Positions 1-64,000 of a stretch of 64,000 nt of DNA are shown here, piece after piece. The stretch spans positions 1,987,957-2,051,956 of the forward strand of contig OZ242348.1 in the NCBI GenBank assembly GCA_965208625.1, in the 5' to 3' direction. The notes beneath the pieces were generated by a model. It saw only the letters and a list, made by a program, of their open reading frames with translations. It did no database searches and was not told the DNA's origin. Position 1 is the stretch's first letter. The number at the start of each line of letters is the position of its first letter. The DNA comes from Dehalococcoidia bacterium. GTDB taxonomy: Bacteria > Chloroflexota > Dehalococcoidia > Lucifugimonadales > Australimonadaceae. A program made the translations under genes and the position numbers.

Positions 1-887
1 ACGAAGTGGTGCACCGGCTCCACCGAGATGGTCTCGACCGGAACGATGTCCAGTGGCGCTCCGTCCGAACGCAAGGTCTCGAAGGAACTGAGGTTGATCT
101 CCAGCGCACAGGAGACCTCGCCGGACGCCACCAGGTCGCCGACGACGCCGTTGCCGCGCTGTGCCTTGAGGTCGTTCGCCTTCACGGCAGCCAGGTACTC
201 CGCAACCCGGTCCTCCTCCCAGAGGCCGGGGCGCGAGTCCCCGTACTCAGGCAGGTTCGTCAGGTAGATGAAGCCCTTCAGCCGGTTCTCGACAACGATT
301 TCGCCCTCGAGGCTCGGGTCGAGCAGGTCCTCGTAGGACTGCGGGAACTCGCTCGCTGAGAGCCTGTCGGTGTTGCAGATGGGCGCGTGCGGCACACCCA
401 CCTTCAGCCAGATGCGGTTGTCCGAGTAGACGAGGTTCGGGTCGACGCCAAGCTCCTCGACGATGTCCGTCAGGTCTTCGGCGAGGTCCTCCTCGATAAC
501 ACGGTTGTCACGGCCGGGGTCGGTAACGTCAACCGTAATCTTGCCCGCCTGCGCCTCCAGGAAGAGACGCTCTCGCAGCTCGGCGCTGTTCGCGGTGATG
601 AGGCTCACCGCGACGCCGGGGTACTTCGCCTCGAAGGCGCCGATAATGGCGGTGGTGCGCTCTTCCGTGTCGGTCGTCGCCCAGACAATCCCGCCTTCCT
701 GCTGCGCCGCGGCGTACAGCTGCTCCAGCAGGCCGGGCACCGGCGTCGGGGTCGCCTGGGGTGCCGGCGTAGGAGTCGGAGTCGCGGTGGGGTCGCTCCC
801 GCAGGCAGCAAGCGACGCCACGGCCATCAGAGCCGCGAGCGCTACCAGCGCAGCACGCGCACCGGTGTAGACAGCTTTCCCTCTCAT
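1..887 (-). CDS. ABC-transporter substrate-binding lipoprotein (family-1 / Fe3+-type SBP-like), C-terminal part cut by window edge
   Basis: Absent from the ORF track because it runs off the left edge. Reverse-strand reading from ATG 887-885 (GGGAGGA SD upstream) gives [41 protein letters not shown]... This is a signal peptide, a lipobox Cys and a PT linker, followed by LLEQLYAAAQQEGGIVWATTDTEE..AFEAKYPGV (SBP N-lobe). The frame stays open to position 1. Confidence 0.7.
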   Translation of the reverse strand, partial: MRGKAVYTGARAALVALAALMAVASLAACGSDPTATPTPTPAPQATPTPVPGLLEQLYAAAQQEGGIVWATTDTEERTTAIIGAFEAKYPGVAVSLITANSAELRERLFLEAQAGKITVDVTDPGRDNRVIEEDLAEDLTDIVEELGVDPNLVYSDNRIWLKVGVPHAPICNTDRLSASEFPQSYEDLLDPSLEGEIVVENRLKGFIYLTNLPEYGDSRPGLWEEDRVAEYLAAVKANDLKAQRGNGVVGDLVASGEVSCALEINLSSFETLRSDGAPLDIVPVETISVEPVHHF

Positions 888-1069
888 GTCATCCTCCCTG
901 TGACGAATGAGGGATATCCCACCTGTGCTGCGTCGGTTCGTGCGGGGTCCACATACGGGGCAGGCAGGCTGGGCATAACCCACTCGGGAACCTAACACTG
1001 CGTATGCAGAGCGTCAACGCGCAGGCAGCACGAGGGTCAGAAGGGGGATGTTCGGAGCGCCGGTACGGT

Positions 1070-2338
1070 TCAGACGCGTGCCAGGGAGGGGTCCATGCGC
1101 GGGAGGAGGTCGGTGCGCCAATCGTCGGCTGCGGCAAGGACGCTCTCGGCGGCGCGCAGCTCGTAGTAATTGGGCGAAACGCCCGGCGGGTCGCCGCCGT
1201 CCTGTACGGTCCGCACCGCCTCTTCAAGCAGCTTTCGCGCGGTGATGATCGCCTTGTCCGCAGGCCCAAGATGCTCGCGGGAGCGGTCCACGATGGGGCC
1301 CATCATCTCCTGCACCGCGCGGTCCTGGGTGTTGATGCCAACGATGCCGGTGAACGTCTCAGTCTTCTGCGCAGCACGATCGATCAACCAGCTGTTGGAG
1401 CGATTGCGGATGGCGCGGAATCCGTTCTCCGCGTCCACGTCCACACCGAAGATGTTGCCCGTTTCCTCGGGCCCGGCCTCGCCCTTGTCCAGCGGCATGG
1501 CCTCGTTGTAGTACCAGTTCCACACGAGGCAGTGGTAGTCGTCTATGGGCACCCAGTGGTGGCCGTGCGTCTGGTTCTGCACTCCCCTGCCCGCCGGGCG
1601 CAGCTGCGTCCACGGCATCACGAAGTGGTAGCCGCGCACGTACTGCTGGTCCGTGCCGAGTTGTCGGATGCCGAAGTAGCGATAGCCATAGTCGGTCACG
1701 TCCACTTCCAGCGACGGCGCGGCGCCCTGTACGAATGCATCGTTCACCGGTATGCCGGGCTGTGACGGGTTCGCACGCAGCGCCCGGTGCATGATGGGCG
1801 CGTGCGAGGTGTCTATCCCGCCTTCCAGCGCCTGCAGCCAGTTGCACTCCTCCACCACCTTCGTCACCACGCGATGCTCAGCAGGCACGCTCGTCCACGC
1901 GAAGTTGGGGGGTGGGGGCTGCTTCTCCTTCGGCCCCATGTACACCCACAGCACGCCTCCCACCTCGGCGACGGGGTACGAGACCGTCTTGACCTTGGAC
2001 GCAAACTGCTTCGGCTCGTTCATCTGGTCGACGCACTGGCCCGTCACGTCGAACTTCCAGCCGTGGTAGACGCAGCGCAGGCCGTTCTCCTCATTCCGGC
2101 CGAGCCAGAGCGACGTGAGCCGGTGCGGGCAGTATTCGTCGAGCACGCCCACGCGTCCGCTCGTGTCGCGGAACGCAACGAGGTCCTCGCCGAGAAGCCG
2201 CAGGCGAACGGGCGTACAGTCCGCTTCGGGCAACTCCCAATCGAGCAGCGCCGGCAGCCAGTAGCGACGCAGCGTCTCGCCCATGGGCGTGCCGGAGCCG
2301 ATACGGGTGAGCAGTTCATTCTGCTGAGCTGTGAGCAT
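1070..2338 (-). CDS. Rieske [2Fe-2S] aromatic-ring-hydroxylating oxygenase, alpha subunit (phthalate/VanA-type class)
   Basis: 422-aa ORF. Rieske motif CPHRLTSL...CVYHGWKF; mononuclear-iron region NWLQALEGGIDTSHAPIMH. Confidence 0.9.
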   Translation of the reverse strand: MLTAQQNELLTRIGSGTPMGETLRRYWLPALLDWELPEADCTPVRLRLLGEDLVAFRDTSGRVGVLDEYCPHRLTSLWLGRNEENGLRCVYHGWKFDVTGQCVDQMNEPKQFASKVKTVSYPVAEVGGVLWVYMGPKEKQPPPPNFAWTSVPAEHRVVTKVVEECNWLQALEGGIDTSHAPIMHRALRANPSQPGIPVNDAFVQGAAPSLEVDVTDYGYRYFGIRQLGTDQQYVRGYHFVMPWTQLRPAGRGVQNQTHGHHWVPIDDYHCLVWNWYYNEAMPLDKGEAGPEETGNIFGVDVDAENGFRAIRNRSNSWLIDRAAQKTETFTGIVGINTQDRAVQEMMGPIVDRSREHLGPADKAIITARKLLEEAVRTVQDGGDPPGVSPNYYELRAAESVLAAADDWRTDLLPRMDPSLARV

Positions 2339-2438
2339 CTTGTGACACGCCTCCGAACGGCAGGGCTATCCGCAAGATACTCCCAGCCCCACGGACGGGC
2401 AAGCCTCCATGCCTCCACAATGAGACACCCAAATCACA

Positions 2439-4319
2439 ATGGATGCGGTACGATGCACCAGTACTCTTCTACCATCCTCCCCGACAGCCTCTGAGCAGTA
2501 TCGCTTGAACACCATCTGCCCGCAGTGCGGCACCGCGAACGCCGTCCACCACCACTTCTGCTTCTATTGCGGTTATGCGCTCATGCCCGCCGGTGTTCCC
2601 GCGGCCTCAACGCCTCCACGACCAACCCCATGGGGGGCGTCCATGGAAGTGGTCGCCAAAGGTATCGTGACAGGCTGGAGCACAGCACTGGGGCTGAGCC
2701 GACGAGTGGCCGGAGCGTTCAAACCCCTGGCGGGCGCGTTCACCGCTCTTCCCGTGTTCGCCAGGCGGCCGGCACGCGCAGGCAGCCGGATACGGCTGTG
2801 GGAGATAGCAGTCATCGCGGCGCTGACCTTCGTCGCAGCGGTCATCCGTACCCAGAACCTCGAGACCGTGCCGCCCGGGGTCGCGAACGACGAAGCGGAG
2901 TTAGCCCTTGAGGCGCTGCGGATCTCACAAGGCGAGATTTGGCCCGGCGCCTGGACCGGCGTCACGCTGGGCACACCCGCAGGGCTCGTCCACTTGCAGG
3001 CGCTGCTCCTGCTCTTTCAGGACCCAAGCATCGCCACGGCCCGGTGGAGCGCCGTGCTTCCCGGGGTCGCGCTCATACCCGTCGCGTACCTCCTGATGCG
3101 GCAGCTCTTCTCCGCCCGGACGGCCATCCTCACCGCGGCGTTCCTCACTTTCCACGTCTGGGTCCTCGTCTTCAGCCGCATCGCATTCCCGGCGATGCCC
3201 GCCGTCTTCTGCTTTGCGGCAAGCATCTGGCTGCTCATCGCAGGAGTCCGCTCGAACCGTTGGTGGGTTGCGGGGCTCGGAGGCGTCCTGTTCGGGCTCG
3301 GGTGGTACACGTACAAGTCGTTCCCTGTCTACGCCATCGCGGTGTGGGGAGTGCTCGTCCTCTTCCTGCTGCTGCGCCCGGAAACGCGACGCAAGGAGGT
3401 CTACTGGTTCCTCGGCGCTTCTGTCGCGGTCAGCGCGCACATGGTCCTCTTCTACCTCACGTCGGACGTCATCGAGGCGTCCCTGCGCCTGTACGACAGA
3501 ACGCCTCTCTCGCCATTGCCCCTCATCAGCCGGGCGTGGGAGGTCATCACTTACGTCCACACGCCGATGCCGCGCGAGGGTAACGTCGGCACCGGAGGGA
3601 TACCGCTGCTGCACTTCAGCACGGAGGTCTTCTTCTGGACAGGGCTGGCAACGCTCCTCCTGTCCATCAGGAGACGCCCCAGCCAACTGCTGCTCGCAGG
3701 CTGGCTCATCTCGCTCGTGCCCGCGATTCTGACACCCGACGCGGAAAGCCGGCGTTACCTGCTCGGCATCTTCTTCGTCCTGGCTATCGCGGCTGTTGGG
3801 CTGGACAGCATCGTGTCACTGGTGCACAACCGCTGGAACAGGTTTGCCGGCGCGCTCCCCATCCCCATCCTTGCGGGGTGGTTCGGAAACGCGGTAGCCG
3901 CTATCACGCTGGCTGCGTTCGTGCTGCTCTTCGCCGGGCAGCAGGCTCAGGACTACGACGACTGGCTCGTCGAATCGGAGTGGGCGCTCGCCCGCAAGGA
4001 GGTCGAGGCGGTGCGGTTCGCGCAGTCCCTGGGCACCGGGTACGAGGTGCGCTTGTACAACGATCGCCTGCCCCGGACGAACGCCGTCGTGCAATGGTTC
4101 CTTCACGATACCGAAACCACCAACGGCAGCCCGATCTTCGGTGGGAGCGGTGAGATAGACGCTGAGACGGTGGGGGGGCCGACAGTCTGGCTGTTGGCCG
4201 AAAACTACCTGACGCTCATCCCGCAGTTGGAATCGAGCTTCCCCGAGGGGAGCCTCACGTTCGAGAACAACGAACAGGGAGAGTTGCTCTACGCGGCGTA
4301 CGTGCTGGATACCACGTAG
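2439..4319 (+). CDS. Polytopic membrane protein: N-terminal zinc ribbon fused to a GT-C (ArnT/PMT_2, GT39-like) glycosyltransferase-like domain
   Basis: 626 aa. CPQCGTANAVHHHFCFYCGY zinc ribbon. At least 10 hydrophobic helices follow, with an NDEAELALEALRI first-loop motif typical of PMT_2/ArnT-like enzymes, and a soluble C-terminal domain. Confidence 0.6.
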   Translation: MDAVRCTSTLLPSSPTASEQYRLNTICPQCGTANAVHHHFCFYCGYALMPAGVPAASTPPRPTPWGASMEVVAKGIVTGWSTALGLSRRVAGAFKPLAGAFTALPVFARRPARAGSRIRLWEIAVIAALTFVAAVIRTQNLETVPPGVANDEAELALEALRISQGEIWPGAWTGVTLGTPAGLVHLQALLLLFQDPSIATARWSAVLPGVALIPVAYLLMRQLFSARTAILTAAFLTFHVWVLVFSRIAFPAMPAVFCFAASIWLLIAGVRSNRWWVAGLGGVLFGLGWYTYKSFPVYAIAVWGVLVLFLLLRPETRRKEVYWFLGASVAVSAHMVLFYLTSDVIEASLRLYDRTPLSPLPLISRAWEVITYVHTPMPREGNVGTGGIPLLHFSTEVFFWTGLATLLLSIRRRPSQLLLAGWLISLVPAILTPDAESRRYLLGIFFVLAIAAVGLDSIVSLVHNRWNRFAGALPIPILAGWFGNAVAAITLAAFVLLFAGQQAQDYDDWLVESEWALARKEVEAVRFAQSLGTGYEVRLYNDRLPRTNAVVQWFLHDTETTNGSPIFGGSGEIDAETVGGPTVWLLAENYLTLIPQLESSFPEGSLTFENNEQGELLYAAYVLDTT

Positions 4320-4337
4320 GCTCCGAGCGAACAGCGG

Positions 4338-5066
4338 TCAGACGGCTGTCGCCGCCAGCTTGGTGACACGCGGGTCGTCCAGCGTGAGCGTGGTGCAGCC
4401 GAGGTCGATCAGCATCAACGCCTCATCGGGCGAGTCGATGCCGAACGCCCGCACATCGACGCCGAAGCCATGGGCGAGTTCCAACAGCCCGCTGCTCACC
4501 TCTTTCGCGTTGACTGCGAGTTCTTCCACCCCCAGCAAGGCGGCCTCGACCACCGAGGTACCGGTGAGCGTGCCGTGACGCACTCCGAGCGTCCAGCTCA
4601 GACGGATGTTTCCGTCGAGACGGTGGGCGTGCTGGAGCTGGCGCAACTCCGTGCCGGTGAGCCAGACACGATGCGACATCCCCGTGCGGCAGGCCACACC
4701 GGCCACCGCGCCCGGCAATGCCGGGCCGGACTGTTTCATGTCTATGTAGAAGTCGATATGGGAGTCGAACCCAGTGAGCAGTGCTCGCAGGTCGGGTACG
4801 CCGAAGCCGGCCAACTGATCCCCTGTGAAGCCCTGCACCGCGCCCGTGTACGTGGTAGTGCGGTCCAAGCGGTCGTCGTGGATAAGGACGACGCGCCCGT
4901 CCGATGCGAGCCGGGCGTCGGCCTCTATCGCGGCCACTCCGGCTAGAACCGCCTGCCGGAAAGAGGCCATCGTGTTCTCCGGAGCGAGCGCCGCAGCACC
5001 CCGGTGACCAACGATACGAAGTGTACTGAGAGCGGTCACGCTTCTCCTGACGTACTCTGTACCCAT
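4338..5066 (-). CDS. Glycerophosphodiester phosphodiesterase (GDPD family)
   Basis: 242 aa. VGHRGAAALAPENTMASF...EADARLASDGRVVLIHDDRLDRTT matches the GDPD catalytic N-terminus. Confidence 0.85.
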   Translation of the reverse strand: MGTEYVRRSVTALSTLRIVGHRGAAALAPENTMASFRQAVLAGVAAIEADARLASDGRVVLIHDDRLDRTTTYTGAVQGFTGDQLAGFGVPDLRALLTGFDSHIDFYIDMKQSGPALPGAVAGVACRTGMSHRVWLTGTELRQLQHAHRLDGNIRLSWTLGVRHGTLTGTSVVEAALLGVEELAVNAKEVSSGLLELAHGFGVDVRAFGIDSPDEALMLIDLGCTTLTLDDPRVTKLAATAV

Positions 5067-5181
5067 TCTAGTATGGCGCTACTTGGCGAAGGTAGGGTTT
5101 AGTGGACCGCAAGCGGTCTGTTCGCGGAATGCGCTGCTTGCGCGGCTTTCTACTTTCCGGTAATACAGAGCGAGAGTTCTT

Positions 5182-5589
5182 ATGGACCCATCCTTCTCCG
5201 ACATAACCCGCGAAGCCTGGCTCCTCTTCGGTGCTGTTCAGCTAGCCGCAGTGGTTGTATTCCTGACCGTCCGGCCCATCAGCAGGTGGGCGACCCGCGA
5301 GTTGAGAGGCTATAGCGCCACTTCGTGGACGGTTCCTCCCCTCTGGGTAGGGATCGGGAACGGCATCATCGAACGTCTGCTGATAGGAGGAGTCGTCTTC
5401 CTCTCTCCGGAGGATGCGGTGCTGGCCGGTATCGCCTGGCTCACACTGAAGACGGCACTCTCGTTGCGGGGGTTCTGGGGAGAAGATACCGCGCGCAGGG
5501 TGAACGGCATCATCTTCCTCTGGACGTCCGTCGCTTCCATGCTCGTTGGGGCGGCCTCCGGCTTTCTCCTGCGAGCCCAGGCGGCTTGA
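5182..5589 (+). CDS. Small integral membrane protein, unknown function
   Basis: 135-aa ORF with 4 hydrophobic segments. It ends 2 nt before the MATE start. No recognisable motif. Confidence 0.5.
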   Translation: MDPSFSDITREAWLLFGAVQLAAVVVFLTVRPISRWATRELRGYSATSWTVPPLWVGIGNGIIERLLIGGVVFLSPEDAVLAGIAWLTLKTALSLRGFWGEDTARRVNGIIFLWTSVASMLVGAASGFLLRAQAA

Positions 5590-5591
5590 AC

Positions 5592-7019
5592 ATGCGCCCC
5601 ACGCGGCACGGACGCATGCGCTCCGCGTACGCGACGCGCGACCTGACGCAGGGCGGCGTGCGGCGCAACCTCTGGTTCATCGCGTGGCCGCAGATGGTGG
5701 CCGGCGTCTTCAATGCGTCCGACCAGCTTGCCGACATCTTCTGGGCCGCGAAGGTCGCCGGGTTCAACGCTATAGGCGGGATCGGCGTCGCGCAGGCGTA
5801 CGGCCACCTCATCATGATGGCGCGGATGGGGCTGGACGTGGGGATGCAGGCCGTCATCGCCCGGGCGGTCGGCGCACGGCGGATCGACCTCGCGAACCAC
5901 GCCATGATGCAGGCGTTCACGCTCACGTTCCTCCTCTCGCTCGTGCTGACCATCTTCGGGATCCTGTCCGCCCCGCTCCTGCTCCGCATCGTAGGCGTGA
6001 GCGAGACGGTCGCAGACATAGCGGTCTTCTACCTGCAGTTCCAGTTCGTCTCGTCGGGGATCCAGAGCTTCCGACAGACCACCGGAGCGGCACTGCAGGC
6101 GTCCGGCGACACCTTTACGCACATGAAGTCCACGATAGCGTCGCGCGTGCTGCACCTCATCATCAGCCCGTTCCTCATCTTCGGCTGGTTCAGCATGCCG
6201 GAGATGGGCATCGCCGGAGCGGCGGCAGCAAACGCCGCGGCGCAGGTCGTGGGCGTTGTCTGGAACCTGTACGCGCTCAGCTCGGGCTCCTCGCGGCTCA
6301 AGCTTTCGCTGCTCGACTACCGCGTGGACCTGCCGCTGATGTGGCGCATCATCAAGATTGGCGCTCCCGCTACGGCGACACAGATGGAGCGCGGCCTCTC
6401 CGAGATGGTGCTCATCAGGCTCGTCTCTCCCTTCGGGGACCTTCCGCTGGCGGCATACTCGCTGACCCGCAGGCTGGAGCGGATGACGAACATCGGCAGC
6501 CAGGGGATGGGGCGGGCGTCCGGCATCCTGGTCGCGCAGAACCTCGGCGCGGAGCAGCCAGCCCGCGCGCGGAGCACCGTCAAGTGGGCTGTGGGCTATG
6601 TGATGGTCATAAGGGGCGCTGCGGGCATACTACTCATCGTTTTCCCGGAGTTCTTCGTCAGCCTGTTCAGCAGTGACCCGGAGTTCGTCGACACCGCCGT
6701 AGTCTGGCTGCGCATACAGGCCGTGGCGGGCACTCTGCTCGGCGGCGGGCAGGTGTTCCAGCAATCGTTCAACGTGGCAGGCGACACCCTGGCGCCCATG
6801 CTCGTGACGTTCATGAGCATGTGGGTGATGGAGATCCCGATAGCGTTCGTGCTGTCGAGGTGGACATCCGCCGAAGCGCTGGGTATCGCCATCGCGATCG
6901 CTATCGCGATGCTTATCCGATTCGCGCTCTACGGCGGCTACTACTTCACAGGGAGGTGGTTACGTATCGGTATCCTGCCCCCGCCCTCGCCTGCCGAAGA
7001 GCCTGCCCGGTCGCCCTGA
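5592..7019 (+). CDS. MATE family efflux transporter
   Basis: Lies in the frame of ORF 5325..7019. ATG at 5592 gives MRPTRHG..RDLTQGGVRRNLWFIAWPQMVAGVFNASDQLADIFW (typical MATE N-terminus). 12-TM profile. Confidence 0.85.
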   Translation: MRPTRHGRMRSAYATRDLTQGGVRRNLWFIAWPQMVAGVFNASDQLADIFWAAKVAGFNAIGGIGVAQAYGHLIMMARMGLDVGMQAVIARAVGARRIDLANHAMMQAFTLTFLLSLVLTIFGILSAPLLLRIVGVSETVADIAVFYLQFQFVSSGIQSFRQTTGAALQASGDTFTHMKSTIASRVLHLIISPFLIFGWFSMPEMGIAGAAAANAAAQVVGVVWNLYALSSGSSRLKLSLLDYRVDLPLMWRIIKIGAPATATQMERGLSEMVLIRLVSPFGDLPLAAYSLTRRLERMTNIGSQGMGRASGILVAQNLGAEQPARARSTVKWAVGYVMVIRGAAGILLIVFPEFFVSLFSSDPEFVDTAVVWLRIQAVAGTLLGGGQVFQQSFNVAGDTLAPMLVTFMSMWVMEIPIAFVLSRWTSAEALGIAIAIAIAMLIRFALYGGYYFTGRWLRIGILPPPSPAEEPARSP

Positions 7020-7026
7020 CGCAGCG

Positions 7027-7593
7027 TTAGCGGTTCAGCTCTATCGGCTGCGAGCATTCACCCGTGGCCTCGTCTATGTGCTCAAGTCGCTGACCACGGC
7101 CCTTCATCAGCACGAGTTCCACGGCGCCTTCGGCCTCCGCAGCTTGGCGGTGCACGTTGAACGGCCCGTCGTACAGGTAGCCGAACTCTCCGGGCAGGAT
7201 GTGGTGGTCCTGCACCAGTTCCAGCGTCGCGAGCGGGCTCGAGCCGTCGTCGACGCGGCGCCATGACGTGTAGCGCTCGCTGCCCTCCAGCAGGCCGATC
7301 ACGACCCAGCCCTCGTGGCTGTGGATGGCGGTCGGCGTGTTCGGCGGGTACTGCGCGAGCAGCAGGCGGAACAGGCCGTCGGGGTCGTCGTACAACTTCT
7401 GTCCCGGCAGGCCTGAGCTGATGGTGGCAGGCTCGCCGATGCTCCAGAAATAGTCCCGGCTGTTCTCCCCACCGAAGCGTTGCAGCAGGTGCCCAAGCTG
7501 GAGGATCGACTCCATGCCGGATTCATTGACGTTGAGCGACCGCCTTACATCATGGCCGAATTCTTCAACGGTGTAGCGGCTGACTATGCTCAC
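7027..7593 (-). CDS. Cupin-fold protein (cysteine dioxygenase type I-like)
   Basis: 188 aa. TAIHSHEGWVVIGLLEGSERYTSW ... FNVH gives a cupin His pattern. Confidence 0.6.
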   Translation of the reverse strand: MSIVSRYTVEEFGHDVRRSLNVNESGMESILQLGHLLQRFGGENSRDYFWSIGEPATISSGLPGQKLYDDPDGLFRLLLAQYPPNTPTAIHSHEGWVVIGLLEGSERYTSWRRVDDGSSPLATLELVQDHHILPGEFGYLYDGPFNVHRQAAEAEGAVELVLMKGRGQRLEHIDEATGECSQPIELNR

Positions 7594-7722
7594 GAAGGCC
7601 TCCTCGTGCAGGTTGCATCATGTTGGACATAACGATGAACCAGAGAATCCTACTATTATCAGTTCTCCGGAGACCTGCAACCCGAATTATCCTGAGACAA
7701 TGTATCGGATGGGTTGTGTTAG

Positions 7723-7751
7723 TAGTCAGTAGTTGTTGCATGCACTATAAT
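7723..7751 (+). promoter_or_regulatory. Candidate sigma70-type promoter of the amino-acid ABC operon
   Basis: TAGTCA-N17-TATAAT (-10 at 7746-7751) in a 230-bp AT-richer intergenic region, about 75 nt upstream of ATG 7825. Confidence 0.4.
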
Positions 7752-7824
7752 CCGTCAGCGAGACGGCACCATCCGCCGCCAAGCTTCGGCACTGGAACGA
7801 AACGAACCTTGGGAGGGTCATCAG

Positions 7825-8964
7825 ATGAAAGTGCGAATGTTACTGGTCATATCGGTTCTTGCGGTCGCCTTGACCGCGATGGTCGCCTGTGGCGACGACG
7901 GAGAATCGGAAAGGGTTATGGAGCTCGAAGCTGAAGTGGCTTCGCTCCAGTCCGAGATCTCCACGCTCGAGGGGCGACAGGCAGCGGAAGACACGCTGGG
8001 CGTCGTGCTCGACCGCGGCAACCTCGTTTGTGGCGTCAAGGCGGACACCCCCGGCTTCGGCGTCTTCAACCCGGACGGCTCCGTTGACGGGAACGACGCG
8101 GACTACTGCCGCGCCGTCGCCGCCGCTGTCTTCGGTGACAGCAGCAAGGTTGAGTTCAAGGAGGCCACTTCGGCCAACCGGTTCGAGCTTCTTGCCGCCA
8201 GGGAGATCGACGTGCTCATCCGCACCACCACGTGGACGGCAAGCCGGGACGCAGACCTGAACGTCGCTTTCGCGCCCACCACCTTCTACGACGGTGCTGG
8301 CATCATGGTGAAGGCAGACGCCGGCCTGTCGAGCGTGAGTGAGCTCGGCGGCGCAACCATCTGCATCCTGGACGGCACCAGCACCCAGGGCGCAGTTTCC
8401 GACTTCTTCACGGAGCAGGGTCTGCGCTACGAAGAGTTGACCTTCCAACAGAACCCCGAACTGCGCGCCGCCTTCATCAGCGGTCAGTGCGACGCCTGGT
8501 CATCGGACAAGTCCCAGCTGGGCGGCCACCAGTTCACACTCCAGACCGACGACGGCATCTCGGCTGTCGTACTTCCCGAGACGCTCTCCAAGGAGCCGCT
8601 CGGCCCCAGCGTCCGTGACTACGACTCCGAGTGGGAAGACCTCGTGCGCTGGGTCGTCAACGGCATGATCATCGCTGAGGAGCAGGGAGTTACCTCCGGC
8701 AACGTCAGCCAGATGGCTGCCAACCCGCCGAACAACACCGTTGCCCGCCTGCTCGGCGTTGGCTTCGACGGCGGCGCTCCGAGCAACCTCGGTATCGGCC
8801 ACGGCAAGATCGCGGGCACGTTCATGCAGGACGTCATCGCCCAGGTCGGCAACTACGGCGAGGCCTACGACGCCACGCTCGAAAGGGTCGGACTCACACG
8901 CGCGGGCTCCCCGAACGCCTCCTACCTGGACGGCGGTCTCATCTACGCCCCGCCGATGCGCTAA
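7825..8964 (+). CDS. aapJ: General L-amino-acid ABC transporter substrate-binding lipoprotein (AapJ/BztA-like)
   Basis: 379 aa. Signal peptide plus lipobox (MVACGDDG); polar-amino-acid SBP body (LVCGVKADTPGFG...DADYCRAVAAAVFGD). Followed by two permeases and an ATPase in aapJQMP order. Confidence 0.8.
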   Translation: MKVRMLLVISVLAVALTAMVACGDDGESERVMELEAEVASLQSEISTLEGRQAAEDTLGVVLDRGNLVCGVKADTPGFGVFNPDGSVDGNDADYCRAVAAAVFGDSSKVEFKEATSANRFELLAAREIDVLIRTTTWTASRDADLNVAFAPTTFYDGAGIMVKADAGLSSVSELGGATICILDGTSTQGAVSDFFTEQGLRYEELTFQQNPELRAAFISGQCDAWSSDKSQLGGHQFTLQTDDGISAVVLPETLSKEPLGPSVRDYDSEWEDLVRWVVNGMIIAEEQGVTSGNVSQMAANPPNNTVARLLGVGFDGGAPSNLGIGHGKIAGTFMQDVIAQVGNYGEAYDATLERVGLTRAGSPNASYLDGGLIYAPPMR

Positions 8965-8987
8965 CCCAAGCGCGCATAGACAAGAAC

Positions 8988-9024
8988 GAGCGGGCAGGAA
9001 TTGACGATTCCTGCCCGCTCTTGT
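8988..9024 (+). terminator. Intrinsic-terminator-like hairpin after the SBP gene
   Basis: Perfect 14-bp stem GAGCGGGCAGGAAT / ATTCCTGCCCGCTC with loop TGACG, followed by TTGTC. Starts 24 nt after the stop at 8964. Confidence 0.6.
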
Positions 9025-9076
9025 CAAATAGCGCCGGTCACACCGTCTGTGAGGGCGAGACCGGCTGGTTCATACA

Positions 9077-10318
9077 ATGCAAGAACGCCTACCCGAAACC
9101 CGGCGCAGCAGCAGGCTCCCTGCCGTGCTCGCCAGGCCCTTAGCCATCGCCGCTGCGCTCGGCGCGGGCATCTGGTACCGGAACAAGTACCGCCACCTGG
9201 TGATCAACGTGGCGGTAGGCGGCTTCGGTGCAGCATTCGTCTTCTACGTCGCCAGCTCTGTCTATGCCGCCAACTTCTTCGACTTCGATTTCCTCTTTGA
9301 GCCCTACGGCAGTCCGGACAGAAGCTCCATCTTCCCAGCGCTGAATGTGGAAGCTGGCGACCCGCGCTGGCGCGGGATCCTGAAGGGCGCCGGAAACACG
9401 ATCTCGGTCGTCGTCTTCGCCATCGCCGTCTCAACGTTCCTCGGCCTCGTCATCGGTGTAGCGCGCCTCACCCCGAACCCGCTCCTCAGCCGTGTGGCGA
9501 AGCTCTACGTCGAGCTCTTCCGTAACCTCCCGCTCCTGCTCATCATGTTCTTCTTCGCGTTCGCCATGTTCAGGGAGCTGCCCCAGATCCAGGACCGCGC
9601 AGGATTGAACGGCGTGCTCTTCATCAGCAACCGCGGAGTAGCCGTCCCCTGGGTCGGGGCGGGCAATGACTTGTGGCCGTTCTGGTTGATAGCACTCGCC
9701 GTTGGCATCGCGGCAGGGTCAGTCATCCGGAGGCGGCGGATGAAGCTGGAGAACGACACCGGGCAGAGCACCCACCCGAACACCTGGGCAGCCGCAACCT
9801 TCGGAGGGATAGCAGTCGTCAGCTACCTCGCGCTGTTGATGCCTGTCCGTATAACGCTCCCTGAGGTGGTGCAGGCCGCGTCCGGCTTCTACTCCTACGA
9901 CAGCGGCAACGTGCTCAAGCTGGGCTACGTCAGCGCGCTTATCTCGCTCTCTCTCTATTTCAGCGCCTTCATCGCAGAGATCGTCCGGGGCTCCATACAG
10001 GCCATCTCGCGCGGACAGAGCGAGGCGGCGGCGGCGCTCGGCCTCTCTGCATACCAGCAACTCTCCCTGATCATCCTGCCGCAGGCGCTGCGCATCATGA
10101 TCCCTGCTCTGAACAACGAGTACCAGAACGCGAACAAGGACTCCACGCTGGCCCACGCCATCGCCTACGGCGAGATCGTTCTCATATCCAACCGCATCGT
10201 GAATAACGAGGGCAGCCTGCTCCAGACCTACTTCTTCATCTTCGTTGTGTTCGTGCTGACCAACCTGGTCATCTCGTTCATCATGAATACCATCAACCGG
10301 AACGTGCAGGTCAAATGA
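9077..10318 (+). CDS. aapQ: Amino-acid ABC transporter permease (AapQ-like)
   Basis: 413 aa, polytopic. EAAAALGLSAYQQLSLIILPQALRIMIPAL is the His/Glu/Gln/Arg-type permease EAA loop. Confidence 0.8.
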   Translation: MQERLPETRRSSRLPAVLARPLAIAAALGAGIWYRNKYRHLVINVAVGGFGAAFVFYVASSVYAANFFDFDFLFEPYGSPDRSSIFPALNVEAGDPRWRGILKGAGNTISVVVFAIAVSTFLGLVIGVARLTPNPLLSRVAKLYVELFRNLPLLLIMFFFAFAMFRELPQIQDRAGLNGVLFISNRGVAVPWVGAGNDLWPFWLIALAVGIAAGSVIRRRRMKLENDTGQSTHPNTWAAATFGGIAVVSYLALLMPVRITLPEVVQAASGFYSYDSGNVLKLGYVSALISLSLYFSAFIAEIVRGSIQAISRGQSEAAAALGLSAYQQLSLIILPQALRIMIPALNNEYQNANKDSTLAHAIAYGEIVLISNRIVNNEGSLLQTYFFIFVVFVLTNLVISFIMNTINRNVQVK

Positions 10319-11664
10319 GCGCTGTCATCGCATCCCAGTCACGGGTCACGCAGCGCATCGAATGGGCGCGGGCGAACCTCTTCAACTCGAAGCTCAACTC
10401 GCTCATCAGCGCCGTCACGCTCGGCACCGGACTCATCCTCGCCATCCTGATCGCGAAGTTCGTCCTGTTCGATGCGAACTGGGCCCTGGTTTCTCTCAAC
10501 CGCAGGCTGTTCTTCGTCGGGGGGTACCCGGGTGAGGAGCTCTACCGGATATGGATAGCCGCCGTCGCCGCCGTCGTCCTGGCCTCGGTCTCCTACGGCA
10601 TCTGGGTCGGCAAGATGCGGCCCTACCTCATCACCGTCGGCGTTATCGCCGTCGTCATGCTCACCCTGGGCCTGGGGACGGACCTCTACATAAAGGAGAC
10701 ACCGTTCACCCAGGAGATAACGTCCGGCGGCCAGACCTCCACCATCAGCGGCATAGACCGCGAGTTGGTATGGGAGCAGGGCTGGGCGCCGAGTTGGCTA
10801 TACGCCTTCTCACTGGGACTTGCGCTGCCGTTCGGTGGAGCCTGGCTCATCATGGCCGCGCTCCTCGTGACCCTGGTCCTGGGGGCGCTGTTCGGCAAAC
10901 ACGTCCTGAGCCGGTGGAGAGGCAGCCCCATACTGCTGCAGTCCATCGGCGCCGGATGGGTGCTGCTCGTACCCGCCGCAGTGCTGCTGCAACTCGGGGT
11001 TTCCATCAACAGCTGGGGAAGTGCATTCCTGGACATCCTCATCTTCGCGGTGGGGGGCTTCTTCTCGTTCTTCATCGGCCTGGTGCTCGCACTGGGGCGA
11101 ATCTCCCCCTACCGGGCCATACGCTTCGTGTCGGTTGGGTACATAGAAGTAGTCCGTGCCGCGCCGCTCCTGGTCTGGCTCTTGTTCGCGACCTTCCTCA
11201 AGGACGAGCTGGGGCCATTGGGAGAAGCGTTCAGCAGCATATCCCTGGTCTTCCGCGTGATGATCGTGTTCGCCTTCTTCGGCGGGGCCTACATCGCGGA
11301 GGTCATCCGGGGAGGCTTGCAGTCGATACCCCGCGGACAGTACGAGGCGTCGAACGCCCTCGCCCTCACCTCGCTGCAGAAGTACGTCTTCATCATCCTG
11401 CCGCAGGCGATCAAGGCCGTCATCCCCGCGATAATCGGCCGCTTCATCGCTCTTTGGAAGGATACCGCCCTCCTCGCGGCGATATCCCTGATCAACACCC
11501 TGGAGCAAGCCAAGAAGATCCTGGCCGGCCAGACGGACATCGCGGACGGTGCATTCTTCGAGATCTACATCGTGGTCGGCCTCATCTACTGGAGCGTTTC
11601 TTACATGCTGTCTCTTCTCGGTGGGGCCGCGGAGAAGAGGCTGAGCGCAGGCGAGAGGCGGTAA
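10315..11664 (+). CDS. aapM: Amino-acid ABC transporter permease (AapM-like)
   Basis: 449 aa. 4-nt overlap with the upstream permease. EASNALALTSLQKYVFIILPQAIKAVIPA EAA loop. Confidence 0.8.
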   Translation: MSAVIASQSRVTQRIEWARANLFNSKLNSLISAVTLGTGLILAILIAKFVLFDANWALVSLNRRLFFVGGYPGEELYRIWIAAVAAVVLASVSYGIWVGKMRPYLITVGVIAVVMLTLGLGTDLYIKETPFTQEITSGGQTSTISGIDRELVWEQGWAPSWLYAFSLGLALPFGGAWLIMAALLVTLVLGALFGKHVLSRWRGSPILLQSIGAGWVLLVPAAVLLQLGVSINSWGSAFLDILIFAVGGFFSFFIGLVLALGRISPYRAIRFVSVGYIEVVRAAPLLVWLLFATFLKDELGPLGEAFSSISLVFRVMIVFAFFGGAYIAEVIRGGLQSIPRGQYEASNALALTSLQKYVFIILPQAIKAVIPAIIGRFIALWKDTALLAAISLINTLEQAKKILAGQTDIADGAFFEIYIVVGLIYWSVSYMLSLLGGAAEKRLSAGERR

Positions 11665-12411
11665 ATGGATAAGCAAGACGCTGCCGAGATAGTCCAGATC
11701 GAGAAAGTGTTCAAGCGATTCGGCGACTTTACCGCCCTCAAAAGTGTGGACCTGTCCGTGCGTGAGGGGGAAGTTGTCGTCATCATCGGTCCGTCCGGCT
11801 CCGGCAAGTCCACCCTGCTGCGGACCATCAACCAGTTGGAGAAGCACGATCAGGGACGGATCGTCGTCGATGGCATAGAACTGACCGACGACGCGCGAAG
11901 CCTGCAGCGTATACGCGCCGAGATCGGCATGGTGTTCCAGCAGTTCAACCTCTTCCCACACCTCACCGTTTTGCGGAACATCACCATCGGCCCGCAGAAG
12001 GTTCGGCACATGCCGAGGCAGGAGGCGGAAGAACTCGCTCTGCAACTCCTCACGCGGGTGGACATCCCCGAGCAGGCCGACAAGTACCCCGGTCAGCTCT
12101 CGGGCGGACAGCAGCAACGTGTCGCCATCGCTCGTGCACTGGCCATGAATCCCCGATTGATGATGTTCGACGAACCGACTTCGGCGCTTGACCCGGAGAT
12201 GATCAACGAGGTGCTGAAGGCCATGATGGAACTCGCGGCCGACGGCATGACCATGATCTGCGTCACCCACGAGATGGCCTTCGCGCGCAACGTGGCTGAC
12301 CGCGTCATCTTCATGGATGAAGGCGAGATCGTGGAGATGAGCACCCCGGAGGAGTTCTTCACCAACCCCAAGGAAGAGCGCGCCAAGGCCTTCCTCGACC
12401 AGATCCTCTAA
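11665..12411 (+). CDS. aapP: Amino-acid ABC transporter ATP-binding protein (AapP/GlnQ-like)
   Basis: 248 aa. Walker [10 protein letters not shown], signature [15 protein letters not shown], Walker [12 protein letters not shown]. Confidence 0.9.
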
Positions 12412-12423
12412 CGCGCTCCTACA

Positions 12424-14187
12424 TCACCAGTAGAACGGGCTGTCCTTCAACCACTCCAGTTGGTGGTACTCGAGGAAAGTAACGAGCGCATAGCGCCGAC
12501 TGCTGTCCGTCAGCCCGAATCCGTCCGCGTCCTGGATCTCAGCCGTTAAACGCCAGCCGACCAGGATGTTGTCGTTCCACAACAGCCTGTCGGTGTCCCA
12601 CAAGCGCTGGTGGTTCACACCCCCCACAACACGAGCCCCGCTGTCTACCACCTGGTTGTACACGCCCGTTGATGCAAGCGCGTCAACATCGACCGAGCCG
12701 TCTATGTGCGTCTCATACAGATGACCGAGCCCGGCAGCATAGTGCAGGAGTTCGTGCAGGGCAGCAACCAGATAGTGGTCGTTGCTGCTCGTTGCGACCT
12801 CCGCCCCTATGAGGAAGTGAGTGTTGTAGGCCACTCTCAACGCGATGCCCGGCCCCGGACTCGACCATCCGCCCGGCTCGGCGACGAGCACAACCGCTTC
12901 ATCCGATGAGCAGAATCGCCCGCAGAAATCGATGGGGGGAGCGTGCGGGTCATTCAAGTGAGGAATCTTTTCGATGGCACTGATCTCCATGTTGATGCCC
13001 AAACGCTCGGCGAGTTCAACCAGCCGATCGAGCCGCTGGGCGAAGGCTTCGTTGGGCTGCGTGGTTGCATTGACGACTTTCAACCGTACTTTGTCGTCCA
13101 AATCGTTGCGCGTCTTGATGACCACCACGACGGGTGAGTTGCTTGCTCCCGCGACGCGCTCCACGGTGAATCTCCACTCGCCTGGAACCACCACTTCATC
13201 GTAAGAGAAGCTGCGGTCAGAGGTAGCTTGTGTAAGGGCGACCGAGTGACCTCGCAATAGCCTGATCCGCGCAGGGTGGCGATCGTTGACAAAAGCCGCC
13301 ACATGATCTTTCCCGTTCGGATCTGTCAACTCAGTCAGTCTGTAGCCAGGAGTTACGAGTTGGAAGGAGCGTGCGCCTTCAGGCACTGTGAAGGAACCCG
13401 ATAGACCCCCTGCTCCCGTTAGCGGCACTTCATGACGCACGACCTGGCCATCATCCAGCGATGTAAGGCCGATACCTTGGCCAAGGATGAGATCTTCTGC
13501 AGGGACGAACAGGTGCGGCAGCGTGTATTCGCCCTCCAGATAGACGGCGTACTCCGTGATGCTCCCATCGCCAAGACACCCGGCGATGCCGGGCAACAGT
13601 TCCTCGACGTACGTTCCGGTGCATTCATTTCTGTAGCGTTCAGCACAGTCGAACCCGTCAACGATGTGGTCGTCAGTGCAGGCATGGTCTTCTGAAGAAC
13701 CGAAGAAGTAGACCGCTCTATTGGATATGACGGCGTCATCCTTGAATTGGAGACGGGGATACTCCTCAAGGAGTCCCGCCAGGTTGTACTTCACATAGGG
13801 GTCGACGCCGGGGATGTAGACCTCCGTTTCCTCTGGCCAAGGAGTCGGTGTCGGATAAGGTGTCGACGTTGGCCACGGCGACGGTATCGGAGCAGGAGTG
13901 GGAGTCTGCGTCGGTGTAGCAGTCGCTGTCGGAATCAGCGTCGGGGTCGGAGTCGGCGTGGCCGTTGGGGTTGCAGTGGGCGTCGCCGTCGGTCCAGGCG
14001 TAGGTGTAGGCATCGGCGTCAAGGTAGGAGTAGGAGTCAGTGTGGGTGTAGGCGCCGATGTAGGGGACGGTGTTGCCACCGGCTCGGGCGTGGGTGTAGG
14101 CGGGTTCTGGCAGGCCCCAACGCCGAATGCAGTCAACAACACCAGGGAAGCAACCCACGCGCTCGTTCCAACGTTGCCCAACCGCAT
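12424..14187 (-). CDS. Secreted lipoprotein with ~100-aa Pro/Thr linker and C-terminal HExxH (metzincin-like [12 protein letters not shown]) putative zinc peptidase domain
   Basis: Start taken at Met60 of ORF 12424..14364 (ATG 14187, AGGAGG SD upstream). [26 protein letters not shown] is a signal peptide plus lipobox, followed by the PT-rich linker. HELLH..G..H lies near the C-terminus. Confidence 0.7.
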
Positions 14188-14212
14188 CGAGCCTCCTACG
14201 CTTCCGCCGCAC

Positions 14213-14818
14213 TCAGACCAACGACCGCCGCATGACATGCCGCCGCTTCCCCGCGCGGCCCACTTCCGAGAACCCGTGCGCTTCGAAGACCGGGATGAAC
14301 CCACAGAAGCGGTAGCTCGGCCCGTCGGGCGGAACGGGGTACGCCTCGATGACGGACCCTCCATGCTCGCGAGCGTGCCGCGCCGCCTCCTCGATGAGGC
14401 GGTCCATCAGCCCGCGATGCCTGAATGCGTTCCGCACGTAGAAACAGGTGAGCGACCAGATCGTGCTCTCGTCCTCCCCCGGCTCCTCCACGCCCCCGAG
14501 GCCAACGAACGTCTCCCGAGGCGCGACCGAGCACCACGCAGCGGGCTCGCCGTCCACGTAAGCCAGCAGGCCCACGCGACCTCCGCCCGCGATCCTCTGC
14601 CGCATCGCCTCCTTCATGTGGGCGCGGTCGTGCGGCATCCTGCCGTCGGCGTCCCTGCGCCACATCCGGCACCAGCACCACCTGGGCCCGCCGCGCGATT
14701 CGAACAGTCGCTCGAAATCGGGCCAGCGCGCGGCGTCCACCTCGCGCACTGCTATCGCGTCCGGGCTGCTCGTTGGGGGAGTCCCTGTCATAAGATGAGG
14801 GATATACTCCTCTCTCAC
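14213..14818 (-). CDS. GNAT family N-acetyltransferase
   Basis: 201 aa. [17 protein letters not shown]...[28 protein letters not shown] is the acetyl-CoA-binding R-x-x-G-x-[AG] region. The start is uncertain (alternative ATG at 14791). Confidence 0.75.
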
Positions 14819-14829
14819 GGAGGACGCAA

Positions 14830-16002
14830 ATGCTGAACGGACAGAGAGTCTTCGACGCAGACACGCACATCCACCCCTCGGTGGAGGCGCTTGAACCCTA
14901 TTTCGACAGCGAGTTCCGCGAGCGCCTGCCTGAACTCGAGCAGTACAAGGTCGGCGCGCGGTCAGACCAGACGACCACGCCCCGCGAGGACCCGTCGCGG
15001 CACCACTACGCCGTGAGCCTCAGCCCGTACCGGCGCCATCTGGGCGACGCCGAGCCGCGCGAGGTCCCGAAGGACGCGCACTCGCGCCTGCACTTCGGCG
15101 AGTACACCGGCGAGAAGCTCCCCGGCGTCGGCGTCATCGACGACTCGTTCGAGCAGCGCGTCGCCGATATGGACGAGGAAGGCACGGACGTGCACATGAT
15201 GGTGCCGGACGTGGCCATCGGCGTCTCGCTGCTCGGCGACCCCGCGCTGGAGATGGGGCTGATACGCGCCTACCACCGCCTCGTGAGCGACCTCGCCGCT
15301 GCCCACCCCGGGCGGTTCAAGGCGCTCCTCGCCGTCTCCGGCACGGACGTCGAGGGCTCCGTCGCGGAGGTCGACCGCTGGGGGAAGGAGCGGTGGGCCG
15401 CAGGCGTCCTGCCGTTCGCCGGCGTCGGCGAGCCGATGGACCACCCTCGGATGGAGCCGATCTGGGCCTCTGCCGCCAACCGGGGCCTCGGCGCGGTGCA
15501 CCACAGCATGACCTGGGCGCCCCCGTACTTCCCCGGCTACAAGGACATGGACAACAACCGCTTCCTCGCGCGCCTCTGCTCCCACCCGTGGGGCGCGATG
15601 AAGACGATGGCCTCGTTCATCGGCGCAGGCATCATGGACCGCTACCCCATCAACTTCGGAGTGCTGGAGTCAGGCGTCGGCTGGCTGCCGTTCTGGGTGC
15701 GGCGCATGGACGTGAACGCCGCCTACGTGGGTTTCACCGCCGACCTGCAGCACAAGATGAGCCAGTACGTCGCGAACGGGCGATTCTTCGCGAGCATCGA
15801 GATGACCGAGGAGGAAGACATGGTCCGCATGGTCATGGACTTCCTCGGCGAAGACATCCTCATGTACGCGTCGGACTACCCGCACGCGGAGTGCCAGTTC
15901 CCCAATTCGCCGGCCATCGTGCAGGCCTGGCCGAGCATCGGACAGGACACGATGCGGAAGTTCATGTGGGACAACGCTGTCCGGTTCTTCGGCGAGCCCT
16001 AG
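14830..16002 (+). CDS. Amidohydrolase_2 (ACMSD/LigW-type metal-dependent hydrolase/decarboxylase) paralog 1
   Basis: 390 aa. N-terminal [10 protein letters not shown]-terminal YASDYPHAE. Confidence 0.85.
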
Positions 16003-17063
16003 TCGATGCCGTAGAGCGCAGCCGGGTTGGCGGTGAGCACCTTCTCCGCGAGGATCGCGGGGATCTCCTCACGCTCGCCCTTCTCCCGCAGGATGCTCAG
16101 CGCGTTGATCTCCGCCGACTGGTCCGCGTGGCCGTAGTCCGTCCCGATGACGAGGTTGTCGCTGCCCGTCCGCGACGCGATGTAGTTCAGGTCCTCGTGC
16201 GTCTGGCAGGCGACGTAGAAGCGGCACTCCCGCAGCAGGTCCTGCTGCAGATGGACGTCCGTAAACCAGGCCATGCGCTCCTTCCGTGCCTCCAGCTCCG
16301 CGAGCGCGAACGGCACCCAGGACGACATCGCCTCCACGAACCCCACCCGCAGCCGCGGGAACTTCTCCGGGACGCGCTCCAGCACGAGCGAGACGAACGC
16401 ATCTATCGGCGGCAGCCGGTGCTGCCAGATGGGGTTCGTCATCCCCTCCGTGACCTCGCCCGCGCCGATGTGGATGCACATCGCCATGTCCAGCTCTTCC
16501 GCCTGTTGGTACAGCGGGTAGAAGTACGGGTCGCCCGCCGAGCGCTGTCCCGCCTCGACGCCGCGCTTGATCGCGCCCGCCGCGCCGTTCTCCTTCGCCC
16601 ACGCCATCTCTTCGACCGCGGCGTCGATGCTCAGCACGGGCATCGACGCGACCCACCGGAGGCGTCCGCCGGACTCGGCGCAGCGGCTGGCTATCCAGCG
16701 GTTGTAGGAGCGGCAGAGCGCCAATTCCACCTCGGGTTTCTCGCTCACGGCGCTCAGCATCGTCGTCGGGTAGAGCACCTGCACGTCGACGCCGAGTTCG
16801 TCCATCTGCCGCAGGCGCGCGGGGACGTCCTTCAACTCGCGAGTTGCCTCGGTCGTGCCGGTGCGCACGTCGTCGCGCATCCGGCGCAGGCGCATGCGGC
16901 CGTCGATGTTCCAGTAGCGCAGGAAGTTCTTCGCTATGCCGGCCGTTGCCGCATCCTCGACCGCGACCGCGGTGATGGGGCGCAGCTTCGCGTGCTCCGG
17001 CTCGAGGAAGTCCCAGGTAGCGTCGGTTTCGTCGACGTGCGCGTCCGCGTCAATGACCTTCAT
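15999..17063 (-). CDS. Amidohydrolase_2 paralog 2
   Basis: Start at Met30 of ORF 15999..17150 (MKVIDADAHVDETDATW). GTDYGHAD near the C-terminus. The stop shares a CTAG with the convergent gene. Confidence 0.85.
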   Translation of the reverse strand: MKVIDADAHVDETDATWDFLEPEHAKLRPITAVAVEDAATAGIAKNFLRYWNIDGRMRLRRMRDDVRTGTTEATRELKDVPARLRQMDELGVDVQVLYPTTMLSAVSEKPEVELALCRSYNRWIASRCAESGGRLRWVASMPVLSIDAAVEEMAWAKENGAAGAIKRGVEAGQRSAGDPYFYPLYQQAEELDMAMCIHIGAGEVTEGMTNPIWQHRLPPIDAFVSLVLERVPEKFPRLRVGFVEAMSSWVPFALAELEARKERMAWFTDVHLQQDLLRECRFYVACQTHEDLNYIASRTGSDNLVIGTDYGHADQSAEINALSILREKGEREEIPAILAEKVLTANPAALYGID

Positions 17064-17082
17064 CGTGTTGCACCTCCCCCGC

Positions 17083-19254
17083 TCAACTGTCGCGCAGCAG
17101 TCTGAGGACGTACTCGGCGGTGACCGGCAACTGGAGCACCGGCTTACCAATAGCGTCGCTCACCGCGTTGGCGACCGCAGCCGCCGTCGGCACGTTCGCC
17201 GATTCCGCGATCGCCCCGCTGTTGAAGGGGCCAGGCCCATCGTCGCGACCGACCAGCACCGTTTCGAGTCTGGGGACATCCATGATGGTGGGTATCTTGT
17301 AGTCGGCGAGGTTCAGGGCAACCGGCTTGCCTCCGTCCAGGGCGAACTCCTCCATCATGGCCATGCCGAAGCCCTGGATGGCTCCGCCCGCGATCTGGCC
17401 CTGGTGGCCAGCCGGATTGATGATCGTGCCGACGTCATGAGATGTGATGACGCGGAGCACCTTCACCTGTCCGGTCTCGGGGTCGACCTCCACTTCCGCC
17501 GCCTGGGCGGTGAATTCGGTCGTGGCGGGGTCGGGGATGAATGGGGTCTTGCGGTAGACCTCGATGGTGACGTCGCCGCCTTCCGCCGCCACGAGCGCTG
17601 CGGCGGCCTCGTCGAAGGGTGCGTCGCCCGCGGTCTCCTTGAGGCGCGCCATCAGCGTCTCCGCCGCCTGGGCGACCGCCACACCCACCGCAAAGGTCGT
17701 GCGGCTTCCTCCGACACCCATATCGAAGGGGAGTTGGTCGGTCGGCACCAACCGTACGGCAAGGCGGTCGGAATCGACGCCGAGGTGCTCCGCGGCGATC
17801 TGCTGCATAACCGTGGGGCCGCCCTGTCCGGGGTCGGGGATCGGCAGGATCAGGCTCAGCGAACGGTCCGCGTGCAGGACCAGCTTGCAGCTGGAGTCGC
17901 CGCCGATCGGGCCGCGCTCGTACATGGCAAGCCCGCGCCCCACGAGCGGCGGCTTGGGCTCGTCCCAGCCGACCGCGTCCAGCGCGGCCTGCAGCGTCTC
18001 AACCGCCTTGATGTTGACCCACTGCTCGCCGTTCGGGGCCGTGTCTCCGGGCTGCACGAGGTTCTTCAGGCGCAGCTCGGCCGCGTCCACCCCGAGTTCG
18101 GTGGCCACGATGTTCAGGTGCGACTCCACCGCGAATGTGACCTGGGGCCCGCCGGGCGAGCGCATGTGGCCGGAGGGAATCACGTTCGTGTATGCCACGT
18201 AGCTCTTCACGTCGAAGGCCGGAACGCGGTAACAGCTTGCGGTCTGCTCCATGGCATGGAGGTTGACGTTCGGGACCGCCTTGAATGCCCCGTACGCGCC
18301 GCTGTCGAAGCAGGCGCTGACCTCCAGCGCAGTCAGCATGCCGTCGTTGGTCACGCCGGTGCGCACCGTGATCTCGCTCGGGTGCCTCGTGTTCGCGGCG
18401 AGGAGTTCTTCGTCGTAGCCCATGACGATCTTGACCGGTCTGCCCGCGACCTGCGAAAGCAGGTAGGCGACCGGCGTGTCCATAGGCGAGCCCTTGCCGC
18501 CGAAGTCGCCGCCTACCGCCATCGGGTAGATCCGGATCGACGCCGGTTCCACGCCGAGTGACATGGCAAGCTGGCCCCTGAGCGCATACGGACTCTTGTT
18601 CGAGGCCCACACCTCGGCGGTGCCGTCTCCCAGCACGGAGACCACGCAGGCGTGCGTTTCCATGTAGACGTGGTGCTGCTTCTGCGTGCGGAAGGTGTTC
18701 TCCGAGACGTGGTCGGCTGCCGCGAAGCCTGCCGCGAGGTCGCCGCGCGACCAGCGGTCGAAGGAGCAGAGGTTGGGGAGATCGGGGCGTTCGGGGTGGA
18801 CGAACGCGCCGGTATAGGCCGTCGGGTCGTCGTGGACGATGGGCGCGCCGGGAGTGATCGCTTCCTGCATGTCGAAGACGGGGTCCAGCTCCTCGTATTC
18901 GACCTCGATGAGGTCGAGCGCTTCCTTCGCAGCGGCGGCTGTCTCAGCAGCCACGGCGGCAACACGCTCGCCGATGAACCGCACTTTCTCGTAGGCCAGG
19001 ACGGGGAGGTCCTTCATCGCCCGGCCGATGAGCCGGGGATAGTCGGCCCCCGTGATGACGGCGTGTACGCCGGGGACCTCCCTGGCTCTGGACGCGTCGA
19101 TACGAACGATCCGCGCATGGGGATAAGGACTCCGGAGTATCTTGCCCCAGAGCAGTCCATCCATCTCCATGTCGGCTGAGTACTGCTGTCTGCCCGTTAC
19201 CTTGTCCGGCCCCTCGACACGCCTCGTCGGGGTTCCAACGACCCGGTTCGTCAT
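17083..19254 (-). CDS. Xanthine dehydrogenase/aldehyde oxidase family molybdopterin-binding large subunit (CoxL-like)
   Basis: 723 aa. N-terminal a/b-hammerhead VVGTPTRRVEGPDKVTGRQQYSADM..ILRSPYPHARI; GGDFGGKG and Moco-binding regions. No FeS or FAD subunit genes adjacent. Confidence 0.85.
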   Translation of the reverse strand: MTNRVVGTPTRRVEGPDKVTGRQQYSADMEMDGLLWGKILRSPYPHARIVRIDASRAREVPGVHAVITGADYPRLIGRAMKDLPVLAYEKVRFIGERVAAVAAETAAAAKEALDLIEVEYEELDPVFDMQEAITPGAPIVHDDPTAYTGAFVHPERPDLPNLCSFDRWSRGDLAAGFAAADHVSENTFRTQKQHHVYMETHACVVSVLGDGTAEVWASNKSPYALRGQLAMSLGVEPASIRIYPMAVGGDFGGKGSPMDTPVAYLLSQVAGRPVKIVMGYDEELLAANTRHPSEITVRTGVTNDGMLTALEVSACFDSGAYGAFKAVPNVNLHAMEQTASCYRVPAFDVKSYVAYTNVIPSGHMRSPGGPQVTFAVESHLNIVATELGVDAAELRLKNLVQPGDTAPNGEQWVNIKAVETLQAALDAVGWDEPKPPLVGRGLAMYERGPIGGDSSCKLVLHADRSLSLILPIPDPGQGGPTVMQQIAAEHLGVDSDRLAVRLVPTDQLPFDMGVGGSRTTFAVGVAVAQAAETLMARLKETAGDAPFDEAAAALVAAEGGDVTIEVYRKTPFIPDPATTEFTAQAAEVEVDPETGQVKVLRVITSHDVGTIINPAGHQGQIAGGAIQGFGMAMMEEFALDGGKPVALNLADYKIPTIMDVPRLETVLVGRDDGPGPFNSGAIAESANVPTAAAVANAVSDAIGKPVLQLPVTAEYVLRLLRDS

Positions 19255-19284
19255 CCTGGTCTCCTCCCTCAGAACGTCGTCTGT

Positions 19285-20331
19285 CTACAGGCCGTAGAAC
19301 CTTCTGGGATTGTCTTCCAGTATCTTCCCGGCCACCTCGTTGCTGATCATGCCGGAGTCGGCCCAGCGGCGGACCTCGCCCAACGCACTGATGTTTGCGG
19401 ATACGTCGGAGTGGCTGTAGTCCGTGCCTATCATGAGGTTGTCCTCGGTCCCGAGCGAGAGCAGGTATTCGACGTCGTCCACGGGGTCGATGGAGACGAA
19501 CAAGCGGTTCTCCCGGAACAGGTTCTGCGGCATCTGCAGTTTGACGTCCCGTTCGTGGAGAGTGTCTGATCGCTCATTCATGGCGATCTGGGACAGGACG
19601 TACGGGATCCACGACGCGCCTGCCTCGATGAACCCGAACCGGAGGTTGGGGAACCGGGCGGGCAGTTTCGACCTCACGACCGAGAGGAACGCGGACATGA
19701 TGGGGAACCCGCGGTCGCCGTCGCTGCCGGGGTGGCCGGTGTGCACGCACAGTGGCATGTCGAGGTCGTTCGCCGCCTCGTAGACCGGGAAGAAGTGCGG
19801 ATCGCCCACCGGCTTGAGGAGATCGAGGCCCCGCTTGAAGATGCCGCAGGCGCCGTTCTCCTTCGCCCAGCGCAGCTCTTCGATGGCGGCATCGGTGTCG
19901 AGCCACGGCAGCACCGCTGCCCAGCGCAGCCGACCGCCGGTCTGGTCGCACCTCTCTGCCACCCAGCGGTTGTAGGAGTGGGCAAGCGCCGCCTCCGGTT
20001 CCGGGTTCAGCGATATATAGCGTATGAAGAACGTGGGGAAGAGCACCTGGATGTCCACGCCCATCCGGTCCATGTCTTCCAGCCGTCCCTCCAGGTCTTC
20101 CAGCTCCCTTCGGGGTCGCGCCGGGTGATGTTCATCGTCCCGGACCGCCCGAACCTGCAGGCGGCCCTCCACCAGCCAGAACCGGCTCCGGTGAGGATCG
20201 AGGTTCGCGTGCTCGATCGCCTCCTCGGGCGGGGTCATCGTCGTGGGGGTATACCTGGCAAGAGCGCCTTCCAGTGCCTGCCAGGTGAATTCGGTCTCGT
20301 CTACATGCGTATCGGCGTCGATAACCGGCAT
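19285..20331 (-). CDS. Amidohydrolase_2 paralog 3
   Basis: Start at Met58 of ORF 19285..20502 (ATG 20331, AGGAGG upstream): MPVIDADTHVDETEFTW. GTDYSHSD near the C-terminus. Confidence 0.85.
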   Translation of the reverse strand: MPVIDADTHVDETEFTWQALEGALARYTPTTMTPPEEAIEHANLDPHRSRFWLVEGRLQVRAVRDDEHHPARPRRELEDLEGRLEDMDRMGVDIQVLFPTFFIRYISLNPEPEAALAHSYNRWVAERCDQTGGRLRWAAVLPWLDTDAAIEELRWAKENGACGIFKRGLDLLKPVGDPHFFPVYEAANDLDMPLCVHTGHPGSDGDRGFPIMSAFLSVVRSKLPARFPNLRFGFIEAGASWIPYVLSQIAMNERSDTLHERDVKLQMPQNLFRENRLFVSIDPVDDVEYLLSLGTEDNLMIGTDYSHSDVSANISALGEVRRWADSGMISNEVAGKILEDNPRRFYGL

Positions 20332-20459
20332 CGTCCAGCCTCCTGTCCCGCAGCGTAGCCCCATCATACTCCGCCCGAGGCGGGCTGCACGACGGGAACG
20401 CCTGCTGTAGGTAAATCGTAACGCTTCAGCGTCACCGCGCAGATTATCGTATCTGTAAC

Positions 20460-20488
20460 TTGACACTCCTGCTGAAGGCTCCGATACT
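20460..20488 (+). promoter_or_regulatory. Candidate sigma70-type promoter of the ADH/amidohydrolase/TRAP gene string
   Basis: TTGACA (20460-20465)-N17-GATACT (20483-20488), 68 nt upstream of ATG 20556. ATCGTA hexamers at 20415, 20446 and 20507. Confidence 0.45.
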
Positions 20489-20555
20489 CCGCGACGTCGC
20501 AACGGAATCGTACATCACCCTGTCTGCCAGGAGTCCCAGAGAGAGGAGACCCCGA

Positions 20556-21653
20556 ATGAGTGATTGCTTGGCTGCGGTAGTGACGGACGTTCTCGCCCCT
20601 GTCGAACTGCGGCGCGTTCCCCTCCCCGACCTGAGCGATGGCGACATCCTCGCGCGTGTCGACGCAGCGACACTCTGCGGCACCGACGTCCACTACTGGC
20701 AGGGCGACCTCATCCCCGCCGAGAGCCGGCCATACGTGCCCGGACACGAGACAGCGGCCATCGTCGAGGAAGTACGCGGCAACCGCCTGGACGTGCTGGG
20801 GCAGCCTGTCGTCAAGGGCGACCGCATCATCGCCAGCTATACGCACTGCGGCCACTGCTATTTCTGCACAGTGGCCGGGCAGACCAATCTCTGCGTGAAC
20901 AGCTACGCCTTCGGACGCCAGCGGGCGGACGTCTTCCCCTATGTGCAGGGCGGCTGCGCGGAGTACCACTACTATCCGCCGACCAGCGATGTCGTGAAGG
21001 TTCCCGAGGAAGTCTCCTCGCCCCTTGCCGCATCCGCCGCCTGCGCACTGAGGACCGTGGTGCACGGCTTCGAGCGGCTCGGCGCCATCGAGCCGCACGA
21101 GACCGTCGTGGTGCAGGGATGCGGGCCGCTGGGGTTGTACGCCAGTGCGCTGGCCCGTGACCGCGGAGCGGCGAAGGTCATCGTCATCGGCGCGCCCGCC
21201 GAACGCCTCGCCGTCGCGAAGGACTGGGGCGCGGACGAGACCCTGAACATCGACGAAGTCGCCGATGCTGCCGACCGCATCTCATGGGTCCGCGAGCAGA
21301 CGCGCGGCATAGGGCCGGACATCGTGGTGCAGTGCGCAACGTCCGCCGCGAACCCCGAGGGCCTGACGATGGTGCGCCGCGGCGGGCGGTTCGTCGCTAT
21401 CGGGGTCGAGGGCAGGGACATGACGTTGCCCGGCGGCTTGATCACGGTGAAGTCGCTCCAGGTGAACGGGGTGATCGGCGCGGTTGGGCGGCACTTCTAC
21501 AAGGCGCTCCAGTTCCTCGCCACGCGCCAGGACCGCTTCCCGTTCGAACGCCTCATCAGCGGCACCTACACATTGGACACCGTCACCGACGCGCTGCAAG
21601 CGATGTCGGAGTTCCGAGAGGTCAAGCCGGTCGTGCTCCCCCGCACGGGGTAA
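20556..21653 (+). CDS. Zinc-dependent alcohol dehydrogenase family (MDR) oxidoreductase
   Basis: Start at Met33 of ORF 20460..21653 (GAGAGGAG SD). CGTDVHYWQG, GHETAAIVEEV, structural-Zn CGHCYFC, Rossmann VQGCGPLGL. Confidence 0.85.
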   Translation: MSDCLAAVVTDVLAPVELRRVPLPDLSDGDILARVDAATLCGTDVHYWQGDLIPAESRPYVPGHETAAIVEEVRGNRLDVLGQPVVKGDRIIASYTHCGHCYFCTVAGQTNLCVNSYAFGRQRADVFPYVQGGCAEYHYYPPTSDVVKVPEEVSSPLAASAACALRTVVHGFERLGAIEPHETVVVQGCGPLGLYASALARDRGAAKVIVIGAPAERLAVAKDWGADETLNIDEVADAADRISWVREQTRGIGPDIVVQCATSAANPEGLTMVRRGGRFVAIGVEGRDMTLPGGLITVKSLQVNGVIGAVGRHFYKALQFLATRQDRFPFERLISGTYTLDTVTDALQAMSEFREVKPVVLPRTG

Positions 21654-21696
21654 TGCAGGGCGGCTCCACAAGCATGTAGCACAAGGAGTTGGGAGT

Positions 21697-22743
21697 ATGG
21701 CGGACAACGAGTACCTGATCATCGACGGCGACGGACACATACAGGAACATGACGACGAGATACGGGAGTACCTTGACGAGCCCGTCAGGAGCGGGATCAA
21801 GGACGGGCCCAACTTCCCGTTCTTCCCGACGCTCGACGGCTACCAGCGGGATGTCTTCCGCGCTGCTGCGGGCCTGCACCCCGGCTATGTCGGCGCCGAA
21901 GAGTGGCTCAGCTTCATGGACGAGACCGGCATCGAGTCCACGGTCCTCTATCCGACCGCCGGTCTGTCGGTGGGCATGATCCAGGACGCCGATTGGGCCG
22001 TGCTGCTCTGCCGCGCGTACAACAACTGGTTCCACGACCGCTACTCCCGCAGGAGCCCACGGTTCAAGGGAGTGGCCCTGCTGCCCCTGCAGGACGTGGA
22101 CGAGTCCGTCAAGGAATTGCGCCGCAGCGTCACCGAACTCGGCATGGTCAGCGCGATGCTCCCGGCCAACAGCGCCGACATGGGCGTGCGCAGACCCCTG
22201 GGCGACACGTCATTCTGGCCGATATACGCGGAAGCTGAACGCCTGAACATCCCGCTGGCCGTTCACGGAGCGCCATCCATCGGGCTCGGCACGAACTTCC
22301 TCGCACGCACCGAGGCGGTGCTGCTTGAGCACCCCCTCGCCCAGATGATCCAGGCGAGCAGCATGATGATGTCGGGCCTCTTCGACGAGTACCCCAAGCT
22401 GCGCGTCGCCTACCTCGAAGCCGACACCGGCTGGGTGCCGTACCTCATCGACCGGTTCACCGGACGGACGCGCGAGGGCGTCACCGACCCGGTGGACCTG
22501 TTCACCAGCGGGCGCATCTACCTGAGTTGCCAGAGCGGTGAGCAGAGCCTCCGCTACGCGATCGACCGCCTGGGAGACCAGGTCGTGCTCTACGCCAGCG
22601 ACTACTGGCACGAGCACCCGGCCGAGATCGTCGAGGACATCGAGATCCTCCGGAACCGGGGCGACCTCTCCGACGACGAGAAGCGCAACATCTTCCGGAA
22701 CAACACCATCCGCTTCTACGAACTGGAGGAGGCGGTCGCTTAA
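21697..22743 (+). CDS. Amidohydrolase_2 paralog 4
   Basis: Start at Met72 of ORF 21484..22743 (AAGGAG SD): MADNEYLIIDGDGHIQEHDDEI. YASDYWHEH near the C-terminus. Confidence 0.85.
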   Translation: MADNEYLIIDGDGHIQEHDDEIREYLDEPVRSGIKDGPNFPFFPTLDGYQRDVFRAAAGLHPGYVGAEEWLSFMDETGIESTVLYPTAGLSVGMIQDADWAVLLCRAYNNWFHDRYSRRSPRFKGVALLPLQDVDESVKELRRSVTELGMVSAMLPANSADMGVRRPLGDTSFWPIYAEAERLNIPLAVHGAPSIGLGTNFLARTEAVLLEHPLAQMIQASSMMMSGLFDEYPKLRVAYLEADTGWVPYLIDRFTGRTREGVTDPVDLFTSGRIYLSCQSGEQSLRYAIDRLGDQVVLYASDYWHEHPAEIVEDIEILRNRGDLSDDEKRNIFRNNTIRFYELEEAVA

Positions 22744-22787
22744 CCGGGAGCCATTCGGCGGCCCCGACAGATAAAACGGAGGTAACC

Positions 22788-23846
22788 ATGTTACGAAGAT
22801 TGCAGTTCCTGCTCGGGTCCGTACTGTTCGTTGCGCTGCTCGCTGCGTGCGGCAGCGACCCCACGGCCACGCCGCTGCCGGCCCAGCCGACCCCGACGCC
22901 GGAGCCGGAAGTCCTCGAGCTGCAGATGATCAGCGCCTGGGCCGAGGGCATCTCCCTGGAGGAGTTCGGCGACCGCAACGTCATCAATGCGGTCGAGCAG
23001 GCCACCGGCGGACGCGTTCGCATCGTCCGGGCAGGCGGCCCGGAGTCCGTCCCGACGTTCCAGCAACTCGTGCCCACGAGGGACGGCCTGTTCGAGGTGA
23101 ACTCGACGACCTGCGCCTACCACCCGGACTTCACCTCGCTCGCCTGCGGGTGGAACGCGGTCAAGGGCTCGCTGGACAGCAAGGTCGCCTGCGGCATGTG
23201 GGACCTGATCGACGAGTTCTACACGAACGAGGTCGGCGTGAAGTACCTGGGCGGAGTCAGCCCGCGGGTCGGCAGCAGGACCTACCTGACCAAGCCGATC
23301 GACCCGGCGACCGGGCTGCTCGACGGCATCAAGCTCCGCGCCGCCGGCCCGACCGCGACTGCGTTCGTCGAGACACTCGGCGGCACCGCCGTTGCCATGC
23401 CGATCGGCGAGCTCTACGAAGCGCTCGACCGCGGTCTCGTCGAAGGCGGCACCATCGGCGGCGGCGCACAACTCGCGGTGCAGTTCGGCTGGCACGAGCA
23501 CTTCAAGTACGTGGTGGAGCAGTCCGTCGGCGCAGGCCAGCTGGCCTGGGTGATGAACCTGGACGCGTGGAACAGCCTTCCCTCCGACCTCCAGCAGGGC
23601 GTGATAGACGGCATGACACTCGCCAACCACTGGGCCGCCGAAGAGTTCTTCCGGCTCGACCAGGAAGCGCTGGGGGTCATGGCCGACTCCGGCGTGGAGA
23701 TCATCACGCTGACCCCTGAGGCCGCCGCGTACGTGGACAGCGTCAACCTGGAGTCGCAGTTCGCCTTCCTCGAGGCGAACGAGCCTGCGTCCTACGTCCA
23801 GCGGATGCGAGACGCGACTGCCTGTGTCCAGAACGCGACAGGATAG
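22788..23846 (+). CDS. TRAP transporter solute receptor (DctP family), lipoprotein
   Basis: 352 aa. Signal peptide plus lipobox (LLAACGSD) and a PT linker. Followed directly by the small and large TRAP permease genes. Confidence 0.75.
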   Translation: MLRRLQFLLGSVLFVALLAACGSDPTATPLPAQPTPTPEPEVLELQMISAWAEGISLEEFGDRNVINAVEQATGGRVRIVRAGGPESVPTFQQLVPTRDGLFEVNSTTCAYHPDFTSLACGWNAVKGSLDSKVACGMWDLIDEFYTNEVGVKYLGGVSPRVGSRTYLTKPIDPATGLLDGIKLRAAGPTATAFVETLGGTAVAMPIGELYEALDRGLVEGGTIGGGAQLAVQFGWHEHFKYVVEQSVGAGQLAWVMNLDAWNSLPSDLQQGVIDGMTLANHWAAEEFFRLDQEALGVMADSGVEIITLTPEAAAYVDSVNLESQFAFLEANEPASYVQRMRDATACVQNATG

Positions 23847-23956
23847 TCGGACGAAGAGCGAGGCGGGCATGAGCATCCGGCGGTTCGGCTGAGGCCGGAC
23901 CGCCGGACGCGAACGGACGGCGGCGCTGCCACCGTCCACGGAAGGAGACGCACCTC

Positions 23957-24502
23957 TTGAAGCGAACGCTGCACATGCTGGGCAGGGCGTTCGACATCGT
24001 GGTCGACATGGGAGCGTTCGCCGCCACCTGGCTGATAGCGGTGATGGCGCTGACGATCGGCCTTGAGGTGCTCATGCGGCGGGTGTTCAACAACTCGCTG
24101 CCCTGGGTGATCCAGATCAACGAGTATGCCGTGATGGCTATCCCCTTCCTCGCCGGGGCATGGCTGCTCAAGCACGACGGGCACACCCGCCTGACACTGA
24201 TCATGGAGCGGGTGAGCCCGCGAACGGCCAGTCTCATGCGGGTGGGTACTTCCATCCTCGCGGCTGTCATCTGTGCGGTGCTCGTCTGGAAGACGGGTAG
24301 CAGGGTCTGGGAGGGTGTCGAGTCAGCAACCGTCATCCGGGGCGACGCCTTCAGCATCCGGCAGATGTGGATCTGGTGGGTGCTGCCGTTCGGCTTCGCA
24401 ACGCTCAGCATCCAGTTCCTGCGCGACGCGTACACGAGCTATAGAGACCGGGGGCGTGCTGAGCGTGAAGTGGTCTCCCCGTCGGAGTTCGCCGAGATAT
24501 GA
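23957..24502 (+). CDS. TRAP transporter small permease (DctQ family)
   Basis: 181 aa, 4 TM helices. TTG start with GGAAGGAG SD. Located between the receptor and the large permease. Confidence 0.75.
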   Translation: MKRTLHMLGRAFDIVVDMGAFAATWLIAVMALTIGLEVLMRRVFNNSLPWVIQINEYAVMAIPFLAGAWLLKHDGHTRLTLIMERVSPRTASLMRVGTSILAAVICAVLVWKTGSRVWEGVESATVIRGDAFSIRQMWIWWVLPFGFATLSIQFLRDAYTSYRDRGRAEREVVSPSEFAEI

Positions 24503-24564
24503 CCTCGCCCACCCGCACGACGTCCCCACGAGACTGCAGCCCCGGTAAGGCGGAAGGCTAGGCC

Positions 24565-25878
24565 ATGGAGTGGTGGGCAGTCCTTATCATCGGTTTCACG
24601 CTGCTGGTCCTGCTGCTCATGTCCGGCATACCGGTCGCGTTTGCGTTCGCCGGGCTGAACATCGTCGGCCTGATCTGGGTGACGGGCGGCACGCAGGGTC
24701 TGCTGCTGCTCACCGGGAGCATCGTGGACTCCGTCGCCAACTTCCGGTTCATCGCGGCGCCCATGTTCTTCCTCATGGGGGCCGTGCTCTACCGCTCCGG
24801 CGCGTTCGGGTTGATCATCGACGCGGTCGACAAGTGGGTGGGCAAGGTCAGAGCGCGCCTTCTCTACGTGACGATGGGCTCCGGCACGATCCTCGCCACG
24901 CTGAGCGGGGCAGGCATCGCGGACACAGCGCTACTGGGCTCGACGCTCTACCCGGAGATGGAGAAGCGGGGTTATTCGCCGCGCCTCGCCCTGGGGACGA
25001 TATTCAACTCCGGCCTGCTCGCCGCCATCATCCCGCCCAGCGGCCTCGCGGTGCTTACCGCAACGCTGGCGCAGATTCCCGTGGGCAAACTGCTCGTGGC
25101 CGGGTTCTTCCCCGGCCTGATGATGGCCACCACGTATGTCATCTTCGTGTACATCCGCGTGCGCCTGAATCCGGGCCTCGCGCCGGTCTACGACGCGCCT
25201 CCGGCGCCCATGAAGATCAAGCTCTACGCCACGGCGAAGCTCGCGCCCTTCTCCATCGTCTTCTTCATGGTCATGGGGTTCATCCTGCTGGGCATCACGA
25301 CGCCGAGCGAGGCTGCCGCTACCGGGGCCATCGGCGCAGTGATCGTGGCGCTCATCTACCGGCGCCTCTCGATGCACGTGCTCAGCGACGCACTCCGCGA
25401 TGCGATGCGCATCGCCGGAATGATCCTCTTGATCATCAGCGGGTCCATCGCCATGAGCCAGACCCTGGCGCTGAGCGGGGCAACGCAGGGCTTCCTGAAC
25501 GTGCTCGTGGACCTGGACCTGTCGCCGACGCTGCTGCTGCTCGCAATGCTGGGGGCGCTGATCCTGCTGGGCCTCTTCCTCGACCAGATATCGATGATGA
25601 TGGTCGCGATTCCGATCTTCTCACCGGTCATCGGCCCGCTGGGGTTCGACCCCATCTGGTTCTGGATGCTGTTCCTGGTGGCGATATCCATCGGGGCGGA
25701 GACCCCGCCCTTCGGCCTCGTCCTGTTCGCGCTCAAGGGCGTCATCCCGACCGCCAGCATCACCGAGATCTACAAGGCCGCGGTACCGTTCGTCGTGCTC
25801 GACCTCATATCGCTGGGTATCCTCGTCGCCTTCCCCCAGATCGTCCTCTTCCTGCCGAATCTGGCGTTGGGGACCTGA
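24565..25878 (+). CDS. TRAP transporter large permease (DctM family)
   Basis: 437 aa, about 12 TM helices. Typical DctM N-terminus (LLLMSGIPVAFAFAGLNIVG). Confidence 0.85.
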   Translation: MEWWAVLIIGFTLLVLLLMSGIPVAFAFAGLNIVGLIWVTGGTQGLLLLTGSIVDSVANFRFIAAPMFFLMGAVLYRSGAFGLIIDAVDKWVGKVRARLLYVTMGSGTILATLSGAGIADTALLGSTLYPEMEKRGYSPRLALGTIFNSGLLAAIIPPSGLAVLTATLAQIPVGKLLVAGFFPGLMMATTYVIFVYIRVRLNPGLAPVYDAPPAPMKIKLYATAKLAPFSIVFFMVMGFILLGITTPSEAAATGAIGAVIVALIYRRLSMHVLSDALRDAMRIAGMILLIISGSIAMSQTLALSGATQGFLNVLVDLDLSPTLLLLAMLGALILLGLFLDQISMMMVAIPIFSPVIGPLGFDPIWFWMLFLVAISIGAETPPFGLVLFALKGVIPTASITEIYKAAVPFVVLDLISLGILVAFPQIVLFLPNLALGT

Positions 25879-25914
25879 CGGGGCTCGGCGCAAAGAGTGT
25901 GATGCAACGTGAAG

Positions 25915-25935
25915 GGGGCGCCCGGTGGGCGCCCC
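25915..25935. terminator. GC-rich hairpin between convergent genes (possible bidirectional terminator)
   Basis: GGGGCGCCC-GGT-GGGCGCCCC, 9-bp perfect stem. Lies between the DctM stop (25878) and the amidohydrolase stop (25963). No clear U-tract. Confidence 0.35.
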
Positions 25936-25962
25936 TCATAGGTGTCTGGCTGAGAAGCCGGG

Positions 25963-27036
25963 CTAGTTCTGGAGCCCGTAAAGCTCTCTGGGGTTGTCCC
26001 AGAGGATGCGCTCGCGACTCTCGGCGGGCATACGCTCGTCGTTCTCGAACGTCTTGAGCGCGTATATCTCGGTCGCGGAGTCGGCGTGGCCGTAGTCGGT
26101 GCCGATGACGAGCCGGTTGCCGCCCACGTAGTTGTGGATCTGCTCCAGGTCGTCGTTCAGCTGCACGGTCACCCAGATGTTGTTCTCGGTGAGCGGGTCG
26201 CTGCTCAGGCCGTCCCCACGGCGTTCCATGCGGCGGGCGAGGTCGTTCAGCAGGTAGGGGATCCAGTCGGCGCTGAATTCGATGATGCCCCACTTCGTGT
26301 TGGGGAACCGCTCGGGCAGGCCGGACATCAGAAGTGTGTGGAACGCGGAGAGGCCGCTGAATTTGTTGCGCTCGAACTGCGTCTCCCGGCTGCCGAAGAT
26401 GGCGTCCAGTTCGAAACTCCCGGTGCCGGAGTGCGGGCATATGGGCATGTCCAGCTCCGCCGCCCACTCGTAGACCGGGTAGAAGTACGGGTCGTTGATG
26501 AGCCGGTTGCCGACCTCGATGCCGCGCAGGTTGATGGCGACCGCGCCGTTGTCCTTCGCGAACCGCAACTGGCGCTCCGCCTCCTCCAGGTCCAGCACGG
26601 GCATCGCCGCCGCCCAGCGGAAGCGGCCCTTGCCCTCCGCGTAGATGTCGGCCATCCACCGGTTGTAGCTCCGGCAGAGGGCAACTTCCTCGGCGGGATT
26701 GGTGGTGATGGGTCCCGTCCACATGGAGGGGTAGAGCACCTGCAGATCGGTGCCGAGCTCGTCCATATGAGCGATGCGTGCCTGCACGTCGAGCATGAAC
26801 TTGGAGTCGGTCGGCAGCACGACGTTGCCGACGAAGAGGCCGAACTCCCCGCGCGGGCCGCCGCCCGGCCACGCCGTCCTGATGGCGCGCCCGCCGACGA
26901 TCCAGTACTTCATCACCTCGCCGTTCTCGAGCGTCTGGTAGGCCGTGCCCGGCCTGTAATGACGCTCCGACGGGTCCATGTAGTCCCACGTCTGGTCTAT
27001 CTCAATCACGTGCGCGTCCGCGTCTATGATGCCCAT
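25963..27036 (-). CDS. Amidohydrolase_2 paralog 5
   Basis: 357 aa. MGIIDADAHVIEIDQTW; GTDYGHAD near the C-terminus. Confidence 0.85.
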   Translation of the reverse strand: MGIIDADAHVIEIDQTWDYMDPSERHYRPGTAYQTLENGEVMKYWIVGGRAIRTAWPGGGPRGEFGLFVGNVVLPTDSKFMLDVQARIAHMDELGTDLQVLYPSMWTGPITTNPAEEVALCRSYNRWMADIYAEGKGRFRWAAAMPVLDLEEAERQLRFAKDNGAVAINLRGIEVGNRLINDPYFYPVYEWAAELDMPICPHSGTGSFELDAIFGSRETQFERNKFSGLSAFHTLLMSGLPERFPNTKWGIIEFSADWIPYLLNDLARRMERRGDGLSSDPLTENNIWVTVQLNDDLEQIHNYVGGNRLVIGTDYGHADSATEIYALKTFENDERMPAESRERILWDNPRELYGLQN

Positions 27037-27053
27037 CGTCTGCCTCCTCAGGA

Positions 27054-27611
27054 TCAGACCGGCAACACCGGCTCCGTGGTCTCCGGCAAAGGTACCTCAA
27101 ACGCGTTCAGGAAACACGCATTGGTGACGTACTGTCCCGCCAGCGCGATGAGGTCTACCGTCTGCCGCATCCCGAACTGAGCGATGGCCGCATCATACGC
27201 CTCCTGCGACACGCGGTGCCCGCTCAGCACCTCCGTCACGAACGTCACGACCGCCGACTCGTCGTCCGCCATCGCGGGCAGCGACGAGCGGTCGCGCATC
27301 GCGTCCACCAACTCGGCGCTCACACCGGCCTTCCGGGCCATGGGGGCGTGCGCGTTCCACACGTAGGGACAGTCCATCTGCCGCGCCGTCGCGAGGATGG
27401 CGAGCTCCTGCACGTGCTGCGGAAGCGTCAGCTCCCAACGAACGTAGTTGCTGAGTGGACGGCGCCGGAGCGCCATCTCCGGGCTCAGCGCCGCGACGGC
27501 TCCCGGCCCGAGCGGGACGTTCCCGCCGCTGTCGGCAACGAGCGCGTCGAAAGCGCCGCGCAACTCCTCGGCCACCGACTCCCGTGTTACCCCCTCCAAA
27601 CGAGCCATCAC
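27054..27611 (-). CDS. Carboxymuconolactone decarboxylase (AhpD-like) family protein
   Basis: 185 aa. ELAILATARQMDCPYVWNAHAPMARKAGVS is CMD-domain-like. Confidence 0.7.
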   Translation of the reverse strand: MMARLEGVTRESVAEELRGAFDALVADSGGNVPLGPGAVAALSPEMALRRRPLSNYVRWELTLPQHVQELAILATARQMDCPYVWNAHAPMARKAGVSAELVDAMRDRSSLPAMADDESAVVTFVTEVLSGHRVSQEAYDAAIAQFGMRQTVDLIALAGQYVTNACFLNAFEVPLPETTEPVLPV

Positions 27612-28090
27612 GCGCCTCCTTCCTTGCGCTCTGCCTCATGCAGGGCTTCGTGCGCACGCAGCGTGGCCGGACGCACGTCGCGTCCGCGCTCGGTGCTCAG
27701 GCTGATCGAGTTCAGCCACTTCACGTTCGCGCACGTGTCTATCTCCGCAGTGCCGCACGCGGCGGGGTTCGGTATGAGGAAGCGCACCGGGCCACCCTTC
27801 TCGTGCGGCAGCGGTTCGCCGTCCAGCGCGTACAGCAACAGCGCCTGGTCAGCGACAGCCGCCAGCGGGATGCTCGCCGCGAACCCGCCCTCCGCCTCCA
27901 GCGTGAGGAACTCCGCGCCCGCCTGCGCCGACGCTGCTTCCAGCACTGACGCGATGCGCACCGCCGAGCCCTCGCGTCCCGGCGAAAGCGTCGAGACGTC
28001 GTCCACCTGTCCGGGCAGCGCCGCGAGGTCCGCGTGACCCAACTCCAACGGATGCCCCACCAGTCCTGAAACGCTTACCGTCATCGCCAT
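27608..28090 (-). CDS. Short SUOX-fold molybdopterin-oxidoreductase-like domain protein
   Basis: 160 aa. LSVSGLVGHPLEL..DLAALP...DGEPLPHEKGGPVRFLIPN...VKWLNSISL follows the Oxidored_molyb pattern. 4-nt overlap with the downstream CMD gene. Confidence 0.5.
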   Translation of the reverse strand: MAMTVSVSGLVGHPLELGHADLAALPGQVDDVSTLSPGREGSAVRIASVLEAASAQAGAEFLTLEAEGGFAASIPLAAVADQALLLYALDGEPLPHEKGGPVRFLIPNPAACGTAEIDTCANVKWLNSISLSTERGRDVRPATLRAHEALHEAERKEGGA

Positions 28091-28103
28091 GCCCTCCTTC
28101 CTG

Positions 28104-28571
28104 CTAGTCCTCGAACCACTCGGGCGGTACCCGCACCGCGACCATCTCGCCCGTCGCCGTCTCGACGCCGCCGGAGGTGAGCGAGCAGCTCACCAGCGCC
28201 TTGCGCCGCACCAACTCCGTCACTCGCGCGCGCATCGTCAACGGCTGGTCTATCGGCGTCGGCTTCCGGTAGGTCACGTGCAGCGACGCCGTCGCGTACC
28301 AGATGACGGGCCCCGAGCCGACCTCGCGCTCCTCGAGCTTGTACGCCTCCGCGATGGCCGTCCAGATGCTGTGGCAGTCGATGACGCTGCCGATCATGCC
28401 GCCGTAGAGGATGTGCCGAGGCCCCGCCGCGAACTCGGGACGGGGCATCCACGTGCACACCGTCTCCTCGCCGTCCCAGTAGCTGCGCAGCTTCAGGCCA
28501 TCCTTCGCATCCGGCCCGCACCCCCAGCAGTGGTTGCCGGCCAGCAGGTCTTGAAACGCAATGTCGCTCAC
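28104..28571 (-). CDS. PaaI-type hotdog-fold thioesterase
   Basis: 155 aa. NHCWGCGPDAKDGLKL...YGGMIGSVIDCH is typical of PaaI/4HBT-like thioesterases. Confidence 0.7.
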   Translation of the reverse strand: MSDIAFQDLLAGNHCWGCGPDAKDGLKLRSYWDGEETVCTWMPRPEFAAGPRHILYGGMIGSVIDCHSIWTAIAEAYKLEEREVGSGPVIWYATASLHVTYRKPTPIDQPLTMRARVTELVRRKALVSCSLTSGGVETATGEMVAVRVPPEWFED

Positions 28572-28679
28572 TGAGAACGCTCCTTACCCAGGTGGAGGGA
28601 TTGCCCATAGTCTAAGCCAGTCGACGGGGTAACGGGACGCAGGGGACTAAGGCCGGGTACGCTAGAATGGCGCCACGAT

Positions 28680-29510
28680 ATGGAACTGGAACCGGGGATA
28701 CACCAACTCACCTTCGGACGGGAGCCGCTGCCGGGGTTCCCGCCGCCCAACGCCTACCTCGTATTCGGCTCGGACACCGCTGTCCTCATCGACACCGGCT
28801 GGGAGAACGAGGACGACCACCTCGCTCGCGCCGCCTACATCCGCGAGGTCAACGCGCCGCCCGTCTCCGAGATCGTCATCACCCACCGCCACCCCGACCA
28901 CGGCGGCGGCGCGCTGCACATGCACCGCGAGACCGGCGCGCCGCTCGCGTGCCACCCGAACGACCGCGAGGCAATCGAGAACGACCGTCTCCACGGCGAG
29001 TTGCACGTCGCCGACGACCTGCAGCACGGCGACCGCCGGGAGCTGGGCGGCCTCTCCCTCGAAGCCGTCTGGGCGCCCGGCCACACCTCCGGCTCGCTCG
29101 CCCTTTTCGCGCCAGAGCGCAAAGCGCTCTTCACCAGCGACACCGTCCTCGCCGTCTCCACAACCAGCATCGGCCCGCACGACGGCAACCTCGCCGACTA
29201 CATGCGAACGCTGGAGATGCTGAAGGACGTGGACGCCCGCATCATGTACACCGGCCACGGCGGCCCGGTGAAGCGGCCGAAGGCACGGCTCAACGCGCTC
29301 ATCAAGCACCGGCACGAGCGCGAGCAGGCCATCCTGAACGCGCTGCGCGACGGCCCGCTCTCGCCCGCCGAGCTTCGCGTGCGCATCTACACCCGCCTCC
29401 CGAAGTCCCGCGAGCGCCTCGCGGAGCGGCAGCTCTTGACCACGCTCACCAAACTCGCAGAGGAGCAGGCGGTCGTAGCCGAAGAGAACGACCGCTACGC
29501 CCTGCGGTAG
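28680..29510 (+). CDS. MBL-fold metallo-hydrolase
   Basis: 276 aa. ITHRHPDHGGG motif, later HTSGS and TGHG. Confidence 0.85.
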   Translation: MELEPGIHQLTFGREPLPGFPPPNAYLVFGSDTAVLIDTGWENEDDHLARAAYIREVNAPPVSEIVITHRHPDHGGGALHMHRETGAPLACHPNDREAIENDRLHGELHVADDLQHGDRRELGGLSLEAVWAPGHTSGSLALFAPERKALFTSDTVLAVSTTSIGPHDGNLADYMRTLEMLKDVDARIMYTGHGGPVKRPKARLNALIKHRHEREQAILNALRDGPLSPAELRVRIYTRLPKSRERLAERQLLTTLTKLAEEQAVVAEENDRYALR

Positions 29511-29529
29511 CGGAGAACGGACGGAGCGC

Positions 29530-30036
29530 ATGCGTATCCTCGGCGTCGACCCCGGAACCCAGACGATGGGCTACAGCATCCTCGACCTCGACGACGACGG
29601 CGAGACGCCACGCTGCCTCGCGTGGGGGACGTTCGACGGCGGACGCTCAAAGGAGATCGCGGAGCGGCTCCACCTGTTGCACGGCGAACTGCAGGCGCTC
29701 GCGGAGCGCTGGACGCCGGACCAGCTCGCGATAGAGGAGCCGTTCGTTGCGCCGGCGCGGGGCGCGAAGTCCGCCATCGCCGTGGGGCAGGCGCAGGCCG
29801 TTGCGCTGCTCATTGCGGCGCGCGCGGGCATCCCCATCCACCGGTACTCCCCCGCCACTGTCAAGAGCGCCGTGGCCAACTACGGCGCGGGCGACAAGGC
29901 GCAGGTGCAGCGCTCCGTCCGCATCCTCCTCGGGCTCGGCGACGAGCCGATTGCGGAGGACGCCTCGGACGCCATAGCCATCGCACTCTGCCATGTACAG
30001 GCGCTCCGCACCGCCGCGCGGCTGAGTGCGCGATGA
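29530..30036 (+). CDS. ruvC: Crossover junction endodeoxyribonuclease RuvC
   Basis: 168 aa. MRILGVDPGTQTMGYSIL, ..IEEPF.., DASDAIAIALCH. Confidence 0.9.
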   Translation: MRILGVDPGTQTMGYSILDLDDDGETPRCLAWGTFDGGRSKEIAERLHLLHGELQALAERWTPDQLAIEEPFVAPARGAKSAIAVGQAQAVALLIAARAGIPIHRYSPATVKSAVANYGAGDKAQVQRSVRILLGLGDEPIAEDASDAIAIALCHVQALRTAARLSAR

Positions 30037-30644
30037 GCATCATCGCAGGCGTCGAGGGCACGATCGAGGCGAAATACGCCGACTCCGTCGTCGTGCGCGT
30101 CGGCGGCGGCATCCTGCTGCGCGTCTTCGTCCCTGCGCACGACCTCGGCGGGCTGCCCGGAGCAGACAGCCCCGTGCGGCTACACACCCACCTCATCGTC
30201 CGCGAGGACGACCTGCAACTGTACGGGTTCGCCACCGAGCACGGACGACGCCTGTTCGAGATGCTCATCGGCGTGAGCCAGGTCGGCCCGAAGGCCGCGC
30301 TTGCCGTCCTGAGCGTGCTCTCGCCGGAAGACCTCGCCACGGCCATCGTCGCGGGCGACGCGACCGCCATCAGCCGCGCGCCGGGGGTCGGCAAGCGCAC
30401 CGCCGAGCGCATCATCCTGGACCTCAAGGGCAAGCTGGAGGAGGAGATAGGCGCGCCGCTCGTGACCGGCGCAGGCGTCGCTACAACCGCAGGCGCGACG
30501 GGCGACCCAGCACTGCAATGGCTGATGGCGCTCGGCTACTCCGCCCTGGAGGCCCGGCAGGCGCTCGCCGCCGAGGACGGCGCAGCCGACGCCCCCACCG
30601 ACGAGCGCGTCAGACGCGCGCTCCAGCGCATGGGCGGCGGTTAA
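30033..30644 (+). CDS. ruvA: Holliday junction DNA helicase subunit RuvA
   Basis: ATG at 30033 overlaps the ruvC stop (ATGA). MSIIAGVEGTIEAKYADSVVVRVGGGILLRV, HhH region ISRAPGVGKRTAERIILDLK. Confidence 0.9.
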   Translation: MSIIAGVEGTIEAKYADSVVVRVGGGILLRVFVPAHDLGGLPGADSPVRLHTHLIVREDDLQLYGFATEHGRRLFEMLIGVSQVGPKAALAVLSVLSPEDLATAIVAGDATAISRAPGVGKRTAERIILDLKGKLEEEIGAPLVTGAGVATTAGATGDPALQWLMALGYSALEARQALAAEDGAADAPTDERVRRALQRMGGG

Positions 30645-30724
30645 CGGGCGGAACCCTCCCCAGCGTCACCAGCCCCTTGCCTACTCTACCCCGCACAGCC
30701 AAAGATGCTTGCGGGCGACATCTC

Positions 30725-30916
30725 ATGGTGCATAAGGTAAGGGAAGCGATTCGAATGGTGGAGCGGGATGGTTGGTTCCTGGTGCGTACGCGCGGGAGCC
30801 ACCGGCAGTTTCATCACGCAACGAAACCCGGAACGGTTACCATACCGGGGCGCCTGGGCGAAGATGTGCGACAATGGCTCTGGGACGGGATCAGGAAGCA
30901 AGCGGGACTGAAGTAG
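30725..30916 (+). CDS. hicA: HicA family mRNA-interferase toxin
   Basis: 63 aa. VERDGWFLVRTRGSHRQFHHATKPGTVTIPG (YcfA/HicA signature). Confidence 0.85.
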   Translation: MVHKVREAIRMVERDGWFLVRTRGSHRQFHHATKPGTVTIPGRLGEDVRQWLWDGIRKQAGLK

Positions 30917-30927
30917 AGGCGGCAGGC

Positions 30928-31350
30928 ATGCGGTACTTGGTCGTCATCAGCAGGACCCCCAACAACTACTGCGCGGGAGCGCCGGACGTTCCCGGCTGCA
31001 TCTCCACCGGCCGCACGCCGGAAGAGATGAAGGTGAACATCCGCGAAGCTCTCGAATTCCACTTCGAAGGAATGTCGGAACACGGGGAGACGCTGCCCGA
31101 GCCAACCGCGCGCGCAATCGTGGTAGAGGGCTATAACGCTGTCGTCTACCGCGAGGACGGAGCGTGGAAGGCATTTGCGGAGGAACTCTGGCCCATCGTC
31201 GTTGCCGCCGACACGCCAGAGCGGGCGGAATCGCTCTTCCGTGAGACGCTTCCCGCCTATCTCGGCTCTCTCCGCGCTTCCGGCGCGCCTGTGCCTCCTC
31301 CTGCGGCGGAGGTCTTCTTCGTCGACGTCAACCTCCCCGTGCCCGCCTGA
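30928..31350 (+). CDS. hicB: HicB family antitoxin (two HicB-like N-domains, no obvious DNA-binding domain)
   Basis: 140 aa. MRYLVVISRTPNNYCAGAPDVPGCISTGRTPEEMKVNIREALEFHFEG, then a second similar unit YNAVVYREDGAWKAFAEELWPIVVAADTPERAESLFRETL. Confidence 0.8.
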   Translation: MRYLVVISRTPNNYCAGAPDVPGCISTGRTPEEMKVNIREALEFHFEGMSEHGETLPEPTARAIVVEGYNAVVYREDGAWKAFAEELWPIVVAADTPERAESLFRETLPAYLGSLRASGAPVPPPAAEVFFVDVNLPVPA

Positions 31351-31355
31351 CCCCC

Positions 31356-32132
31356 ATGCCATTCGACTTCCCCTACGACGACTGGGCCGACATCTACGAC
31401 GCGGTCTACGCCGACCTGACGCACGACATCGACTTCTACGTCGAGCTGGCGCGCGAGTCCGGCGGTCCCGTCCTGGAGCTCGGCTGCGGCACGGGACGCA
31501 TCAGCCTCCCCATCGCTCGCGAGGGCATCGCCGTCACCGGCATCGACATCTCACCAAGGATGATCGCGATCGCCCATGAGAAGGCAACGAAGCGCGGGCT
31601 CTCTGAGCGCTGCGTCTTCCAGTCCGGCGACATGGCGACGCTGCAGCTCGCCGAGCGCTTCCCGCTCGTCATCATGCCGTTCCGTTCCTTCCAGAGCATG
31701 CTCACGACAGAGGAGCAGCGGCAGTCGCTCGCCCGCGTTCGGGAGCGGCTCGCACCCGGCGGCGTCTTCGCGATGGACACGTTCAACCCGGACGCGAGTT
31801 CGCTGGTGAACGACGAGACCTCCCGCCTCGCCTACCACCAGAAGGACGTCGAGCGCGCCGGAGGCGGAACGCTCGTCGTCTGGGGGCAGAATGGGTGGGA
31901 CCCCGTGACCCAGGTGAACGACGTCCGCCTCATCATCGAGGAAGTGAGCGACGAGGGCGTCGTCGAGCGGCGGCTCATGCGCGACTACGAACAGCGCTAC
32001 ATCTTCCGGTACGAGATGGAGCACCTGCTGGAGCTGTGCGGCTTTGACCTCGAAGCCGTCTACGGCGACTTCGAAGGCGGCCTCGTCACCGGGGAGACGG
32101 AAGACCTCGTCTGGGTGGCGAGGGCAATCTAG
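31356..32132 (+). CDS. Class I SAM-dependent methyltransferase
   Basis: 258 aa. Motif I VLELGCGTGRISLPIA. Confidence 0.8.
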   Translation: MPFDFPYDDWADIYDAVYADLTHDIDFYVELARESGGPVLELGCGTGRISLPIAREGIAVTGIDISPRMIAIAHEKATKRGLSERCVFQSGDMATLQLAERFPLVIMPFRSFQSMLTTEEQRQSLARVRERLAPGGVFAMDTFNPDASSLVNDETSRLAYHQKDVERAGGGTLVVWGQNGWDPVTQVNDVRLIIEEVSDEGVVERRLMRDYEQRYIFRYEMEHLLELCGFDLEAVYGDFEGGLVTGETEDLVWVARAI

Positions 32133-32140
32133 GAGGCGCC

Positions 32141-32653
32141 ATGGCCGACTACTTCGACCGCATCACGGACAAGCAGGCCGACCTCATCCGCCAGGCACAG
32201 GTATTCTTCGTCGCCACCGCCGACCCCGGCCTCGCGCCGGGGATGCACGTCGGCGCGGTGAACGTTTCGCCGAAGGGCGGCGTGCCGCTCCACGTGCTGG
32301 ACGAGCGCCGCGTGGCGTATCTCGACTACACCGGCAGCGGCAACGAGACGGCGCGGCACTCGATGGCAGGCGGCCCCATCACCGTCATGGTCTGCTCGTT
32401 CGACAGCGAGGACGCCGCCGTCGTGCGGCTGTACGGGCACGCGACCGTGACGCCTATCGCAGAGTCCCCGCTCGCCGGGCAACTGCTGGCCGCGCCTGCC
32501 GACAACATCGCGCTGCCGGAGCGGCAGGCCATCGTGGTCGACGTCGAGAGCACTGCCACGAGTTGCGGCTACGGCGTGCCGGTGATGGAGTTCGGCGCGC
32601 AGCGCACCGTCCGCGAACGCGGTCGCCGCTACAAGGTGCCCCGGAAGGCGTAG
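32141..32653 (+). CDS. Pyridoxamine 5'-phosphate oxidase-like (split-barrel flavin-binding) family protein
   Basis: 170 aa. FFVATADPG...VNVSPKGG...LDYTGSGNETARH pattern of the PNPOx-like family. Confidence 0.55.
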   Translation: MADYFDRITDKQADLIRQAQVFFVATADPGLAPGMHVGAVNVSPKGGVPLHVLDERRVAYLDYTGSGNETARHSMAGGPITVMVCSFDSEDAAVVRLYGHATVTPIAESPLAGQLLAAPADNIALPERQAIVVDVESTATSCGYGVPVMEFGAQRTVRERGRRYKVPRKA

Positions 32654-32709
32654 CGCACTTTACACCTGCCCCTCGTTAGGCTAGGTTCACGCCGTATCGG
32701 ACGGCGCTG

Positions 32710-33726
32710 ATGCGTCGTGGAGTGGGGACTTACTTGACGGCTCTCCTCGAAGTGAACGGCCTGCGCACGCACTTCTTCACGTCTGCCGGCGTGGTGAAGG
32801 CTGTGGACGGAATCACCTTCGACCTCATGGAAGGCGAATCGCTCGCCATCGTCGGTGAGAGCGGCTGCGGCAAGAGCATCACCGCGCTCTCCATCATGCG
32901 GCTCATCCCCAGCCCGCCCGGACGCATCCTGGGCGGGTCGATACGCTTCATGGGCGAAGACCTCCTCGCGCAGGACGACAAGGCCATGCGCGACATCCGG
33001 GGGAACCGCATCGGCATGGTGTTCCAGGAGCCGATGACCTCCCTGAACCCCGTGCTCACGATAGGCCGGCAGCTCACCGAGGCCGTGCAGCGGCACCTCG
33101 GCTACGACAACGAGGCAGCCCACGCCCGTGCGTCGGAGCTGCTGGAGCTCGTCGGCATACCGGACGCCGCGAACCGCCTCCGCGCCTATCCCCACGAGTT
33201 CTCCGGCGGCATGCGCCAGCGCGTCATGATCGCCATGGCGCTTTCCTGCAGCCCGAAACTGCTCATCGCCGACGAGCCAACCACCGCGCTGGACGTCACG
33301 ATCCAGGCCCAGATCCTCGAGCTCATCCAGCAGGTGCAGCGGGAGCTGGGCATCGCGGTCATCATCATCACGCACAACCTCGGCGTCGTCGCGCGCTACG
33401 TCGACCGCATCAACGTCATGTACGCAGGCCGCATCGTGGAGCGCGGCACGCTCCACCAGGTGTTCGACCAGCCGCAGCATCCCTACACGAAGGGGCTGCT
33501 GGCGTCCGTGCCCCGGCTCGACAAACCGAAGGGCGAGCGCCTCATCCCCATCGAGGGGATGCCGCCGGACCTGAGCAACCTCCCCGCAGGCTGCGCGTTC
33601 CGCGAGCGCTGCGCGTATGCCATCGCACGCTGCGAAGAGGACGTGCCGGAGGTGCGCCACGTCAAGAGCGCGGCTGCCGAGCACCACGTCGCCTGCTGGG
33701 CAGTGGAGACGGGGAGCGCCGCATGA
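32710..33726 (+). CDS. Oligopeptide/dipeptide-type ABC transporter ATP-binding protein (OppD/DppD-like)
   Basis: 338 aa. [24 protein letters not shown]-terminal oligopeptide-ATPase extension (HPYTKGLL...CAFRERC). The start may lie slightly downstream. Confidence 0.85.
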
Positions 33727-34730
33727 CCACGACATCCGCGGATTCCCCTCTCGTCGAAGTGAGCCGGGTGAAGAAGTACTTCCCGGTCACCTCCGGCATC
33801 GTGTTCAAGAAGCGTGTCGGCGAGGTCAAGGCCGTGGACGACGTATCGCTCGCGATACGCCGCGGCGAGACGCTCGGCCTCGTGGGCGAGAGCGGCAGCG
33901 GCAAGAGCACGCTGGGACGCTGCATCCTGCAACTGCACCAGCAGACCGAAGGCGAAGTCAAGTTCGACGGCGTGGAGATGAGCACGCTGGGCGGCAGGGA
34001 ATTGCGCACCATGCGCAGGCGCATCAACGCCATCTTCCAGGACCCGTACTCGTCGCTCAGCCCGCGCATGACCGCGGCGGGCATCATCGGGGAGCCGGTG
34101 AGCGTGCACGGGCTCGTGCAGGGCAAGGCGGAGATGCGGGAGCGCATCCAGCATCTGCTGGATGTCGTCGGGCTCAACCCCTACATGGCCGACCGCTTCC
34201 CGCACGAGTTCTCCGGCGGCCAGCGCCAACGCATCGGCATCGCACGGGCCATCGCGGCGGAGCCGGAGTTCATCGTCGCCGACGAGCCCGTCTCCGCGCT
34301 CGACGTCTCGATACAGGCGCAGATCATCAACCTCCTCCAGGAGTTGCAGGAGCAGTTCGGGCTCACGTACCTCCTCATCGCGCACGACCTCTCCGTCGTG
34401 CGGCACATCTCGGACCGCGTCGCGGTCATGTACCTGGGCAAGCTGATGGAGCTCGCGCCCTGCGACGACCTCTACGAGGACCCGCAGCACCCCTACACCA
34501 GGGCGCTGCTCTCCGCCGTGCCGGTGCCCGACCCCACCGTGGAGGAGGCCCGCGAGCGCATCGTGCTGCAGGGCGACATCCCCAGCCCTCAGAACCCGCC
34601 GCAGGGATGCGTCTTCCACACGCGCTGCCCGATGGCCATCGACGACTGCCGCGCCGTCGTCCCGCCGCTCAAGGAGACGAGCCCCGGCCACTGGACGGCG
34701 TGCATCCGCGTCGGCCCCGGCGCCATCTAG
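33723..34730 (+). CDS. Oligopeptide/dipeptide-type ABC transporter ATP-binding protein (OppF/DppF-like)
   Basis: 335 aa. 4-nt overlap with the upstream ATPase. [31 protein letters not shown]...CVFHTRCP. Confidence 0.85.
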
Positions 34731-34731
34731 G

Positions 34732-35796
34732 TCAGGCGCCAACCTCGATCCCGTATAGCTTCGAGACGTTGTCCCGCAGCAGCCCGGCGCGCACGTCCGC
34801 GGGCAGACTGCCCATGTCGCGAGCAACGATCTGCCGCGAGTCGGGCCACGTCGAGTTGCCGTGCGGGTAGTCGCTGGACCACATGCAGTTGCCGGCGCCC
34901 CACCAGGAGAGAATTCTGCCGCCCACCGCGTCGTTGAAGAACGTGGCGTACACCTGCCGGTTGAAGTACTCGCTGGGGAGCATCGTGAGGTCGAGTGCCG
35001 GCCTGTTCGTGCCGTGGCGCTGGAAGTAGTAGTCCCACTGCTCCAGGACGAAGGGCAGCCAGCCGATCTCGTTCTCTACGAGCACCAGCTTGAGCCGCGG
35101 GAAGCGCTCCAGCACTCCGGAGAAGATGAAATCGTACAGGGCGTCCATCGCGTAGACGAGCTTCATATTGACGCTCGTCCGCTCCTGCTCGATGCCCCGC
35201 TCTCCCTGGCCGAACGACTGCCGCAGGTTGTAGCCGTGGCCGCTGAGGATGTGCAGCGAGACCGGCATGTCCAGTTCCTGTGCGCGGGCCCACAGGGAAT
35301 CGTAGTGGCGCGACGTGAAGGGCAGCGCGGGGTCGGGCACCTGCCACACCACCACTCCGGACATCCCCGCCTTGCGGGAACGCTCCATCTCCTCGACCGC
35401 CGCCTCGATACGGTACGTCGAGAGCAACGCGAGGCCGATCAGCCGGTCCGGCGCCGCCGAGCAGTAGTCCGCCAGCCAGTCGTTGTAGACCCTGGCGCAC
35501 GCCTCCTCGAGGTCGCGGTCGCCGAGGACGAGCGTCTTCAGGCCGTGCGTCGGATACAGCACCTCGGCGCTGACACCGTCGCGGGCCATCTCGTTGACCC
35601 TCTCCCACTTGTCCATCCCACCGGGGGCGTCGTTCCTCCGAGCGCCGCCGAGGTCGGGAACACGTTCACGGAGCGCTGCGGGAAGGTTCTCCTTCCACAG
35701 GCCCGCGGGTTCGATCACGTGCGAGTCCGACGAGATGAGCACCTCATCGACCGCAGCGCCGGCCTCAGGAGCGTACGTACGTTCGAGGATCCCCAT
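34732..35796 (-). CDS. Amidohydrolase_2 paralog 6
   Basis: 354 aa. LISSDSHVIEP N-terminus; WSSDYPHGN near the C-terminus. Confidence 0.85.
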   Translation of the reverse strand: MGILERTYAPEAGAAVDEVLISSDSHVIEPAGLWKENLPAALRERVPDLGGARRNDAPGGMDKWERVNEMARDGVSAEVLYPTHGLKTLVLGDRDLEEACARVYNDWLADYCSAAPDRLIGLALLSTYRIEAAVEEMERSRKAGMSGVVVWQVPDPALPFTSRHYDSLWARAQELDMPVSLHILSGHGYNLRQSFGQGERGIEQERTSVNMKLVYAMDALYDFIFSGVLERFPRLKLVLVENEIGWLPFVLEQWDYYFQRHGTNRPALDLTMLPSEYFNRQVYATFFNDAVGGRILSWWGAGNCMWSSDYPHGNSTWPDSRQIVARDMGSLPADVRAGLLRDNVSKLYGIEVGA

Positions 35797-36098
35797 GGCA
35801 AGCTTCCTCCTCCGTCAAGGTCGGGCCTTCCGGTTCATCGCTGGCAGCAGTCTAACGCAGCAGCAGATGGCTCACGATGAACACCCAGACGACCTGCGAT
35901 GAGCGCTTCTGCGCGCCCGCGAGCGTGGGTGGTGCGGAATGACCGTGCTGCTTCACTCGTGCGGGCGGGTGCGACAGGAGTAGGCCTGCGAATGCCCCTG
36001 TAACATTCCGCAACATTCAGCAACATGCCACCTCTGGCAGCGCCGGCCGGTGTTGTGCAGGGTGGGACACTCCAGGACATTGCGGGACACGGGACAGC

Positions 36099-36126
36099 GG
36101 CGATGGCGTAAGGGCCGCGTGTCACA
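36099..36126 (-). repeat. Dispersed intergenic repeat, copy C (reverse orientation)
   Basis: The minus strand reads TGTGACACGCGGCCCTTACGCCATCGCC, 24/28 identical to 58259-58286. Confidence 0.6.
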
Positions 36127-36173
36127 GAGGAGGTGGTGCGTCCGACCCGAATGAGCGAAGTAGAAGCCGCGCC

Positions 36174-36202
36174 TTGAAATTGGACACATATATGTTTACA
36201 AT
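36174..36202 (+). promoter_or_regulatory. Candidate promoter and operator of the higBA-like module
   Basis: TTGAAA (36174-79)-N17-TACAAT (36197-202). A perfect 10-bp palindrome ACATATATGT (36186-36195) sits inside the spacer. About 77 nt upstream of ATG 36279. Confidence 0.55.
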
Positions 36203-36278
36203 CTAGTCTATCCTCACTGGGGTAGGAGGTGACGGATGCTGAACACGAATACCAGATCAAGGAGAATGAGGACTTGTA

Positions 36279-36620
36279 ATGTCCTGGGAAATCCTACTCC
36301 ACTCCGACCATCGGGGGCGTTCTCGAGTAGAGGACTACATCCGGGAACTGCATCGCTCTGGTGACCGCTCCGCGGTAGCGACTCTCCAACGCTACATCGA
36401 ACTGCTGGAAGAGAACGGCCCCAATCTGGGGATGCCCCAGGACCGGATACTCGATGCCCGCATCGGTCTCTATGAACTGCGTGCAGGCAACCACCGCGTG
36501 GCGTACGGTGAAGCCCACGGGATGCTGTACCTGCTCGAAGCGTGGAGGAAGCAGGGACGCAGAGCCCCAGTAGAAAGTGTCGACCGTGCCAGGAGGACCC
36601 TGCTCCAAGTGAGGGAGTAA
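36279..36620 (+). CDS. RelE/ParE-superfamily toxin (HigB / phage Gp49-like)
   Basis: 113 aa, AAGGAG SD. ..LGMPQDRILDARIGLYELRAGNHRVAYGE..LYLLEAWRK is the Gp49/HigB-like pattern. The toxin-first order with an XRE antitoxin downstream is typical of higBA. Confidence 0.75.
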   Translation: MSWEILLHSDHRGRSRVEDYIRELHRSGDRSAVATLQRYIELLEENGPNLGMPQDRILDARIGLYELRAGNHRVAYGEAHGMLYLLEAWRKQGRRAPVESVDRARRTLLQVRE

Positions 36621-36625
36621 CAATC

Positions 36626-36934
36626 ATGCGTACCGCAAAGGAACTGTTCCAGGAACTCCATGACCAAGACCCCGAACTACGGCGTGAATACGACCGGCTG
36701 GCGCCCCGGTTCGCCCTGATCGACGCGCTGGTCAAAGCGAGGAAGCAGCACCAACTTACCCAACGCGACCTTGCCGAGCGCATCGGCGTGACCAAGACTG
36801 TCATCAGCCGTGTAGAGTCCGGAAAGCACAGCCCCCGCTTGGAGATGGCATACGACATCGCAAATGCGATCGGCCTGCGCCTCGACATCCGATTGGTGGA
36901 AGACAACGCCGCGCAGGGTACTGAACCCCGCTAG
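36626..36934 (+). CDS. XRE-family HTH antitoxin (HigA-like)
   Basis: 102 aa, starting at Met29 of ORF 36542..36934. LTQRDLAERIGVTKTVISRVESGKHSPRLEMAYDIANAIG is an HTH_XRE domain. Confidence 0.8.
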   Translation: MRTAKELFQELHDQDPELRREYDRLAPRFALIDALVKARKQHQLTQRDLAERIGVTKTVISRVESGKHSPRLEMAYDIANAIGLRLDIRLVEDNAAQGTEPR

Positions 36935-37011
36935 GGCAACCGTTCCGTACAGCTCACGCCAGTTGCAGTCCCCCCCTGCAACACCCGCTCCTTCCGCCCC
37001 AGGAACCCCGC

Positions 37012-38205
37012 CTACCTCTTCCCCGACAGCCCCGTGAGGAGCGTCCCCCGGTCGATCTCCCCGAGCAGGCTCCCGTGCTCCCCGACCACCGCGATGGGGT
37101 ATTCGGTCTCGGCTGCCATCGGAACGACCTCCTCGATGAACGCATCCGGGTCCGTGGTGACTGCCAGGACGAGGTGGGCCTCTTCCAGGGACTCCTTCCG
37201 CTGGAGGAGCAGCTCCCTCGCCTCCGCCGCCGTCAGCATCCCCTTGAGGGTGAAGTCACGTGCGATGAGGAACACCGCGTCGAGGCCATGCTGGTTCATC
37301 GCGTACAGCGCGACGCGGGGGCCCTGCCGTTCGTACATGACCACGCCGGGCTCCTGCATGATGGCCTTCGCCTGGATGACCTTCGCCCGCGACACGTCCC
37401 GCACGAAGTCGGTGACGTAGGCGTCGGTGGGCAGCGTAACGACCTCCTCGGGCGAGCCCATCTGGATGATCTCGCCGTCCCGCATGATCGCGATGCGGTC
37501 GCCCATCTTGAGGGCCTCGTTCAGGTCGTGTGTGATGAACACGATGGTCTTCTGCAGCTCCGTCTGGAGGGTGAGGAGCTCGTCCTGCATCTCCCTCAGT
37601 ATGAGCGGGTCGAGCCCGCTGAATGGCTCGTCCATGAGCAGCACGGTGGGGTTGGTCGCCAGCGCCCTGGCGAGGCCGACGCGCTGCTGCATCCCGCCGC
37701 TCATCTGATTGGGGTGGTTGTGCTCCCAACCCTCCAGCCCCACGACTCTGATGGCATCCAGCGCAGCCTCGTACCTCTGTTCCCTGTCCATGCCTCGCAC
37801 TTCCAGCCCGTACACCACGTTGTCGATGACGTTGCGATGCGGGAGGAGGCCGTAGTGCTGGAAGACCATGGCGGTCTTGCTGCGCCGGAACTCCACCAAC
37901 TGATTTGCGGAGTAGCCCTGGATATCCTCGCCGTCGAAACAGACCTGCCCCGCGGTGGGCTCAGTGAGCCTGAGGAGGCAGCGCACCAGGGTGGACTTGC
38001 CGCTGCCGGACAGGCCCATGACCACGAAGACCTCTCCGGTGTCAACGGTGAAGGAAACGTCACGGAGTCCGACGACGACGCCCAGCGCTCGCCGTATCTC
38101 CTCGCGGGTCATGGACTCGCACTCCGGCTGCAGGGCGGCCTCCGGGTTTTCGCCGAACACCTTCCAGAGGTTACTGACCTCTATCCGACCACTGCCCTGC
38201 CCCAT
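37012..38205 (-). CDS. Glycine betaine/proline-type ABC transporter ATP-binding protein with C-terminal CBS pair (ProV/OpuAA-like)
   Basis: 397 aa. GLSGSGKST, MSGGMQQRVGLARAL, LLMDEPFSGLD, then a CBS-like tail. No cognate permease or SBP gene adjacent. Confidence 0.85.
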   Translation of the reverse strand: MGQGSGRIEVSNLWKVFGENPEAALQPECESMTREEIRRALGVVVGLRDVSFTVDTGEVFVVMGLSGSGKSTLVRCLLRLTEPTAGQVCFDGEDIQGYSANQLVEFRRSKTAMVFQHYGLLPHRNVIDNVVYGLEVRGMDREQRYEAALDAIRVVGLEGWEHNHPNQMSGGMQQRVGLARALATNPTVLLMDEPFSGLDPLILREMQDELLTLQTELQKTIVFITHDLNEALKMGDRIAIMRDGEIIQMGSPEEVVTLPTDAYVTDFVRDVSRAKVIQAKAIMQEPGVVMYERQGPRVALYAMNQHGLDAVFLIARDFTLKGMLTAAEARELLLQRKESLEEAHLVLAVTTDPDAFIEEVVPMAAETEYPIAVVGEHGSLLGEIDRGTLLTGLSGKR

Positions 38206-38414
38206 GTTCGGATGGCTCCCATCGAATGGACCAATCCAACCCGATACTTACAGGATAGTAACGTTTAACGCCAATCGCAATGGGAATATACTCCGAAATA
38301 CGGCCTGTCTCCGGCATATTGTTCGGAATCAGCAGCACCGCGCTGCCACAGGCAGGACATGGGCGGTCGGCAGCTGCAGGCTGAGGGCGTGGCAGGGGCG
38401 ATGAGTGACTCTGC

Positions 38415-38525
38415 GACATCCGCCCCTTACGCGGTCGCCCCGCTCCCCGTTACGCTGGTTGCATGACCTTGCCCGCGGCCCACCACCAGCCCGATGCAGC
38501 AAGATGAACACCGGTGAGCGCACCC
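38415..38525 (+). repeat. Dispersed intergenic repeat, copy A
   Basis: GACATCCGCCCCTTACGC (38415-38432) is identical to 58262-58279. A downstream module GAACACCGGTGAGCGC (38506-38521) matches GAACACCCGGTGAGCAG (58380-58396). Confidence 0.6.
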
Positions 38526-38710
38526 AATCTTTGAATTTCGAGTGGAATCTTGATGCCTTGAACACGGGAAGCAGACCACGGCCTTGGAAACACCCCGATT
38601 CAAGGAGTTCAAGAGCCTCATTTCGGGCATGCGATTCACTCGTAAAAGGGCGTTCAAGATCTCAAAAGGAGGGTAGGTTTGGAATCTTGATCGGCGCCCA
38701 GGGCGCGGTT

Positions 38711-38815
38711 GTCATTCCGAGCGAAGCCGAGGAATCTCTCGGGAGACGCCCCGTCGTGTGCCGACGCTTCCCCGAGAGATGTTTCGACTCCGCCTCTGGC
38801 TCCGCTCAACATGAC
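38711..38815. repeat. MITE/REP-like long imperfect inverted repeat (GTCATTCC...-type element)
   Basis: Left arm GTCATTCCGAGCGAAGCCGAGGAATCTCTCGGG; right arm CCCGAGAGATGTTTCGACTCCGCCTCTGGCTCCGCTCAACATGAC. The core TCTCTCGGG/CCCGAGAGA is perfect. Non-coding, 68 nt upstream of leuS. Confidence 0.6.
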
Positions 38816-38882
38816 ATCATCCCACGCCTGACCGCTATCCGCTAAACTGATACTCCACAGTTCCTGACCCTCGGAGCGATAC

Positions 38883-41360
38883 ATGACCACCCGCCAGCGC
38901 ATGGCCCCCCTCCGCTACAACCCTGCGGAGATCGACCGCAAGTGGCAACAGCGGTGGGCCGACGACAACCTCTACCAAGTGAACGACGACGACCCCCGGC
39001 CGCGGTGGTACGCCCTCACCATGTACCCCTACCCCTCCGGCGACCTCCACATCGGCCACTGGTACGCCATGGCGCCGTCCGACGCCCACGCCCGCTTCAT
39101 GCGGATGCGCGGCTACAACGTGCTGCATCCCATGGGGTTCGACGCGTTCGGCCTTCCGGCTGAGAACGCCGCCATCAGCCGGGGCATCCACCCGTTCATC
39201 TGGACGATGGGAAACATCGACCGTATGCGCGCCCAGCTCCGCTCCATGGGCACGGTCTACGACTGGGACAGGGAAATCGTCACCTGCCAGCCAGACTACT
39301 ACGCTTGGAACCAGTGGTTCTTCCTCAAGATGTACGAGCAGGGCCTCGCCTACCGCGCATCCGCCCCCGTCAACTGGTGCCCCACCTGCCAGACCGTGCT
39401 CGCCAACGAGCAGGTCGTCGACGGGAAGTGCGAGCGCACTGGCGACGTCGTCATCCGCCGCGAGATGGACCAGTGGTTCTTCCGCATCACCAACTACGCC
39501 GACGAACTGCTGGACTTCTCCGGCGTCGTCGACTGGCCCGAACGCATCAAGACGATGCAGACCAACTGGATAGGCCGCAGCGAGGGCGTCGATATCTCGT
39601 TCGACATCTCGGAGTACGGCCTGGACGAACGCGAGATAACGACGTTCACGACGCGCATCGACACCATCTTCGGCGTCACGTTCGTCGTTCTCGCGCCGGA
39701 GCACCCGCTCGTCGAGCGGCTCACGACGCCGGAGCAGCGCGACGCCGTCGAGGCGTACGTCGCCCGCGCCCGCGAGGCGACCGAGATAGACCGCCTCTCC
39801 GTCGAACGGGAGAAGACCGGCGTCTTCACCGGCTCGTATGCGGTCAACCCGCTCAACGGCGACCGCGTGCCCATCTGGGTGGGCGACTATGTGCTCCTCA
39901 CCTACGGCACCGGCGCGGTGATGGGCGTCCCCGCCCACGACTCGCGCGACTTCGACTTCGCCCTCAAGTACGGGCTGGAGATCCGCGTCGTCGTCGCGCC
40001 GCCGAACTGGAACGGCACGCCGCTCCGGGAGGCGTGGGTCGAGAAGAGCGGCTCGCAGGTCAACTCCGGGCAGTTCAACGGCATGCCGAACGCCGCCGGG
40101 TACGAGGCCATTGCCGACCACGTCGAGCAGCAGGGATGGGGCAGGCGCACCGTCGGCTACCGGATGCGCGACTGGCTCATCAGCCGCCAGCGCTATTGGG
40201 GCACGCCCATCCCCATCGTCTACTGCGATAACTGCGGCGCGCAGCCCGTGCCGTACGACCAGCTCCCTGTCGTCCTGCCCGACGACGCCGAGTTCAAGCC
40301 GACCGGCGAGTCGCCGCTCCGCTACCACGACGGCTTCCTCCACACGACCTGCCCCGCCTGCGGCGGCCCCGCGACCCGCGAGACCGACACGATGGACACG
40401 TTCGTGGACTCGTCGTGGTACTTCCTGCGCTACGTCAGCCCCGACTTCGCCGAGGGACCGTTCGACCCCTCGCGCGTCGACTCGTGGAACCCCGTCGACC
40501 AGTACACGGGCGGCGCGGAGCACGCGGTGATGCACCTGCTCTACGCCCGCTTCTTCACAAAGGTCGTCCGCGACCTCGGCCTCATCGACTTCGGCGAGCC
40601 GTTCCTGCGCCTCTTCAACCAGGGCACCGTGCTCTCAGACCACATGAAGATGAGCAAGAGCCGCGGCAACGTCATCGCCCCGGACGAGTACGTGAAGGAC
40701 CTCGGCGCGGACGTCGTGCGCCTCTACCTGATGTTCATGGGCCCGTGGGAGGGCGGCGGCGACTGGAGCGACTCCGGCATCAACGGCGTCGCGCGCTGGG
40801 TGAACCGCCTCTGGGACCTCTGCCTGAGGGACACCGATACGTTGCCCGAGGCCGAGGCCGCTTCCGATCGCGCCGTCATCCGCAAGACGCACCAGACGAT
40901 CCGCGGCGTCATCGAGAGCCTGGAGCGCTTCAAGTACAACACCGCCCTCGCCTCGATGATGGAGCTCACCAACGAGATGTCGCCCGCCTACGACGCCGGC
41001 GCCGTGTCGCGCCGCGCCTGGAACGAGGCCGTCGAGTCGCTGCTCCTCCTCCTCGCGCCGATGGGCCCGCACCTCGCGGAGGAGCTCTGGGAGCGCACGG
41101 GGCACCCGTACAGCGTCCACAACCAGCCCCTGCCCGAGTGGGACGAGACGCTCGCCGCCATCGAGGAGGCCACGCTCGTCGTGCAGGTGAACGGCAAGGT
41201 CCGCGACCGTATCGCCGTCTCCGCCTCGATCTCCGAGGGTGACGCCAGGGAAGCGGCGCTCACGTCGGAGAAGGTGGTCGCCTACACGGAGGGCAAGCAG
41301 GTCGACAAGGTCGTCTTCGTCCCTGGCCGCTACCTCGTCAGCGTCGTCGTCAAGGACTAG
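38883..41360 (+). CDS. leuS: Leucine--tRNA ligase
   Basis: 825 aa. HIGH motif (GDLHIGHWY), KMSKS (MKMSKSRGN), CP1 editing domain and zinc-knuckle cysteines. Confidence 0.97.
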   Translation: MTTRQRMAPLRYNPAEIDRKWQQRWADDNLYQVNDDDPRPRWYALTMYPYPSGDLHIGHWYAMAPSDAHARFMRMRGYNVLHPMGFDAFGLPAENAAISRGIHPFIWTMGNIDRMRAQLRSMGTVYDWDREIVTCQPDYYAWNQWFFLKMYEQGLAYRASAPVNWCPTCQTVLANEQVVDGKCERTGDVVIRREMDQWFFRITNYADELLDFSGVVDWPERIKTMQTNWIGRSEGVDISFDISEYGLDEREITTFTTRIDTIFGVTFVVLAPEHPLVERLTTPEQRDAVEAYVARAREATEIDRLSVEREKTGVFTGSYAVNPLNGDRVPIWVGDYVLLTYGTGAVMGVPAHDSRDFDFALKYGLEIRVVVAPPNWNGTPLREAWVEKSGSQVNSGQFNGMPNAAGYEAIADHVEQQGWGRRTVGYRMRDWLISRQRYWGTPIPIVYCDNCGAQPVPYDQLPVVLPDDAEFKPTGESPLRYHDGFLHTTCPACGGPATRETDTMDTFVDSSWYFLRYVSPDFAEGPFDPSRVDSWNPVDQYTGGAEHAVMHLLYARFFTKVVRDLGLIDFGEPFLRLFNQGTVLSDHMKMSKSRGNVIAPDEYVKDLGADVVRLYLMFMGPWEGGGDWSDSGINGVARWVNRLWDLCLRDTDTLPEAEAASDRAVIRKTHQTIRGVIESLERFKYNTALASMMELTNEMSPAYDAGAVSRRAWNEAVESLLLLLAPMGPHLAEELWERTGHPYSVHNQPLPEWDETLAAIEEATLVVQVNGKVRDRIAVSASISEGDAREAALTSEKVVAYTEGKQVDKVVFVPGRYLVSVVVKD

Positions 41361-41390
41361 CCGATCACCGTCATTCTCGCCCTCCCCGTC

Positions 41391-41477
41391 ATTCCCGCGT
41401 AGGCGGGAATCCAGACGAACGACGCTGTCTGATCCCTTCCCCCTTGATGGGGGAAGGTTAGGATGGGGGTATCCCCC
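41391..41477 (+). terminator. Three consecutive perfect hairpins after leuS (terminator / REP-like elements)
   Basis: ATTCCCGC-GTAG-GCGGGAAT (41391-41410); CCTTCCCCC-TTGAT-GGGGGAAGG (41435-41457); GGGGG-TAT-CCCCC (41465-41477). Starts 31 nt after the leuS stop. Confidence 0.55.
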
Positions 41478-41548
41478 ACAAGCGCTCCGGGCGGGTGGGT
41501 GGGAAGATTTACGCCTGCCAGGCGCGAACAAGGAGGCGCGAGCCACTC

Positions 41549-41926
41549 ATGAACCCCATCGAACGCCGCCGCTTCCAGACGCTCGTGCGGGGGATGCTCC
41601 CCGCCCCCTTCGTCTACGTCGCTGTCGCTGTGGTCTACTTCGCGTTCTTCGGCAACGAGCCGTTCTTCGGAACGCGACTCGCGACCATCGCGGCGGTCGC
41701 GACCGGCATCGCCGTGCCGATCGCCTCACTCCTCATCACTGCGAACGCCCTGGCGAGCCAGCGGCCACCCGCGCGTCTCGCGCAGACGCTCCTCGTCCTG
41801 GCCCATGCCCCCGGCCTCGTCGGATTCGTGCTCACGGTCGGCGCAGACCAGATCTGGTACAGCCTCGCCCTCGGTGCGGAAGGCTTCGTCATCCTCCTCG
41901 TCATCCGGGCGCGGCTGGGGACGTAG
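41549..41926 (+). CDS. Small integral membrane protein, unknown function
   Basis: Start at Met19 of ORF 41495..41926 (AAGGAGG SD 12 nt upstream): MNPIERRRFQTLVRG... 4 hydrophobic helices. Confidence 0.55.
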   Translation: MNPIERRRFQTLVRGMLPAPFVYVAVAVVYFAFFGNEPFFGTRLATIAAVATGIAVPIASLLITANALASQRPPARLAQTLLVLAHAPGLVGFVLTVGADQIWYSLALGAEGFVILLVIRARLGT

Positions 41927-42587
41927 CCGCGCCTACTCGGGACGCAGCAGCCAGACGCGGGCGAACGGGTGCGGGTCGGAGGTCTCCGCCTCGATGCGCA
42001 TCCCCGACTGCGCGAACACCCAGTGCCAGTCGTCCCAGCGTGTACTTGTTGTGGATGCGGAACTGCTCCAGCGCCCGCTCGTAGCGCGTCTCCTCCGGCT
42101 CGCCCGGCTCGACGAGGCGGCGCTCGACGTACTCCCGCATCGGCTGGCGGAACCAGTCGAACAGCAGCATCCGACCGTCCGGCTTCAACACCCGAGCGGC
42201 CTGCTCCCGCAGGAACGAGAACGGGTCGTCGAACCCGTGCAGCACCGCCGCCATCGTGAGCAGGTCGACCGACCCGTCGTCGTAGGGCAGCGGCGAACTC
42301 TCCACGTTCGCCAGTACGAGCGACGGCACGGGTCCGGCGTAGTCGATGGCGCGCGCGTTCTCGACCATCGCCTCGTTCGCGTCGACGCCGTGGAGCGTGG
42401 CGTCCGGCAGCCGCTCGGAGAGGTCGCGCAGGAAGAGGCCGGGCCCCGGCCCCACGTCCACGATCACTGGCGAGGGCGGCAGCACCGGCGCCACCCGCTC
42501 GTCCCAGAACCGCCAGAACGCCTCGTTGAAGCGCAGGGTGTACCGCTCCAACTGACGCCGCAGGGCGCGCTCGTCCCGCTGCGTCAT
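41901..42587 (-). CDS. Class I SAM-dependent methyltransferase (tandem paralog 2), 3' end apparently frameshifted
   Basis: Start at ATG 42587, overlapping the upstream paralog's stop (ATGA). Motif I VIVDVGPGPGLF. After ..IHNKYTL the annotated frame loses similarity to paralog 1. The -1-base-corrected frame reads TLDDWHWVFAQSGMRIEAETSDPHPFARVWLLRPE* (stop at 41933-35). Confidence 0.7.
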   Translation of the reverse strand: MTQRDERALRRQLERYTLRFNEAFWRFWDERVAPVLPPSPVIVDVGPGPGLFLRDLSERLPDATLHGVDANEAMVENARAIDYAGPVPSLVLANVESSPLPYDDGSVDLLTMAAVLHGFDDPFSFLREQAARVLKPDGRMLLFDWFRQPMREYVERRLVEPGEPEETRYERALEQFRIHNKYTLGRLALGVRAVGDAHRGGDLRPAPVRPRLAAASRVGAATSPAAPG

Positions 42588-43228
42588 CGCGGCACTCCCG
42601 CAAGGGCGACATGGCTGGTGCGCGGGTGCGCCTCGCCAACGATCTCGAAGCCACCTTCGGCCAGCAGCCATCGCCACTCGTCGAGCGTGAAGCGATTGTG
42701 GTACGGCTGCAGGCTCATCATCGCCGCCGGGTCGTTGCCGAACCCGCCCCGTCCCTCGATGTAGGCCGGGAGCGTCTGCCGCTTCCAGTCGAAGAGCAGG
42801 TAGACCCCACCCGGACGGAGCATCCGGTGCACCTCGGCGAACAGCATGAGAGGGTTGTCCAGGAAGCAGGTCACGTTCGCGGAGATGCAGAGGTCGAGCG
42901 ACGCGTCCTCGACCGGATACGGCGCGTGGTTCAGGTCGTGCAAGGTGAACGACGGCGCGCCGGTGGCGTAGTCGAGCCCTTTGGCGTTGGAGAGCATCGC
43001 CTTCGACACGTCCACCCCGCGCAGCGTGGCGTCCGGCAGCCGCGACGGCAGCTCCTGCAGCAGCAGCCCCGCTCCGCAGCCGAGGTCGGCGATGGCCGGA
43101 GCGTCGCCGGTGCGCGGGCGCACCTGGGACTCGAAGAACTCCCAGAACGCGAGCGGGTAGCGGCGTCCGAAGTCCGACGACATCCGTTCCACCATCGCGC
43201 TCTGGTTCCAGCGGGAATCGGTGGTCAT
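42584..43228 (-). CDS. Class I SAM-dependent methyltransferase (tandem paralog 1)
   Basis: 214 aa. Motif I AIADLGCGAGLLL; RMLRPGGVYLLFDW. Confidence 0.8.
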   Translation of the reverse strand: MTTDSRWNQSAMVERMSSDFGRRYPLAFWEFFESQVRPRTGDAPAIADLGCGAGLLLQELPSRLPDATLRGVDVSKAMLSNAKGLDYATGAPSFTLHDLNHAPYPVEDASLDLCISANVTCFLDNPLMLFAEVHRMLRPGGVYLLFDWKRQTLPAYIEGRGGFGNDPAAMMSLQPYHNRFTLDEWRWLLAEGGFEIVGEAHPRTSHVALAGVPR

Positions 43229-43235
43229 GCGCCGG

Positions 43236-43646
43236 CTAGCCCTCCATGTTGACGGTGACGCCCTGCTCCTTGAAGACGTCGCTGCCGGCCTGCATGGCGT
43301 TGAACGCGGCGGGCAGCCCTGCGTACGGGATCGCCTGCAGGAACACTTCCGCTATCTCCTCCGGCGTGATGCCGAGGTGCAGCGCGTAGCGGGTGTAGGC
43401 GCCAACCTGCGGCGTGCGCCCCAGCGCCGTCATCATGCCGAGCACGATCATGCAGCGCGTCCTGAGGTCGATGCGCTCGCGCGACCATACCTCGCCGAAG
43501 TTGAAACCGATGACGAAGTCCTCCAACCCCGGGACCATGTCGAGACCGGCGGCGTTGCCGGTGCTCCGTGAGCCCTCCGAACCGCTGATCGCCTTCCGTA
43601 CCGCGCGTCCCCGCGCTTTGCTCTCCTCCGCCTGGTGCAGCGTCAT
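43236..43646 (-). CDS. Carboxymuconolactone decarboxylase family protein
   Basis: 136 aa. FGEVWSRERIDLRTRCMIVLGMMTALGR..LHLGITPEEIAEVFLQAIPYAGLPAAFNA is a gamma-CMD-like domain. Confidence 0.75.
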   Translation of the reverse strand: MTLHQAEESKARGRAVRKAISGSEGSRSTGNAAGLDMVPGLEDFVIGFNFGEVWSRERIDLRTRCMIVLGMMTALGRTPQVGAYTRYALHLGITPEEIAEVFLQAIPYAGLPAAFNAMQAGSDVFKEQGVTVNMEG

Positions 43647-43728
43647 GGGCAGTCCTCCTGTGTGCGAACGTATGGCCGGGCGATGCCGGCGGGCGCGATG
43701 CTACACGAGAAGGCGCGCCTTCGGCGCG

Positions 43729-46305
43729 TCAGGAGAGCGAGAACGTCGAGCCGTTCGGTCCGCGCGTGACCTCGATACGGACCGGGAACGCTTCCTTGAT
43801 GTCGTCCATGTGCGTGATGACGAGGATGCGCTCGAACCGGTCCTCGATGGCTTGGATGACCTCCAGGATGCGGTCGCGCCCCTCCGCATCCTGCGTGCCG
43901 AAACCCTCGTCGATGAAGAGCGTGGGCAGCGGCGCGCCCGCGCGCCACGCGAGCACTTTGCTGAGCGCGATGCGCACGGCGAAGTCGATGCGGAAGCGCT
44001 CGCCGCCGCTGAACATCTCGTAGGCGCGTGAGCCGAGCTCGTCCGCGATAACGATCTCGAGCGTCTCGACCGCGTCTCCGCCGCTCCTGCGCTCCTTCTG
44101 CGTCTCCAGCTTTAGCGTCATCCGGCCGTCGGTCATGCGGCGCAGCAGGTCGTTGGCTTCGTCCTCCATGCGGGGGATCGCGGCTTCCATCAGCAGCGCC
44201 TGCACGCCGCCCTTGCCGAACGCGAGCGCGAGCTCGGTGTAGGCGCTCGCCTCGCCGGTGAGCGTGCTCCGCAGGGTCTCGGCCTGCGCCAGGTCCGCGG
44301 CGGCCTGCGCTACCTGCTGCATCTCGTTCTCGAGCGAGCCCTTGCGGGCCTGTAGGTTGTCGCGCATCGCGGACGCGGTCCGCAGTTGCTCTTCGACCTG
44401 CCCGCGCTGGGCTGTCCACGACGGCAGCTCGGCCAGTTCCTCGGCTATCGCCGCGCTCGTCTGCTCGGCCCGGGCGGCGTCGTTCGCCGCCTCCGACGCC
44501 CGGACGCGTGCGCGTTCGAGGGCCGCTGCGTCGTCGTCCATACGCTCGCGCGCCGTCGCGAGCGACTGCCGTTCCTCCTCCCAGTGCGCCAACTCCCGCA
44601 CCTGCGCTTCCGCCGCATCGAGCGCCGCAGGGTCAAAGGAGAGCGCGGCCAGTTGCTCCCGCAGCCCGTGCGCCGCCGCCTGCTCGTCCTGCGCGTACGC
44701 CCCGTTGGCGAGCGCGGCCTCGTTCTGCTGGAGCAGGGGCATGGCCTGCTTCAACTGCTCCACGGCTCGCTGCGCCTCCTCACGTTGCACGGTCAGGCGG
44801 CTCTGCTCCTCCGCGATACGCTGCTGCTCGGCGACGAGTTCGCTCTGCGCACGCTCCCCGCCTGCTGCGGCCTCGACGGCCTGGTGCTCCAGTTGCTCTG
44901 CGCGTTGCTTCTGCTCTTTGTGACGCTGAAGCAACCCCTCTATCTCGCTCGCGTATGACGCGCGTATCTGCGCGATGCCGTCCGGTCCGAGCTGGCTGCT
45001 GCAGAGCGGACACGTCGCTGCGTCCACGTGGTCGTGGCCAAGCAAGTTGAGCTTGCCCCTCAAGTCTCTGCCGTTCTTCTCGATCTGCTCGTTGTCCCGC
45101 CTGAGCGTCTGCGCCTCCAGCGTGAGTTGCCTGTGGGACTGTTCAGCCTGCGCCGCGTCGTTCCGGCGGCTCTCCATCGCCGCCTGACGCTGGGTCAACT
45201 CGTCCTGGCTGCGCTGGAGCGACGGCAGTGACTCCGCCCTTGGCGTGAGTTGGCTGTCGACGTGCTGCCGCTGCGCCTGGATGTCGCTCTCCAGACGGGC
45301 GCGGGCCTGCCCTATCGCGTTCTCCAACGGCGCCAGTTGCGTCTGCAGAGCAAGCGCCTGCTGGGCCGCGTTCGTGAGCGACCTCGCCCGCTCCTGCGCC
45401 TGCTGCAATGCGGCGACTCCCTGCCCGATCTCATCGGCGCGCTCGATAGTGCGCTGCCACCCGACGAGACGCTGGTTGAGGCTCGCCGCATCTGCCTCTT
45501 CCTCGGTCTGTCGCTGGCGCGCGCGTTGCGCCGCAACGTTCTGCTCGTCACGCTCCGCCTGCCGGCGTTCCAGGTGCGCGACCTTGTCCCGAAGGAGTTG
45601 CAGCCGCTCCGCAAGACCGTTCACGGACGTAACCGCCCCGGCGAGTTCACGCTCGGCCTCGGCCAGCGCCGTACGCGTCTCATCGGCTTGCGCCGCGCGC
45701 TCGCGCAGGCGGTCGACGTTGAGCGCGTTGGCCTCGAGCTTCGCCCGCGCGTCGCGTCCACGCAGGCGTGCGCGTTCCGCGAGTTCGTCGTACCGTCCGA
45801 GGCCGAGCACCTTGGCGAGCACCTCCTTGCGTACGCCGGGAGTGGCCATCGTGAACTCGTCGGCGCGGCCCTGGACGAGGAACGCGCTGTTGACGAACGT
45901 CCCGTAGTCCATGTTGATGATGCGTTCGATCTGTGCCTCCGTTGTCCTGATGGTGTCGCCGGTGATGGGGCGGAACTCCCCGTCGGCAGTCTGTACCGCG
46001 AGTTCCAGCGAACTCTGCGGATTGCGCCGCGCCTGCGAGTAGCGACGGGAGACGCGGTAGCGCTCGCTGCCGACGTCGAACACCAGCTCGACCTGCATCT
46101 CGGTCTGGCCGTGGTGGAGAAGCTGCTCGTGCCGTTGCCCCCGCGCCTTGCCCCAGAGCGCCCACGTGACGGCGTCCAGCAGCGCGGACTTGCCGTTGCC
46201 GTTCGGCCCGCAGAGGCACGCGACACGGATACCCTCCAGGTGGAGCGTGGGCGCGGCGTCGCGGTAGGAGAGGAAGTTGGAGAGCGAGAGGCTTATCGGG
46301 AGCAA
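43729..46305 (-). CDS. sbcC: SbcC/Rad50-family SMC-like ATPase
   Basis: 858 aa. Walker A GPNGNGKSA, long coiled coil with CPLC zinc hook, signature FSGGERFR, Walker B LFIDEGFG. Confidence 0.85.
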   Translation of the reverse strand: MLPISLSLSNFLSYRDAAPTLHLEGIRVACLCGPNGNGKSALLDAVTWALWGKARGQRHEQLLHHGQTEMQVELVFDVGSERYRVSRRYSQARRNPQSSLELAVQTADGEFRPITGDTIRTTEAQIERIINMDYGTFVNSAFLVQGRADEFTMATPGVRKEVLAKVLGLGRYDELAERARLRGRDARAKLEANALNVDRLRERAAQADETRTALAEAERELAGAVTSVNGLAERLQLLRDKVAHLERRQAERDEQNVAAQRARQRQTEEEADAASLNQRLVGWQRTIERADEIGQGVAALQQAQERARSLTNAAQQALALQTQLAPLENAIGQARARLESDIQAQRQHVDSQLTPRAESLPSLQRSQDELTQRQAAMESRRNDAAQAEQSHRQLTLEAQTLRRDNEQIEKNGRDLRGKLNLLGHDHVDAATCPLCSSQLGPDGIAQIRASYASEIEGLLQRHKEQKQRAEQLEHQAVEAAAGGERAQSELVAEQQRIAEEQSRLTVQREEAQRAVEQLKQAMPLLQQNEAALANGAYAQDEQAAAHGLREQLAALSFDPAALDAAEAQVRELAHWEEERQSLATARERMDDDAAALERARVRASEAANDAARAEQTSAAIAEELAELPSWTAQRGQVEEQLRTASAMRDNLQARKGSLENEMQQVAQAAADLAQAETLRSTLTGEASAYTELALAFGKGGVQALLMEAAIPRMEDEANDLLRRMTDGRMTLKLETQKERRSGGDAVETLEIVIADELGSRAYEMFSGGERFRIDFAVRIALSKVLAWRAGAPLPTLFIDEGFGTQDAEGRDRILEVIQAIEDRFERILVITHMDDIKEAFPVRIEVTRGPNGSTFSLS

Positions 46306-46418
46306 AGCAGCCTCACTGGCGGGAGTGGCAGGATTCTAACAGCGCGCGATCCGACTCCCTCCCGTGCGCTGTCCTCATTTCGTGGTCCGACAGGCCCACC
46401 ACGAACGGCTGCCAGCGG

Positions 46419-47678
46419 CTACGGACGCCAGCCCGCTTCCCGCGCGAGGCGCTCCAACTCGCCGGGCTCGTCGATCACAGCGACACGGCTGAGGAACTCG
46501 GCGAGGTCCGCGGAGTCGGCGCGTATCGTGCGCAACTGCGGCTCGATGGGGCTGATCGACGCCGGGCCGTCCGCATACGTGCCGTGGAAGGCGAACCATG
46601 CCGTGTTCAGCTTGCGGATGTTGTGGCCTCGTTCCACGAACTCCAACCTCCGCTCTTCCAGATACGCCTCCGCTTCCTCAACCTTCCCTTCATTCAGCAG
46701 TTCTTCCAGCCGGGCGCGTGTCTCCCGCATCTCGTACCGGAAGTCGAACACCCCGGGCTCCGGCGTGGGTCGAGGTTCACCGGCCCTGGGCGGCTGCCAC
46801 GGCTCGCGCGTCACCACTTCGCCGGTAAGGAGTTCCAGCGCCCGGTCGCTCAGTTCCTCCGCTGCGATATTGGCAACGGTCTCGTTCACACTCGTGAGCT
46901 CACCGCCCGCGAACCATGCGCGTCCCAGCGGGTGGAAGATGAGCCAGTGGTGCAGCCATTCGTGGCTCGCAACGGAGAGTGCGCCCCGGAGCGACGTGTC
47001 CGGCGTCACCTGCGCGGGGTACGTCGCCACGCCACCGATGCGGGCGACGATCGCCGAGATGTTGTCGTCGAGCGATTCCACCTTCTGTTCCAACTCGTCC
47101 TGCTCCGACAGGCTGATGTCGGAAGTGAGCAGGCGGTCGTCCAGCCGGACGATGGCGTCGCGAGGCGAGCGCACCAGCACGTGGCCGCCCTCCTGGAACG
47201 CGAAGTCCACCGGAGGCCAACGCACCGGTCCATAACGAGCGATGACGCCCAGGTCGTCGGCGCTCTGCGATATCGCGCCCTCCAACGTCTCCTCCACCAC
47301 TGGCGCGAGTTCCGAGCGGCGGCGCTCCAGCGTCCTCCGTTCTTCTTCCAACGTCGCGACCTCGGCATCGGATGCCCCCTCGGCAAGGGCGCGCTCTATC
47401 TCCCGCCGCTTGGCGCTCAGCTCCCCACCTACCCGGAAGAACTCCTGTGCACGCTCCAACCGCTCCTCCGCGTCCGGCCTGCCGAAGACGCCCACGGCCA
47501 GGTTGAACCACTTGTCCGGGAAGTGGACTATCTCCCAGCGCACGAGGTCCTGCTCGTAGGGAGCGGAGGTTCGGTGAAGCTGCTCGACGGAATCGCCGCG
47601 TCCTATGCCCGCGGCGATCAGGAGCATGGCCGCCAGTGTCCACAGGCCGAGCGTATAGTTCCCCTTCAGCGCGCGCAT
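46419..47678 (-). CDS. N-terminally membrane-anchored protein with coiled-coil segment and HExxH (HEWLHH) putative zinc-peptidase motif
   Basis: 419 aa. One N-terminal TM helix (LGLWTLAAMLLIAAGI), a Glu/Arg-rich helical stretch, and SVASHEWLHHWLIFHPLG. Confidence 0.6.
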   Translation of the reverse strand: MRALKGNYTLGLWTLAAMLLIAAGIGRGDSVEQLHRTSAPYEQDLVRWEIVHFPDKWFNLAVGVFGRPDAEERLERAQEFFRVGGELSAKRREIERALAEGASDAEVATLEEERRTLERRRSELAPVVEETLEGAISQSADDLGVIARYGPVRWPPVDFAFQEGGHVLVRSPRDAIVRLDDRLLTSDISLSEQDELEQKVESLDDNISAIVARIGGVATYPAQVTPDTSLRGALSVASHEWLHHWLIFHPLGRAWFAGGELTSVNETVANIAAEELSDRALELLTGEVVTREPWQPPRAGEPRPTPEPGVFDFRYEMRETRARLEELLNEGKVEEAEAYLEERRLEFVERGHNIRKLNTAWFAFHGTYADGPASISPIEPQLRTIRADSADLAEFLSRVAVIDEPGELERLAREAGWRP

Positions 47679-47731
47679 GGGGCTCCCTCATCTGCGCTTT
47701 GCGGTTCCTGCGTTGCTCTGCTGGTTGCGCG

Positions 47732-47760
47732 TTGCACGTTCATGGCCGGATAACTATTAT
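47732..47760 (+). promoter_or_regulatory. Candidate sigma70-type promoter of the EF-G paralog
   Basis: TTGCAC-N17-TATTAT, 43 nt upstream of the GTG start at 47803. Confidence 0.45.
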
Positions 47761-47802
47761 GCGCGCACAGACCCACCTCGGCGTTGAGGGGAGGCGCCTA
47801 TC

Positions 47803-49833
47803 GTGGAACAATTCACGACGCAGCAGATTCGTAACGTAGTACTTCTGGGACACTCAGGTGCGGGTAAGACGTCGCTTGGAGAGGCGATGCTCCACACAAC
47901 CCAGGCCATCAGCCGCGTGGGGCGCGTCGAGGACGGCAGCACCACCTCCGACTTCGAGCCCGAAGAGCACCGCAGGCAGACCAGCCTGCAACTCGCCATC
48001 CTCCCGTGCGTCTGGAAGGGAGTGAAGATCAACGTGATCGACACCCCCGGTTACGCGGACTTCGTGGGCGAAACCGCATCGGCGCTGCGCGCCGCCGACG
48101 CCGCGGTGATCGTGCTCTCCGCCCCCAGCGGCGTGGAGGTAGGCGCTGACATAGCGTGGCAGCGCATCAGCGACCTCGGCCTCCCCACCATGGTCTTCGT
48201 CAACAAGATGGACCGTGAGCATGCCGACTACGAGGCCACGATGGCCCAGGTCCGTACACACTTCGGAAGCCGCTGCGCACCCATCAACCTGCCCATCGGC
48301 GCGGAGGCTGCGTTCAGCGGCGTCGCCAGTTGCGTTGAGGGGAATGCTCCCGCCGGGATGGAAGACGCCATCGCGGGGGCGAAGGACCTGCTCGGGGAGG
48401 CCGTCGCCGAGACCGACGACGACCTTACGCTGAAGTTCCTGGACGAAGGCTCCCTCAGCGACGACGAGATAATTCAGGGTCTGGGCATCGGTGTCCGGAC
48501 CGCACAGACCGTGCCTGTGCTCGCAGGCTCGTCCGCGACCGGCGTGGGCATCGCCGAACTGATGGACGCCATCGTGAACTACATCCCCTCGCCTGCCGAT
48601 TCCCCGGCGGTGACAGCCACGAGGAACGGCGCCGATGTGGAACTGACCACGGACCCGAACGGTCCACTTGCCGCGTTCATCTTCAAGACGACCGCCGACC
48701 CATTCGTCGGAAAGCTCTCTTTCTTCCGCGTGATGAGTGGCACGCTCTCTGCGAACAGCGAGGTGCTGGAAAGCGGTTCAGGCGACACCGAGCGCATCGG
48801 CCAGGTATTCGTCCCCATCGGCAAGAAACAGGAGAGCGTCCCAAGCCTCGCGGCAGGCGACATCGGCAGCGTCTCGAAGTTGGCGCACGCTGTTACCGGG
48901 GACACGCTCGCCAACAAGGCAGACGCCGTATCCGTGCCCCGGATGGAGTTCCCGGAGCCCGTTTTCCACATCGCCGTGCATCCCAAGAGCAAGGCAGACC
49001 TTGAGAAACTCTCTTCCTCTCTCGCACGAATCACAGAAGAGGACCCTTCACTGGTCCTTCACCGCGATCAGGCAACAGGCGAGTTGATCATCGCGGGCCA
49101 GGGCAGCACCCACGTGGAAGTGATGGCCGAGCGCGCGAAGCGGAAGTTCGGCGTCGAGCTTGAACTCGCTCCGCCGCGCGTGGCCTACCGCGAGACCATC
49201 TCCCGGATCACGAAGGTCGAGTACAAGCACAAGAAGCAGTCCGGGGGGCACGGCCAGTACGGGCACGTGCTGCTGCGGCTGGAGCCGCGCGGCAGGGGTG
49301 AAGGGTTCGAATTCGCCTCCGAGGTTGTCGGCGGAAACGTTCCGCGTGAGTACATCCCCGCCGTGGAGAAGGGCGTGCACAAGACGATGGATGAGGGCGC
49401 GCTTGCGGGCTATCCCATCGTGGACGTGAGGGTTGTCCTCACGGACGGGAGTTCCCACTCGGTGGACTCGTCCGGCCAGAGTTTCGAGATAGCTGGAAGC
49501 ATGGCAATGAAGAAGGGTGTTGTCGAGGCATCCCCAACCTTGCTGGAGCCGGTGATGCGCATGACCATCGTTGCCCCGGAGCAGTTCGCGGGCGCGGTGG
49601 TGAGTGATCTGAATACGCGGCGCGCACACATATCGGGCATGACCCCCATGGGTGGCGTCGCACACATCGAAGCGGAAGTGCCGCAATCGGAGGCGCTGCA
49701 GTACTCCACCCACCTGCGCGCGCTCACTCAGGGTCGCGGAACACTCTCCATGCAGTTCGACCACTACGGCGAGGTTCCAGCGCACCTGACTCCGAAGATA
49801 GTGGAGGAGTCGCACGAGTTGACCAGGGCTTAA
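47803..49833 (+). CDS. Elongation factor G-like GTPase (EF-G paralog, not in an str-operon context)
   Basis: 676 aa. G1 GHSGAGKTS, G3 DTPGYADF, G4 NKMD. EF-G domains II-V are recognisable (YRETI...EYKHKKQSGGHGQYGHV). Confidence 0.85.
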   Translation: MEQFTTQQIRNVVLLGHSGAGKTSLGEAMLHTTQAISRVGRVEDGSTTSDFEPEEHRRQTSLQLAILPCVWKGVKINVIDTPGYADFVGETASALRAADAAVIVLSAPSGVEVGADIAWQRISDLGLPTMVFVNKMDREHADYEATMAQVRTHFGSRCAPINLPIGAEAAFSGVASCVEGNAPAGMEDAIAGAKDLLGEAVAETDDDLTLKFLDEGSLSDDEIIQGLGIGVRTAQTVPVLAGSSATGVGIAELMDAIVNYIPSPADSPAVTATRNGADVELTTDPNGPLAAFIFKTTADPFVGKLSFFRVMSGTLSANSEVLESGSGDTERIGQVFVPIGKKQESVPSLAAGDIGSVSKLAHAVTGDTLANKADAVSVPRMEFPEPVFHIAVHPKSKADLEKLSSSLARITEEDPSLVLHRDQATGELIIAGQGSTHVEVMAERAKRKFGVELELAPPRVAYRETISRITKVEYKHKKQSGGHGQYGHVLLRLEPRGRGEGFEFASEVVGGNVPREYIPAVEKGVHKTMDEGALAGYPIVDVRVVLTDGSSHSVDSSGQSFEIAGSMAMKKGVVEASPTLLEPVMRMTIVAPEQFAGAVVSDLNTRRAHISGMTPMGGVAHIEAEVPQSEALQYSTHLRALTQGRGTLSMQFDHYGEVPAHLTPKIVEESHELTRA

Positions 49834-49934
49834 CCGCCTCCTGGCCGTTCTCTCGAGCGTCCTCGCGAGCATGAGGGCGCCGCCTTCCGTCATTCCCCCG
49901 GCGGACAGGGCATCAGTACAACTGTTGGAGGAGC

Positions 49935-50699
49935 ATGCCTATGCAGGGAGTGATTCTCGCCGCCGGCGACGGCGGCAGACTCCGGCCGTTCACGTACCGA
50001 ACGCCGAAGCCGCTCATACAGTTGAGAGACCGTCCGCTCATCTGGTACCCGCTGGCCGCGATGGCCGAGGCGGGCATCAGAGAGGTCGGTGTCGTCGTCG
50101 GCTATCACGCAGAGCAGATCATCGAGGGCCTTACGGGATGGGCGCCGGACGGGGTGCGGCTGGAGTTCATCCACAACCCTGAGTTCGAAGGCGGCAACGC
50201 GGTGTCGGTGCGCGCCGCGCGGGACTTCGCGGGAGGCGGGCCCTTCATGCTCGCGATGAGCGACCACATCATCGAGCCGGGCGTTGCCGTCCGGCTGACG
50301 GGAGAGTGCGAGCACCCGGCGATGCTGGGTGTCGACTCGGCTGCGTCCATGGAGAGCCAGTTGAGCGACGCCACGAAGGTGCTGGTGGACGGCGACGGCT
50401 TCCTTCGGCGTATCGGCAAGGGGCTGCGGCGCTGGAACGCGGTGGACATCGGCGTCTTCGTCTTCCAACCGTCCATCTTCGCCACCCTGGACCACCTCTA
50501 TGCGCAGGAGGGCTCGGCGCTGGAGCTGAGCCGCGTGATGCAGCACCTGGCGGACACGCCCGGGGGCGTCACGACCCGCGACATAGAGGGCCTCTTCTGG
50601 ACCGACATAGACACCCTCGCAGACTTCAAGAGCGCCTATGACCACCTTGGCTCCGCCACAGGACCTCCCCCTGTGACGGGCTGGTCCCCCGCCGCCTGA
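49935..50699 (+). CDS. Sugar/alcohol-phosphate nucleotidyltransferase (NTP_transferase, LicC/IPCT-like)
   Basis: 254 aa. GVILAAGDGGRLRPFTYRTPKPL is the nucleotide-binding signature. Confidence 0.75.
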   Translation: MPMQGVILAAGDGGRLRPFTYRTPKPLIQLRDRPLIWYPLAAMAEAGIREVGVVVGYHAEQIIEGLTGWAPDGVRLEFIHNPEFEGGNAVSVRAARDFAGGGPFMLAMSDHIIEPGVAVRLTGECEHPAMLGVDSAASMESQLSDATKVLVDGDGFLRRIGKGLRRWNAVDIGVFVFQPSIFATLDHLYAQEGSALELSRVMQHLADTPGGVTTRDIEGLFWTDIDTLADFKSAYDHLGSATGPPPVTGWSPAA

Positions 50700-50771
50700 C
50701 GCTGGCCGTGCTCACGAATGCGGTCGTCCTGCTGCGCATCGCCAGCGCACGGCAGGCACTAGAATGACGTC

Positions 50772-50966
50772 ATGCTGAACGGCTGTACGACCACGCGCAT
50801 CTTCTGCCGCCCCAACTGTCCGCCGGGGCGCCGCACGAGACCCGACCACTGCGTCACCTTTGCAGACGAACGCGCGGCAGCCGAGGCGGGCTATCGCCCG
50901 TGCCGCGTCTGCACGCCGCTGGACGGCCCGCCCGGCCCCTGGGTCAGCAAGCGCGAGCGGGGCTAG
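50772..50966 (+). CDS. Stand-alone Ada-type zinc-binding domain protein
   Basis: 64 aa. IFCRPNCPPG....GYRPCRVC is a four-Cys Ada N-terminal-like pattern. Confidence 0.55.
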   Translation: MLNGCTTTRIFCRPNCPPGRRTRPDHCVTFADERAAAEAGYRPCRVCTPLDGPPGPWVSKRERG

Positions 50967-52141
50967 CCCAACCCGCGCTCCCGCCGCGCCTCTTCCGGCG
51001 TGATGATCCCCGCCTGCACGAGCGCCACCTGCCGCTTGGTGCGCTCGCTCTCGGTCTCCGACAGCGCCTCGACCTGCGCGAGGTCGAACGCCACCGACAG
51101 CCCCCGCGCCGACGGGCCGAGCCTCGGGATGAGCCCCTCGTTGATCGCGCCCGCGAGGAACGTCAGTTCCGGCACCATCGTCTTCTCCCAGAACATGCGC
51201 CGCGCCTCCCGCACGTTGTTGAGCGTCGCATGGCTGAAGTCCTCGAGCAGTGGCAGCGGCACGCCGTACACGCGGGCGACCCCTTCCAGGCTCCACCGCA
51301 GCCCGGCGAGCCACTCCATGTCCCGCTGGTTCAGCCCCAGCCGCTGCACGTCCCAACCGTCGCCGGTGACTAGCGGGCGATGCGCGCGGCCCGGCCCCGT
51401 GTGGCGCGCCTCCAGCCGCGAGTAGAAATCGTTGATCTGGCCATCGGTGACGGGCCCGCTCGCCCGGAAGACGAGGTCCTGTGGCTGCGCGCCGTTGCGA
51501 AAGAACTCCCGGTTGAACCGCAGCGCGTCCATGCCCATGTCGGCGGTGAGCCGCGCGGCTGCCATCGGCGCGAACCCGGCGAACTCCTCCAGCGGATTGA
51601 AGTAGCGGAACCAGACCACCTCCTCCGGCAGCAGCGCCGTCTCCCGTCCCCGCTCCTCGTAGACGAACCCCGCGACGTACCGCTCCGGGTCCCGCACGAC
51701 CCGCACGCGGTCGGGCCGCAGCGCCCATATCTCGTCCGGCATCGCGGAGGCAGACGCCTTCCTGGAACGCCCCAGGTACCAGAACGCGGCTCCCCACAGG
51801 CAGAGGTAGGTCTCTGTCGCGATGAGCAGGTCGCTCCTGCTCCACCAGCCGTTGACCGTGTCGAGCAGCCGCTGCGCCGGATGCTCCGGCCCCACCCATC
51901 GCGACGCGCCGGATGCGTCGACTTCCCGGACCTGCAGCGGCGGACGGGACGCCGCCTCTGCGCGCAGCTTCACCGCGGCGTACACGTCCGCGCTCCTCGC
52001 GTAGTACTCGCCGTAGCCGGTCGACTGCCACTCCGTGCCGACTCCCCTGTCCGGCGCCAGCGTCCGCAGCGCTGCGGCGAGCGGCGCGTTCGCCCGCCGC
52101 ACTGCGATACCGTCCATCACTTCCCGCAACGTTCCGAGCAT
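50963..52141 (-). CDS. Phage portal protein, HK97 family (isolated)
   Basis: ORF 50963..52156. The ATG at 52141 has GAGGAGGGAG immediately upstream. Portal-family pattern throughout (..YARSADVYAAVKLRAEAASRPPLQV..., ..FRYFNPLEEF..., ..WDVQRLGLNQRDMEWL.., ..VYGVPLPLL..). Confidence 0.75.
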   Translation of the reverse strand: MLGTLREVMDGIAVRRANAPLAAALRTLAPDRGVGTEWQSTGYGEYYARSADVYAAVKLRAEAASRPPLQVREVDASGASRWVGPEHPAQRLLDTVNGWWSRSDLLIATETYLCLWGAAFWYLGRSRKASASAMPDEIWALRPDRVRVVRDPERYVAGFVYEERGRETALLPEEVVWFRYFNPLEEFAGFAPMAAARLTADMGMDALRFNREFFRNGAQPQDLVFRASGPVTDGQINDFYSRLEARHTGPGRAHRPLVTGDGWDVQRLGLNQRDMEWLAGLRWSLEGVARVYGVPLPLLEDFSHATLNNVREARRMFWEKTMVPELTFLAGAINEGLIPRLGPSARGLSVAFDLAQVEALSETESERTKRQVALVQAGIITPEEARRERGLG

Positions 52142-52189
52142 CTTCTCCCTCCTCACTCCTTGAAATCAGCGGTTGGTCGAGAAACGCGA

Positions 52190-52219
52190 AGAGCCCCGGC
52201 CTCTCAAGACCGGGGCTCT
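52190..52219 (-). terminator. Hairpin downstream of the RCC1-repeat gene
   Basis: AGAGCCCCGG-N10-CCGGGGCTCT, perfect 10-bp stem, about 80 nt after the stop at 52299 (minus strand). Confidence 0.4.
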
Positions 52220-52298
52220 CCCGATGTATCGCTGCATCCCTATGCCGCTGTGGACACCATGCTAGGCGGCGAGCGCCGGAACGCGCAATAAGCGGATG

Positions 52299-53954
52299 TC
52301 ACCCTGCCGGTTCAGTCGCTACCGCTCCCGTACGGCCCACTGCGAAACGCTCGTCTTCCGGCGGCGACACTTGCCCATACGCATCCCGTCCCCAGCAGAC
52401 CGCTGTTCCATCGACCTGCAGCGCGCAGGTATGCACGCCGCCGCTGCTGATGGCCGCATATCGCGCGTTCGGGTCCGGCGGCGACGACTGTCCCTGCGCG
52501 TCGCTGCCCCAGCAGACGGCCGCGCCGTCCGACCGCAGTGCGCAGGTATGCCTTATGCCGCTGCTGATGGCGCTGAAGTTGACGCCTTGCGGTGGCGATG
52601 CCTGTCCCATCTCGTTGGCGCCCCAGCAGACGGCTGCGCCTTCGGTGTCGATGGCGCACGTGTGCAGTCCGCCTGCGCTGATGGCGGTGTACTTTCCGTC
52701 CTCCGGTGGCGTGGTCTGCCCGTAGCGAGCGTCGCCCCAGCAGACAGCCGTGCCGTCCCTGCGGAGCGCACACGTGTGCTGCCCACCGGCGCTGATTACG
52801 TCGAACCGCTCGTCCGGCGGCGGGTCGGCGCGCTTCAGCCCGTCCCAGTAGTCGGGGTCGGAGCTGGTGGGCGTGGGAGTCGGGACGCCTGCGAGTTCGG
52901 GGCCGTTGCTGCCCCAGCAGACGGCTGCGAAGTCACGGCGTATCGCACAGCCGTGGAGCGCGCCGACATCCAGACCGATGAAGAAGTCGCCCAGGCGTGG
53001 CGAGGTACGCACGAGCGGGGTCGACTGCCCCTCGCTGTCGTCGCCCCAGCAGAGCAACGTGGCGTCCGGGCGCAGCCCGCACGTGTTGAAACTGCCCGCG
53101 CTGATGGAGGTGAAGAGCAACTCTTCGGGTGGAAGCGGGTCGTCGTTCTCATCCTTCAGCTTCTCCGGCGACGACTGGTCGTAGACGTCGCTGCCCCAGC
53201 AGACGACGGTCATGTCCGGGCGGAGCGCGCAGGTGTGGTCGCCGCTGCTGCTCAGCGTCACGGGCTGGTTACGCCTTGAGAAGGTCGTGTCCCGGGGTGG
53301 GGGATCGCTTGCAGGCGCCTCGAGCGTCCACGTGCCGCAGCCGGGCAGGGAAACGATAGCGTGGTCGGTCGGCAGGATGGCAACACGCAGCACACCGCTG
53401 GAGGCCGAACCTGCGCCGATGATCTCGCCCTCGCTGGCCCGCACGGTGTGGGCGCGGGCCCACTCACAGTTCCCGGTGAGGCGCTCGCTCACGTACACGC
53501 CGGGAACGATGTCTACGCCTATCCGCCATCTGCCGGGCCCGAACGCCGTCCACGGCTTGGGAAGGGGAGTGGCCGTGGCAGTGGGGGTCGCCGTGGCGGT
53601 GGGCGTCGGCGTGTGAGTAGGCGGAACAGGGGTAGGTGTGCGGGTAGGTGGAACGGAAGTGGGCGTCGCTGTAGGAGGGACTGCGTTTGGGGTGGCAGTC
53701 GGATCCGGCTCCGGCGGAGGCGTCGGTGTCGGCACCGGGGTGAACGTGGGCATAGGCGTGGGCGTGGGGGTGCTCGTGGGAGTCGGCGTCGACTCCGGCG
53801 GGGGCGTCGGTGTCGGCTCTTCCGGCCTGCACGCCGACACAACGAGGAGCACCGCGCACAAGCTCGCGAGCGCGGCGCAGGGCAGGAGACCTCGCGAAGC
53901 GGCGCCTGCGAGGCGGGAGATGGGGAGGGTGCGTATAGGCGACATAACCCTCAA
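52299..53954 (-). CDS. Secreted RCC1-repeat (beta-propeller) protein with Pro/Thr linker
   Basis: 551 aa. Signal peptide/lipobox-like (LLVVSAC) and about 90 aa of PT-rich linker. About 7 repeats of the form HTCALRxDGxxVCWG. Confidence 0.8.
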   Translation of the reverse strand: MRVMSPIRTLPISRLAGAASRGLLPCAALASLCAVLLVVSACRPEEPTPTPPPESTPTPTSTPTPTPMPTFTPVPTPTPPPEPDPTATPNAVPPTATPTSVPPTRTPTPVPPTHTPTPTATATPTATATPLPKPWTAFGPGRWRIGVDIVPGVYVSERLTGNCEWARAHTVRASEGEIIGAGSASSGVLRVAILPTDHAIVSLPGCGTWTLEAPASDPPPRDTTFSRRNQPVTLSSSGDHTCALRPDMTVVCWGSDVYDQSSPEKLKDENDDPLPPEELLFTSISAGSFNTCGLRPDATLLCWGDDSEGQSTPLVRTSPRLGDFFIGLDVGALHGCAIRRDFAAVCWGSNGPELAGVPTPTPTSSDPDYWDGLKRADPPPDERFDVISAGGQHTCALRRDGTAVCWGDARYGQTTPPEDGKYTAISAGGLHTCAIDTEGAAVCWGANEMGQASPPQGVNFSAISSGIRHTCALRSDGAAVCWGSDAQGQSSPPDPNARYAAISSGGVHTCALQVDGTAVCWGRDAYGQVSPPEDERFAVGRTGAVATEPAG

Positions 53955-54105
53955 GGCACATTAGCGACGCGTCCCCTCTCAGTCAACGAGACAGCGCGGC
54001 CTGTTACACTCAACCCCATGCTGGGCCAACCGGCAACATGTGCGTCCCTCGCGATCTGAGCGTGGGGCGCTTATCTGCGTCTATCGGGTAACACGGAGGG
54101 GTCTC

Positions 54106-57100
54106 TTGAGTCTCACAGGACTGCTGGACGTGCTGGGGCAGGCATCGGCCTACCGGCGAACGACAGAGGCGATGGCGTCCGGCGGCGTACATGCCGCTGT
54201 CGCGCCGGACGCCGCCAAGCCGCTCGTGATCGCAGGGCTGTGGCGCGACCTCCAGCGTCCGATGCTGGTGCTCTGCCCTCATCCGGACGACGCGCGACGC
54301 CTGCTCGACCAGCTGGAGGCCTACTGCGGCGAGGACGCGCCGTTGCTGCACTTCGCGGAAGCCGAGGTCTTGCCCTACGAGCGCCTCTCAGTGGAGGCGG
54401 GCACGGTGCACGAGCGCATCCGCGCCCTCGGCGGGCTGCAAGAGACGGATGGTCCCCCACCGCTGCTCGTCGCGTCCGTAACCGGTCTCCTGCAGAAGAC
54501 ACTCCCACCTGCCGCGCTGCGTGACACCACGCAGACCCTCAAGCGCGGGCAGCGCCTCGCCGTCGAGCCCATGCTCACCCAGTGGGCGCGCATGGGCTAT
54601 GCCGTCGGGTCGATGGTGGACCACCCGGGCACGGCGGCGCGGCGCGGCGGGATCGTCGACGTCTACGGACCCGGGCACGACCGCCCGGTGCGGATAGACC
54701 TCTGGGGCGACGAGGTCGACTCGATCCGTGCGTTCGACGCCAACACGCAGCGGTCCGGCCAGCACCTGGACTCGGTGACGGTGCTTCCCGCAGGGGAAAC
54801 GCTTCCCCTGATCGCCGACCACGAACGGATAGACGAACTCATACGCGGCCTGGACTTCGCCAACACGGGCACCTCCGAGCGCGACCGCATCCAGGACGAA
54901 CTGGCCGACCTGCTCGCTGGCGTATCGCTGGACAACGCCTCGTTCTACGCGGGCTTCCTGCTGCGCCACACACTGCTCGACCACCTGCCGGACGACGTCG
55001 TCGTGGTCATGAATGAGCCATCCGAGGCCACCGAGGCTGCGCGGCACGTGGAAGGCGGCGCGGAGAAGATGCGCCTCGCCAAGGAGGAGCGCGGGGCCCT
55101 GCCGATGGGCTTTCCCGCGCCGCTCGCGGACTGGGACACGGTGTCCCAGGCGCTGGAGGAGTTCCCTCACAGGCTGGAGTTGAGCCGCTACCACCAGGGA
55201 GAAACGGGCGGTACCGCCATCGCACTACCGTTCGAGGCGGCGCCGTCCTACCACGGCGCCATCGAGGACCTCGCCGAGGCCGTACAGGGCGGACACCGCG
55301 GCGCGATGGTGATCGCGACGCAGCACTCCCAGCGGCTGCGGGAACTGCTCGCCGAGGCGGACGTGGGAGCGGCGGAGGAGCGGACGCTGGACGCCCCGCC
55401 ACAGCGAAGCGTCACCGTCGTGCATACGACTGTCTCCGGGGGCTGGACGCTCTCAGCGGGGGAAGGCGGCGAACCCCTCGTCACGCTGCTGTCCGACGCG
55501 GAGGTCTTCGGCGCGCGGAAGCAGCGCGTCACCCGCGCCCGGCGCCATGCGCAACGATTCCAGGCGACGACCGTCGAGGAGCTGACGCCTGGGGCGTACG
55601 TCGTGCACGTCGACCACGGCATCGGACGCTTCGCCGGGACCGGCTCCCGGTCCGAGGAGACCGACGCGCCGGGCGGACGCGAATACCTCATCCTCGAATA
55701 TGCGGGCGGCGACCGCCTCTACGTGCCGATGGAGCACCTCGCGCGCCTCTCGCCTTACGCCGGAGGAGAGGAGAAGCCGCCGTCGCTGACGAGCCTCGGC
55801 GGACAGGAGTGGACGCGTGCCGTGTCTCGCGCGCGGGAGTCGACGAAACGGCTCGCCATAGACCTGCTCGCCCTGTACGCCCGGCGCGAGTCTTCAGATG
55901 GCTTCCCGCACGGGAGCGACACGCCGTGGCAGCAGGAGATGGAGGACGCCTTCCCGTTCGTCGAGACGCCCGACCAGCAACGCGCGATAGACGACGTGAA
56001 GGAGGACATGGAGTTCGCGCGGCCCATGGACCGGCTGGTCTGCGGGGACGTTGGGTACGGCAAGACGGAGGTCGCATTGCGGGCGGCGTTCAAGGCGGTG
56101 ATGAGTGGCAAGCAGGCGGCGGTGCTCGTGCCCACAACCGTCCTCGCGCAGCAGCACTACCGCAGCTTCGCCGAGCGCCTGGGTCCCTTCCCTGCGCGGG
56201 TCGAGATGCTCAGCCGGTTCCTCACCTCGAAGGAGCAGGACGAGGTCGTGCGCGGGCTGAGGAGCGGCGAGGTGGACGTGGTCATCGGCACGCACCGGCT
56301 CGTGCAGAAGGACGTGGACTTCAATGACCTCGGCGTCGTCGTCATCGACGAGGAGCACCGCTTCGGCGTAGCGCACAAGGAACGGCTGCGCGAACTGCGC
56401 AGCGAGGTGGACGTGCTCACGCTCACGGCGACCCCCATCCCGCGCACGCTCCACATGGCGATGTCCGGCATACGCGACATCTCCACCATCGAGACCCCGC
56501 CGGAGGAGCGCCTGCCCATCAAGACGTACCTCGCGGAGCGCTCGGACGACCTTGTGAAGGAGGCCGTGCAGCGCGAGTTGGACCGGGGCGGACAGGTCTT
56601 CTTCCTGCACAACCGGGTGAAGAGCATCCACCTGGCGGCAGCGGGCCTGCGCGACCTCGTGCCGGAGGCGCGGATACTCATCGGACACGGGCAGATGCCG
56701 GAGGACGAACTCGCTGAGATCATGGAGCGCTTCGCCGACGGCGAGGGGGACGTGCTCGTCTGCACGACCATCATCGAGTCAGGCCTGGACATCCCGAATG
56801 TGAACACGTTGGTCGTGGACCACGCGGACCGGTTCGGGCTGGCGCAGCTCTACCAGTTGCGCGGACGCATCGGGCGACGGTCGCAGCGCGCCTACGCCTA
56901 CCTGCTCGTGGAGCGTGGGCGGCGGCTGACGGATACGGCGAAGCGCAGGCTCGAAACCATCATGGCGGCCACCGAACTGGGCGCTGGCTTCCGCATCGCG
57001 ATGAAGGACCTGGAGATTCGCGGGGCTGGCAACCTGCTCGGGGGCGAGCAGAGCGGGCACATCCAGGCTGTGGGGTTCGACCTCTACACGCGGCTGTTGT

Positions 57101-57642
57101 CAGAGGCCGTAGCCGAACTGCGAGCGATGCGGGAGGATGGCGCTCCGCCTCCCCCACAGGCCCCCGACCCGATCATCGACCTCGGCCTGCCTGCCTCCAT
57201 CCCGGAGGAACTGGTGCCGCACATGCCCGCGCGGATGGCGATGTACCAGCGGCTGGCGCGCGCCACGACCGTCGCCGACGTGGACGACCTCCCGCGCGAG
57301 TTCATGGAGCGCTTCGGCCACCGCCTGCCGGACGAGCTGCACAACCTACTCTTCGGCGTACGCGTGCGCGTGCTGGCCCGGGCCTCGGGGGTGGAGTCGG
57401 TAACGCGCCGCGCCGACCGCGTCACGCTGAAGCTGGTGGACGAGGTGGGAGGAGCGCGCATCGCGCTGGAGCGCGCGCTCGGCCACGGAACGACGGTGGG
57501 GAACCAGCAGGTGCACGTCCCGCTCGAACAGGGACGCACGCCCTGGGGCCAGGCGCTCCTGGAAGTGCTGGAGGAGCTCGCTGCGTTCCGGGAACGGGCC
57601 GGAGAGTTGAGCGCCCTGCTCGCCCAGGCCTCTGCGCCGTAG
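54106..57642 (+). CDS. mfd: Transcription-repair coupling factor Mfd
   Basis: Frame of ORF 54040..57642. A TTG at 54106 preceded by GGAGGGG is the likelier start. CarD-like region YVVHVDHGIGRF, helicase motifs GDVGYGKTEVA / DEEHRFGV / TATPIPRT, and the TRG motif region. Confidence 0.95.
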   Translation: MSLTGLLDVLGQASAYRRTTEAMASGGVHAAVAPDAAKPLVIAGLWRDLQRPMLVLCPHPDDARRLLDQLEAYCGEDAPLLHFAEAEVLPYERLSVEAGTVHERIRALGGLQETDGPPPLLVASVTGLLQKTLPPAALRDTTQTLKRGQRLAVEPMLTQWARMGYAVGSMVDHPGTAARRGGIVDVYGPGHDRPVRIDLWGDEVDSIRAFDANTQRSGQHLDSVTVLPAGETLPLIADHERIDELIRGLDFANTGTSERDRIQDELADLLAGVSLDNASFYAGFLLRHTLLDHLPDDVVVVMNEPSEATEAARHVEGGAEKMRLAKEERGALPMGFPAPLADWDTVSQALEEFPHRLELSRYHQGETGGTAIALPFEAAPSYHGAIEDLAEAVQGGHRGAMVIATQHSQRLRELLAEADVGAAEERTLDAPPQRSVTVVHTTVSGGWTLSAGEGGEPLVTLLSDAEVFGARKQRVTRARRHAQRFQATTVEELTPGAYVVHVDHGIGRFAGTGSRSEETDAPGGREYLILEYAGGDRLYVPMEHLARLSPYAGGEEKPPSLTSLGGQEWTRAVSRARESTKRLAIDLLALYARRESSDGFPHGSDTPWQQEMEDAFPFVETPDQQRAIDDVKEDMEFARPMDRLVCGDVGYGKTEVALRAAFKAVMSGKQAAVLVPTTVLAQQHYRSFAERLGPFPARVEMLSRFLTSKEQDEVVRGLRSGEVDVVIGTHRLVQKDVDFNDLGVVVIDEEHRFGVAHKERLRELRSEVDVLTLTATPIPRTLHMAMSGIRDISTIETPPEERLPIKTYLAERSDDLVKEAVQRELDRGGQVFFLHNRVKSIHLAAAGLRDLVPEARILIGHGQMPEDELAEIMERFADGEGDVLVCTTIIESGLDIPNVNTLVVDHADRFGLAQLYQLRGRIGRRSQRAYAYLLVERGRRLTDTAKRRLETIMAATELGAGFRIAMKDLEIRGAGNLLGGEQSGHIQAVGFDLYTRLLSEAVAELRAMREDGAPPPPQAPDPIIDLGLPASIPEELVPHMPARMAMYQRLARATTVADVDDLPREFMERFGHRLPDELHNLLFGVRVRVLARASGVESVTRRADRVTLKLVDEVGGARIALERALGHGTTVGNQQVHVPLEQGRTPWGQALLEVLEELAAFRERAGELSALLAQASAP

Positions 57643-57666
57643 CCGCGCTATTGGAGGGGTGACGCG

Positions 57667-57852
57667 CTACGACGCGCTGGCGCGCCGTCGAGGACGCGGC
57701 GCCAGTTCACCCCCGCAGTTCGGACAGACGCTGTCCATGGCAGTGGTACACGCGGGGCAGAACGTGCACTCGTAGGAGCAGATGGATGCGTCGCCCTCGG
57801 GCATCAGCGGCGCGTCGCAGCGCTCACACTGCCCGCGCAACTCCAGGGCCAT
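57667..57852 (-). CDS. DUF1272-type zinc-ribbon protein
   Basis: 61 aa. CERCDAPL....ICSYECTFCPAC....CPNCGGELAPRPRR. Confidence 0.7.
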   Translation of the reverse strand: MALELRGQCERCDAPLMPEGDASICSYECTFCPACTTAMDSVCPNCGGELAPRPRRRASAS

Positions 57853-57858
57853 CGAACG

Positions 57859-58128
57859 CTAGATGTCGGTGCGGTAAGAGCGACCGTTGGAGGGGCCGCG
57901 GCGCGGGCCGCGGCGGCCGCCGCCACCGCCGCCGGAACGGTTGAAGTGCTGGCGCGGCTGGGGTTCGTCCGGTATCGCAGGCCAGGGAGTCGGACTCCCG
58001 CGCAACTCCTCGAGGATCTTCGCCTCATCGGGTTCGATCTCGCCCGCCTCTTCCTTGAGCCGGAGGAGGGTCATGGTGAGCCCTCGGTTCTCCTCGGACA
58101 GATCCGCGAAATAGACCTGGTATGACAT
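57859..58128 (-). CDS. Small acidic protein with Gly/Arg-rich C-terminal tail, unknown function
   Basis: 89 aa, from ATG 58128 within ORF 57859..58440: MSYQVYFADLSEENRGL...NRSGGGGGGRRGPRRGPSNGRSYRTDI. 6 nt upstream of the DUF1272 gene. Confidence 0.45.
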   Translation of the reverse strand: MSYQVYFADLSEENRGLTMTLLRLKEEAGEIEPDEAKILEELRGSPTPWPAIPDEPQPRQHFNRSGGGGGGRRGPRRGPSNGRSYRTDI

Positions 58129-58256
58129 ATGCCTCGCCTCAGCGTGCTCGTGACGCTGCGATTCTGATATTCCAGCCGGTGGGGAATCTCCATCATTATC
58201 GCAGGCGATGGCCCGCCCGCCAAGTGGACAACGGCACGGGCAGACGCCTGCCCTCC

Positions 58257-58288
58257 GATGTGACATCCGCCCCTTACGCCAACGCCCC
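58257..58288 (+). repeat. Dispersed intergenic repeat, copy B
   Basis: GATGTGACATCCGCCCCTTACGCCAACGCCCC. Shares an 18-nt identity with 38415-38432 and 24/28 with the reverse strand of 36099-36126. Confidence 0.6.
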
Positions 58289-58357
58289 ACTGCCGCGTAC
58301 CCTGTCTCCGTACGGCGCGGTGTCGTGCCTGTGCACACCGGCCCCGCGCCGCCTCGG

Positions 58358-58493
58358 ATGAGCAGAAATGAGCAGTTTTGAACACCCGGTGAGCAGAAAA
58401 GAACAGCAAATGAGCAGCTATGAGCAGTCGGACTGCTCACGTCCAGGGCCGGATTCAGAGGTGAATCAGGGTGGGTGAGCAGAAATGAGCAGT
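58358..58493 (+). repeat. TGAGCAG heptamer array with palindrome, overlapping the start of the MetE-like gene
   Basis: Forward copies start at 58359, 58369, 58390, 58411, 58421, 58476 and 58486; an inverted copy lies at 58433-58439. The inverted copy creates the perfect palindrome TGAGCAGTC-G-GACTGCTCA (58421-58439). The 18-nt direct repeat TGAGCAGAAATGAGCAGT occurs at 58359-58376 and 58476-58493. Confidence 0.8.
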
Positions 58494-59621
58494 AATTCCC
58501 TAGAAAACCTTCCTGGCCTGCCCCATGCCGATGTCGTCGGCAGCATGATCAGGCCGGCGGAACTGCTGACTGCACGCGATGACCTCGACGCCGGGCGGAT
58601 CGCGCCTGCGGAGTTCAAGCGCATCGAGGACGCCGCCGTCGACCAGGCTGTCGCCGCACAGGAGGAGGCGGGGCTGGAGATACTGACCGACGGCGAGATA
58701 CGCAGGCTCTCGTTCCAGAGCCAGATGCCGGAGGCCGTCGAGGGCTTCGGCGAGTTCGACGTCGACGCGTTCCTCTGGGGCGATTGGAAGGGCGATGAAC
58801 GGGTCGGCGACCTGAAGAAGGAGCGCCCCTCCACGCTTGGCGTCACCGGTACGCTCCGGCGCAAGCGTCACCTCTCCGCTGAGGAGTTCACCTACCTGCG
58901 AGGCCGCACCACCCGCGTCGCCAAGGTAACGCTGCCGAGCCCCAGCCTCTTCGCCAACTTCTGGTCGCCCGCGAAGTCAGCATCGGCATACCCGACCCTC
59001 GACGCGTTCCTGGCCGACGTCGCGCAGATACTCCGGGAGGAGATCGAGGAACTCGTCCGGCTCGGCGCGACGTACATCCAGCTCGACGCCCCGCAGTACC
59101 CGCTCGTGCTGGACCCCACGTGGGCTGAGTTCTACCGGAGCCGTGGCTGGACGGCGGAAGACTGGGTCGCGCAGGGCGTCGAGTTGGACAACGCCGTCAT
59201 GGACGGCTTCTCGGATGTGACATTCGCCTTCCACCTCTGAAAGGGGAACCAGGGCAGCCGTTGGCTGGCCGAAGGAAGCTACGACCGGCTCGTCGAACCC
59301 GTGCTGCGCCGCGTGAACGCCCAGCGCCTCATGCTGGAGTACGACGACGAACGCTCAGGCTCGTTCGAGCCCCTGCGCGCCGTGCCCGACGACAAGACGG
59401 TCGTGCTCGGACTGGTGACGACCAAGTCGCCGCGCCCCGAGACGCCGGAAGAGCTTGCGGACAGGATCGCCGAGGCTGCACAGCACTTCCCCCGCGAGCA
59501 ACTGGGCGTGAGCCCCCAGTGCGGCTTCGGGACGTCCATCGTGGGCAACAAGCTCACCATCGCGGAGCAGAACGCGAAACTCCGCGTGGTCGCGGACACA
59601 GCACGGCTCGTCTGGGGATGA
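58485..59621 (+). CDS. Cobalamin-independent methionine synthase (MetE C-terminal-like, COG0620) family protein with one in-frame UGA at codon 252 (candidate Sec codon, or pseudogene)
   Basis: ORFs 58485..59240 and 59301..59621 share a frame, and no other stop lies between 59241 and 59621. Family landmarks: LTDGEIRR, IQLDAP, FHL-[UGA]-KGN (H-x-C position), MLEYDDE, SPQCGFGTS. Confidence 0.7.
59252..59270 (+). other. Stem-loop downstream of the in-frame UGA (possible SECIS-like element)
   Basis: GGGCAGCC-GUU-GGCUGGCC. 7 bp with one G.G mismatch; the apical GUU loop lies about 20 nt after UGA 59238-40. Short, so weak on its own. Confidence 0.3.
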
Positions 59622-59676
59622 TGGCTCTGATGTAGAGGCATCCCTTGTGGGCGCCCTTGGCCGGAAGCGCTACCGG

Positions 59677-60123
59677 TCAGGAGCCGTTGCGCGACCAGAG
59701 CGTGTGGTAAGGCCCCTGCCCGCGGATCATCGCGATGGTGGAGCGCCGCTCCCACTGCCGCAGCTCGTCCAGCGCCTCGTCGTACTGGCGGTGCACCGAA
59801 TCGAAGCCGGAGCCGCTGACCCGGCGATACAGCATGTCGCAGACGCCGGACTCCTCGAGGCTCCGTATCGAGCCGACCCAGGGGATGGCGGCAAGCTCGC
59901 GAGCGTGGGGCATGTTGGGGCGGGCGCGGTTGACGTGGCGCAGGCGGCGCTCAGCCGAACCGAGCGGCGGCGAGACCGAGATGCGCGGCGGGTCGTCCGC
60001 CGTGCTCCGGTTGTCATAGACCAGGCACTGGTTGATGAGAGGAAGGATGATGCAGACGACCTCCGACGCCTCGGCGTGCTCGATCGCTTCAGCCATCTCG
60101 CGGTCGTATTCCTGGTCTGCCAT
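59677..60123 (-). CDS. Hypothetical protein, unknown family
   Basis: 148-aa ORF starting 25 nt downstream of etfA on the same strand. No motif recognised. Confidence 0.5.
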   Translation of the reverse strand: MADQEYDREMAEAIEHAEASEVVCIILPLINQCLVYDNRSTADDPPRISVSPPLGSAERRLRHVNRARPNMPHARELAAIPWVGSIRSLEESGVCDMLYRRVSGSGFDSVHRQYDEALDELRQWERRSTIAMIRGQGPYHTLWSRNGS

Positions 60124-60148
60124 CGTCCGACCTCCCTCTCGCTTAATC

Positions 60149-61114
60149 CTACCCCATCAGCTCGTGCAGTTGTTCCATGAACGCGGGCAGCACTTTCTGC
60201 CAATCTCCGGCGACCCCGAAGCGGGCCTCCTTGAAGATGTTAGCCCCGGCGTCCTTGTTGATGGCCACGAGCGTCCGGGAGTTGCTGCACCCGGCCATGT
60301 GCTGGCTGGCGCCGGAGATGCCGACAGCGATGTACAGGTCCGGCGTGACGGTCTTGCCCGTGAGGCCGACCTGGTAACCGGAGGGGACCCACCCCGCGTC
60401 GCACGCCGCGCGGGATGCGCCGACCGCACCGCCGAGCATGTCCGCCAACTCCCGCAGCGAGTCGAACGGCTCCGGCCCGCCAAGTCCTCGTCCGCCGGAG
60501 ACGACGACGCGCGCGTTCTCCAGCCGGACGCCCTCTCCGGCCTCTTCGACGCGCTCCAGCACCCGGGTGCGCACGTTCGCCTCGAAAGCCAGCGGCTGCA
60601 CTTCGCTGGTGCGCGAGGTGTCCGGTTCGAGCGCGTCCACGCTCTTGGGTCGCAGCGAGGCGACGGCAACACTGCCGAGGCAGGCAACCGACGCCTCCGC
60701 ATTACCGCCGTAGACAGGCCGCGTTGCGATGAGGCGTCCGGATTCGTCGAGAGCAAGGCTGGAACAGTCCGACGCCAGCGCGGTGCCGAGCCGGAATGCA
60801 AGCCGTGGCATCACGTCCCGCCCGGTGAGCGTCTTCGCGCCGATGACGTAGCGTGCGCCGCTCTGCGCGGTGGCGGCCTGTGCCGCATCCACCAGCGCAT
60901 CGAACTCCCCATCAGCAGCGGGGCCGTCGACAACCGTGTAGACGATGTCCGCGCCACCCGCGATGACGGCGGAAGCAGCGGTCGCCGCATCCGCGCCCGG
61001 CAGCAGCACGGCCACCTGTCCTACGCCCAGCCCACGTGCGGCGGCGATGCCTTCCAGTGTGGAGGACGAGGGAGCGCCGTCCGCGACCTCGCCGATGATG
61101 AGTGCGTCGGCCAT
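60149..61114 (-). CDS. etfA: Electron transfer flavoprotein alpha subunit
   Basis: 321 aa. The C-terminal FAD-binding signature [19 protein letters not shown] is present. Confidence 0.92.
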
Positions 61115-61908
61115 CAGAGCACACGCTCCTCGCGGAGGCGCAGGGCAAGCTTGCGCCCGGCGTCCGCGTCGTCGTCGCCGGTGATTATCTCGGTCTGCAC
61201 CGCGCGCTCAGGTTTCTTCAGAGACACAAGCTCGAACGCGGGCGATGCCGCGCCATCGAGGTCGAGGTCGGCGGCGCTCCACACGGTCGGCTGCACACGC
61301 CGCGCCGCCATGATGCCGCGCATGTTGGGGTACCGGGGCGTTCCAAGCTCGTTCGAGACAGTGACGACTGCCGGCAACGATGCTTCGACGGTCTCGTGGC
61401 CGTCCGGCAGAACGCGCTCGACGCGCACCGTGCCGTCCAACACCTCGACCTTCCGTCCGATGGTCGCAACTGCCCACCCGAGGGATTCGGCGACGCCGAG
61501 CGGCACCTGCGCGTTGTCCCAGTCGCTCGCCTGCCGGCCGGAGATGACGATGTCTACGTCGCCCAGTTTGCGTATGGCGGCGGTGAGCGCCGCAACCGCC
61601 ATCGTGGGATCGATGGAGTTCTCGAAGGCTGCGTCCTGGAGTAGAACCAGCTCGTCCGCACCCATCGCCAGGGGCTTCTTGATGACGTCGAGGGCGAAGT
61701 CGGTGCCGCAGGAGAGCACGGTGACCTTGGCGTCGCCGTGGGCCTCCTTGATGCGAAGTGCCGCCTCGACGGCCTGCTCGTCGTATCCGTTGACGACCGG
61801 AGGGATGTTGCCCGCGGTGGAGACGGCATTATCAGCGACGTTGAAGGCGGAGAGCGGGGTTTCGGGGTCGAGCACTTGCTTGGCGGTCACCACTATGTGC
61901 AGTGTCAT
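61114..61908 (-). CDS. etfB: Electron transfer flavoprotein beta subunit
   Basis: 264 aa. MTLHIVVTAKQVLDPE..., ..DIVISGRQASDWDNAQV... Its stop overlaps the etfA start by 1 nt. Confidence 0.92.
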   Translation of the reverse strand: MTLHIVVTAKQVLDPETPLSAFNVADNAVSTAGNIPPVVNGYDEQAVEAALRIKEAHGDAKVTVLSCGTDFALDVIKKPLAMGADELVLLQDAAFENSIDPTMAVAALTAAIRKLGDVDIVISGRQASDWDNAQVPLGVAESLGWAVATIGRKVEVLDGTVRVERVLPDGHETVEASLPAVVTVSNELGTPRYPNMRGIMAARRVQPTVWSAADLDLDGAASPAFELVSLKKPERAVQTEIITGDDDADAGRKLALRLREERVL

Positions 61909-62051
61909 GCGTGCCTGACCTCACTGTACCCGGGATCGTCTGCAGAAAAGATTGAGAAAGAATGCACAATCGGATGGTAGCACCGTGGATGGTGCCCGGC
62001 AAGAGAGGCAGGGAGATTACGGATGAGGCGGTCCGGCAGGGTTCGGAAGGG

Positions 62052-63845
62052 CTAGTGGTGAGCGCGCAGGTAGTGGAGGATCTCCTGCATCACCTTGCAG
62101 TCCACCTCGTTGTAGGCGGCGATCTCCTGCATGAGCTCGGTGTCGATGAGGCGAACGCCTTGCTCGGCTGCCTCATCGTCGCAGCGCCACGCGCCAACCA
62201 TCGCACCCATCCCGTCCACCTTGGAACTGCCCCAGTCGGTCTCGATGAGGCCGTGGTCGTGGAACGCTCGCGCGACAGATTTGAGCCCGAAGCCCATCGA
62301 ACCCTTCACGACGACCGGCTCCTTGCGAACGACCTTGCGCAGCAGGTCGAACCAATTGACCATGGGCCAGCCCTTCGCGGGATGCCGCTTCCGGGCCGAG
62401 TTGTACGCCGTCTCGTAGTTGATCTCTTCCGCAGGCGCCCAGTGGAAGAGGCGGGGCTCATCCTCACCACCGAGCCGGGCCTGGGTCTCCCGCATATGGG
62501 CAAGCCACGCGTCTATCGCCCGCGCCTCGCTGGGCTCATCCAACCGGTCAGTGGTGAACTGCGCGAACTGCCATTCGCCGCCCTCCACGTGTCCGCAGCC
62601 GATCATGAAGATGGTGGTCTGTCCACCGCGTTCGGGGAACGTGGAGAAGTCGTCTTTCAGGTCGGTGACGTACTCGAAGTCCACGAAGAATTCGACCGGA
62701 GGCTGTTCGCGCCATTCGCTCTCCGCAGCGCGGACATGGGCAGGACGAACGACCGGGCCGTCGTTCCTGTGCACATCAAGGATCGCCTCCAGGACCGGCT
62801 GCGTGGCTGGCCCTGTAACACCCAGCGACTCGGCAGTGGCCTGCGGATCCAGCCAGGACGTGATCCCGTTGCGCACGGCTTTGTCCCGCCTCTCAGCGCC
62901 GACCTGCCACAGCTTGGTGAGGTCTTCGAGTTCATCCACGATCTGCTTGATTGCCTTCTCCCAGGGCCAGTCCCCACCGGAAGGCCACAGTTCCGGCACT
63001 GTTGGCGTGGGCAGCGGCTGCCACCGCGCGCCATCCGAGCGCAGTCTGCGCACCCACGCAGCTGCAGCCTCCATTTCTACTTGCACTTCCGCGCTCATGG
63101 AAACCTGGCCGAGCCGCTTCATGGCGTTGGTTACGCGCTCCGAACCCTGCTCCCAGCTGCGGCCGAGCAGGAACGCCCGACGCGGCGCGTAGCCCTGCAG
63201 GCGGGCAAGCGCGTCGTTGTAGACATACAACTGCGCCTTGTAGGCGGGCGACGAGCCGTTGTTGCCGACTTCGCCCTGCTTGGAGGCGTGTACCGTAGTG
63301 AACTTGGCGTCCACCACAACGTAGTGCCACGGCCCGCCGAGGTCCGGCGCGGCAGTGGCAGCTTCTTCCGGCGTGAGATGCTTGGGGAACAGTGCGTCGA
63401 AGACGTCAGACCGGATAAGGAAGTCGGCTGCGCCGTACGTCCTCGATTCCGGGTTCCAGAGTACCGCCTGGTGGATGATGGGGCGACCGTCCGCGAGCGC
63501 CTGGAAGGTCTGCTGGGCAACCTCCACCTCACGGACGTCTTCCGGCTCACGCGAGATGGTGGTGAGCTCATGGAAGGAAGCCAGGTGCCGGGTGACAGCC
63601 TCTTCGAATCTGCCCCCCTGCCCCATGATGAACGGCGCGAAGACGAGCCGCTCGTCGTAACCCTCCGCCGTATCGTCGCGCTGGAACCCGTTGGCTTCGC
63701 CGTACAGGTTGAGCCAGTCGCCGAGCGTGTTCTTCAGCAGGTAGCCCCTGAGCCGCGTGGCCGAGACCCATTCTCCCCATGCCTCGGGGGAGGCAGGGGC
63801 GGCGTAGGTGCCTGCGTCGTTATGAGTGAGAGCGTCGATCCCCAC
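62052..63845 (-). CDS. RecB-family nuclease, TM0106-type (PD-(D/E)xK nuclease N-domain + RNase-H-like 3'-5' exonuclease C-domain)
   Basis: 597 aa, GTG start. ADFLIR...YVVVDAKF nuclease core. C-terminal FFVDFEY..., HWAPAE..., YNEVDCKVM exonuclease motifs. Confidence 0.7.
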   Translation of the reverse strand: MGIDALTHNDAGTYAAPASPEAWGEWVSATRLRGYLLKNTLGDWLNLYGEANGFQRDDTAEGYDERLVFAPFIMGQGGRFEEAVTRHLASFHELTTISREPEDVREVEVAQQTFQALADGRPIIHQAVLWNPESRTYGAADFLIRSDVFDALFPKHLTPEEAATAAPDLGGPWHYVVVDAKFTTVHASKQGEVGNNGSSPAYKAQLYVYNDALARLQGYAPRRAFLLGRSWEQGSERVTNAMKRLGQVSMSAEVQVEMEAAAAWVRRLRSDGARWQPLPTPTVPELWPSGGDWPWEKAIKQIVDELEDLTKLWQVGAERRDKAVRNGITSWLDPQATAESLGVTGPATQPVLEAILDVHRNDGPVVRPAHVRAAESEWREQPPVEFFVDFEYVTDLKDDFSTFPERGGQTTIFMIGCGHVEGGEWQFAQFTTDRLDEPSEARAIDAWLAHMRETQARLGGEDEPRLFHWAPAEEINYETAYNSARKRHPAKGWPMVNWFDLLRKVVRKEPVVVKGSMGFGLKSVARAFHDHGLIETDWGSSKVDGMGAMVGAWRCDDEAAEQGVRLIDTELMQEIAAYNEVDCKVMQEILHYLRAHH

Positions 63846-63854
63846 GAAGGGAGG

Positions 63855-64000
63855 CTACCAGTCCGGGAGGGTCGCCGTCGCACCGGAGGTGAGTTGCTGC
63901 TGGCCCTCTGCGTCGGCGATGAAGAGCGACGTCTGGTCCTCAGGGCCGGACGGGAACACGACGCTGCCGTCGGGGCCCCATGCAACCGACAACTCATTCA
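63855..64000 (-). CDS. C-terminal fragment of a PD40/TolB-like beta-propeller repeat protein (5' part outside window)
   Basis: The minus-strand frame reads ..ELSVAWGPDGSVVFPSGPEDQTSLFIADAEGQQQLTSGATATLPDW*, with the stop at 63855-63857. It is not in the ORF track because it runs off the right edge. Confidence 0.55.
   Translation of the reverse strand, partial: NELSVAWGPDGSVVFPSGPEDQTSLFIADAEGQQQLTSGATATLPDW

Follow-up and report, generated by a model that had tools for sequence, protein, structure and literature searches.

Does an in-frame UGA in an otherwise intact bacterial gene end its translation, or is it decoded as selenocysteine (Sec)? This question is raised by a gene for a MetE-like protein in the window, that is, the whole 64-kb (64,000-nucleotide) stretch of DNA analyzed here, which comes from a sponge-type SAR202/Dehalococcoidia genome. 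A preliminary description of this DNA had proposed the gene as a candidate selenoprotein. That reading is supported by the recurrence of TGA in relatives, by purifying selection downstream of it, and by synonymous sites that keep a hairpin. The window gene most likely belongs to a widespread family of selenoproteins, and its UGA is probably a functional Sec codon. A young nonsense allele or an assembly error at this particular TGA is not excluded.

The read-through gene and its predicted zinc site

On the forward strand, the open reading frame at 58485–59240 is closed by the TGA at 59238–59240, and the frame then runs free of stops up to the TGA at 59619–59621, as had been described. When the first TGA is read through, the gene (58485–59621, + strand, with the internal UGA and the terminal TGA included) gives a product of 378 aa. 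Codon composition is alike on both sides of the UGA, with a high GC3 (0.85 before and 0.87 after it) and a low GC2 (0.45 and 0.46). The product is a member of PF01717 (Meth_synt_2), which it matches at 1.3e-21 and 77.7 bits (cutoff 21) over residues 17–351, covering positions 5–306 of the 324 in the profile.

Within this fold, the protein is a short, catalytic-domain-only form of the YxjG/1YPX-like 'methionine synthase II' type. Its best full-length match is to the YxjG/YxjH family (Listeria 1YPX; PRK06233/PRK06520), with 4.4e-49 for PDB 1ypx_A over residues 14–378, 235 bits for NF005085, and 211 bits for NF004875, and the likeness extends to the HxCRGN motif. The cut-offs of NCBIfam PRK06520 and PRK06233 are not reached (235.1 bits versus 313 and 210.6 bits versus 576, respectively). 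Thus, judging by these scores, the YxjG-like group is the closest one, and the window protein lies outside the curated families, in a separate subfamily.

The 378-aa protein does not qualify as a full-length MetE (TIGR01371/PRK05222), which is a two-barrel protein of ~750 aa with an N-terminal folate-binding domain. The match to these 750-aa models is limited to positions 416–601, with ~52–53 bits versus cut-offs of 541 and 930, and full MetE is only weakly similar (E about 3e-11). What the window protein shares with MetE from E. coli and Candida albicans (3ppf) is the C-terminal catalytic domain, including the PF01717 fold, the His-x-Cys...Glu...Cys series, and, by alignment, the Ser/Glu/Asp positions. 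By contrast, at ~370 aa it is devoid of the N-terminal folate-binding barrel, and its first Cys ligand is predicted to be Sec. Because that barrel is missing, binding of methyl-tetrahydrofolate triglutamate as in MetE is unlikely. The substrate is inferred, without biochemical data, to be homocysteine-like; a defined methyl donor for the YxjG/YxjH group was not found in the literature searched.

Short, catalytic-domain-only proteins that keep the zinc and homocysteine residues are also known among the core folate-independent methionine synthases MesA–MesD, with MesB found in Dehalococcoides (Price et al. 2021, PMC7857596). Unlike these, the window gene has no adjoining corrinoid-protein or DUF1852 gene. 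In addition, the short 'methionine synthase' NCBIfam models, whose correspondence to MesA–MesD is not established, match the window protein weakly (41–100 bits versus cut-offs of 258–406). The neighbors of the gene are mfd and the ETF alpha/beta genes, which give no clue to a pathway.

The UGA is found in the context FAFHL-UGA-KGNQGSRW. Alignment places it at the Cys of HICRGN in PDB 1ypx and of HFCYSD in Candida MetE, which confirms its location at the zinc-ligand Cys of a MetE-like enzyme; the H-x-C motif corresponds to His641/Cys643 of E. coli MetE (ligands listed in PMC7857596). Aligned with Candida MetE, the protein has the complete ligand set (His-x-Cys, Glu, Cys), with the first Cys replaced by the UGA codon. 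The first predicted ligand, in H-x-U, is His250 (CAC, 59232–59234, + strand), followed by predicted Sec 252 at the UGA (59238–59240, +). The third is Glu285 in MLEYDDE (59337–59339, +), which lines up with the Glu in the VSIEF of Candida MetE and is equivalent to E. coli Glu665, and the fourth is Cys346 in SPQCGF (59520–59522, +), aligned to NPDCG. Both of these downstream landmarks are intact, as first claimed. Cys346 is also the sole other Cys of the protein, a count of two (codon 252 and Cys346) that was read from the translation. Finally, the homocysteine-binding Ser/Glu/Asp (E. coli S433, E484, and D599; PMC7857596) are present as VVGS20, DGE71, and QLD201; their counterparts in the Candida MetE alignment are IGS, HGE, and QVD.

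The gene offers 107 single-nucleotide routes to a stop, and just one of them is at the codon of UGA252. Since the same TGA is also found in 25 other species (see below), its placement at the ligand Cys is more than chance.

Known bacterial selenoproteins are mostly redox enzymes. If the reading as Sec is true, selenium would be put to a different use as Sec that binds the Lewis-acid zinc in a MetE-like methyltransferase, with the Sec-Zn site serving thiol-alkylation chemistry and not a redox reaction. That the selenolate binds zinc is an inference, and so is its benefit. Perhaps Sec makes the zinc-bound substrate thiolate more reactive, or it might make an oxidation-prone zinc-thiolate site resistant. 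The zinc-site cysteines of MetE are targets of oxidative S-thiolation; in Bacillus subtilis, both YxjG and MetE are S-thiolated, and the modified MetE residue is the zinc-site Cys730 (PMC4360819). In the literature searched, no selenoprotein is described among YxjG/YxjH-type proteins. Sec in the MesA–MesD families is not mentioned in PMC7857596, and this MetE-like family appears in neither of two lists of prokaryotic selenoprotein families described as "complete" (2022 and 2026).

Recurrence of the UGA among relatives

Alignment to homologs had been suggested as a check for TGA at the same column elsewhere, and its outcome is positive. Among 80 species-representative relative loci, 25 have TGA at exactly the UGA252 column, and the other 55 have TGC or TGT. 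With Cys also present in the PDB homologs, the requirement that an in-frame UGA of this kind be matched by Cys in homologs is met. All 25 TGA loci have exactly 126 open codons beyond the TGA. The dN/dS ratio among Sec forms is 0.107 upstream and 0.131 downstream of the UGA, with a dS of about 1; the coding part past the TGA is under purifying selection in these forms. The UGA is conserved in orthologs together with a selected downstream region, though the clade of the window itself is otherwise of the Cys type.

A similar picture is observed in other collections. There are 30 metagenome contigs with TGA plus the hairpin described below. Of the 26 that are not cut by the contig end, 25 keep 125–132 open codons, and UGA-AAG, as in the window, occurs in 4. 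In protein collections, 67 of 71 newly found 90%-identity clusters (so at least 67 clusters) have their last residues precisely at ...FHL or something very similar (...H-L/V/I), and forms of 243 aa and 370 aa are found side by side inside single 90% clusters. In other parts of the family, then, Sec and Cys forms occur together in one and the same cluster at 90% identity. The best explanation for this distribution is a Sec of long standing at the UGA252 position, one that is widespread in SAR202/Dehalococcoidia as well as in other environmental lineages. Repeated flipping of the family between Sec and Cys likewise explains the observations best.

In many MAGs, the family is now called as truncated 243-aa 'methyltransferases'. 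The gene calls and selenoproteome counts affected are those of SAR202, other Chloroflexota, sponge symbionts, and some taxonomically unassigned contigs from soil and sea. The family may also serve as a natural system for the gain and loss of Sec codons, because the two forms are found together at >90% identity and conserved residues encode the hairpin.

A SECIS-like hairpin and the Sec machinery

The core of a SECIS-like hairpin is located at 59252–59270 (+ strand), which corresponds to nucleotides 15–33 counted from the U of the UGA; its loop, G23, U24, and U25, is at 59260–59262. The assignment rests on folding, on pairing in 26 Sec forms, on codon bias, and on spacing like that of fdhF. The fold, ((.(((((...))))).)), has 7 bp, one G.G mismatch, a GUU loop, and an energy of −12.5 kcal/mol, so the position and shape proposed in the preliminary description are borne out. 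The pairs are G15–C33, G16–C32, C18–G30, A19–U29, G20–C28, C21–G27, and C22–G26, with G17 and G31 unpaired.

The SECIS of E. coli fdhF has an 11-nt spacer, spans nucleotides 15–31, leaves position 17 unpaired, and has G23/U24 (PMC8659212). The 11-nt start, the unpaired position 17, and the apical G23/U24 are the same in the window, and a helix of ~40 nt is found in established family members. Thus, the distance and the G/U of the apical loop expected of a bacterial SECIS are both met, as had been anticipated from the spacing. There are also differences: the loop of the family is just 3 nt (GUU), position 17 is in a G.G mismatch rather than being a bulged U, the window copy has no lower helix, and the host protein family is outside the published lists. 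Genes of the fdhF type share with the window gene an in-frame UGA at a metal-ligand Cys column and the existence of Sec/Cys homolog pairs. The metal bound by Sec in fdhF is Mo, whereas that at the Sec of the MetE-like protein is predicted to be zinc.

Across the 26 Sec forms, the upper helix is 98.4% paired, and nucleotides 10–38 of the window are identical to the Sec-form consensus. The Arg codon of the loop is CGU in 23 Sec forms, CGG in 3, and CGC in none, while CGU accounts for 9.5% of the Arg codons in the rest of these genes. In Cys forms, this codon is CGC in 34 of 55 (Fisher p=4e-9 for Sec versus Cys bias, not phylogeny-corrected). Similarly, 24 of 26 Sec forms use GGC for Gly+5, versus 25 of 55 Cys forms. 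Synonymous codon choice in Sec forms preserves the hairpin, both at U24 and in the stem. Testing the hairpin for covariation, another check proposed beforehand, gave a weak signal: two compensatory pairs are present in the Sec-form helix, but 27–28 of 500 shuffles do as well. Coding constraint on the region accounts for this weakness, and the case for the hairpin consequently leans on the synonymous-codon bias. Moreover, all 7 bp are also found in 13 of 24 Cys forms from SAR202. To a large extent, the hairpin simply follows from the conserved peptide, and taken alone it is weak evidence.

The lower SECIS helix of established Sec forms (nucleotides 4–9 with 41–46) is missing in the window, where the MFE is −14.2 kcal/mol versus −20.6 and −20.7 kcal/mol. 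A GGC to GGG change specific to the window costs this helix one pair. In addition, the fourth base, after the UGA, is A in the window versus C in 25 of 25 genomic Sec forms.

In the mechanism proposed here, the conserved peptide Q-G-S-R-W-L-A, written in GC-rich codons, would itself encode the hairpin, so that a flip between Sec and Cys would need little beyond TGC<->TGA plus CGC<->CGU. The product would be a short MetE-like zinc enzyme, made of the catalytic barrel only, in which UGA specifies one of the two Cys zinc ligands and this residue enters the protein as Sec. An mRNA hairpin 11 nt past the UGA would present the loop G23/U24 to SelB with Sec-tRNA(Sec), which would compete with RF2 at the UGA, as in the standard bacterial route. 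The remaining 126 codons, bearing the Glu and second Cys ligands, would then be translated. That Sec is actually inserted in this organism is inferred, without selenium data on the protein.

Regarding the machinery, the MAG of the nearest relative (bin16, which is L003 at 95% nt identity) is listed with SelA=1, SelB=1, and SelD=1, and all five SAR202 bins of the same study are scored positive for the three proteins (Slaby et al. 2017, Table S4, PMC5649159). Pfam detected no sel genes among 30 window ORFs, ARAGORN found no tRNA-Sec in the 64-kb window or 52 related loci, and about 1 Mb of related sequence contained no match to the motifs of SelA (SGDK..GGPQ) or SelD (G.GCG.K). Rfam scans of the window at gathering threshold, and of 59180–59340 with permissive settings, gave nothing relevant. 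When ORF pairs split by TGA and having coding-like GC3/GC2 were sought, the MetE-like gene was the only case in the window; TGA-split hits outside the MetE-like family in the related loci look like shadow frames or adjacent genes.

The TGA of the window and its possible origins

The nearest relatives (L001–L003, 93–95% nt identity, syntenic) and the entire HLCKGN clade have TGC at this codon. Because of this, the TGA of the window is a single recent C to A change in a Cys-type clade. The preliminary description had held that Cys in close relatives, with no conserved downstream hairpin, would speak against a selenoprotein. The Cys part of this criterion applies, as L001–L003 carry TGC, and a very young pseudogene is not formally excluded. 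Among the 16 Cys forms of the clade, CGU (U24) is found in L001 only, which is the sister of the window. The proposed history is that the clade would have gone to Cys (HLCKGN) and that TGA would have been regained recently, on a CGU background common to the window and L001 only.

The most complete version of this proposal is that a widespread family absent from published lists uses Sec for a Cys ligand of a MetE-type alkyltransferase zinc, that QGSRWLA hard-wires a latent SECIS by which Cys and Sec are toggled by 1–2 point mutations, and that the window is a fresh switch from Cys to Sec. Taken as a whole, it has slightly better than even chances of being right.

Alternatively, the C to A change might have made a genuine stop of the codon for the ligand Cys. 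This would then be a very young nonsense allele, yielding a 251-aa fragment without three of the four zinc ligands, and the gene would be decaying. The TGC of all nearest relatives, the missing lower helix, and the fourth base A in place of C are as expected of such an allele. So are three further window-specific changes at most 13 codons after the stop (p about 0.008 versus ten references), although equally dense clusters appear elsewhere in the gene when only L001–L003 serve as references. For the same reason, and since pairing is not improved, no weight is placed on this cluster, whether as SECIS adaptation or as error. The terminal branch of the window has 9 synonymous and 4 non-synonymous changes (6 and 2 before the stop, 3 and 2 after it). 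Full neutrality is rejected for the whole branch (p=0.002), and there are no more stops, frameshifts, or indels; nevertheless, the pattern permits a stop that arose in the last ~30% of the branch. With a Bayes factor of about 2 from too few changes, these substitution counts barely discriminate between the hypotheses. What disfavors a young pseudogene is the CGU background, the presence of SelA, SelB, and SelD in the MAG of the nearest relative, and the coexistence of Sec and Cys in 90% clusters. The change hit the one stop route in 107 at which 25 species and many metagenome lineages have a selected TGA, and it did so on the background that Sec forms require and that 1 of 16 clade members has. 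In addition, with Sel proteins reported for the lineage and the core hairpin in place, a TGA here, even a 'random' one, should give some Sec insertion. A nonsense allele is thus unlikely, while being the alternative that survives best.

A sequencing, consensus, or assembly artefact, in which the organism really has TGC and a miscalled base or a minority strain variant accounts for the A at 59240, is a good deal less plausible. The difference is of one base from relatives that are 93–95% identical overall, and three more unique changes are nearby. An exact look-up of the 251-aa N-terminal product in a large assembly collection yielded no record, and the TGA allele of the window is absent from the metagenome contigs and protein clusters searched, being without an independent second observation. 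However, among about 1,100 bases, an error would need to hit one specific position and yield exactly the recurrent state of the column. Window-specific substitutions in the region (70 in 6.1 kb, mostly transitions) resemble ordinary divergence in rate and spectrum.

Systems that recode Sec codons as Cys have been proposed from genome mining, and the sequence evidence here does not chemically distinguish Sec from another residue; still, reading of this UGA as Cys on a tRNA(Sec)-like tRNA, or by a near-cognate such as Trp, is very improbable, given a hairpin geometry and G23/U24 loop as expected of a SelB-dependent SECIS and the SelA and SelD reported for relatives, two proteins required solely for making Sec. 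A general reassignment of UGA in the genetic code is ruled out, as UGA is the ordinary stop of many high-confidence genes in the window.

Reading frame and zinc site of the MetE-like gene

The preliminary description had read the open reading frame at window positions 58485-59240 (+), closed by a TGA at 59238-59240, as the first part of a single MetE C-terminal-like protein. The sequence is as stated: the same frame meets no stop until the TGA at 59619-59621, and the coding signature of the genome is found on both sides of the internal UGA (GC3 0.85 and 0.87; GC2 0.45 and 0.46). If the UGA is read through, the product has 378 aa, of which residues 17-351 match Pfam PF01717 (Meth_synt_2, the MetE catalytic domain) at 1.3e-21, in agreement with the proposed family. 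Its best solved relative is Listeria 1YPX, titled 'putative vitamin-B12 independent methionine synthase family protein' (4.4e-49, residues 14-378). On these matches, the protein is assigned to the MetE catalytic-domain superfamily. It falls short of a full-length MetE, and the N-terminal folate-binding barrel is absent. The YxjG/1YPX group is the nearest, although the protein stays under the curated NCBIfam cut-offs for that group (235 bits where 313 are required, and 211 where 576 are).

The UGA had also been placed at a zinc-ligand Cys, with intact landmarks downstream, and both points stand. In effect, the codon is aligned to the Cys of HICRGN in 1YPX and of HFCYSD in Candida MetE (3ppf), while the Glu ligand and the second Cys ligand have their aligned counterparts in MLEYDDE and SPQCGF. 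In E. coli, the zinc ligands are His641, Cys643, Glu665, and Cys726, and homocysteine is bound by S433, E484, and D599 (PMC7857596). All seven positions are present by alignment (Ser20, Glu71, Asp201, His250, UGA252, Glu285, and Cys346), and the translation has just two Cys positions, each a zinc ligand.

Decoding would follow the usual bacterial route. It is inferred that SelB and Sec-tRNA(Sec) would bind a G23/U24 loop downstream of the UGA and that Sec would be put in at residue 252. The selenolate would then coordinate the catalytic zinc along with His250, Glu285, and Cys346, and the zinc would activate a homocysteine-like thiol for methyl transfer, as has been described for MetE (PMC7857596). 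The methyl donor cannot be assigned, because the folate-binding barrel is missing and there is no nearby partner gene. Two speculative and non-exclusive ideas may be offered for the benefit of Sec: a softer, electron-richer ligand might give a more reactive zinc-bound substrate thiolate or faster ligand exchange, or Sec might protect an oxidation-prone site. For instance, the zinc-site Cys730 of MetE is S-bacillithiolated during hypochlorite stress, and B. subtilis YxjG is listed with the S-bacillithiolated proteins (PMC4360819).

The downstream hairpin and the recurrence of TGA

Folding supports the hairpin proposed at 59252-59270, that is, nt 15-33 when the U of the UGA is nt 1. It is formed by the pairs G15-C33, G16-C32, C18-G30, A19-U29, G20-C28, C21-G27, and C22-G26, with G17 and G31 unpaired and G23, U24, and U25 in the loop. 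Its spacing and loop positions are like those of the E. coli SECIS, whose upper stem-loop lies 11 nt from the UGA (nt 15-31) and has a bulged U17 and G23/U24 in the loop (PMC8659212). The hairpin is also present in many forms with Cys at this column, since the conserved peptide Q-G-S-R-W-L-A largely encodes it; among 24 SAR202 Cys forms, 13 have the full 7 bp. It is the synonymous sites that are informative. The Arg codon supplying G23-N24 is CGU in 23, CGG in 3, and CGC in none of 26 Sec forms, whereas 55 Cys forms have CGC in 34 and CGU in 11 (U24, Fisher p=4e-9, without phylogeny correction); in the rest of these genes, CGU accounts for 9.5% of Arg codons. The Gly codon at +5, which supplies C18, is GGC in 24 of 26 Sec forms versus 25 of 55 Cys forms. 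The fourth base after the UGA is C in 25 of 25 genomic Sec loci and A in the window (Cys forms: C 36, A 19). Pairing in the upper helix reaches 98.4% in Sec forms and includes two compensatory changes from G-C to A-U, one in L037 and one in L052. Formal covariation is weak, as would be anticipated within a conserved coding region. Established Sec forms add a lower helix of nt 4-9 with 41-46, built from the Arg codon after the UGA and Gly-Tyr-Asp codons. The total element is thus about 43 nt and folds at -20.6 (L017) and -20.7 (L021) kcal/mol.

Scanning one genome per species gave 80 loci with relatives of the gene, and TGA does recur at the same column: 25 have TGA, 45 TGC, and 10 TGT. Exactly 126 open codons follow the TGA in 25 of 25 TGA loci. 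Pairwise dN/dS in these forms is 0.107 upstream and 0.131 downstream (dS ~1), next to 0.101 and 0.089 in Cys forms. The low downstream ratio and the open frame therefore indicate that the part after the UGA is translated and selected in TGA-bearing species. Another 30 metagenome contigs match the TGA and hairpin pattern, at 55-80% identity to the window's protein; 125-132 open codons are retained in 25 of the 26 not cut by the contig end, and four have UGA-AAG (Lys), as in the window. A query of a protein collection with the N-terminal 251 aa returned 71 new 90%-identity clusters, 67 of which terminate precisely at ...FHL or a close variant (...H-L/V/I), since gene callers stopped at the TGA. 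Members of 243 aa and 370 aa (HLCRGN) occur together in single 90% clusters, at 91-93% identity.

In public gene calls, as in clusters P0129, P0139, and P0125, the TGA forms appear as two proteins, an N-terminal one of 243 aa and a C-terminal one of 96-102 aa (the latter, e.g., P0207 and P0208), and some truncated forms are labelled by JGI as complete '5-methyltetrahydropteroyltriglutamate--homocysteine methyltransferase'. Such calls amount to a systematic mis-annotation of the family. The family is missing from the 2022 'complete list' of 87 prokaryotic selenoprotein families (PMC9312934, Table 1) and was not found in the GOS selenoproteome (PMC2398784), a 2021 marine survey, or a 2026 review of the prokaryotic selenoproteome (PMC13188914). 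Full-text searching, with subscription literature outside its scope, gave no mention of a MetE-like selenoprotein family. Provisionally, it is a new, undescribed one, of interest for its Sec-zinc site and for a latent, peptide-encoded SECIS by which lineages can switch back and forth between Cys and Sec.

History and status of the window's TGA

On a neighbour-joining tree without bootstrap, TGA forms occupy basal SAR202 groups and are found throughout one large subclade, in which three small Cys islands are nested. A second subclade (HLCKGN; L001-L016 and L042) is all Cys apart from the window, which is sister to L001. By parsimony, Sec was ancestral, replaced by Cys in the second subclade, with TGA regained in the window; the window's TGA is therefore young.

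The main alternative to a working Sec codon is a very young nonsense allele. Single-nucleotide changes could create a stop in this gene by 107 routes; the one taken is the one at the recurrent Sec column, and it arose on a CGU background shared by only 1 of the 16 Cys forms of the clade, the sister L001. From nt 10 to nt 38 the window does not differ from the Sec-form consensus, and the gene has no other damage. The terminal branch carries 9 synonymous and 4 non-synonymous changes, and neutrality over the whole branch is rejected (p=0.002). Near-identical sequences of the family often differ by a Sec/Cys switch. SelA and SelB are enriched in sponge symbiont bins (Slaby et al. 2017), and bin16, the MAG of L003, is scored SelA=1, SelB=1, and SelD=1, with the other four SAR202 bins likewise positive (Slaby et al. 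2017, Table S4), which also argues for a working Sec codon. Nevertheless, the lower helix is absent in the window (-14.2 kcal/mol), where a window-specific GGC to GGG change removes one pair, and the context is UGA-A, not UGA-C. By the branch statistics, function is only some two times better supported than a stop of random age, and no second instance of the allele was found by assembly look-up or among metagenome contigs and protein clusters. On balance, a nonsense allele is unlikely but still to be reckoned with, an artefact is improbable, and another kind of read-through is very improbable. The window's UGA is probably a functional Sec codon. Its place at the zinc-ligand Cys, the SECIS-type hairpin at the canonical distance, and selection on the downstream half in TGA-bearing species are directly supported; Sec insertion is inferred, with the machinery known only from the MAGs of relatives.

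Four changes unique to the window against ten clade relatives lie within 14 codons (59240-59277): TGC>TGA, GGC>GGG at +2, GGC>AGC at +13, and GGC>GGA at +12. The remaining 355 codons have 10. SECIS pairing is not improved by this cluster, and comparable ones elsewhere in the gene, seen with only three references, suggest mosaic ancestry.

Genomic surroundings

The nearest relatives are Dehalococcoidia/SAR202 MAGs, many of them sponge-derived. Three loci are syntenic with the window: L001 (OY764542), L002 (DAOUHT01), and L003 (MPMJ01, 'SAR202 cluster bacterium bin16', from Aplysina aerophoba), at 93%, 94%, and 95% nucleotide identity, respectively. The gene is flanked by mfd upstream and by ETF alpha/beta downstream on the opposite strand; neither these neighbours nor the window content give a pathway clue for the enzyme. 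The remaining content, rich in catabolic paralogues, is typical of SAR202. Seven Amidohydro_2 (PF04909) paralogues lie in about 21 kb (14794-35814), and genes for a TRAP transporter (DctP/DctM), a zinc alcohol dehydrogenase, and a xanthine-dehydrogenase-family molybdoenzyme are interspersed between them; a LigXa-like Rieske oxygenase (1070-2365) and ABC transporters are also present. G+C is lower (0.59-0.60 versus ~0.67) at 12400-14800, where none of the ORFs looks convincingly coding by its signature, and at 36000-38900. At 50963-52165 and 52299-53960, both on the minus strand, a phage portal protein gene (PF04860, 3.3e-62) is flanked by nucleotidyltransferase and RCC1-repeat (PF25390/PF13540) genes in otherwise chromosomal surroundings (EF-G-like gene, mfd). 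It may be what is left of a prophage, or a portal gene that has been domesticated.

Immediately 5′ of the MetE-like gene (58356-58493), TGAGCAG occurs eight times, seven direct and one inverted (58433-58439). The copies form four TGAGCAG-AAA-TGAGCAG dyads in 10-bp phase, the final one overlapping the ATG at 58485. Across the whole window there are 27 copies where 10.3 +/- 3.7 would be expected, and these eight account for nearly half of the excess. The array looks like an operator array for an unidentified regulator; L001 and L003 keep it 5′ of their TGC orthologues.
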